DNA of 36,970 nt from a virus (taxonomy: Duplodnaviria > Caudoviricetes). Position numbers and translations under genes: made by a program. Of this stretch, positions 1-36,970 are shown in pieces (position 1 is the stretch's first letter; every line of letters begins with the position of its first letter). The stretch is taken from IMG/VR virus record IMGVR_UViG_3300035660_000042, positions 1-36,970 of that record, one strand, 5' to 3'. A model generated the notes under the pieces. The model saw nothing but the letters and a program-made list of their open reading frames with translations. It ran no database searches and had not been told where the DNA came from.

Positions 1-127
1 TCCAGTTATGACTAAAATATCATCTTGGCTTGAAAAATTAATTAATTTTTTCGGAGGAGCAATAGGGGATATAGCAAAATGGATATGGAGTATGTTAGTA
101 GTTGGTTGGGGAATTTTAAAAGATGTA
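1..127. repeat. terminal direct repeat, copy 1 (circularisation overlap)
   Basis: Identical to 36844-36970. The 127-nt length matches a common assembler k-mer, and the repeat lies inside the tape measure ORF. Confidence 0.95.
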
Positions 128-682
128 GGTATGTGGATTTGGGAGAACATATTAAGTCCTGCATTTCAATTCTTAGCCCAAGTAGGATTATGGATTTGGG
201 AACAAATAATTAAACCTGCTTTTATGTTTTTAGGACAAGTAGGATTATGGATTTGGAGTCAGATAATTAAGCCAGCATTTAGTTTTTTAATGAAAGTAGG
301 AGAATGGATATGGATACAAATAATCAAGCCTGCTTGGAATTATCTTAAAGATATAGGAAAATGGGTATGGGATATAATTTCTGCCCCTTGGGTATGGCTT
401 GCTAATCAGATTAGAAGTATCTGGGGTTGGTTTAGTGGATTATTTGGAGCAGGAAAAGGAAAGCAATTAGGAGGAGTTATAACAGAAGCAGGTCCTTATA
501 TGTTGCATAGAGGAGAAAGAATTTTAAGTGCTACTGAAAGAAGACCAACAGAAAGAGAAGGGGTAATTAATATTTATATAGATAATCCTCAATTCAGAAA
601 AGAAGATGATATTAAATTATTAGTTAGAGAGTTAGATAATAGATTAAAAACAGAAATGAGAAGGAGAGTTAGTTACATATAA
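1..682 (+). CDS. tape measure protein, 3' part (continues across the circular junction from 36425; about 366 aa in total)
   Basis: In frame with the ATG at 36425 across the junction. Trp-rich 19-aa repeats (VGxWIWxQIIKPAFxFLxx) and a C-terminal GG...GPYMLHRGERIL motif typical of TMP C-termini. Confidence 0.8.
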   Translation, partial: PVMTKISSWLEKLINFFGGAIGDIAKWIWSMLVVGWGILKDVGMWIWENILSPAFQFLAQVGLWIWEQIIKPAFMFLGQVGLWIWSQIIKPAFSFLMKVGEWIWIQIIKPAWNYLKDIGKWVWDIISAPWVWLANQIRSIWGWFSGLFGAGKGKQLGGVITEAGPYMLHRGERILSATERRPTEREGVINIYIDNPQFRKEDDIKLLVRELDNRLKTEMRRRVSYI

Positions 683-683
683 A

Positions 684-812
684 ATGGATGGCGAAATTAC
701 TCAATTGCTAAGATTAAACAACAATTTTTTGTATAAAATACTTGAATGCTTAGAAGAAATTAAAAACAAATTGGAGGTTATAAAAAACAAAATGGAGGTT
801 AAAAAATTATGA
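684..812 (+). CDS. small hypothetical protein (42 aa)
   Basis: TAAAATG coupling upstream and ATGA overlap downstream. Contains a 21-nt tandem repeat (KNKLEVI/KNKMEVK). Confidence 0.5.
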   Translation: MDGEITQLLRLNNNFLYKILECLEEIKNKLEVIKNKMEVKKL

Positions 813-1177
813 CTTATACGCTTACAGGAATGTCAAGTTTAGGCACCGTAACTTCAGAAGACAGCACTAAAGATGCGCAATTATTTCAAATGCCTATACC
901 GAGAAGTGATAGTAATGCGGCTATAATGTTAGATTTATTTGGAGTGAATAGAACAATCAGCATAAGAGGAGTTTTTACAGGAACAACAGGCGAGATAGCT
1001 ACTTTTATTGGGCAATTGGATGCTTTAGCTAATGGAGTTCAAACTAACAAAACTTATCATTCTGATAAATCTAATGTGAGTTATACTGTTTTAGTTCAAA
1101 CAGTAAGATGGAATGCAGAAGAAGGAGCAGTTACAAAAGTAAATTATGAAATTAATCTTATAGAAGGAACAGGCTAA
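809..1177 (+). CDS. putative distal tail (Dit-like) protein
   Basis: Beta-rich 122-aa protein following the TMP, with a GGAGGT RBS; call rests on synteny. Confidence 0.55.
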   Translation: MTYTLTGMSSLGTVTSEDSTKDAQLFQMPIPRSDSNAAIMLDLFGVNRTISIRGVFTGTTGEIATFIGQLDALANGVQTNKTYHSDKSNVSYTVLVQTVRWNAEEGAVTKVNYEINLIEGTG

Positions 1178-2754
1178 TGATGCAAACACAAGTTTTAATA
1201 AATAATGTAAATGTAACAAGCAAATTAATAAACTACGAATATGAACGAACTTGGGGAGATGTAATTAGTCAAGCAGATTTAGAAGTAGTAAAAACTATTT
1301 CTACTTTACTTAATCTTGAAACAGGACAAACAGTAAAAATATATAGGGGATGGACAACTCCTACTGATGAGAAGATATTTGAAGGTTATATAGAAAATTA
1401 TGCACCAGAAGGAGGAATTATAAAAATAACAGCCAAAGATAAGATGTGGGATTTAATAAGAAAAGAAGTAACTCACGTCTATGATAAAAATATAGATGCA
1501 AGTGCAGGAAAAATAAGCGAAATATTTAAAGATTTAGTAGAAACATACGGATTATTAAATTGCGATGTTCAAGATAGTGGAACAACTATTTTATTAGATA
1601 AGTTTGTATGTAATCATACTGACATATTTGAAAGATGCAAAGCATTAAATAAAGTTTTAGATTGGCAGTTTTATTATAGAGCAGATACGAATAAAGTTTA
1701 TTTTGAACCAAAAGGATTTATAGCAAATTCTACAATTCTTACAATAGGAAATAATGTCTATCAAGTTCCTAAATGGACTTATGATAATACAGAAATGGCT
1801 AATGATATAACAATCGTAGGAGCATATCAAGAAATAGAAACAACAGAAAGCGGACAGATAGGAGTAACAAGTGGATATACAACAACGGCAATAAATTTAA
1901 ATTTTGAAGCAATTAGTGTTAAAGTTTATATGGATGCAGGAACTCCGCCTACTACTTTAAAAGTAGGAGGATTGCCAGATAGCACAGCAACTTATTTTTA
2001 TTATGTTGATAAACCAAACAAAAAGATACTGCCAGCAACAGGAACTACATTTACAAATAATCATTATGCAGAAATAAGATACTCTCACGCTGTTCCTATT
2101 CCTATACATCTTTATAATCAAGCAAGTATAGATACTTATGGACAATTTAAAAAAACTATAACTTACAAAGATTTAAGAGGAATAAGCGATGCAGAGGCAA
2201 GAGGTAATAATTATTTAACAGTTTATTCAGAGCCATTTATTTATTCTACTTTAAAAGTAAAAAATGATAGCACTTATAATCTAAAAATAGGAAACAAAAT
2301 AAGAGTTATAGATAATGTTTCTACACCAACTGTTGATGATTGGTTTATTTTGTCAAGATTAAGAATAAGATATCCAAGTGATTATGATGAGGTTGTAGTA
2401 GGGGATAAACCTTGGCGACTTGCTACTTGGCAAGGAAGTGTGGAAGAAAGATTAAAAAGATTAGCAGAAGACGAATATGCTTCGCCAGAAATAGTAAATG
2501 AATTACTTACTTTTGACAATACAATAAACTATCCTATTGAAATAATTCCAAGATATAGAAAATTATTAACTCAAAGCACAATAGCAGGAGAGATGATATG
2601 GAATTTGGGAACTTGGGGAACAGACAAATGGAGTGCAAATGCTTTTAATGCAGAAGCAAATTATTTTATACAACAATACAATAATATATATACAGAAACT
2701 TTTATAGATACTGACTTTAAAGATACAGTTAATACAACTGTGGGGTGGTGGTAA
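1177..2754 (+). CDS. baseplate hub / tail tip protein
   Basis: Hub-like motifs (IFEGYIE, ITAKD, WQFYYRAD...VYFEPKG, ASIDTYG) and position after the Dit-like gene. Confidence 0.7.
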   Translation: MMQTQVLINNVNVTSKLINYEYERTWGDVISQADLEVVKTISTLLNLETGQTVKIYRGWTTPTDEKIFEGYIENYAPEGGIIKITAKDKMWDLIRKEVTHVYDKNIDASAGKISEIFKDLVETYGLLNCDVQDSGTTILLDKFVCNHTDIFERCKALNKVLDWQFYYRADTNKVYFEPKGFIANSTILTIGNNVYQVPKWTYDNTEMANDITIVGAYQEIETTESGQIGVTSGYTTTAINLNFEAISVKVYMDAGTPPTTLKVGGLPDSTATYFYYVDKPNKKILPATGTTFTNNHYAEIRYSHAVPIPIHLYNQASIDTYGQFKKTITYKDLRGISDAEARGNNYLTVYSEPFIYSTLKVKNDSTYNLKIGNKIRVIDNVSTPTVDDWFILSRLRIRYPSDYDEVVVGDKPWRLATWQGSVEERLKRLAEDEYASPEIVNELLTFDNTINYPIEIIPRYRKLLTQSTIAGEMIWNLGTWGTDKWSANAFNAEANYFIQQYNNIYTETFIDTDFKDTVNTTVGWW

Positions 2755-3644
2755 TGTCATTAACAGCCAATCTTATTGGATACTGGAAATTAAATGAAAG
2801 TAGCGGTGATGCTACTGATAGTTCTGGAGAAGGACATACTTTAACAAATAATGGAACAGTAACTTATTCGGCAGGAAAATTGAATAACTGTGCAAATATT
2901 TCAACTGATAAATACTTTTCTAATGCATCATATACGGATTTTGATTTAGGAACCGATATTTTTACAGTTGCATTTTGGGAAAAAAGAAATGGAAACCCAG
3001 CAAGCACAGAATTGATGATAACGACATCATCAGATTGGTTAACAGATGGAAGATATGGAATTGCTACCAGAAGTTCAGGAAGAATAGGTTGGTCAGGCTA
3101 TGGATATACTTGGCAGACAACTTCTACATCATTAAGTGATAATGCTTGGCATAGAATAGTTTTTGTAAGAGAAGGAACTGGAACAAATCAATTTAAAATA
3201 TATGTTGATGGAAGTTTAGACATAACAGATACAAATTCTGATAATTATAATGCTGGAGATTGTTTTATTATAGGACACGTAGGAGATATGTGGTTTAATG
3301 GTTTTATTGATGATGTAAGAATTTATAAAGGAAATGCTTGGACATCGGGTGATGTAACAACTGATTGGAATAGCGGAGCAGGGCAAGAACTTGTTGAAGA
3401 GAAAGTGGCTCAAAGTTTAAGCATAGATTATAATAATGGAACAATCACACAAGCCAAATTAACATCTATAGTAAGTTCTGGAAGTTTTAATTATTATTTA
3501 ACTGCTAATGGAGGAACAAATTGGGAAGCAGTTAGTTCAGGAATATTGCATACTTTTACATATACAGGAACAGATTTAAGATGGAAAGCAATAACTTCAG
3601 ATGATGGAGTTTTAACTCAAATTAAAGTAGAAGATTATCATTAA
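2754..3644 (+). CDS. LamG/ConA-like jelly-roll tail protein with a C-terminal beta domain
   Basis: GYWKLNESSG...DSSG, WHRIVFVR, IYVDG and FNGFIDDVRIY are LamG_3-type motifs. Likely start is the ATG at 2754 (TAATG overlap). Confidence 0.8.
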   Translation: MSLTANLIGYWKLNESSGDATDSSGEGHTLTNNGTVTYSAGKLNNCANISTDKYFSNASYTDFDLGTDIFTVAFWEKRNGNPASTELMITTSSDWLTDGRYGIATRSSGRIGWSGYGYTWQTTSTSLSDNAWHRIVFVREGTGTNQFKIYVDGSLDITDTNSDNYNAGDCFIIGHVGDMWFNGFIDDVRIYKGNAWTSGDVTTDWNSGAGQELVEEKVAQSLSIDYNNGTITQAKLTSIVSSGSFNYYLTANGGTNWEAVSSGILHTFTYTGTDLRWKAITSDDGVLTQIKVEDYH

Positions 3645-3651
3645 CTAAAAA

Positions 3652-3659
3652 TTTAAATA
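3652..3659 (+). promoter_or_regulatory. archaeal-type TATA box
   Basis: TTTAAATA with an A-rich upstream (BRE-like) segment, 29 nt before the ATG at 3681. Confidence 0.65.
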
Positions 3660-3744
3660 TCAACAAAAATATATAATACTATGAGAAATAGAAAAAAAGG
3701 AACTGGTTGGGGCAAGAATAATTATCTTGCTCAAGGAGACTAAA

Positions 3745-4143
3745 ATTACAACTGGACAAATTTTAACAAATTTGGGAAAGAAGATAGCTTTAAACAGAAC
3801 TTTCAAAGCAATACCAGATTATTTACAACCAAGTTTATTTGCTGTTGGGACATCATCAACAACTCCCGCAATCACAGATACAGCATTAGGAACTATTGTA
3901 GCAATTAATGGAGGAAACTATAAAGCATTTGTGAGTGGCTATCCAATCTTAGACGAAACTAATTTACAAAGCACAATTAGATGTTTATTATTAACAATAG
4001 AAGCAAACGGAAATAGTTTAACAGAATTTGGATTATTTAATAACGATGGAACAAAGAAATTATTTTCAAGAAGCGTTCATACTGCTTTAACAAAGACAAG
4101 TTCAGTGCAAGTTATATATATAGAAAAAGATAAAATAAGTTAA
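3745..4143 (+). CDS. tail collar/fibre-attachment-like protein, probable ATT start
   Basis: Collar-like motifs AVGTSSTTP..TDTAL and EANGNSLTEFGLF. AGGAG RBS at 3734-3738 precedes the ATT at 3745. Confidence 0.65.
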   Translation: MTTGQILTNLGKKIALNRTFKAIPDYLQPSLFAVGTSSTTPAITDTALGTIVAINGGNYKAFVSGYPILDETNLQSTIRCLLLTIEANGNSLTEFGLFNNDGTKKLFSRSVHTALTKTSSVQVIYIEKDKIS

Positions 4144-4145
4144 AA

Positions 4146-5099
4146 ATGACAATAGAAAATGGATATACTGCAGATGCCAATGAAGTAAGAGGAAGTTTTA
4201 AATCTCTAAAAGAAATGGAGATTTTAAATGATTATAAAGATGTAGCAAACTCTTATGGTATTCATATTCCTATTATTGTAAATACTATTTATTTTAAAGG
4301 TATAACTTGGGCGCAAACATCTACAGGAATGACTACAAGAAACTATGAATATTATAAAGGTAATAATGATGTTTATGTTTTAAAAAGTTATGATATACCT
4401 TTAGTTAGCACAAATTCAAAAGTAACTGTAATACCACAATACTATGTTTTTGGATTATATGATGAGTGTGATGATAGTTCAGTAGATGGAACTAAATGGA
4501 TTAAAATTAGTGGAGCTTCAACTGCTACTGAAGATACAGTAAACTTAACAATTCCTAATAATCATTCATACAGAACAGCTGATTTATCTTCATATAAATT
4601 AATACATCTTATAGCAGAGCTTTATGGTAATGAGGCAGATTCAAAAGTAGAATTTTATGATGGAACAAATGTTGTAAATCTTCATACAGTTCATACTATA
4701 GGAGAAGCTATATCTGTTTCAATAAGATTAGATTGGGCGAATAAAAAAGCTTATGTAACTAAAACTTTGAATAGGGGAACAATAAATAAACCAACAACAT
4801 TTAGTATTATTAGTTTATCAACATTATCAACAAATTTATATTTAAAATTTACAAATGGTGTTGGTGCTGGAGGCGGTAATTATCTTTATATATATGGATT
4901 AAGAGTAGGGCAAGCATCTCCTTCTACAACTGTTACAACAAGTTATAGTAGAAATGGAACTGATTTTACTACTTTTACACAAGATTTTGGGATGAGTGTA
5001 AGTTCAGGAACAACAATTACTGTTAAAGCAACAGGAACTGTTGCAAGTAATGAAGTTTTGATTTTTCTTGGTTGGATTATAAATGAAGAAATAGGATAA
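4146..5099 (+). CDS. putative tail fibre / receptor-binding protein
   Basis: N-terminal MTIENGYTADANEV resembles a fibre start; Ser/Thr-rich beta protein at the end of the tail module. Confidence 0.55.
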   Translation: MTIENGYTADANEVRGSFKSLKEMEILNDYKDVANSYGIHIPIIVNTIYFKGITWAQTSTGMTTRNYEYYKGNNDVYVLKSYDIPLVSTNSKVTVIPQYYVFGLYDECDDSSVDGTKWIKISGASTATEDTVNLTIPNNHSYRTADLSSYKLIHLIAELYGNEADSKVEFYDGTNVVNLHTVHTIGEAISVSIRLDWANKKAYVTKTLNRGTINKPTTFSIISLSTLSTNLYLKFTNGVGAGGGNYLYIYGLRVGQASPSTTVTTSYSRNGTDFTTFTQDFGMSVSSGTTITVKATGTVASNEVLIFLGWIINEEIG

Positions 5100-5100
5100 A

Positions 5101-5613
5101 ATGTTAAAAATACAAAATTGGTTGTTAAAAATTTTAGGTTGTAAGTGTGAAGAGAAAAATATAGAAATAAATAGTTTAAAATATCAAATAGAAGAATTAA
5201 AAAAACAGACGAATTTAACTGAACCAAGCAAATTAGGAACAATAAGTTTGAATAATATGTATGTTTTATTAACACAACATACTACAAATATTTTTTTAAG
5301 TGACGAATTTTATAATCTAACTTCAAAAGAAGAAGCAGAAAAGTTTAGTAAAGAGACGAAAGTGCAGTATGATACTTGGGTAGCAGATAATCACGATTGT
5401 GATAACTTTAGTTTTGCTTTGATGGGTTATTGGAGTAGAGGATTATATAGTTTTGCTTTTGGAATTGGTTGGAGTAAAACTCACGCATTTAATATTATGA
5501 TTGATAATAACAAACAAATCTGGATAGTAGAACCGCAAACTAATCAATATTTCAAGATAGAAGATGTTATAAATAATAAATTATACTATCCTTTAAGATT
5601 GATTTTAATATAA
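5101..5613 (+). CDS. papain/transglutaminase-like Cys protease (MOA agglutinin C-terminal-like); candidate lysin
   Basis: DCDNF (Cys), HAFN (His) and VEPQ motifs; N-terminal coiled coil; directly upstream of membrane-protein genes. Confidence 0.7.
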   Translation: MLKIQNWLLKILGCKCEEKNIEINSLKYQIEELKKQTNLTEPSKLGTISLNNMYVLLTQHTTNIFLSDEFYNLTSKEEAEKFSKETKVQYDTWVADNHDCDNFSFALMGYWSRGLYSFAFGIGWSKTHAFNIMIDNNKQIWIVEPQTNQYFKIEDVINNKLYYPLRLILI

Positions 5614-5614
5614 A

Positions 5615-5803
5615 ATGCCAATTACAAACTTAGATTTAGACAATAAGATTAACAATTTGCATAATGAATTTGTGCAACTTGTTGAAATTTTAAATCATAG
5701 AGTTACAAAGTTAGAAGAACACGTATGGTGGCTAAAATGGATATTAGGATATGTAGCTATAATTATGACAGGTATGTTTATAAAAGTTTTAGTAGGAGGT
5801 TAA
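5615..5803 (+). CDS. coiled-coil protein with C-terminal TM helix (lysis-associated)
   Basis: HRVTKLEEH coiled coil followed by a hydrophobic C-terminus. Confidence 0.55.
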   Translation: MPITNLDLDNKINNLHNEFVQLVEILNHRVTKLEEHVWWLKWILGYVAIIMTGMFIKVLVGG

Positions 5804-5804
5804 A

Positions 5805-5975
5805 ATGGATAAGTCAATTTGGAAATCAAAAACACTTTGGGGCTTTGGATTGACAGGACTAATAGCTGTTGCACAAATTTTAGGAGTTACATATAGCGAT
5901 ACATTAGTAATGCAGATAGTTCAAATATTGACAGCAGTATTTGGCGTTTATGGACTTAGAAGCTCTATAAAATAG
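5805..5975 (+). CDS. holin-like protein with 2 TM segments (56 aa)
   Basis: GGAGGT RBS. MDKSIWKSKTLW...GVYGLRSSIK with two hydrophobic segments; the KxxxxSKTxW start resembles small holins. Confidence 0.65.
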   Translation: MDKSIWKSKTLWGFGLTGLIAVAQILGVTYSDTLVMQIVQILTAVFGVYGLRSSIK

Positions 5976-6052
5976 AGATATAGATAATATATATCTGCAA
6001 ATAAATAAGTTTAAATAGTCATAAATATAAATGTGTATAGGAGGTAAAAAAA

Positions 6053-6583
6053 ATGGCAAACGAAGGATTGATTTGGACTATTTTAGTTCTTTCAGCAATA
6101 GGTATCTTAATGAATGGATATGCACTTTTGACAGTCCCAGTTAACATAGATACAAGCAAATTAGCAAGTGATGTAGCAAAACAAATCGTAGTTCCCGCAG
6201 TTCCATCTGCACCTACGCAAGACATAAGTTCTTTAGAGAAAGGAATAACAGACATCAAGACGCAACTTAACGAAGATGACGATTGGAAAGCATTGGCTAT
6301 TGATTTAGCTACAAGCGAATGGAACAGAAGCAAATACAAAGATATATATAACTTCATAGATGACGAATACGGAAACATAGTAGACAGAGAAGACATAAGT
6401 AGCGTTACAATAACAGATACAGAAGTAAACGATTTAGATACCGAAGATAAGGATGCAACAGTTATTCAAGAAATAAAAGTCAAATATGAAGATAATGAAG
6501 GAGATAACAAGAAAGTATATCTTATAGTAACAACAGAAATTTTAGATAACGAAGTAGATAGTCAAGATATAGAAGTAGCTTAA
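6053..6583 (+). CDS. acidic membrane-anchored/secreted protein in its own transcription unit
   Basis: N-terminal hydrophobic helix. TATA at 6010, GGAGGT RBS and a T-tract downstream. Confidence 0.7.
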   Translation: MANEGLIWTILVLSAIGILMNGYALLTVPVNIDTSKLASDVAKQIVVPAVPSAPTQDISSLEKGITDIKTQLNEDDDWKALAIDLATSEWNRSKYKDIYNFIDDEYGNIVDREDISSVTITDTEVNDLDTEDKDATVIQEIKVKYEDNEGDNKKVYLIVTTEILDNEVDSQDIEVA

Positions 6584-6585
6584 AT

Positions 6586-6610
6586 CTTTTTTATTTTTTT
6601 TATTTTTTTT
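6586..6610 (+). terminator. oligo-T terminator (archaeal type)
   Basis: Three consecutive T runs immediately after the stop at 6583. Confidence 0.7.
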
Positions 6611-6666
6611 GTTATAGAAAGATTTATATAGTTATTATATATCTCATATTCATAAAATATATCAAA

Positions 6667-6825
6667 ATGGAAGACGAAATAGTAAATGGGTTAGTAAGTA
6701 AATTAACAGAATTAAAGATTATAGAAATATTAAGAAGACCTATCAAGAAAATAGGAACATCTGCTCATATATTTATACCTAAAAAACTCATAGGCAAGAA
6801 TGCAATAATTATTATAACTGAATAA
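6667..6825 (+). CDS. DUF2080/AbrB-like small DNA-binding protein (52 aa)
   Basis: RPIKKIGTSAHIFIPKKLIGKNAIIII motif; TATA box TTTATATA at 6623. Confidence 0.75.
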   Translation: MEDEIVNGLVSKLTELKIIEILRRPIKKIGTSAHIFIPKKLIGKNAIIIITE

Positions 6826-7317
6826 ATCATTATCACCTCTTTTTCCCTAGAAGAGGCTTAAGTAAAAACTTTTTTACGAAGGCCTCTTCAAAGGTTTAGA
6901 CACCTTTATTTCCTATGCAAATATTTATTTATTTTCAGGAATAGATATTAAATTTTTCCAGTAACTAACTAACTACTGATATCTTACAGCTCTATGACTA
7001 AAGGTTTATGGTAAGATATGAGTAGTTCAAAATTTTTTACTTAATTAGAGTATTCACAAATAATTAAGTAAAGAATAATAAACTACTTATCAATCCCATA
7101 TAGTGCTTAGAAGGATTGCTATTGCTTAGCTTTCTCGTTAGATACTCGCATCGCTTTATGATATTGATATTGCCATACCCTTGATAAGTCTTTGCCAGTG
7201 TCTTAAACTTATTTCCTAAGAAGTAAGTTATACTAACCCTCGCTATGCACGAAAAGATTAGATGTTGTCTTATAAGACTACCATTAAAGCAACCCTGCGT
7301 TCTGTCTCCTTTATGCA

Positions 7318-7560
7318 TCATTTTGCTTGCACCTTCTCCTCTTGGTCTTTCAGTGCCTCAGCACAGTCCACATCTAATAAGATGCGTAGTATGAATTGAT
7401 TTAATCTTTTTTCAAAGTCTTTTTCTAAATGGTAATGTTTTCCAATATTTGCCGAAACAAATATTAAATCTTTAAACCATTTTTCATTTCCATATTCTAT
7501 TAAGCAGTCATCTATGACTTCTCTTATTCTTCTTTTAATTTCCTTTATTTCTATACTCAT
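7318..7560 (-). CDS. hypothetical protein
   Basis: ATGA overlap with the upstream minus-strand gene; the + strand is T-rich here, consistent with minus-strand coding. Confidence 0.6.
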   Translation of the reverse strand: MSIEIKEIKRRIREVIDDCLIEYGNEKWFKDLIFVSANIGKHYHLEKDFEKRLNQFILRILLDVDCAEALKDQEEKVQAK

Positions 7561-7862
7561 TTTATATCTTTGAAGAATTTATCTATGTCTATTTCTTTGT
7601 CTGTTCTTTCTTTGAATTTTGATTGATTGTAATAAATACTATCTTCAGAAATATCTATTAAGTTTCTGCTTTCTAAGATATTTAAATACTTTTTAGCTTG
7701 GTTTTCTGATACTTTGAAGTTATCACATATTTTAAATATCAGCTTCTTTTTATCTGCGACTAAAGGATTTTTAATATCTTTAAGCTGTGTTTGATAGAAA
7801 CTATCAATTATAATGTTTAAATGTGCTTCTTCTAAAGCTATAAGATTAGTTTTCTTTTCCAT
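7557..7862 (-). CDS. winged-helix DNA-binding protein (candidate regulator)
   Basis: ICDNFKVSENQAKKYLNILESRNLIDI fits a wHTH pattern; transcribed divergently from the early operon. Confidence 0.6.
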   Translation of the reverse strand: MEKKTNLIALEEAHLNIIIDSFYQTQLKDIKNPLVADKKKLIFKICDNFKVSENQAKKYLNILESRNLIDISEDSIYYNQSKFKERTDKEIDIDKFFKDIK

Positions 7863-8064
7863 TTTCTCTTTTTATTCTGTAAAAATTCGTCCTTTATAAA
7901 GATTATTATAATTGAATATATATTTTATGCTTATTTTTAACTATAAAGTAATTATATATCTTTAATATATATAACTGAATATAATAAACTATATATACTA
8001 CTAAATATTACTGTTAATATAATTAAATTTAGTAAGTAAACACGAAACTTACAAGGAGAAAAAA
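7863..8064. promoter_or_regulatory. very AT-rich divergent promoter region
   Basis: Several TATA-like boxes between divergent genes; AGGAG RBS before 8065. Confidence 0.55.
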
Positions 8065-8277
8065 ATGAAACAAAAGAAAGTAGTAATGAAAAGCGATTTT
8101 AAGGATGCTTCTGACTGGACATTACGAAAAGGAACAGTGCTTTTTGTCTTAAAAGCTTTAAAACATCCTGTAACTAAACAAGAAGTTCTTGCAGTAGCTG
8201 TAGATAATGGAACAGATAACTTGGATTTAATGCCTAAAACAGTAGCTCCAGCAAACTTAGTAAGGGAGGAAAACTAA
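8065..8277 (+). CDS. hypothetical protein
   Basis: RBS present; first gene of the early operon. Confidence 0.65.
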   Translation: MKQKKVVMKSDFKDASDWTLRKGTVLFVLKALKHPVTKQEVLAVAVDNGTDNLDLMPKTVAPANLVREEN

Positions 8278-8278
8278 A

Positions 8279-8401
8279 ATGGCACAAGCAATAGAAATTA
8301 AATGTAAAGATTGCGGGGAAGTAATACCCAGTTGTCAAGAATATTGTAGAGAATGCGAAGAGAAAAGAAAGTCAATAAAAGCATTAATGGAAACAAACTA
8401 A
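8279..8401 (+). CDS. small zinc-finger protein (40 aa)
   Basis: CKDCG...CREC; TAAAATG coupling. Confidence 0.6.
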   Translation: MAQAIEIKCKDCGEVIPSCQEYCRECEEKRKSIKALMETN

Positions 8402-8512
8402 AATGGAAGAAACAATACTAAACTTAGATAATTTTGATTTATTACAAGAAAATAGTTTAGAAGAAGTAAGAACCATCATAATTTTAAAAGATAAATTAGT
8501 CAGGAGGAAAAA

Positions 8513-9325
8513 ATGATAGAAAAATTTGAAAATTTAGGCGAACTTAGTAACATAGGCTTAACTTTAAACATAGCACAAGAAAGAGAAGTATGGACAAAAA
8601 GTCTTGCAGGCGAAACAACAAAAACAGAAGTATATAAGGGAATTTGGAACTTAAATCAAAACCATTTATCTTGCATAGGCACAAGCAAATACAAATTAAT
8701 ACAACACAACGAAGCAATAAAAAGCGTAATAGAAGTTTTGAATAACTTAAATCTAACAGGAACAGGGATATTAAGAGATTTTGGCGATAAAATAGTTTTA
8801 GAATTTTTATTTAAAGACAAAACAATAGAAGACGGAGAAGAAGGCATACATCTTGGATTTAGAATAATTAACTCTTATGATATGAGTTATAGTCTATTCG
8901 GAGAATTATTTGCTTATAGAGTAGCTTGTAGTAATGGAATGGTTTTAGGCAAAGCTATTAAGGATGTAGGATTTAGAAGACTGCATTATGGCGAAGTAGA
9001 TGTCAAGAAAATAATGCGAGAGTTCTTAGTTCAAGCAATAAATAGCGAAGATAAGTTAAAAATGTTAGTCAGTAAAGCTATGAAAGATACATACGAATGG
9101 CAATTAGCAGAAGAAATATTAACAAAATTAATATACATCAAGAAATACAGAGAAAAAATTATAGAATTACTACAAAACAAAGCAAACTTAACAAGATGGG
9201 ATGTTTATAATGCAATAACACAAACAGCAACACACGGCGAAGAATTGACAGAAGTAGCAAAGGAGTTCTTACAAAGACAAGCGCAAAAATTACTATTAAA
9301 CGAACCAATAGCAGTAAGGAAATGA
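8513..9325 (+). CDS. DUF932-family protein
   Basis: YKLIQHNEA, IINSYD, RVACSNGMV and TRWDVYNAIT motifs. Confidence 0.8.
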   Translation: MIEKFENLGELSNIGLTLNIAQEREVWTKSLAGETTKTEVYKGIWNLNQNHLSCIGTSKYKLIQHNEAIKSVIEVLNNLNLTGTGILRDFGDKIVLEFLFKDKTIEDGEEGIHLGFRIINSYDMSYSLFGELFAYRVACSNGMVLGKAIKDVGFRRLHYGEVDVKKIMREFLVQAINSEDKLKMLVSKAMKDTYEWQLAEEILTKLIYIKKYREKIIELLQNKANLTRWDVYNAITQTATHGEELTEVAKEFLQRQAQKLLLNEPIAVRK

Positions 9326-9597
9326 AACCTACAAACTGGAATAAGCTAAGCAAGAAAGAGAAGAAAGCAATAGCTATGAATTTACTTACTTCAGTAAGAG
9401 GAACTTATCTAATAAGTCAAGCATTTAGCAGAGCAATAGAAGTAATGAAAAAAGAAAAATATCCAGAAACTTCAAACATACAAGATATGGAAATGCTAAG
9501 AGAAATTCTTTTTAATTTATTTATTGATGATAAAAAAATAAAGGAGTTAATAGAAAATGAAAGAAAGCAACATAACAATAAGTCCATTAAAACTTAA
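9322..9597 (+). CDS. hypothetical protein
   Basis: ATGA coupling; typical composition. Confidence 0.65.
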   Translation: MKPTNWNKLSKKEKKAIAMNLLTSVRGTYLISQAFSRAIEVMKKEKYPETSNIQDMEMLREILFNLFIDDKKIKELIENERKQHNNKSIKT

Positions 9598-9796
9598 ATG
9601 TCCAAAAAGCAGAAAAGCAGGATTGGGCAAAAGAAATGGTAGTAATATCGGCAGATGTTTAAAAGCACAAGAAAAAAAGAATAAATGCTTTTCTGTAAAT
9701 TTTAAAGATTTAGCAGATAAAAAGAAAAATCCAAACTTTAAGTTAGGTGCAGAAAGCATTTTAAAAAACGAGAAAATTAAGAAAAAATCTATTTAA
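9557..9796 (+). CDS. basic hypothetical protein
   Basis: AGGAG RBS upstream. Confidence 0.5.
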   Translation: MKESNITISPLKLKCPKSRKAGLGKRNGSNIGRCLKAQEKKNKCFSVNFKDLADKKKNPNFKLGAESILKNEKIKKKSI

Positions 9797-9860
9797 ACTC
9801 TAAAGTAATAAAAAAACAATAATAAAATATATATAGACAAGATAATTTGATATATATAAA

Positions 9861-10049
9861 ATGGAAGATAAAAAATTACAGAAATTAATAAAAAAATATA
9901 ATAAAGTATGCTACAAATTAGAGCAATTTAATGAACAAGCATTTGAACTTGAAAAAGAAATGCATTATTTACATAATTCAAAAATAATAATTCAAAATCA
10001 TAAATTAAATTTAACTGGAAAACACGACACCAGCAGGAGTAAAAAATGA
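9861..10049 (+). CDS. hypothetical coiled-coil protein
   Basis: ORF downstream of a TATA-like sequence. Confidence 0.5.
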   Translation: MEDKKLQKLIKKYNKVCYKLEQFNEQAFELEKEMHYLHNSKIIIQNHKLNLTGKHDTSRSKK

Positions 10050-10483
10050 AAGAAGCAGAAGGATTTATAACAGCAGTAAGAAAAGACAAAAAAGGGCTTA
10101 AGTTAGGCGAAAACTGGTTTAGTAATCAATTCCTAAAAGAAGACATACAATTTACAACAGGCGACAAAGTAAAAGTAACTACAAACGACAAAGGATTTTT
10201 ACAAAAAGTAGACTTAATAGAAAAAGCTACTAAAGAAACATTTACACCTTTCAAAGAACAAAGCGAAGACAAACGAGCAACTGAATTAATGAATTGCATT
10301 ACTGCATTAACCATAAAAACTATGGAATACAACGGAGCATCTGTTCCAAGAGTAATAACTGAAATAGACAAAGTAATGCCCTTTATAGCAGATGTAGTAA
10401 GCAAAAGCTACAAATTAGTGAAAATTAACATAACTGAAAAGCCAAAAGTAAAAGAAAAAGACGAAAATGCAGAAGAAGATTAA
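10046..10483 (+). CDS. putative OB-fold ssDNA-binding protein
   Basis: EGFITAVR..KGLKLGENWFS...GDKVKVT OB-like pattern with an acidic C-terminal tail. Confidence 0.5.
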   Translation: MKEAEGFITAVRKDKKGLKLGENWFSNQFLKEDIQFTTGDKVKVTTNDKGFLQKVDLIEKATKETFTPFKEQSEDKRATELMNCITALTIKTMEYNGASVPRVITEIDKVMPFIADVVSKSYKLVKINITEKPKVKEKDENAEED

Positions 10484-10487
10484 ATTT

Positions 10488-10510
10488 AGGCGGAGAAATC
10501 CGCCTTTTTT
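10488..10510 (+). terminator. GC hairpin plus U-tract terminator
   Basis: AGGCGGA-GAAA-TCCGCCT followed by a T run. Confidence 0.75.
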
Positions 10511-10528
10511 AAAAATAGCAAAACAAAA

Positions 10529-10828
10529 ATGGAAATAAAAATAGAACTAAGCGATTGTAAAAGTTGTAAAGAAGGATTAAGATATTTTAAGTTATTGCAA
10601 AAACAGCATAAAAGACATTATGCTAATATGAATATGAAAAACTATACATTAATTGATGGAATTTATTTAAGTCCAGATTATAATTGTTCAGGACACTTGA
10701 CACACTTTCATATATCTAAGGCAGATAAAATTACTTTAAAAAGAACAATTGAAGCAATAGAAAGACAGGAAAAGGAAAGTAAAACAATAATGAAAGCAAA
10801 GAAAGATGGAAGATGGAAAAAAAATTAA
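10529..10828 (+). CDS. hypothetical protein (CxxC)
   Basis: ORF in the early operon. Confidence 0.55.
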   Translation: MEIKIELSDCKSCKEGLRYFKLLQKQHKRHYANMNMKNYTLIDGIYLSPDYNCSGHLTHFHISKADKITLKRTIEAIERQEKESKTIMKAKKDGRWKKN

Positions 10829-11019
10829 GAACTTTAAAAGATTTAGGGGGCTGGGAAAGGATACTTAAGGAAGACTTACCAAACGAACATATTTTCAAAG
10901 GAGAATTAAGACAAGAAGCAATTAAATGGATTAAGTCTGGGAAAATGGTTGAAGGAGCTAAATTTTGGGCAATTAAATTTTTTAATCTAACAAATAAGGA
11001 TTTAGAATGGAAAGACTAA
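10813..11019 (+). CDS. hypothetical protein
   Basis: LRTLKD...ELRQEAIKWIK...FFNLT..DL; overlaps neighbouring genes. Confidence 0.65.
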   Translation: MEKKLRTLKDLGGWERILKEDLPNEHIFKGELRQEAIKWIKSGKMVEGAKFWAIKFFNLTNKDLEWKD

Positions 11020-11216
11020 CAGAAAAACAAAAACAATTATTAAGAAAGATGGTAGATTATACTTGTGAAGAATGTAACAAACACGAAAGAACAGTAGGCA
11101 AATTAATTCCTCACAGAATAGTCAGAGGAAGTGTAGGAGGCAAATATATTCCAAGAAATATTAAACTTATTTGCAAGAAATGTCATAAGTTATATCACTT
11201 TACAGAACCAAAATGA
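11007..11216 (+). CDS. small HNH endonuclease-like protein
   Basis: CEEC...HRI...GG.Y...N...CKKCH. Confidence 0.8.
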   Translation: MERLTEKQKQLLRKMVDYTCEECNKHERTVGKLIPHRIVRGSVGGKYIPRNIKLICKKCHKLYHFTEPK

Positions 11217-11302
11217 ACAAAGAATTTAATTTACAAAAGAGAAACTATGAGAAAGGGATTAATGTAAAGGGAATGCAGATAGATTAAGGAGGTTAAGAGA
11301 TA

Positions 11303-11605
11303 ATGAATAATGATTTTGTATTAAGCGAGAAAATAGCATTTGGACTGGATGGATTTAAAACAAAAGATGTAAAAGAATTTATTAGAATATTAAAAGAAGA
11401 AGACTACTATAAATTAGCTATATGGCTACATACAACTTATGAAAATTTATCTTTGGAAGAAGGATGGGAAACTCAAGAAGAATGTAAAGTTATGTTTGAT
11501 AATCTTCCACAAAAAAATAAAAATGTTATGTTAAAATTAGCTTGTGCCTTAATTGAAAAATATAATAATAAAGCAGATAAATTTGCAGGAAAAGATTTAA
11601 TATGA
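11303..11605 (+). CDS. hypothetical protein
   Basis: GGAGGT RBS. Confidence 0.65.
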   Translation: MNNDFVLSEKIAFGLDGFKTKDVKEFIRILKEEDYYKLAIWLHTTYENLSLEEGWETQEECKVMFDNLPQKNKNVMLKLACALIEKYNNKADKFAGKDLI

Positions 11606-11799
11606 CAAAAGAATTTTTTGAAATAGGAAAATACGAACAAATAGTAAAGATAGAAAGAAACAAAATAACAGACATTACTTGCACTTGCAGATGGAGTAGT
11701 CTATATCCAAACAATTATAAGGAAGGAAAGCAAATTTGTAAGCATATTATCAAATTAATCAAACTTTTAAATAAGTGTAAGGAGGTATCAAGAAAATGA
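11602..11799 (+). CDS. SWIM-like zinc-finger protein
   Basis: CTC...CKH motif. Confidence 0.65.
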   Translation: MTKEFFEIGKYEQIVKIERNKITDITCTCRWSSLYPNNYKEGKQICKHIIKLIKLLNKCKEVSRK

Positions 11800-12383
11800 A
11801 AGGAATTAAACCTATAATTATTTCAAGAGAGAAAGCACTAAAAGAATGGAAGAAATGTATAGAATTACTTAGAGAAAGAAAAGAGAAGCATATAGAAGAA
11901 TTAAGACGACTTTACTATCACGCAAGCAAAGGAAAGAAAATAATAGATGTTTACGAAGCTATGAAGTTTGCAGGACTTAACGAAAAGGAAGAACCTAAGT
12001 TAGCAATCGCAAGAGCAGACTTAAAAACAATTAATTTTAAGAAAGAAAGTAATGGAGCAGGAAATTTTTGCAGTATCACTTGGAAATGGAAGGAAGGAGA
12101 TGTTTATTTTCCTATTAAGACTTTTCCAAATTTTAAACTAAAAGAAAATAGCACTTGGGAAGTAGCAGAACCATCAAATATACTAACAAATGTTCCTATA
12201 ATTCCAGCAAGCAAAATGCCAAAAGGAAAGCTAAGCAACTATCATATACTTTGGGAAGTAGATAAATGGGAGAATATACCAAAAGACCCTATTCTATTGA
12301 GAAGAATAACAAAGAACTTATTTATTGTAGAAGCAACTTTTAATCTAACTAAACTTGAACAAGCATTAATAAGAGGCAGATAA
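11796..12383 (+). CDS. hypothetical protein
   Basis: GGAGGT RBS; C-terminal ILWEV...DPILL. Confidence 0.7.
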   Translation: MKGIKPIIISREKALKEWKKCIELLRERKEKHIEELRRLYYHASKGKKIIDVYEAMKFAGLNEKEEPKLAIARADLKTINFKKESNGAGNFCSITWKWKEGDVYFPIKTFPNFKLKENSTWEVAEPSNILTNVPIIPASKMPKGKLSNYHILWEVDKWENIPKDPILLRRITKNLFIVEATFNLTKLEQALIRGR

Positions 12384-12565
12384 TGAAATCAGCAAAAGAA
12401 ACTATTTATAACTTTTCCGAAAAGAAAGAAGATTTAATAGAAGAAGTAAAAAACTCAATAGAATATTGGAAAAAATGCGGGTTAGTAGTAGATGTTATAG
12501 AAATAAGTTTTGAACAATTACCTAAATATCAAAGCAATCCAGAAGAAGGGAACTTGCCAAAATGA
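12383..12565 (+). CDS. hypothetical protein
   Basis: TAATG coupling. Confidence 0.55.
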   Translation: MKSAKETIYNFSEKKEDLIEEVKNSIEYWKKCGLVVDVIEISFEQLPKYQSNPEEGNLPK

Positions 12566-12729
12566 GAAAAACGAAAAATAAATGTGACGAGTGCGGAACT
12601 GAATTAGAAAAGACATTTGTTCTAACGCAGTTTAATATTCCTTTTATATGTTGGGTTTGCCCAAAGAGTGAATGTTATCAACTTTATAAAAAAGAGTTTG
12701 AAAATAAATATCAGCATAAGAAAAAATGA
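12562..12729 (+). CDS. small zinc-ribbon protein (55 aa)
   Basis: CDECG...CPKSEC; ATGA overlaps on both sides. Confidence 0.6.
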   Translation: MRKTKNKCDECGTELEKTFVLTQFNIPFICWVCPKSECYQLYKKEFENKYQHKKK

Positions 12730-12896
12730 AAAATAAAGAAGAAATAGAACAAGAAATTAAAGAATTGGAAGAACGAGCTTTAGAAAGAATTAGACAAGGA
12801 TATGCTACTCTGAAATATGCTATTGTTTTTAGATTGCAAGCTCTTAAATGGGTATTAGAAGATACACAAGTAGAAACAGGAAAGGAGTGCTTATAA
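12726..12896 (+). CDS. small coiled-coil protein with LKWVL motif
   Basis: ATGA coupling; resembles 18638-18799. Confidence 0.55.
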   Translation: MKNKEEIEQEIKELEERALERIRQGYATLKYAIVFRLQALKWVLEDTQVETGKECL

Positions 12897-12897
12897 A

Positions 12898-13200
12898 ATG
12901 AAAACCATAACTGAAGAAATAAAGAAAGTTGAAAGAGAAAGTTTAGGAAAGTTAATAAGAGAGATAAATTCGCATTTTAAAGTTCACAAGAAGACTTGTT
13001 TTTCTATTGTAATGTGGGAATTAAGATGCTGGCAGAATGGATATTGGTCTGTTGAAGTAATTGATGATTGGCATAAATGGATGAAAAAAAGAATAAGCTT
13101 ACCAAGTTTACAATATTTAACACCAGAAATGGCTTGTATTGAGTTTCTAAAATTCATCAAAAGAAATAAAATAAACATAAGAAGTTTGCAAGGAAAATGA
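12898..13200 (+). CDS. hypothetical protein
   Basis: AGGAG RBS. Confidence 0.6.
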   Translation: MKTITEEIKKVERESLGKLIREINSHFKVHKKTCFSIVMWELRCWQNGYWSVEVIDDWHKWMKKRISLPSLQYLTPEMACIEFLKFIKRNKINIRSLQGK

Positions 13201-13514
13201 CAATTCAAGAAGAAATAAAGAAAGTTGAAGAAGAACCAATACAGATTTTAGATAATGGTGAATGGAGAAGATTAGAAATAAACGATATAAAGAAAATGGT
13301 TAAGAAGTCAAAGCTCAAAGGAAAGCAAGAAGCCCAGAAATTCTTTAAAGATGCTGTTGAAAAATATTTTGAAAAGAAATCTATTGAATTACAGAATAAG
13401 TTAAATCAAAAACAAGTAGCAAGATTTGAAAAAGAAACAGGATGTATAAATTATTTAAAAATAAGTTTAGATGAAGTTGAGCAAGAGCTTTTAAAAGTTT
13501 TAGAGGAAAAATGA
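13197..13514 (+). CDS. hypothetical coiled-coil protein
   Basis: ATGA coupling; N-terminus shared with the previous gene. Confidence 0.6.
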   Translation: MTIQEEIKKVEEEPIQILDNGEWRRLEINDIKKMVKKSKLKGKQEAQKFFKDAVEKYFEKKSIELQNKLNQKQVARFEKETGCINYLKISLDEVEQELLKVLEEK

Positions 13515-13675
13515 AAATAGAAGAAATCCATACCTGCGAAAAATCAGAAGGAAAAATAGTTTGTATTGAAATAGATATGTTAGGAAATACTTATTGTGCA
13601 TATTGTCATTCTCAAGTTCCTTATGGCAAATATTTTAATGAATTAAAAAAATTAAGAAGAGAAAATGAAATATAG
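13511..13675 (+). CDS. small Cys-rich protein (54 aa)
   Basis: HTC...CAYC; ATGA coupling. Confidence 0.5.
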   Translation: MKIEEIHTCEKSEGKIVCIEIDMLGNTYCAYCHSQVPYGKYFNELKKLRRENEI

Positions 13676-13792
13676 CCATAAAGGATGTTATATTTCAAAA
13701 AGTTGTTCAATTTGTAAAAATGAAATTTATAGACTGTGGGGAAAAAAGAAGTTATGTTATAGATGTTATAGAAAAGAACTAAAGAAGAGAAA

Positions 13793-14179
13793 ATGAGCAT
13801 AGATTGTAGTAAATGCAAAGATAGAGGTTGTTGCTGTGGAATTATGATATTTACAAAAGATTTTATAGACAAACATAAGGATAAAATTCAAGTCAAAGAC
13901 TTTAAAGAAATAGCAGAAGGAGAGTTAATTCATTTATTTATTGATGATGGAGGTTGTCCTTTTTTGAATAGAGCAACGAAAGTATGTGAGATTTACGAAG
14001 ATAGACCAGAAATATGTAGAAGATATGGAATAGACTTAAGCGACAATTTTAAGATAGCTTGTCCTTATTTCAAGCCAAATGGAAACGAATGGAGTGAAGC
14101 TATGAAAAAAAGAATAGAAAGACATAGAGAACATTTTATAAATAAAGTATTTAAAAGTGTAGAGCATCAAAATGAATAA
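13793..14179 (+). CDS. YkgJ-family Cys-cluster (Zn/Fe-chelating) protein
   Basis: CSKC..RGCCC, CPFL, CEIYEDRPEICRRY. Confidence 0.85.
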   Translation: MSIDCSKCKDRGCCCGIMIFTKDFIDKHKDKIQVKDFKEIAEGELIHLFIDDGGCPFLNRATKVCEIYEDRPEICRRYGIDLSDNFKIACPYFKPNGNEWSEAMKKRIERHREHFINKVFKSVEHQNE

Positions 14180-14483
14180 AGAAGATATAACTAACTTTGT
14201 AATATATTCAGACAAATGCTTTTTTTGTGGCAAAAGTTTGATAGGTGTAGAAAAAGAGAAGCATCACGCAATACCTAAATGTCTGAAGCCATCTATGAAT
14301 GTATTAATACCTATGCACAAAGAATGTCACGCAATAATAAATAAGATGTATATAAATCAACAAAAGAAGCCACAAAATAGACTACTAAAAAGAATAAAGA
14401 ATTTAATGAGAGTTTTACTGACAGTAATGGATAGTTGCGAAGAAATGCAAAAGGAGATAGAAAATGAACAAAAAGAAAGCTGA
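14172..14483 (+). CDS. HNH-like protein
   Basis: CFFC...HHAIP...N...HKECH. Confidence 0.7.
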   Translation: MNKEDITNFVIYSDKCFFCGKSLIGVEKEKHHAIPKCLKPSMNVLIPMHKECHAIINKMYINQQKKPQNRLLKRIKNLMRVLLTVMDSCEEMQKEIENEQKES

Positions 14484-14802
14484 AAAAAAGCTAAGAAACA
14501 AGTTAGATAAGGAATGGCGAGAACAAGTTAAAGCAATTTATAACAATAAATGTGCTATTTGCGGAGAGACAAAAATGCTTAATGCACATCATATAATTCC
14601 AAAGGAAATAAAAGAATTTCGCTGGGATATAGATAATGCTATAGCTTTATGCCCAAAGCATCATAGATTTGGTTTTAAAATATCTGCACATCAAAATCCT
14701 CTTATTTTCTTGTTGTTATTTGAAAAGTTATATCCTGAAAGATATAATGCAATAATAATTAAAGCAAAAGATATATTACAAAATATATCTTATAGTATAT
14801 AA
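14464..14802 (+). CDS. HNH endonuclease (NinG-like)
   Basis: CAICG...LNAHHIIP...RWDIDNAIALCPKHH. Confidence 0.8.
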   Translation: MNKKKAEKKLRNKLDKEWREQVKAIYNNKCAICGETKMLNAHHIIPKEIKEFRWDIDNAIALCPKHHRFGFKISAHQNPLIFLLLFEKLYPERYNAIIIKAKDILQNISYSI

Positions 14803-14824
14803 TAATAAAGTTGTAATACAAAGA

Positions 14825-14832
14825 TTTAAATA
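14825..14832 (+). promoter_or_regulatory. TATA box
   Basis: TTTAAATA 29 nt before the ATG at 14854. Confidence 0.65.
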
Positions 14833-14853
14833 CAAGAGATATATAATATGACT

Positions 14854-15351
14854 ATGGAGCTTGTAAAAGTTAAGATTAGTGATTTGAAAGAATACGAAGG
14901 CAACCCAAGAAAGATGGATGATGATATGTTTAGAAATTTAGTTAATTCTCTAAAAGAATACGGTTATGTAGAGCCAATAATTATTAACAAAGATAAGCAA
15001 GTAATAGGTGGAAATTATAGATTAAAGGCATTAAGAGAGATTTTTGAAGAAAATGCAGAAGTAGAAGCTGTAACTATTGATTTGCCTAAGAATAAAGAAA
15101 TAAAACTGAACATAATTTTGAACAAAATAACAGGAGAATTTGATTTAGATAAGTTAAGAGAAGTATTAATTAGCTTAGACAATGCAGGAGAGAGTATAAA
15201 TGACTTAGGTTTTAATGAACAAGAATTGAACATCATAACAGAAGGACTAACAGAATTAAAGAGTGAATATTCTCAAGATGGAATTGATGAGTTAGACAAA
15301 AGCAAAGAAAGATTAATGCTGATTTATACTTTACAACCGCTTCTACTTTGA
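14854..15351 (+). CDS. ParB/Srx N-terminal-domain protein
   Basis: NPRK, LVNSLKEYGYVEPIIIN, IGGNYRLKAL, LNKITGEFD. Confidence 0.85.
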   Translation: MELVKVKISDLKEYEGNPRKMDDDMFRNLVNSLKEYGYVEPIIINKDKQVIGGNYRLKALREIFEENAEVEAVTIDLPKNKEIKLNIILNKITGEFDLDKLREVLISLDNAGESINDLGFNEQELNIITEGLTELKSEYSQDGIDELDKSKERLMLIYTLQPLLL

Positions 15352-15929
15352 CTGAGAGAATGATTAAAGCAATAACTCAAACAGTTAATATTAACAAGAT
15401 AATATTAGACTATTATTCTTGGGACGAAAAACTTGAACTATATTATAACAAAGAGAAAGCTATTGAGATGTTTAAATGGTTTAAAGAAGAAGGAATAGAC
15501 AAAAGTGTAGAGTTAGATTTTAGTGTGTTTTATGACAAAGTTAAGATAGTTAATTTGTATAACTTACATTTTGCAAACAAGCGAAGTAAAGATTTACTTA
15601 ACTTCGGATTTAAGATTTTGATTAACTTTAATTTAATACATCCAGACTATTTTGAAGTAGCAGATTGCTATCTTCCTAAGACAATTAATACCTTAGTATG
15701 CGACAATAATCATAAATTCAGCAAAACTTATCTGCAAAAAGACAGGGAAGTATTTGAAATGTTGTATAAAAGCGGAAGAAAGATTAAGAATATAATTTTT
15801 ATAGATGGAAAAAAAAATCACGCTTATTTACTGCCCATACTTAAGTCATTAGAAGCAGAAGATACAACTTATACTTTTATTCCATCAAGAGCAAATATTA
15901 TAAGTATTTTTATGAGAGGCAAAAAATGA
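15348..15929 (+). CDS. hypothetical protein (possibly a frameshifted continuation of the ParB gene)
   Basis: Long ORF overlapping the ParB stop; start is uncertain (TTG 15348 or ATG 15360). Confidence 0.6.
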   Translation: MTERMIKAITQTVNINKIILDYYSWDEKLELYYNKEKAIEMFKWFKEEGIDKSVELDFSVFYDKVKIVNLYNLHFANKRSKDLLNFGFKILINFNLIHPDYFEVADCYLPKTINTLVCDNNHKFSKTYLQKDREVFEMLYKSGRKIKNIIFIDGKKNHAYLLPILKSLEAEDTTYTFIPSRANIISIFMRGKK

Positions 15930-16411
15930 CAATGAAATTAAAATCTATGAAGGAAGGATATGAATTTGAAGATGATATAGGATTTAAAGCTTGTGGAAAG
16001 TGCCATAATTGTTGCAGACAATTCTTTACAAGTTATAGACCTAAGATATTTAGTGAAGAAATAAACAGAATAGCTTTAGTAAAGAATTTAAAAGTTGAAG
16101 ACTTTACACAAGATTATAAAGGAGAAAAAATAATAAGATTTGACGAAAACTATTGGTGTCCTTTTATAGACAAGCATCATAAAACAGGCAAATGCACGAT
16201 TTGGGATATTAAGCCAATAGAATGCAGTTTATATCCTATTTTCTGCTTTACAGAGGAAGGAAGAAAAGTTATAGCAATAGATTTAAATTGTCCATTAACT
16301 AAAGCAGGAGAATTTGAAGTAGATGTAGCTGACATACTTAAGCATAACAGATATTTTGAACAAATAAGGCACTGCAAAAAGTTTAGTAAAGCTATTTTAT
16401 TGAAATGTTAA
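15926..16411 (+). CDS. YkgJ-family Cys-cluster protein
   Basis: CGKCHNCC, CPFI, CTIWDIKPIECSLYP. Confidence 0.85.
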   Translation: MTMKLKSMKEGYEFEDDIGFKACGKCHNCCRQFFTSYRPKIFSEEINRIALVKNLKVEDFTQDYKGEKIIRFDENYWCPFIDKHHKTGKCTIWDIKPIECSLYPIFCFTEEGRKVIAIDLNCPLTKAGEFEVDVADILKHNRYFEQIRHCKKFSKAILLKC

Positions 16412-16412
16412 A

Positions 16413-16631
16413 ATGAGCAGTAAAGTAAAAGAAAGATTAAAAAGACTAATGTTAGAATTGTTACACGAAGAAAGAATATTTTTAGATAATTCGCTTGAAC
16501 AATTAACTGGAAAAACTTGTGATGAGGCAATAGAAATGCTATCAGATGAGCAAATAAAGGATATAGTTGAAAAGATAAAAATTAAGAAAAGAAAGAAGAA
16601 AATGGAAATGGAGGAGCCTATACCAGCATAA
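16413..16631 (+). CDS. hypothetical protein
   Basis: Coupled to both neighbours. Confidence 0.6.
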   Translation: MSSKVKERLKRLMLELLHEERIFLDNSLEQLTGKTCDEAIEMLSDEQIKDIVEKIKIKKRKKKMEMEEPIPA

Positions 16632-17302
16632 TGGCAGACGAATTAACAGGAAATCCACAGACAAATGAACAAGAGGTAGTTAATGATAATACTATACCTA
16701 ATAAAACTAAAAATAACTTAAATAAAGGTGGGAGACCTTTCAAAAAAGATGCAAAAACAGAAGCAAGAAGAGATTTTGTATGGGGTTTAATGAAGCAAAG
16801 AGGAGTGCATAACTTTCCTATAAAGGATGTTGCAGACAAATTTAATGTTTCTGAAATGGCTATTTATGCTGATATTTCTAAGAATTTAGATAGAATGCCT
16901 CTACCACTCATAGAAAAAGAAGCCAAAAGTCTTCTATTGGCTTATAATAGGGCAATTAGTCAGGCTTTTAGGTTGTTAGAAGTAAATATACCTACTTATC
17001 AAGAACCAGTTAAAATAGCCACAGAAGCAGACAAAGATTATAATAGAAGATGTTTAGAAGCAGAAAGAAATTACTTTATGCACAGAACCCAAACAATACA
17101 AACTATTTCTGATGGAATAAGCAAATTATTGTTAGCTACTAAGGAATATACAGAGTTTTTAGAGAAATATGGATTTAAAGAGAAAATAGCAGAGAAATTA
17201 GAAATAAAGGAAGTAAGCATACATAAAGTATTAATGGTTATGGAGAAATTGGAAAATGAAGGCAGAAAAATACTCTCTTACGATGACTTTGCAGAAGAGT
17301 GA
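16631..17302 (+). CDS. terS: terminase small subunit (putative)
   Basis: KGGRP motif, HTH-like segment (DVADKFNVSEMAIYADI), overlaps the TerL start. Confidence 0.7.
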   Translation: MADELTGNPQTNEQEVVNDNTIPNKTKNNLNKGGRPFKKDAKTEARRDFVWGLMKQRGVHNFPIKDVADKFNVSEMAIYADISKNLDRMPLPLIEKEAKSLLLAYNRAISQAFRLLEVNIPTYQEPVKIATEADKDYNRRCLEAERNYFMHRTQTIQTISDGISKLLLATKEYTEFLEKYGFKEKIAEKLEIKEVSIHKVLMVMEKLENEGRKILSYDDFAEE

Positions 17303-18641
17303 GGAAAGCTTTAGATATTTTTTAGAAAATATATATCCTCTCTCTTTTCATAAAGGAGTATATAAATCAGTAAAACATACATTAAATTGGGCGGATTTGA
17401 TGCAGAATAATAGAAAAATGGCTTTACTTAGTGCAAGAAAGCATCTTAAATCAAGCACTCTTTATGCTTATGTGATGTGGAGATTATTGCATACTAAGAA
17501 AGATTATGAGATTTTATACTTATCTTACAAAAGCGATATGGCACAGTATCACACGAAGAATATTAAAAACTTAATATTAAAAAATCCTTTCTTTGAAGAT
17601 GTTAAAGATTTAACTCAAGCAGAAAGCATCTTAAAATTTCAAAGTTTAAAAGGATATAAGTTTGTAGTAGAGCCAGAAGGAATAATGAGTTTCAAAAGAG
17701 GCAGACATCCTGACGAAGTTTTAAATGATGATATACTTGCAGACCCAACAAACGAATTGAATTTGTTAGTAATAGACAAAATAAGCAGAACTTTCTTTGA
17801 AGATGTTATGAGTTTGCCTAAAGAAGGAGGAAGAATATATTTATTTGGAACTCCACAACATCAAGAAGACTTATTTTTTAAGCTAAAGAATAATGAAGGT
17901 TGGATTTGGAGCGAAAATAAAGCTATAATTAATGAAGCTAACAAGGAAGTATTATGGATTGAAATGTTTCCTTTTGAAAGATTATTAGAAATAAGAGACA
18001 AAGAAATAGGAGAAAAAGCTTTCAATAAAGAGTATATGTGTTCTCCAGTTTATAGTGAAGAAGCATTTTTTAGAAGAGAAGAATTATTAAACATAGTAAA
18101 TGTTAAATTAGAAAATAAGATTAAGTTGCCAGAATTTAGTTATGGATTATTAATAAGCGGATTAGACATAGGCAAACACGCACATCCAAGCCATTTCGTA
18201 ATATTTGCAAAAGATAGAGAAAATAGATATATAATGTTATATGAGAAATTCTTTGACAATATGGAATACATTGTGCAAGCAAAATTCATTAACGAAATAA
18301 TAAATAATTTGAAAGTAAGTAAAGTATATTTTGACAATACAAGAGGAGAATTTGAAGGATTTTTAGAAGAAGGAATAATAGTAAAAAATATTTGGATGCC
18401 TGTTAGGTTCAGCACACAAGAGAAATTTACTATGGCGGCAAACTTTGAAAAGATAGTTAAAGACAAGAGGATAGAATTAATTAATGATGAGAGAATGATA
18501 AAAAGCATAGCAAGTGTTAATAATGACTTAGAAGCCTTAGAAACTCCTGAAGGACACGGAGATGCGTTTTGGAGTATTGCATTAGCACTAAGCTATGAAA
18601 TAGAAAATAAATTTATGTTTCAATTTGTAACTATCAAATGA
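17256..18641 (+). CDS. terL: terminase large subunit
   Basis: Variant Walker A ARKHLKS, RGRHPD, Walker B VLNDD, GTP coupling motif, F.KEY, nuclease motifs GLDIG and HGDAFWS. Confidence 0.92.
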   Translation: MKAEKYSLTMTLQKSEESFRYFLENIYPLSFHKGVYKSVKHTLNWADLMQNNRKMALLSARKHLKSSTLYAYVMWRLLHTKKDYEILYLSYKSDMAQYHTKNIKNLILKNPFFEDVKDLTQAESILKFQSLKGYKFVVEPEGIMSFKRGRHPDEVLNDDILADPTNELNLLVIDKISRTFFEDVMSLPKEGGRIYLFGTPQHQEDLFFKLKNNEGWIWSENKAIINEANKEVLWIEMFPFERLLEIRDKEIGEKAFNKEYMCSPVYSEEAFFRREELLNIVNVKLENKIKLPEFSYGLLISGLDIGKHAHPSHFVIFAKDRENRYIMLYEKFFDNMEYIVQAKFINEIINNLKVSKVYFDNTRGEFEGFLEEGIIVKNIWMPVRFSTQEKFTMAANFEKIVKDKRIELINDERMIKSIASVNNDLEALETPEGHGDAFWSIALALSYEIENKFMFQFVTIK

Positions 18642-18799
18642 GAGAAGAAAAGGAAGTAAAAGAAAGATTAAGCAATTATATAGCTAATTTGAATATAGTA
18701 AAAAATCAATCTGCAATTAATGTAATTAAACAAGCAATATTAGAATTAAGTTGGGTGCTTGGAAAAGAAAGTAATATTATTTATGATGAGAGAAGATAA
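18638..18799 (+). CDS. small protein with LSWVL motif (53 aa)
   Basis: ATGA coupling to terL. Confidence 0.55.
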   Translation: MREEKEVKERLSNYIANLNIVKNQSAINVIKQAILELSWVLGKESNIIYDERR

Positions 18800-18816
18800 A
18801 TCAGGAGGTTAAACAA

Positions 18817-19146
18817 ATGATAGAAAATTTAAAAACAAATATACAAATAGAAGAAACAAAAAACAATAAATTCAGGATAACTTTTAGCAAGATAGATTTA
18901 GCAGATAGCGATAGTGTATTAAAAAATATAGACGAATTAAGACAAGCAATAAAGCAACACGAAGAGTTTTTAAGCACAGTAGATAAGCAAATGGAAATTA
19001 GAAAATCCGAAGCAACTAAACTTAAAGCACAGAACGAAGAGATATTGAAAGAATTTATTAAGATAGAAAATAAAGCAAGATTATGGAAAAAAATAGCAGA
19101 AGAAAAAGACAAGAGATTGCCAGAAAGCTCAGTCGGAATAGGATAG
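18817..19146 (+). CDS. coiled-coil hypothetical protein
   Basis: GGAGGT RBS. Confidence 0.65.
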   Translation: MIENLKTNIQIEETKNNKFRITFSKIDLADSDSVLKNIDELRQAIKQHEEFLSTVDKQMEIRKSEATKLKAQNEEILKEFIKIENKARLWKKIAEEKDKRLPESSVGIG

Positions 19147-19310
19147 ACTTTCTTTGCTTGTTATTAGCCTATATAGGATTAATTTTTTTTGATTTATTGT
19201 CAATGAATTTGATTAATTTAGGAGAAATGATTTTATTTGGAACTATAACTTTCGGTATGATTGTAGTTTTAAGCAGAATTAAAGTAAGTTGCGAGATTAA
19301 TCCTAAATAG
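19083..19310 (+). CDS. small protein with 2 TM segments (start uncertain)
   Basis: Two hydrophobic segments. Confidence 0.45.
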   Translation: MEKNSRRKRQEIARKLSRNRIDFLCLLLAYIGLIFFDLLSMNLINLGEMILFGTITFGMIVVLSRIKVSCEINPK

Positions 19311-19407
19311 AGAAGCGGACAATCTCGTCTTACTTGTATAATAGTAACAAGAAAGATATATATTTAAATGTTACTATTTAGCATATATATATTAGAAGAT
19401 ATATAAT

Positions 19408-19494
19408 AGCAGTGTAGATTAGTCAGGTTAAATCGCTGGCCTCATAGCTTAGTGGGAGAGCCAGAGAGCGTTGGTTCAAATCCAATCACTGCTA
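19408..19494 (+). tRNA. tRNA-Met(CAT), initiator-like, with a 12-nt BHB intron at 37/38 (19447-19458)
   Basis: Acceptor AGCAGTG/CACTGCT (A1-U72), D stem GATT/AATC, anticodon stem CTGGC/GCCAG, T arm GTTGG-TTCAAAT-CCAAT. Intron helix CTCA/TGGG with 3-nt bulges TAG and AGA. Confidence 0.9.
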
Positions 19495-19496
19495 TT

Positions 19497-19568
19497 GCCA
19501 TTAAGGTGTAGATAGCGACACACTTAGTCTGTGCCTAAGAGAGAAAGGTGCAAATCCTTTTAGTGGCT
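19497..19568 (+). tRNA. atypical tRNA, anticodon TGT (Thr-like) by geometry
   Basis: Full cloverleaf: GCCATTA/TAGTGGC, GTGT/ACAC, CTTAG/CTAAG, AAAGG-TGCAAAT-CCTTT. Non-standard A8, C33 and G37. Confidence 0.65.
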
Positions 19569-19614
19569 TTTTCTAAAGAGAAAGTTTTATAAAGGTAGAA
19601 AACCCCTACTTCTT

Positions 19615-20292
19615 ATGGCAAAATTGAAAAGTCCTGAATGGTATAATAATATAAGTAAAGCATTAAAGGGCAGAACTCCTTGGAATAAAGGAAAAATTGG
19701 ATATAAAAGAAAAACAAAAAATCCACAACAAGCAAATAAAAATATAAGTGAAGGAGTTAAAAAAGCTTGGAAAGATGGAAAATTTAAAAATGTTGATTAT
19801 TCTAAATCTTTAGAACATAGAAAAAAATTAAGTCAAGCCAAAATAAAATATTATAAAGAACATCCAGAAGAGGCAAAAGAACACGGAAAATGGGTTAAAG
19901 AAAATCAATCAGGAAAAAATAATCCTAATTATGGCAAGAAGCATAAAGGATTAAATGCCAAAGAGAAAAATCACTTTTGGAAGGGAGGAATAGCTTATGA
20001 ACCTTATGATGATGGTTTTGACAAGGATTTTAAACAATTCATAAGAGAAAGAGAAGATTATAGATGTTTTGAATGTTCTAATAAAATTACAGGAATAGAA
20101 AGATGGTTACACGTGCATCATATAGATTATGATAAGAAAAATAGCAAGGAATGGAATTGCATAGCATTATGTTCAAGTTGTCACGGAAAAACTAAAAAAA
20201 ATAGAGAATATTGGAAAAAATACTTTCAAAACAAGCTTATCCAAAAATATCCAAAATATGCAAAAGATTTAAATATCAGCATTACTACTTAG
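19615..20292 (+). CDS. free-standing HNH homing endonuclease with basic NUMOD-like N-terminus
   Basis: PWNKG, GKNNPNYGK, WKGG, CFEC...HVHHIDYDKKN...LCSSCH. Own TATA at 19586, 29 nt upstream. Confidence 0.85.
   Translation: MAKLKSPEWYNNISKALKGRTPWNKGKIGYKRKTKNPQQANKNISEGVKKAWKDGKFKNVDYSKSLEHRKKLSQAKIKYYKEHPEEAKEHGKWVKENQSGKNNPNYGKKHKGLNAKEKNHFWKGGIAYEPYDDGFDKDFKQFIREREDYRCFECSNKITGIERWLHVHHIDYDKKNSKEWNCIALCSSCHGKTKKNREYWKKYFQNKLIQKYPKYAKDLNISITT
20268..20275 (+). promoter_or_regulatory. TATA box of the portal transcript, inside the 3' end of the HNH gene
   Basis: AAAAGATTTAAATA; 29 nt before the ATG at 20297. Confidence 0.65.
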
Positions 20293-20325
20293 TTCTATGG
20301 CACTCTGGAAAGACAGAGCAATAAG

Positions 20326-23141
20326 ATGGCAAAAAAGAAAGATATAAAGAAAGAAGTTGCCCGTCTTAGAAGTGAAGTAAGAAAATTAAACTTGCAAAAA
20401 GTTGTCAATCCATTTACAGGAATTGTAAGCGGAAATTATTGGACACAAACTGGAATGCCTTGGGTGTCAAGCGAGGGAAGAAAGGCTGTCCTCACCGAAA
20501 TCAAAAAATAATTTTGACGGTTGTGGTTTTGGCAGCCAATCCGTGGGCAAAAAAGTTTATAACTTTTCCCAACACCCCGTCGTGTTGATACAAATGAACT
20601 CCGACAAGAAAATTCTCGGATGAGTTCAGCCAAACTTTCTGGGTTAATAGTTGCGTAAATGTTATTTTAGATGAGATTAGTTCTCTTGAATGGGACATAG
20701 TGCCAAAAGAAGAATGGGACTATGATATAGTCAGAGAAGGAATAGACGAAGTAAAAGGATTTTTAAAATATCCTAACAAAAACATAGAAAGTTTTACAAC
20801 ATTTCTTAGAGCAATAATTAAAGATATTTTAGAAGTAGATGCAGGAGTAGTAGTAAAAGTATATACTTTAGATAGTTATGATTTTGAACATTTAGAACCT
20901 AAATCTGGAGCACCTTTATTGAAACCTGTAGGACAAAGAAAGATGGTAGAATTATATGCAAGAGACGGAGCTTCTTTTCTAAAAGAAACAGACAAATTCG
21001 GATTTATTAAAGGTTATTGGCAATATTCTTATCAAATTCCCGCGCATCCTATGTGGTTTAACAAAGAAGAAATTTGTTATTTTATGAGAAATCAAAGAAG
21101 TATGTCTTGTTATGGTTATGCGCCTACACAAGCAATTATGGATTTAATTAAATCGCTTCATTATTCTACATTATATAATAAAAGATATTTTGAAGAGACT
21201 ACAATTCCAGATGGAGTAATGAGTTTAATAGGAACAAACGAAACAGAATTAAAAAACTTTATTACTCAATGGAATACCGAATTTAAAGCCCAACCTCACA
21301 AATTAGCAGTAGTGAACAGTGAATTTAAATGGCAACCTTTAAATGTAAGCCAGAAAGAATTAGAATTTTTAGAAACTCAGTCTTGGTATTATAAGTTAAT
21401 TATTTCTATGTTTGGCTTAACTCCAGCAGAATTAGGATTAACAGAAGATTTAAACAGGGCAACTGCTGCAACACAAACAGAATTAACAAAGAGAAAAGGA
21501 ATAAGGCCACTTCTTAAGATAATTGAAAGCTATATGAATGCAGACATAATCCCTGAATTTGGCTACGAAGGAATTGAATTTAGTTTTATTTATGATGACC
21601 CACAAGAAAAAACAGTTAAATTAGATAATTGGGGCAAAGAAATACAATTAGGATTGAAAAGCATTAACGAAGTAAGAGTAGAAATGGGAATGGAACCAGT
21701 AGATTGGGGCGAAGGACAAGCAGGAAAATTCAATATAACTCCTTACTCACCTGAAACTGCGCAATCCACAACCGCGCAAACAGAAGAAGAAGGCATCCCA
21801 GAAGAAGCAAGTGAAGGACAAGCAACCGCGCAAACAGAAGAAGACGAAAGAAGAAGCGAAGCAGAAACAGAAAGAAAAGAAAGAACATTAGACCCTTATT
21901 CAGATGCAAGTCGTCCAGTAGGAAGCTTTAGAAGTGCTAAGTTAAATTTAGAAAAAGGTAAAAAAATAGAAATGGATACTGATGACTTAATTGAAGAACA
22001 TAAAAAACTTGTTCAAATATTAGAAACAGCAAATCCACAAGAATTGAAAGACGAAGCAGATAAGCAAAGAAAAGAATTAGAAAATTATATGCAAGAAAAA
22101 CAATTAACTCCAATTAGTGAATATAGTGGAGTAAATTATGCAGGAAAAACTGATATGAGCAAAGATATATCAAGAGAAGAAAGAGAAGAAATAATAAGAA
22201 TAGTTTACGATAAATTAGTCAAAGATATATATTTAATCTTGCAAAGAACAGGAATGGGAGCAGGAGAAGCGGCAAGAATAGCCAATTTACTTCAGCAAAG
22301 AGGAAGATTAAAAAGTAAAGGGGTAAATGATGGACAATATTACAGAGAGCCATTTGAAGTAATTAAGCCAAGCAGAGGAAAGATAGAACAACCTCAAAAT
22401 AAGCCTAAACCTATGGGAGCTCCAAGCCAATTTCAAGATACAGGATTAGAAACATCTAATTGTCCAGTTTGTGGCTTTCCTACTTTGCATTTAATTACAA
22501 GTGCAGATGACTTAGCAAGAAGCAAAGTTTATCATTGTAATAATTGCGGAGTAACTCTTGATGAAGCAGAAGCCTTAGACCATAGTGTTTTAGATACTAT
22601 GTTTAGTCAGATGATGAGCAATCCTTATAGTGGAGCAATAACAACTCCACAATGGAGTCCTAAAAGTTTTGATAAGAAGTATGATGAGATAACAACTAAA
22701 GATTATATAGGATTTGATTTAAGTAAATCAGCACAATTTATGGAAGGATTTGTTATTAGCAAAGAATATTATAAGTTATTGAAAAAATATTTAGAAGATT
22801 TAAACAAAGACGAAGTAAAAACTATCATTAAAATACTTCAAGAAGGAATAAGTAAAAACGAAACAATAAGTCAAATTGCTAAGAAATTAGAAAATGTAAC
22901 TAAAGATTTAAGCAGAGCAAGATTAATAGCCAGAACTGAAACAATTAGAATAGCAAACGAAGGAAATAGATTACGAATGGAAGACAAAGGAATTAAGAAA
23001 GCAGAATGGATATCTGCACCAGAAGATGGAAGATTATGCGAAGAATGTAAGAAATTAGATGGAAAAATATTTAATCTCAAATTTTTGAAAAATAAGATAC
23101 CTTTGCATTGTAACTGCAGGTGCAGTTTTACTGAAAGATAA
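20326..23141 (+). CDS. portal protein fused to a Zn ribbon and a C-terminal MuF domain; predicted spliced CDS join(20326..20499,20524..20549,20574..20605,20623..23141), 916 aa
   Basis: Portal motifs (YPNKN, DILEVDAG, YGYAP, PDGVM, KELEFLE, FGLTPAELG, SINEVR) and MuF motifs (RARLIARTE, WIS..D.RLC..C, PLHCNCRC). Splicing restores the N-terminal ...ELRQFSQTFWVNSCVNVILDEISSLEWDI segment. Confidence 0.88.
20500..20523 (+). other. BHB micro-intron 1 in the portal gene (24 nt, in-frame TAA)
   Basis: Central helix ACCG/CGGT, bulges AAA and TGT, inner stem TCAAAA/TTTTGA, outer exon stem GGCTGTC/GGCAGCC. Confidence 0.85.
20550..20573 (+). other. BHB micro-intron 2 in the portal gene (24 nt, in-frame TAA)
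   Basis: Central helix TGGG/CCCA, bulges CAA and ACA, inner stem AAAAGTT/AACTTTT; outer stem is weak. Confidence 0.85.
20606..20622 (+). other. BHB micro-intron 3 in the portal gene (17 nt, shifts the frame)
   Basis: Outer stem GAAC/GTTC, central helix TCCG/CGGA, bulges ACA and TGA, inner stem AGA/TCT. Confidence 0.85.
21769..21844 (+). repeat. 22-nt direct repeat (TAQTEE) in the acidic portal linker
   Basis: CAACCGCGCAAACAGAAGAAGA at 21769 and 21823. Confidence 0.8.
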
Positions 23142-23179
23142 TACGAAACATTTATAAATGCAGATGTATTGCATATTAT

Positions 23180-23611
23180 ATGACAAAAACAAAAGAAGAA
23201 TTAAGAAAATCGCAATATGATAATCCAGAAGTTAAAAAGAAATGGAGAGAAGCTAATTTAAGAAGATATGCAGAAAATCCTGAATTAGGAAAATTAATAA
23301 CTCAAAAAGCCCACGAAGCAATTATTAGAAAAAGTCAAGAAAGATTTAAAACAAACCCACGAATATGGATAAGCAAGAGAGGGTATAAGATGATATATGT
23401 TCCAAGACAAGGAGCAGTAAAATATCATCACTGGATTTGGAAACAAGCAAATAGAGAAATTCCAGAAGGAATGGTATTGCATCACAAAGACTTTGATAGA
23501 TTAAACAATAATATTAAAAACTTAATATTAATGGAAAAGAAAGAACATAGCAAATTACATTATGCTAAATTGATTATAGATAGATATGGAAGATTTGTAA
23601 AGTTAAGATGA
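23180..23611 (+). CDS. free-standing HNH endonuclease (HNH_3 type)
   Basis: HHWIW...IPEGMVLHHKDFDRLNNNIKNL....EHSKLH. TATA at 23151, 29 nt upstream. Confidence 0.85.
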   Translation: MTKTKEELRKSQYDNPEVKKKWREANLRRYAENPELGKLITQKAHEAIIRKSQERFKTNPRIWISKRGYKMIYVPRQGAVKYHHWIWKQANREIPEGMVLHHKDFDRLNNNIKNLILMEKKEHSKLHYAKLIIDRYGRFVKLR

Positions 23612-23802
23612 TAGATAAAAAAAAACAAATAAAATTAAAGAAGACAGGTGTTCTTCTACCGCCTGAAGCCTATAAAGATAGATATCAACATCAGCAAGAT
23701 AGAATGGCAAGATTTACTGTTTCTACTGAAATGATGCCCATATTTCTTGCATTACAAGATATACTCGCTGAATTAAAAAAACTGAATGAGAGGAAAACTT
23801 GA
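23608..23802 (+). CDS. hypothetical protein
   Basis: ATGA coupling. Confidence 0.6.
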   Translation: MIDKKKQIKLKKTGVLLPPEAYKDRYQHQQDRMARFTVSTEMMPIFLALQDILAELKKLNERKT

Positions 23803-24863
23803 CACTTCCAGAAGATATTAAAGATTTAGAAAAAAGAAAATTTGTAGAAGCCGCAGGAGAAGTTGCAGTTAGAACTACTGCTACATTTACTCCAAGTGGA
23901 ACACAGGATTGTAATATTAAAGAAGTAGGTGGAAATGCTGTTACAACTACTGTTCCAGTATCTGGTTTAGTATCAGTAAGCAATATGATACCCGCAGTAG
24001 AGACAGGTTTAGCAACTTCTGCTAAGCAATTATCAGATGGACATAATGTAAATGTTTCTAATATGATACCATCTGTGGAAACAGGATTAGCAAAAGATAG
24101 TTCATTAAGTAATTTATCAAATTTAGATGTTGCATTATCTACAAGATTAAAAGCCGCTGATACATTAACAAAAGTAAGCACAGTAGATACAATAACAAAT
24201 GTAGTTCATATTGATGACAATTCAAGTTCTATTTCTGTGGATGCTAATAATCTTGATATAAGAGACTTGACTTCTGTGAGTGATAGTGTTTCAGCCGTTT
24301 TGACTGACGGATTAAATAATGTTACAGTCACAAACAATAAATTAGATGTTAATGCTACTCTTACAGCACAGACAATTGGAACTAATGATTTGTGGCAATT
24401 TAATACTTTTAATGGAAAAGGGTTTGTTTCTATAACTCCGGATATTATTTTTTCAACAACAGATGAAATTGATTTTATTCTTATAAAAAATCCAAGCGGT
24501 TCTGGAAGATTAATTAGATTTTATGATTTTCTTTTTAATACATCCAAAGGAACAAGTTCGGTTAGAGGAGATTTTAGATTTTATAGAAATCCTACAATTA
24601 CAACAAATGGAACTTCTATTACTATTAATAAAATAAGATTAAGTCAGTCAACATCATCTATTTGTTATATTTATTATATTCCCACAATTTCAGCAAGAGG
24701 CACATTAATTGGAAAAGTAGACAATCAAACATTTTCCGAAGGAAGTCGCAGAATTTTTAATTTAGGTAGATATTTGGAACAAAATGAAAATTTATTAATT
24801 ACTTTTGAACCAGCAACATCTGGAATAACTGCCTCTTTAACTGTTCAGTGGGTGGAGGAATAA
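23799..24863 (+). CDS. putative virion protein with an internal repeat (SNMIPxVETGLA x2)
   Basis: TTG start after a GAGG RBS; Ser/Thr-rich; located in the head module. Confidence 0.6.
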   Translation: MTLPEDIKDLEKRKFVEAAGEVAVRTTATFTPSGTQDCNIKEVGGNAVTTTVPVSGLVSVSNMIPAVETGLATSAKQLSDGHNVNVSNMIPSVETGLAKDSSLSNLSNLDVALSTRLKAADTLTKVSTVDTITNVVHIDDNSSSISVDANNLDIRDLTSVSDSVSAVLTDGLNNVTVTNNKLDVNATLTAQTIGTNDLWQFNTFNGKGFVSITPDIIFSTTDEIDFILIKNPSGSGRLIRFYDFLFNTSKGTSSVRGDFRFYRNPTITTNGTSITINKIRLSQSTSSICYIYYIPTISARGTLIGKVDNQTFSEGSRRIFNLGRYLEQNENLLITFEPATSGITASLTVQWVEE

Positions 24864-24864
24864 A

Positions 24865-25152
24865 ATGGTAGATTATTTATATAAAGCAAGGATATGGAAA
24901 GATACAACGAATGTAGTTGAAGTAAACCCAACAACAGAGTTAGCCAATAAAACCGAGTTTGAAACTAATTACAAAAGTTCTACAATTTCTATTAATAATT
25001 TAGAATTAATGGGAACAACTTTTGTAATTCTTAAAACTTATACTGACTTTAAAGTTTTAATTGACGGAATTAACATACTTTGGACTGATGTTAAGTGTGA
25101 GAATGGAGGTAATTTTTATGACTTGTATTTATTAACTACAAGCACGATTTAA
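24865..25152 (+). CDS. hypothetical protein
   Basis: GGAGG RBS; TAAAATG coupling. Confidence 0.65.
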   Translation: MVDYLYKARIWKDTTNVVEVNPTTELANKTEFETNYKSSTISINNLELMGTTFVILKTYTDFKVLIDGINILWTDVKCENGGNFYDLYLLTTSTI

Positions 25153-25154
25153 AA

Positions 25155-25316
25155 ATGAAAAATAAAAGTAAAATAATTGAAATCCCAACTGGATATACAA
25201 TAATACAAATAGAAAATGCTTTGAACAATTTACTTAATCAAGGATATTCTTTAATTCAAGTAACAGTTTTTGGCACTAAGACCTATGCTATATTAATAAA
25301 GAGAATAGCAGAATAA
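25155..25316 (+). CDS. small hypothetical protein (53 aa)
   Basis: IENALNNLLNQGY; fills the gap between coupled genes. Confidence 0.55.
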   Translation: MKNKSKIIEIPTGYTIIQIENALNNLLNQGYSLIQVTVFGTKTYAILIKRIAE

Positions 25317-25317
25317 A

Positions 25318-25536
25318 ATGAAAAATCACAATAAATTGAGAAAACTTATTTTAATTAATTTAGGAAACTTAATTAATCCTACAGCAAGGGAATTATACCA
25401 CGAAATCAAGGTGGAAGAGCCAACTATGACAAATAGATATGAATTTAAAGCATTTGTAAAACTAATCAATTCTTTCAAAGAAGTAAAACCTATAGAATTA
25501 TGCAAAGGAAAGCCAAAAATATACAAACTTGCTTAA
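25318..25536 (+). CDS. small wHTH-like protein
   Basis: PTARELYHEIK pattern. Confidence 0.5.
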   Translation: MKNHNKLRKLILINLGNLINPTARELYHEIKVEEPTMTNRYEFKAFVKLINSFKEVKPIELCKGKPKIYKLA

Positions 25537-25573
25537 AACAAAAATTTAAATATCAGTAGTATTTCTTATATTT

Positions 25574-26155
25574 ATGAATAAACAATTTAATTTCTACATT
25601 CCGTTGCAGAAAGATGTTAGTTCTAATGATATGCTTATAGGAGTAGCTTCTACTTTGTCTCTTGATAGAGATAACGAGAAGATGAGTGAGAAAGCATTGG
25701 AAGAAATGGAGAACGACATTAAAACTTTAGGCATAAATTTGTTTGGAAATCACGAACACAACTGGGAAAATACTTTAGGAGTAATAAAAGAAGCTCAACT
25801 AAATAGCGATAAATTAATGGTAGGAATACAATTAGATGATGCAACTACAAATCCTAAAGTGCCTATGTTATTAAATAAATTAGCGAGAGGAATTAAGTTA
25901 GGACTAAGCGTAGGCGGAACAGTCACAAAAGAAAAATACGAGTATGACAAAGAAGCTAACAAAAGAGTAAAAGTTATTGATGGAGTAAAATTATATGAAA
26001 TTTCTGTAGTAGGTATTCCTTCAAATGTAGAAAGTGTTTTGTCTATTCCAAATGCAATAAACAAATGCTTCAAATCCATAAATTTAAATATCAAAAAGTG
26101 TCCTGTATGTTATAGTCAAATGGAGAAAAAATGTCAAATATGTCTGTATTCTTAA
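25574..26155 (+). CDS. HK97-type prohead protease
   Basis: GVAST...DRDNE, NHEH, GLSVGG, LYEISVVGIPSN. Leaderless, with TATA at 25545. Confidence 0.9.
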   Translation: MNKQFNFYIPLQKDVSSNDMLIGVASTLSLDRDNEKMSEKALEEMENDIKTLGINLFGNHEHNWENTLGVIKEAQLNSDKLMVGIQLDDATTNPKVPMLLNKLARGIKLGLSVGGTVTKEKYEYDKEANKRVKVIDGVKLYEISVVGIPSNVESVLSIPNAINKCFKSINLNIKKCPVCYSQMEKKCQICLYS

Positions 26156-26901
26156 AAGAACTAAGAGAAGGTCAAAAAGTTAAGGCAACTGGAAAAGAAG
26201 GAATAGTAATGGAAATTGCAGGAGATTTGATTAAAGTAAAGTTTGAAGATGGAAGTTATGGAATGATAGACAGAGGACAAGTAGAAGAAGTAATGGAAGA
26301 AACTACATTAAAACAAACTGAAGACGAAGAAATAGAAATAGAATGTCCTAATTGTCAAGGAACAGGAACTATAGATGATGAAGGAACCGAATGTCCTAAG
26401 TGCAGAGGAACGGGGTCTATAGCAAAATCTATTAAAAAAGGTAAAATAATTCCTAAAGGCAGAGAATGTCCGAAATGTAAAACTCATAATGTTGATGAGG
26501 ATGGATTTTGTCATTATTGTGGAGAATATACAGTAGAAGAGAAGAAATCACTTAAAAAAACAACTTGGACAGAAATACACGATGCTTTGGTTAGAGAAGG
26601 ATATAGCGAAGATAGGGCAAGCAGAATAGCAAACTGGCAAATGCAAAGATTAGGAAAAGATATAGAGTGTCCTTTCTGTAAAAATAAAGAAGTATTGGAA
26701 GTAAGCAAGGAAACTCCAATAGATAAAAGCGAAATAGAATATCAGTGTATGAAATGTTCAAACAGATTTAGTATAGATAAACAAACAGAATTTGAATTTA
26801 AAAGCAGAATATATTGCTCAAATTGTGGATTAAAAACAGCTAAGCATATAGCTAATGGATTATATAAATGTGAGAAATGTAATAATCAATTTAGAATGTA
26901 A
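26131..26901 (+). CDS. protein with multiple zinc ribbons
   Basis: Eight CxxC motifs, two of them DnaJ-type CxxCxGxG; SH3/KOW-like N-terminus. Confidence 0.7.
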   Translation: MSNMSVFLKELREGQKVKATGKEGIVMEIAGDLIKVKFEDGSYGMIDRGQVEEVMEETTLKQTEDEEIEIECPNCQGTGTIDDEGTECPKCRGTGSIAKSIKKGKIIPKGRECPKCKTHNVDEDGFCHYCGEYTVEEKKSLKKTTWTEIHDALVREGYSEDRASRIANWQMQRLGKDIECPFCKNKEVLEVSKETPIDKSEIEYQCMKCSNRFSIDKQTEFEFKSRIYCSNCGLKTAKHIANGLYKCEKCNNQFRM

Positions 26902-26912
26902 GGAGGTATAAA

Positions 26913-27746
26913 ATGGGAAAAACAATAAGGACGCATAGAATAACTAAAGAAGATGAGGATGCTGACGAAATTCCAGCAGAAGAAGTTAAACCAGAGGAAG
27001 AAAGAAAGAGATATATGAAAGAAGACGAAGATGAGGACGAAGGCGGAAGAAAATTGAGAAAACCCTGCAGAAAAGAAGATGACGAAGACGAAGAAGTAAA
27101 GCCAGAGGAAGAAGCAACAAAAAGAAAAGTAAGAAGAATAGATGGAAAATTAGTTAAGGAAGATGAGGATGAGGACGAAGATGACGAAGATATGCCAGAA
27201 GAAGAATTAACACCAGAAGATATAGACGAAGCAAAAAGACTTAAACGAAAAAGAAGAAAGATGCGAATGAAAGGCGAGTTAGGAGGAGAAAATCCACAAG
27301 AACAGGCAGAAGCCGCAGGAACAAGTGCATCTACAATTACACCATCACCTTTAACACCAAGCCCACCACAGCACATTTATGTGCCACCAACAGGAGTAGT
27401 TGGAGAAAGAATGGGAACAATAGGCAGTATTGCAACAGGTCAAGCACCTTCAGAAGTTAGTTATTCAGGCAAATCAGTTAATCCTGATTTATTGAAAAGT
27501 CCTTTATTTGTTGAACTATCTGGACAATTAGAAAACTTGCAGAAAGCTTTTAATAAGAAATTAGAAGCAGTAGAAAAAAGCGTTTCTAATAGGATAGTAA
27601 ATTTACAGAAATCCATAGGACAGGTTGAAAAATTCTATAACCAACCTTTCTACAAAGCAATAGACGAAGGCTTTGGTCCTGAAGGAATACAGAAACAAAC
27701 AATTACTCAGCAAATTAAAGAAGGAAAAGTAAGATTTAGTCAATAA
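26913..27746 (+). CDS. putative capsid scaffolding protein
   Basis: Highly acidic with a C-terminal coiled coil; directly upstream of the MCP. Confidence 0.65.
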   Translation: MGKTIRTHRITKEDEDADEIPAEEVKPEEERKRYMKEDEDEDEGGRKLRKPCRKEDDEDEEVKPEEEATKRKVRRIDGKLVKEDEDEDEDDEDMPEEELTPEDIDEAKRLKRKRRKMRMKGELGGENPQEQAEAAGTSASTITPSPLTPSPPQHIYVPPTGVVGERMGTIGSIATGQAPSEVSYSGKSVNPDLLKSPLFVELSGQLENLQKAFNKKLEAVEKSVSNRIVNLQKSIGQVEKFYNQPFYKAIDEGFGPEGIQKQTITQQIKEGKVRFSQ

Positions 27747-27775
27747 TCAATAAATTAAATCAGGAGGTTAAAAAA

Positions 27776-28969
27776 ATGGAAGAAGACAGATGTGACTTTA
27801 GAAAAGCATTTGTAGGTTATTCAGGTGGAACTCTACCAGAGAAAATGGTAGTATGTGACGGAAGAAACAGATATGATTTAAGAAAATCTATTTGCGCAGA
27901 AATTGGATTTAGTGATGATGGAGTAGATTGGAGTTCGCTTGGTAAGGAAACTTCTGCGATGCCACAGACATTACGAATGAACTTACAAAAAGCATTAACA
28001 ACAACATTAGCAACTTATAACGCAGGAACTTTGCCAGTATTGATACCAGTTTATGTAGACCCAGAAATAGTTGATTTGACAAGAAGGGCAACACCTTTAG
28101 TTGAATTAATTCCAAGAGTTACAAACTATGGTAAGACAGCAGACTACAACCAAATAACAGTTATTTCAACAGCACAACCTTTAGCAGAAGATGCGGCTTT
28201 AGGCGAACAAAACGATACTTTTGTCAGAAAGAGTGTAAACGTAAAATATCTTTATTCAGTAGGAAGAGTAACAGGTCCTATGTTTGCAGCAAGTAAGCAA
28301 TATCTTTCAAGTGGAGGATATGTAGATGCTTTAAGTTTAGAAGTCAAGAATAAAACACTTGCCTTAAAAAGACTTGAAGAAGCTATGATTTTGCTTGGAG
28401 ATACAGTAGCAGATTGGACAGAGCCAGTAAATTCAACAGTTGTAACAGCAGTAGTTTCATTTGATGGGTTATATCAACTTATTTCAAATGCAAACAGTAA
28501 TGGATTGGGCGGAAGTTCAAACTATGTAACAGATAACGCAGGAGCAACAATAAGCATTTCAGCAATTAGAACAGCTATACGAACTTGCAGAACAAGAGGC
28601 GGAGAACCAAACTTAGTAGTGACAGATTATGCATCATACGATAACATTAAGGCATTAATACAAGACCAGCTTAGATATGTCTCAACTACTACAATAGCTT
28701 GGGGAATAACTACAGTTAGTTTTGAAGGAATACCTATAATAGCGTCAAGATTTTTGTCTACAACAGCAGGAGCAGGTTCAGGAGTTCCAGCAAACGCAAG
28801 AAGCTTATTTGCTTTAGATACTAATGTCATAGAAATGAGAGTTTTACAAGATGTTAGCTACGAAGAATTGGCAAAGACAAATGATAGCATAAAGTTTATG
28901 CTAAAATGTTATGAAGTTCTTGTATGCAAAGCACCACAGTTCAATCACGTTATTTACGACATAGGATAA
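27776..28969 (+). CDS. major capsid protein (HK97 fold)
   Basis: LIPVYVDPEIVD...TPL, EEAMILLGD, FDGL, FEGIPII, ELAKTND; strong RBS. Confidence 0.9.
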   Translation: MEEDRCDFRKAFVGYSGGTLPEKMVVCDGRNRYDLRKSICAEIGFSDDGVDWSSLGKETSAMPQTLRMNLQKALTTTLATYNAGTLPVLIPVYVDPEIVDLTRRATPLVELIPRVTNYGKTADYNQITVISTAQPLAEDAALGEQNDTFVRKSVNVKYLYSVGRVTGPMFAASKQYLSSGGYVDALSLEVKNKTLALKRLEEAMILLGDTVADWTEPVNSTVVTAVVSFDGLYQLISNANSNGLGGSSNYVTDNAGATISISAIRTAIRTCRTRGGEPNLVVTDYASYDNIKALIQDQLRYVSTTTIAWGITTVSFEGIPIIASRFLSTTAGAGSGVPANARSLFALDTNVIEMRVLQDVSYEELAKTNDSIKFMLKCYEVLVCKAPQFNHVIYDIG

Positions 28970-29080
28970 ACTTAACTTAAACTTTGATTATTTTACTGAA
29001 TGTTTTTATTTTAGTCAGTGGGATATACCCAAAGACAGCAAGGATAGACTTGTATAAATTAAATTATAGGAGGAAAAAAT

Positions 29081-29368
29081 ATGGCAGCAGTAACAGGTTG
29101 CACAACTTACGGAGTAACACCTACACTTGGTAGAAAGTTTTTGTTAGTCAAGACACCAGCAACAGCAGATAGTAATGATACAATTGATGTATCAAGTTCA
29201 GCAGTAACAGGAGGAGAAGTTTTAACTACTTCAGTTGATTGGGTAGTTGTTTGGGATACAACAACTGGAGATGTAGTAACAGCAACAGTATCAGGAACAA
29301 CAATTACTATAGATGCGGCAGGTGGAACAACAAACCATACATACTCTGTGTTAGTTGCAGGAATTTAA
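29081..29368 (+). CDS. small Thr-rich virion protein (decoration-like)
   Basis: Follows the MCP; strong RBS; beta-rich. Confidence 0.6.
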   Translation: MAAVTGCTTYGVTPTLGRKFLLVKTPATADSNDTIDVSSSAVTGGEVLTTSVDWVVVWDTTTGDVVTATVSGTTITIDAAGGTTNHTYSVLVAGI

Positions 29369-29383
29369 AATTTAGGAGGAATA

Positions 29384-29548
29384 ATGGCATTAACATTAGT
29401 AGTTAAATCGTTAGTTATAGACAATAATGTAACAACTGATACAGCAATAGCATCAGTATTAAATGGAGTTGTAACAACACACATTTATTCTGTAACTATT
29501 GTTCCAATATCAAATACTCAAAGCAGAGTGATTATGGTTTATGATTAA
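29384..29548 (+). CDS. small virion protein (54 aa)
   Basis: AGGAGG RBS; Val/Thr-rich. Confidence 0.6.
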   Translation: MALTLVVKSLVIDNNVTTDTAIASVLNGVVTTHIYSVTIVPISNTQSRVIMVYD

Positions 29549-29564
29549 ATTATAGGAGGAAAAA

Positions 29565-29804
29565 ATGGCATCATTAGCATCAGTCTCAAAGAAAGAGATA
29601 ACTGGGCTATTAGGTATGGAAGTCGTAAGAGGAACAGTAACTACTTCTGGCGATACTTTCAATTCTCGTTTTGGGAATATACTTGTAGCTTTGGTTAGCG
29701 ATGAAACTACATTAGGTGGGGCTAAAGTTACTTGGACAGGAAGTTCGGTGGCTATAACTTGCACTAATGGCGATGTAGTTGATTTAATTATCTTTGGACA
29801 TTAG
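29565..29804 (+). CDS. small virion protein, probable paralogue of 29081-29368
   Basis: Similar C-terminal pattern (VT.TGS.VAIT....VDLIIFG vs ATVSGTTITI....SVLVAG). Confidence 0.6.
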   Translation: MASLASVSKKEITGLLGMEVVRGTVTTSGDTFNSRFGNILVALVSDETTLGGAKVTWTGSSVAITCTNGDVVDLIIFGH

Positions 29805-29884
29805 AAAGATTTATTTACTTATTTTTGTTTGTTTATTTATGTTTAAATTTAAGTTAAATGGAATTAAGAAATTAATTTTTAGAA

Positions 29885-30193
29885 ATGGCAAACCAAGCGA
29901 TAGTGGAAACAGAGAAAAATCTACCAAGAGGAAGTGTAGAGATTGTTCCAACAAGGCAGACAGGAAGAGAAGACAAAGTCTTGTTGTCACCCACACAAGA
30001 TATTTTAACTGATAAACGAAGAGCGCATTATGGAGATGACGAAAATAAAGGAAATCCAAGAGGCGAAAATATTAAATTAGAAAATGTTAATGATATAAAA
30101 ACAAAAGTTAATATTACAAGAGACCAAGTTATTCAAGGAGATAATTCTGATACTGGACACACTACTGGTTTTGGTAGAGCTTGTGTTCAATAG
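29885..30193 (+). CDS. hypothetical protein
   Basis: ORF in the head module. Confidence 0.55.
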   Translation: MANQAIVETEKNLPRGSVEIVPTRQTGREDKVLLSPTQDILTDKRRAHYGDDENKGNPRGENIKLENVNDIKTKVNITRDQVIQGDNSDTGHTTGFGRACVQ

Positions 30194-30240
30194 AAAATGT
30201 TTATATATCAATAAATATTTATTATTTTATAGTAGTTAAA

Positions 30241-30645
30241 ATGGCAAAAAGTAAATATATAAGAACAGAAGAACATAAAAAAAATTTAAGTCTTGCTATG
30301 AAAAGATTATGGCAAAATTCTGAATATAGAAAATATATGTCTGAAATTCATAAAGGAAAGATACCCTCAAATGCTTTTCAAAAAGGACATAAAAGTTGGA
30401 ATGCGGGATTAAAAAATCAAAATTATAAAAAAAGATTTACAGTTTTTAATGGAAAATTTATGTTAAAAAGCCACGCTATTTGGATGCAATCAAATCACTT
30501 TTACAGAATACCAGAAAGTTTTTGTATACATCATCTTGACTTAAATCCTGAAAATAATAGCCCAGAAAATCTTGTATTACTACCGCACAATTTTCATACA
30601 AGTCTACATCATCAGATTTCTAAAATATTAAAGCAAAATATTTAA
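30241..30645 (+). CDS. free-standing HNH endonuclease with NUMOD3-like N-terminus
   Basis: RTEEHKKNLS; IHHLDLNPENNSPENL...H..LH. Confidence 0.85.
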   Translation: MAKSKYIRTEEHKKNLSLAMKRLWQNSEYRKYMSEIHKGKIPSNAFQKGHKSWNAGLKNQNYKKRFTVFNGKFMLKSHAIWMQSNHFYRIPESFCIHHLDLNPENNSPENLVLLPHNFHTSLHHQISKILKQNI

Positions 30646-30697
30646 ATATCAGAAAATACTTATAAATTAGCCAAGAGGCAATCAATCCAAGAGGAAA

Positions 30698-31438
30698 ATG
30701 GTATATACATTAAAATACATAACATCTGCAACTGATGTTTATACAAAAAGCGGACTTATCGTAAGCGATATAGATTTAACTTCTAATGATTATCAGTTAA
30801 TTAGCGAAAGCGAAACAGAATTAGAATTAATTACTGGAAGAAAATTTACTAACGGAAATGCTATAACAGAATATCTTGATGGAAGAAAAAAAGATATTTT
30901 AGGAATAAGCGGACAAAAAACAACTACAATAAATCTTTCTAACTATCCTATTCAAAGCATAACTGAATTTAAGACATTAAATACAGATATGAGTGCAAAT
31001 ACAACTTTTGGAACATTAACATCAGCTCAAATAGTAGCAGGAACTTATTATACAACAGACTACTGGCTTGATGTTATGGAAGACCCAATAAATAATCTCA
31101 TAATTCCTTATGGAAAAATTACTTTAAAAGTTCAAGAATTTCCAGTAGGAAGAGACAATATTAAAGTGGCTTATACTTATGGCTATTCAACAGTTCCAAC
31201 TGCAATAAAGAATTTAGCAGTATGCTTTGCTACAATTAGAGCTTGGATTAGCTTTCTTGGAGGAAAATATAATTTTTTAGAAAGTTACTCAATACCTCAG
31301 CAAAGTGTAAGCAAAGGGGCTTTATACGATAGAGGTATGATTATGATTAATCAATTAACCGAAGAAGCAAATAGATTATTAGATAGAATAGGGAGAAAAC
31401 CACGCACTGTCTTTTTTAGTAGCGGAGAAGAGCGCTAA
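30698..31438 (+). CDS. head-tail adaptor (gp6/gp15-like)
   Basis: ELELITGRKF, NYPIQSIT, NIKVAYTYGYSTVPTAIK. Confidence 0.8.
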   Translation: MVYTLKYITSATDVYTKSGLIVSDIDLTSNDYQLISESETELELITGRKFTNGNAITEYLDGRKKDILGISGQKTTTINLSNYPIQSITEFKTLNTDMSANTTFGTLTSAQIVAGTYYTTDYWLDVMEDPINNLIIPYGKITLKVQEFPVGRDNIKVAYTYGYSTVPTAIKNLAVCFATIRAWISFLGGKYNFLESYSIPQQSVSKGALYDRGMIMINQLTEEANRLLDRIGRKPRTVFFSSGEER

Positions 31439-31502
31439 GTGAAAAATTATTTAAAGAACAAAATATATTTATAATAATACCCAAGAGGGTTAGGAGAAAA
31501 AA

Positions 31503-32066
31503 ATGCCAAGAGGAATATATAATCATTATAAGATTAAAGGAGAAAATAATCCATCTAAAAGAAAAGATGTGAGAGAGAAGATAAGTCTTAAATTATCTGG
31601 TAGGATTATTTCTGATAAAACTAAAAAAATATTAAGTAAAATCCAAAAAGGATTACATAGAAATCCAGAAACAGAATTTAAGAAAGGACAGAAACATACT
31701 CAAAATTGGAAAGATAAAATGAGTGAAATACAGAAAAAAAGGTGTAAAGAAGGGAAACATAATTGGTGGAAAGGTGGAATTACAGAATTAGAATATAACA
31801 TAAGACATTCTTTACAATATAGAAAATGGAGAGATTTGATTTTTATAAGAGATAATTATATTTGCCAAGATTGCAAACAAATTAAAAATAGATTAAATGC
31901 ACATCACAAAAAATCATTTGCCAAAATATTACAAGAAAACAACATTAAAAATTTTGACGAAGCTATAAATTGTCAAGATTTGTGGAATATAAATAATGGA
32001 ATTACTCTTTGTGAAGAATGTCATAAAAAAACTGATAATTATTTACTTAAAGCGAGGTGGAAATAA
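31503..32066 (+). CDS. free-standing HNH endonuclease with NUMOD3-like N-terminus
   Basis: WKGG, RDNYICQDC...LNAHH...NGITLCEECH. Confidence 0.88.
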   Translation: MPRGIYNHYKIKGENNPSKRKDVREKISLKLSGRIISDKTKKILSKIQKGLHRNPETEFKKGQKHTQNWKDKMSEIQKKRCKEGKHNWWKGGITELEYNIRHSLQYRKWRDLIFIRDNYICQDCKQIKNRLNAHHKKSFAKILQENNIKNFDEAINCQDLWNINNGITLCEECHKKTDNYLLKARWK

Positions 32067-33161
32067 TGACAGGAACAGGCGTTGTTGTAGATGACTATAA
32101 TCAAATACAAAACGATTTTAAAAGAACAGTAAGTTACAAAGCTGTAACTAAAAGTGTAGATGGAGTAGGAAACGAAATATCTACTTATGCAAGTTCAAGT
32201 GGTTGGTGGCATAGCGGAGAACCTGTCGGATATTGGAAAATGAATGAAACAAGTGGCAATGCTTCTGATAGTTCTATTTATGGAAAGAACGCAAACAATA
32301 CAAACTTTGAATTTATTGCAGGAAAATTAAATAATTGTGCAAGTGCAACAACATCTACAGCTAATTTTAATATAGGAAATTTTGATATATATAATTTAAC
32401 TGGTAGTTTTACAGTTACATTTTGGGTTAAAATTCCTGCTTTAGAACACAATTACGAAATTCTTACGAGAGGTTCAGGGGGTTTTCCGAGCAATGGTGAG
32501 TGGCATATTATAATTCATTCTTCAAATAGAATAAGATTTTATGGGGCAGATAATACAGGCGATAGCACAGGATTGCCTTTTTATTCAACTGGAGCAATTA
32601 GTTCAAATGTATGGAACAGAGTTGTTTTAACAAGAGATGCAACAACATCTACCGATAGTATGAAATGGTATATAAATGGTTCTTTAAATTCAACATTAAG
32701 TTTTTCAAATACACGTAATTTTTCAGGAAATGGACAATCATTAAGAATGGGGAATTTTTTATATAGCGATACATTAGGACTTAAAATTGATGATATCCAA
32801 TTTTGGAATGGAGTTGTATGGAGTGCAAGTGATGTAACTTATGATTTTAATAGTGATACAGGAAGAGAGTTAGATGTTCCTTTGCCTACGACTATAGACT
32901 TAATTTTCTTTAGGGAAGATTGCAGATATATTTTTGACAAGCAAGGGTTATTACAAGTAGGAGATGCCTATGTTATGGCACCTACAAGTGTAGGAATTAA
33001 ACGTTATGACCAATTCACTGTAGATGGATTTACTTACTATATTGAAAATATAATTAGGAGATATGCACTTGGAACTGCAATTTTTGATTATGGTGTAGCA
33101 TTTTTAGTTCAATAAATAAAATGAAAAAACTGATAATTATTTACTTAAAGCGAGGTGGAAA
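32026..33161 (+). repeat. 38-bp direct repeats (32026-32063 and 33124-33161) flanking the head-closure/LamG gene
   Basis: AAAAAACTGATAATTATTTACTTAAAGCGAGGTGGAAA occurs twice. Confidence 0.9.
32066..33115 (+). CDS. head-closure-like protein with an inserted LamG domain
   Basis: Flanks (FKRTVSYK...GNE; GLLQVGDAY...VDGFTYYIE) resemble head-closure proteins. The middle (about 32201-32885) carries LamG motifs. Confidence 0.7.
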   Translation: MTGTGVVVDDYNQIQNDFKRTVSYKAVTKSVDGVGNEISTYASSSGWWHSGEPVGYWKMNETSGNASDSSIYGKNANNTNFEFIAGKLNNCASATTSTANFNIGNFDIYNLTGSFTVTFWVKIPALEHNYEILTRGSGGFPSNGEWHIIIHSSNRIRFYGADNTGDSTGLPFYSTGAISSNVWNRVVLTRDATTSTDSMKWYINGSLNSTLSFSNTRNFSGNGQSLRMGNFLYSDTLGLKIDDIQFWNGVVWSASDVTYDFNSDTGRELDVPLPTTIDLIFFREDCRYIFDKQGLLQVGDAYVMAPTSVGIKRYDQFTVDGFTYYIENIIRRYALGTAIFDYGVAFLVQ

Positions 33162-33163
33162 AA

Positions 33164-33580
33164 ATGATAGACGAAAAAACAAAAAACAAGATATTAGAAG
33201 AAATAGGAAAATTAGTAAAAGGAAAAGCAATTAGACTATGTCCTATTGATATGGGACATTTAAGAGCAAGTTTGCAGTATAAGATAGAAGGAGACAAAGT
33301 AATTATCTTTACAAATTTATCTTATGCTAAAGATATGGAATATGGAAAACCACCAGAGAAATTAAGCGAAGAAGAGAAAGAAGATGTAGCACAATGGGCA
33401 AAAAGACATCAGCTTCCAGCTTTTCCTGTGATTAGAAAATTAGAAACAAAAGGAATAGAAGTAGGAACTGCGGAAAAGCCTTTTGAAACTAAAGGAAAAA
33501 CATTTAGACCTTTTTTGCGTCCTGCTATATATCAAAGCATTCCAGAAATTAAAAATATAGTTAAAGATATATTAAAATAA
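33164..33580 (+). CDS. HK97 gp10-like neck/tail-completion protein
   Basis: CPIDMGHLRAS, YAKDMEYG, RPFLRPA. Confidence 0.85.
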   Translation: MIDEKTKNKILEEIGKLVKGKAIRLCPIDMGHLRASLQYKIEGDKVIIFTNLSYAKDMEYGKPPEKLSEEEKEDVAQWAKRHQLPAFPVIRKLETKGIEVGTAEKPFETKGKTFRPFLRPAIYQSIPEIKNIVKDILK

Positions 33581-33628
33581 GAAAATATTTAAATAGTCAA
33601 AAATATTTATTATTATATAGTAGTTAAA

Positions 33629-34150
33629 ATGGTATTTCAAAAAGGTAAAAAGCCATATATAATGACAGAAAAAATTAGAAATAAAATAAGAATTGCTTTA
33701 ATTGGAAATAAAAATAATTTAGGAAATAAATTGTCAGAAGAAACAAGAAAAAAAATAGGACAAGCAAATGCTATTGCATTATTAGGGCATAAACATCCAG
33801 AAAAATGGAAAAAACAAATGAGTAAAAGAATGAAAGGAAATAATTATGGTTTTAAGAAAGGACAAATATCTTGGAATTACATAGATGGAAGAAGCAAATT
33901 ATTAACTCCTGCAAGATATGGAGATGACTGGGATAAAATTAGATATTTAGTTTACTTGAGAGATAGATTTACTTGTCAGGATTGTGGAATTAAAGGAGTA
34001 AGATTAGACATACATCATAAAATTCCTTTTTTAGTTTCATTTGATAATTCATTAAATAACTTGATAACTCTATGTGGTTCTTGCCACAGAAAAGAGGAAA
34101 CAAGAATTATGAAAGAGTTTAAAAGACAGGAGGTAATAATCCTACGGTAA
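33629..34150 (+). CDS. free-standing HNH endonuclease with NUMOD3-like N-terminus
   Basis: LSEETRKKIG; RDRFTCQDC...HHKIP...N..NLITLC.SCH. Confidence 0.88.
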   Translation: MVFQKGKKPYIMTEKIRNKIRIALIGNKNNLGNKLSEETRKKIGQANAIALLGHKHPEKWKKQMSKRMKGNNYGFKKGQISWNYIDGRSKLLTPARYGDDWDKIRYLVYLRDRFTCQDCGIKGVRLDIHHKIPFLVSFDNSLNNLITLCGSCHRKEETRIMKEFKRQEVIILR

Positions 34151-34821
34151 CTTTAGAACTACAAAATATAAGAGAAGAAATATGTATGTTACTTAGAAAT
34201 AGTGATATATTTACTACAACAATTAGAGGTGTAACTACAAAAACAGATAATTTCACTGCAACAGCAGGACAAACACAATTTACATTAACTCAAACAGCAG
34301 TAAAGAACATTAGAAGTTTAACTGTAAATAGTGTGCCTAAATATTTCATTAACAATTATATTATAAATTGGACAACTGGAGTAGTAACTCTTTCGGTAGG
34401 AGCTAATTTAAATGACCCAGTTGCTATTCAGTATGATTATGGAAGTGGAGATAAGATTTATCCAGACTATCCAAGAAGCGATTTAACATTAACTTCCTTT
34501 CCAAGAATAGGAATGGAAATAATATCATCTACTACAAGTCCTTTAGGATTGGGCGGAACAACACACATAAGCGATTTAGTAGTTCAGATATTTTTATGGA
34601 TGCCTATAAATAAAGATGTAAATATAGCAGGAGGACTTGGAGGAACAAAAGATTTAAACGATTATATGAGTGATATAAGAAGTATAATACGAACAAATGC
34701 AAAGAACCTTTATAGTTTTAGATATATTACTCCAATCGGAACAAGTCCTGTAATTATAGGCACAAATCAAAAGATTATACAAATTTCGCAAGATTTTTCA
34801 ATTAAATTTTTGGTAGAATAA
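34144..34821 (+). CDS. tail terminator-like protein with an extra beta domain; probable ACG start
   Basis: KIYPDYP...FPRIG motif and position before the tail tube. GGAGGT at 34129-34134 precedes the in-frame ACG at 34144. Confidence 0.65.
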   Translation, partial: TVTLELQNIREEICMLLRNSDIFTTTIRGVTTKTDNFTATAGQTQFTLTQTAVKNIRSLTVNSVPKYFINNYIINWTTGVVTLSVGANLNDPVAIQYDYGSGDKIYPDYPRSDLTLTSFPRIGMEIISSTTSPLGLGGTTHISDLVVQIFLWMPINKDVNIAGGLGGTKDLNDYMSDIRSIIRTNAKNLYSFRYITPIGTSPVIIGTNQKIIQISQDFSIKFLVE

Positions 34822-34822
34822 A

Positions 34823-34930
34823 ATGAAAATATATAAACTATATGAAAAGATTATACAAGTAATAGTAGGAATTACAGCTATCCTATTTTTTGCTTGGTTA
34901 ATCAAAATTTTAATTAATGCTTTAATTTAA
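34823..34930 (+). CDS. small single-TM protein (35 aa)
   Basis: Hydrophobic stretch; TAAAATG coupling. Confidence 0.45.
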   Translation: MKIYKLYEKIIQVIVGITAILFFAWLIKILINALI

Positions 34931-34948
34931 ATCAGGAGGTATAAAAAT

Positions 34949-35926
34949 ATGGCACAATATGTAACAGCAGGATGGGGGGCTTATGTAAACTATGGATACG
35001 AAGCAACTTTTGGAAGCGGAGCAGTAAGCGCGAGAACATTTGGAAGAGGAATAAAGATAACTACGACAAGAAGGAATACTATGGAAAGGATTTATGGACT
35101 TGGAAGCAGAAATGCAACAGCAAATGTGGCTAAGAAATATGAAGGAACAGCAAGTGCAGAATTTTTGTTAAGTAATGGAAGTTTTTGGAGAGCAGTATTG
35201 GGAAGTGTAGCAGATGGCGGGGGAGGTCCTTATACGCACACTTATACAGAAACAAATATAATTCCAAGTTTTGCTATTGATACAGGAACAGAATTGGGAG
35301 CAAATGACGAAGTAACAGAATTAAAAGGATGCAAAGTAATGACTTGCACTTTGACAGCCGCAATTGACGAAGTAGTTAAAGTTAGATTAGAATGTCCTTA
35401 TCAAACAGAAACATTAGCAACAAGTGGAATAGGAAGCCAAGTAGCAGAAAGTTCAACAGCAGAAACTTTTACATTCGCACAAGGAATACTTCAATTGCCT
35501 TCAGGAAGCACAATCGGAAATGTTCAGAGTTTTGAACTAACTATGAACAATAGTCTTGAAGGAGTATGGGGTTTGGGAAGCAGAATTAAAACTGCAAGTA
35601 TAGAAAAAATAAGAGAATATAACTTGAGAATGACAGTAGCTTTTAGTGATGTAACAACATTATTAACTAAGTTCTATGGAGCAAGTGGAAATCCTTTAGA
35701 TGGAAATCCAGCATCAACAGCAACTTTAATCTTAACATTTACAAACGGGGGAAGCGGAACAGCAGAAAGAAGTCACGTAATGACTTTAGCAAACATTTAC
35801 TTAGACGAAAATACTTTGCCTAAGGATGTAAATGAAGTAATCAAAGAAGATGTAACTGGATGGGCGCTTAGTGGAACAAGTGTAGTTTATACAGACAATA
35901 CATCAGTAGATGCAGGATACCCTTAA
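34949..35926 (+). CDS. tail tube (major tail) protein
   Basis: YGYEATFG, YTHTY, PSFAI, KGCKV, FELTMNNSL motifs; no sheath gene is present. Confidence 0.85.
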   Translation: MAQYVTAGWGAYVNYGYEATFGSGAVSARTFGRGIKITTTRRNTMERIYGLGSRNATANVAKKYEGTASAEFLLSNGSFWRAVLGSVADGGGGPYTHTYTETNIIPSFAIDTGTELGANDEVTELKGCKVMTCTLTAAIDEVVKVRLECPYQTETLATSGIGSQVAESSTAETFTFAQGILQLPSGSTIGNVQSFELTMNNSLEGVWGLGSRIKTASIEKIREYNLRMTVAFSDVTTLLTKFYGASGNPLDGNPASTATLILTFTNGGSGTAERSHVMTLANIYLDENTLPKDVNEVIKEDVTGWALSGTSVVYTDNTSVDAGYP

Positions 35927-35927
35927 A

Positions 35928-36233
35928 ATGAAAACCAAAGAAATTGAGATAGAATATAATGGAGAAAAGAAAAAAGTAACTATCAAGAAATTAACTTTTG
36001 GAGAGTTAAATCAACTAACAGAAGAAGCAACAGACATAAAAGTAGTAGGCGGACAACCACTTATTAAAGTAAGTCAGAAAGCCTTAAAAGAACTAAGTTT
36101 GCTTAAATCCATAACAAGCGCACCCTTTGAAGTGAATATAACAAACATACAAAACTTAGACGCAGAAGTAGGAAATCAACTGTTTGAAGAATTTACTTTG
36201 CTTAATCAAATAACGGAAAAAAAAATCTCGTAA
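35928..36233 (+). CDS. tail assembly chaperone (G-like)
   Basis: Between tube and TMP; VTIKKLTFGE; ends EKK on an A9 run. Confidence 0.8.
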   Translation: MKTKEIEIEYNGEKKKVTIKKLTFGELNQLTEEATDIKVVGGQPLIKVSQKALKELSLLKSITSAPFEVNITNIQNLDAEVGNQLFEEFTLLNQITEKKIS

Positions 36234-36423
36234 GATTAAGCAAGTAATTGATGGATGTATAATAGATGATAGCGAAATAGATAAGTTATTTACTTATTTA
36301 ATTTGTGCCAGAGAGTTTGGATGGTTGCCTTCTCAAACAGATAATATTGATAATGAATTACTACAAGGAATACTAATAGCAATTCAGGAAATAAAGAAAA
36401 AGGAAATCCAAACAGAAAAATAA
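36223..36423 (+). CDS. frameshift extension of the tail chaperone (T-like)
   Basis: Open in the +1/-2 frame after the A9 run; CAREFGWLPSQTD motif typical of GT extensions; no in-frame ATG. Confidence 0.7.
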   Translation, partial: KSRKIKQVIDGCIIDDSEIDKLFTYLICAREFGWLPSQTDNIDNELLQGILIAIQEIKKKEIQTEK

Positions 36424-36424
36424 A

Positions 36425-36970
36425 ATGGCAGATGTGGAAGTGAGTGTAGCAATAAAAGGAGAAAAGAAAGATGCTGAAACCTATGGACAGCAAATAGCCG
36501 AAGGCTTGAAAAATGCACTTTCAAAGTTTGGATTTGCTCCTATATTTAGAGGAATTGAAACAGCAACAAGAGGAGTGGGTGGAGCAGAAGCAGTTGGAGG
36601 AGCAGTTGCAGGAGGAGCGAAAGGAGGGGCGGCAGGGGGACTTGCTGGTGGAGTAGCTTTAGGCGCAGCAATAGGAGTAGGTTTAGGATTATTAGGAATA
36701 ATAGTAGATGTATTAAAAGATATGCCTGTAATTAGTGCTATTATGAAAATATTGAAATTAATTTTAATGTTATTGTTTTTGCCTTTAATACCTATCTTAA
36801 AGCCAGTTTTAATGCTTTTAGCGGCATTTGTTAAAGTTTTAGCTCCAGTTATGACTAAAATATCATCTTGGCTTGAAAAATTAATTAATTTTTTCGGAGG
36901 AGCAATAGGGGATATAGCAAAATGGATATGGAGTATGTTAGTAGTTGGTTGGGGAATTTTAAAAGATGTA
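36425..36970 (+). CDS. tape measure protein, 5' part
   Basis: ATG at 36425; Gly/Ala-rich and hydrophobic; reads through the junction into 8..682. Confidence 0.8.
   Translation, partial: MADVEVSVAIKGEKKDAETYGQQIAEGLKNALSKFGFAPIFRGIETATRGVGGAEAVGGAVAGGAKGGAAGGLAGGVALGAAIGVGLGLLGIIVDVLKDMPVISAIMKILKLILMLLFLPLIPILKPVLMLLAAFVKVLAPVMTKISSWLEKLINFFGGAIGDIAKWIWSMLVVGWGILKDV
36844..36970. repeat. terminal direct repeat, copy 2
   Basis: Identical to 1-127. Confidence 0.95.

Follow-up and report, generated by a model that had tools for sequence, protein, structure and literature searches.

The portal gene of a tailed virus is interrupted by three short inserts that lie within 123 nt of one another, near the 5' end of the gene. 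We consider it very likely that these inserts are mRNA introns of the archaeal BHB type, which host EndA would cut and an RNA ligase would rejoin; they probably persist by destroying the target of an HNH endonuclease encoded directly upstream. The virus is represented by a single contig of 36,970 bases, referred to here as the window; it carries terminase, portal, prohead protease, SU10-type capsid and tail-tube genes (Pfam, 37 ORFs).

Excision of three inserts restores the portal reading frame

Read without splicing, the portal ORF is called from 20700, and a 61-codon ORF upstream of it stops at 20511. A sequence-only reading had placed three BHB inserts in this region, and upon recomputation the coordinates, helices and bulges of all three agreed with that proposal (Table 1). 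Excising the three together gives a 2751-nt ORF encoding a 916-aa portal with zero internal stops, as predicted, while the remaining seven subsets of removals give only 61-94 aa each. Further details of the earlier reading also held: inserts 1 and 2 are in frame with one stop inside each, insert 3 is frameshifting, the internal exons measure 26 and 32 nt, and they use codons that are uncommon elsewhere, as counted over 10 further coding stretches of the window (CGT for 3 of 150 Arg, CCC for 3 of 119 Pro and CTC for 2 of 313 Leu).

Table 1. Positions of the portal exons and predicted introns, and of neighbouring and related features, in the window.
Feature	Position	Strand	Description	Basis
tRNA-Met(CAT)	19408..19494	+	12-nt BHB intron at 19447-19458, canonical 37/38	ARAGORN, Rfam
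Second tRNA-like gene	19497..19568	+	anticodon loop UCUGUGC	Rfam RF00005, 41.5 bits; missed by ARAGORN
NUMOD3-HNH endonuclease gene	19615..20292	+	free-standing; candidate homing partner	Pfam HNH E 6.7e-4, NUMOD3 E 4e-4, both weak
BRE/TATA-like portal promoter, archaeal type	20262..20275	+	within the HNH gene, at its 3' end	read from sequence
Portal exon 1	20326..20499	+	174 nt	ORF reconstruction, homologue alignment, protein-to-DNA alignment
Intron 1 (predicted)	20500..20523	+	24 nt, helix ACCG/CGGT, 6-bp stem, in-frame stop
Portal exon 2	20524..20549	+	26 nt; changes in the X1 relative synonymous only
Intron 2 (predicted)	20550..20573	+	24 nt, helix TGGG/CCCA, 7-bp stem, exon-side helix 1 bp, in-frame stop
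Portal exon 3	20574..20605	+	32 nt; changes in the X1 relative synonymous only
Intron 3 (predicted)	20606..20622	+	17 nt, helix TCCG/CGGA, shifts frame
Portal exon 4	20623..23141	+	Phage_portal domain fused to a C-terminal Mu gpF-like domain	Pfam PF04860 E 3.5e-31, PF04233 E 1.1e-15
HNH gene	23180..23611		among structural genes
HNH gene	30181..30645		among structural genes
HNH gene	31503..32066		among structural genes
HNH gene	33629..34150		among structural genes

In each of the three inserts, four Watson-Crick pairs lie between 3-nt bulges and the boundaries fall after the second nucleotide of each bulge. The intron-side stems of introns 1, 2 and 3 measure 6, 7 and 3-4 bp and the exon-side helices 2, 1 and 5 bp, respectively; given its 1-bp exon-side helix, intron 2 is a relaxed BHB form. 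A loose BHB scan is non-specific alone, returning 22 matches in the window of which four lie in the portal insert region. The 18 others have no support from split homologues, with relatives mainly covering the head genes. Minimum-energy folding recovered the full BHB for none of the three inserts folded singly, and the folding z-score of the whole insert region was -3.5. Because the loose scan is non-specific and the minimum-energy folds miss the BHB, it is the agreement of the boundaries with homology that carries the case, and not shape alone.

Homologous portals had been proposed as the test of these boundaries, and the junction peptide indeed aligns gap-free to intact homologues. Among the 120 homologues listed, 73 span all three junctions in BLAST with no gap there in the displayed part of the alignment, and nine contain an identical 32-residue junction-spanning peptide. 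A structure-blind protein-to-DNA aligner, using a profile built from 53 intact homologues, found the same three inserts of 24, 24 and 17 nt; the boundary of insert 1 is ambiguous by 1 nt in this blind alignment, and the BHB rule fixes its position. Removal of the inserts restores a conserved functional product, as expected of archaeal BHB (EndA-type) introns. A number of database portal homologues begin inside or just past the same region, and an intron hotspot would explain why gene callers truncate many portals in this family.

We regard it as very likely that host EndA would cut both bulges and a ligase, presumably RtcB-type, would join the exons to yield the 916-aa portal. Slow or partial splicing may suffice, since each head requires only a small number of portal copies (12). 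Group I or group II self-splicing introns were rejected as candidates: the ribozyme core of such introns exceeds about 150 nt and the inserts are only 17-24 nt, and the Rfam matches in the window are tRNAs only.

Divergent inserts at the same sites in a relative

The window matches one contig of run X1 without differences, and X1 may be the window's own source; runs X2-X4 contain short pieces of the region only. None of the runs listed for this region is an RNA run. A second X1 contig (depth 28.7) derives from a relative in which all three insert sites are occupied by divergent yet still-pairing sequences. The difference tables show that intron 1 there spans 31 nt and forms a 10-bp stem, that intron 2 has paired changes in both stem and helix, and that none of the eight substitutions in exons 2-3 alters an amino acid when read in the spliced frame. 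The loose end of this contig suggests a fourth intron, at the site occupied in locus L021. A short insert-less portal allele is also present in this run. Furthermore, a 7142-nt X1 contig aligned to window positions 20200-21223 represents a close relative with ~44 extra bases in exon 1, and thus probably with four or more introns.

These contigs bear on whether the inserts could be assembly or library artefacts at hairpins, which the earlier reading had raised as a means of refutation. The one run that contains all of the stretch, possibly the window's own origin, consists of contigs rather than raw reads. Against this, different inserts with paired changes occupy the same three sites in the second contig, nine more loci have BHB inserts nearby, and separate loci share sites 69, 83, 130, 131 and 164 but differ in the insert sequences found there, so that we regard the probability of an artefact as negligible. 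It is also highly improbable that the gene is a dead pseudogene, or that it is expressed as a 61-aa peptide and a shortened portal from 20700. Although both ORFs exist in the unspliced sequence, the micro-exons encode a near-invariant motif that changes only synonymously between relatives, the rest of the gene is without decay, and the pattern recurs across unrelated samples.

The 5' end of the portal gene is an insertion hotspot

A total of 76 related loci were gathered, and removal of 22 duplicates and 6 loci without an alignable N-terminus left 48 that are distinct: 29 intact, 10 with longer inserts and nine with inserts of 1-2 nt. When the window is counted in, 10 loci hold 22 inserts, each 13-36 nt long, distributed over 14 sites; these sites span about 45 codons, with up to three or four introns per portal gene and exons down to 24-32 nt. 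All 22 break translation, 17 by shifting the frame and the other five by containing a stop. Interrupted alleles are scattered on a quick tree (10 changes for 11 intron rows).

The full 4-bp BHB helix (4/4 pairs) is present in 19 of the 22 inserts. When 21 inserts of 10-40 nt were compared with a null of 1000 insert shuffles (maximum 4), the complete helix was found at a homology-compatible boundary in 18 (null mean 0.8) and a relaxed BHB in every one (null mean 0.9); moving both cuts by 1-3 nt retained the helix in 0/21. As in archaeal BHB introns, structure is conserved by covariation: at sites 83, 130, 131 and 164, the intron strand of the helix changes along with synonymous substitutions in the exon. 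Site 130, for example, has TCTG/CAGA or TTTG/CAAA, and site 164 has TGAT/ATCA, TGAC/GTCA or GGAT/GTCC. Outside the hotspot, no frameshifts were found in the rest of the portal (13,229 codons), and neither frame-breaking nor BHB inserts in five other genes (15,239 codons); two further genes had too few members to join this control set.

Ribosomes could instead bypass the inserts without splicing, as at T4 gene 60, a reading to which the early stops inside two window inserts, the mobile bypass element described in T4 (10.1101/2022.08.31.505936) and the need for translational rescue where relatives carry just 1-2 extra nt in this hotspot all lend weight. We nevertheless consider bypass very unlikely, as many insert boundaries fall within codons and bypass would not select a 4-bp helix that ends exactly 2 nt before both boundaries, the arrangement seen in 19 of 22 inserts.

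Larger inserts were also observed in this gene. Locus L014, the tenth of the related loci with longer inserts, has a 187-nt structured insert in the hotspot (L014:10161-10349; z -3.4), which ends in G and has no BHB at its boundary and no Rfam family; possibly it is a different intron type or a set of nested elements. In-frame inserts of 1032-1221 nt occupy three portal-core positions in L020, L021, L022, L053, L072, L074, L075 and L076. They are intein-sized and several database homologues have intein Pfam domains; the portal is also invaded by inteins. Finally, an in-frame Cys-rich, zinc-finger-like insert of 231-327 nt is located at portal profile position 162 in more distant clades (L001-L005, L024, L060, L061 and L063-L076). 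Among the rows displayed, none of the zinc-finger-like or intein-sized in-frame inserts had a BHB with an intron stem.

An upstream endonuclease often accompanies interrupted portals

The product of the HNH gene preceding the window portal retains the His/Asn/Cys motif residues and is 48-51% identical to those encoded upstream of the interrupted portals of L048 and L055. A motif similar to the promoter within its 3' end lies upstream of many relatives, as judged by a loose pattern with no shuffle control. Across the family, an endonuclease is encoded directly upstream of 15/20 interrupted versus 1/27 intact loci (Fisher p 3e-7), the intact loci being those with enough upstream DNA (L003 and L037 were dropped). 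The interrupted set breaks down into 7/11 intron loci, where one endonuclease is a fragment at a contig edge and one is Vsr-like, and 8/9 loci with 1-2-nt inserts, where it is an HNH gene. The exception among intact loci, L036, has an HNH-like ORF, and one intact locus added later also lacks an upstream endonuclease. Within the near clade, which was defined after seeing the tree, the counts are 15/20 interrupted versus 1/14 intact (p 1e-4). A tree-aware test based on the quick tree, with four pairs on supported branches, was underpowered and not significant (median p 0.25). All four single-intron loci have the upstream nuclease, and the four intron loci without it each carry two or three introns, as would be expected if old inserts outlive the nuclease. 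An adjacent free-standing endonuclease that co-occurs with the insert, one mark of a collaborative homing locus, is found here.

The introns might be spliced by EndA and yet be neutral or regulatory, unrelated to HNH, and cluster at the 5' end because stops that come early do no harm or set when the portal is expressed. This is unlikely in our view: while 5/20 interrupted loci have no detectable upstream nuclease and the tree-aware test was not significant, the nuclease accompanies just one of the 27 intact loci, all four single-intron loci and eight of the nine with 1-2-nt inserts, and the five other genes contain zero inserts. We judge it probable that the inserts spread by nuclease-driven, collaborative homing. 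During a mixed infection, HNH would cut the near-invariant N-terminal portal DNA of an insert-less rival, and repair would copy HNH and inserts together; the inserts are then likely to persist because insertion destroys the DNA target of the upstream HNH. Where one gene holds several introns, these could mark a series of invasions by nucleases that differ in cut site.

Several further nuclease genes were noted. At L061, the nuclease encoded upstream of a three-intron portal (L061:28-627) is DUF559/Vsr-like and does not belong to the HNH type; a second nuclease family may fill the role there. Four more HNH genes lie among the structural genes of the window (Table 1), where relatives cover the neighbouring genes in part and hidden inserts are possible. 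Scans that started from HNH mostly recovered the query loci. In L083 and L085, distant portals lie upstream of the HNH-like match, and these loci therefore provide no independent test of the link; L141 was a chance pattern match.

Relatives with inserts of one or two nucleotides

The loci with 1-2-nt inserts have otherwise intact portals (L016, L017, L020, L035, L042, L048, L051, L055 and L064), with inserts for example near 835 in L020 and near 4505 in L035. Of the ten events, nine affect two Arg codons, which are of the CG type in every case, and the tenth affects a Leu codon; L021 carries a 33-nt intron at one of these Arg sites. Because 1-2 nt are too small for BHB splicing, these alleles need a rescue other than splicing. 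Within the nine loci we found no tRNA gene, no antisense guide match inside the locus concerned and no fold common to the inserts. It is unlikely that CGNY is generally read as a four-base codon, given an in-frame CGT-CGT in the same gene of L064.

We lean towards ribosomal frameshifting as the rescue. It is the best guess because the surroundings of the inserts are like those of the +1 'savior' frameshifts that overcome single-base inserts in the mitochondria of glass sponges and ants (PMC5009743). As at those sites, a pyrimidine directly precedes a Gly or Val codon in the 1-nt class and creates a rare CGG, UGG, CGU or UGU codon in the zero frame. Unlike them, the inserts are viral and confined to one nuclease-linked hotspot, and frameshifting is here a candidate only. 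Such relatives would gain the same immunity, with frameshifting taking the place of splicing. For the family as a whole, which would be widespread among archaeal tailed viruses, we mildly favour the view that free-standing HNH endonucleases target the 45 most conserved portal codons again and again, and that escape may come through EndA-spliced micro-introns or through one or two frameshifted bases.

tRNA genes and the probable host

Upstream of the HNH gene, the tRNA-Met gene scores 59.9 bits in Rfam, where the alignment opens a 14-nt gap at the anticodon loop, and contains a BHB with a 4-bp helix and a 5-bp exon stem; 12 nt is very short for a tRNA intron. A BHB intron in tRNA-Met is an archaeal trait and a second sign of EndA use by the virus. 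No EndA-like domain was detected among the 37 window ORFs scanned with Pfam. The second tRNA-like gene has C at position 33, a UGU anticodon and an odd T-loop. In L060, three tandem tRNA genes (Gln, Pro, Gly; L060:3604-3826) with unusual anticodon loops lie directly upstream of the intron-bearing portal and are preceded by a Dam-like methylase gene and an IS200-like gene.

The closest named terminase match is in a Nanoarchaeia bin (62%), and other named matches are in bacterial bins (Bacteroidetes, Omnitrophica and Gammaproteobacteria). Species-genome searches with portal and capsid found no relative in either scan, annotated phages have distant portals only (about 24%), and the atlas classification is 'Viruses' only. 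Judging from the tRNA-Met intron, the TATA-like promoter and the terminase match, the host is likely archaeal, perhaps DPANN.

Comparison with known systems

In literature outside subscription journals we found no BHB introns in a viral structural gene, no clusters of them and no link with a free-standing HNH endonuclease. The published mRNA cases found in the main texts of that literature are cbf5 (coding) and one 5'-UTR only, and the portions consulted of PMC12397907, PMC11291895 and 10.64898/2026.10.13.758758 hold no further mRNA case. The family described here shows coding BHB introns gained many times in an essential viral gene, beside intron-less alleles, and the origin, spread and tolerance of such introns become testable in the portal system. 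If our reading is true, virion assembly depends on host tRNA splicing, which could serve as a host-range marker, and the family would provide a case, outside eukaryotes, of viral mRNA splicing that is catalysed by proteins and removes several introns, in which the path of intron gain can be seen.

The BHB intron of cbf5 pre-mRNA in Crenarchaeota is 16-44 nt long and is cut by EndA at one site in one cellular gene (PMC2738675). The portal inserts are likewise short BHB introns within coding sequence (13-36 nt, with EndA cutting predicted), but they occupy an essential virion gene, with three introns in 123 nt and 14 sites across relatives, and are nuclease-linked. A BHB intron in the 5'-UTR of Haloferax HVO_1309 has also been reported, in a study that names cbf5 as the only earlier mRNA case (PMC7714728). 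It too is an mRNA substrate of EndA, as predicted for the portal introns; unlike them, it is cellular, single and in a non-coding position. Closest in setting are the putative, unproven 12-bp introns in archaeal virus protein genes proposed by Peng et al. (according to PMC2738675). Those inserts are similarly short; however, they keep the frame and may need no splicing, whereas translation is interrupted by all 22 inserts here, which differ in length and change in step with the exon.

Collaborative homing of a free-standing endonuclease with a group I intron has been described in T3/T7-like phages, a cyanophage and ICP1 (PMC10448857, PMC2988022). As in those systems, the endonuclease gene lies outside the intron and adjoins an essential head or packaging gene, with the downstream promoter inside the nuclease gene. 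The phage group I introns are self-splicing ribozymes, in contrast to the 13-36-nt portal hairpins, which would need host proteins and lie several side by side. In phage T4, the gene 60 insert protects from MobA cleavage. Like the portal inserts, it is short, resides in an essential gene, is undone during expression and travels with an HNH gene. The T4 system nevertheless relies on a 50-nt ribosomal hop in a bacterial phage (10.1101/2022.08.31.505936) and not on RNA splicing, the route proposed for the portal introns.
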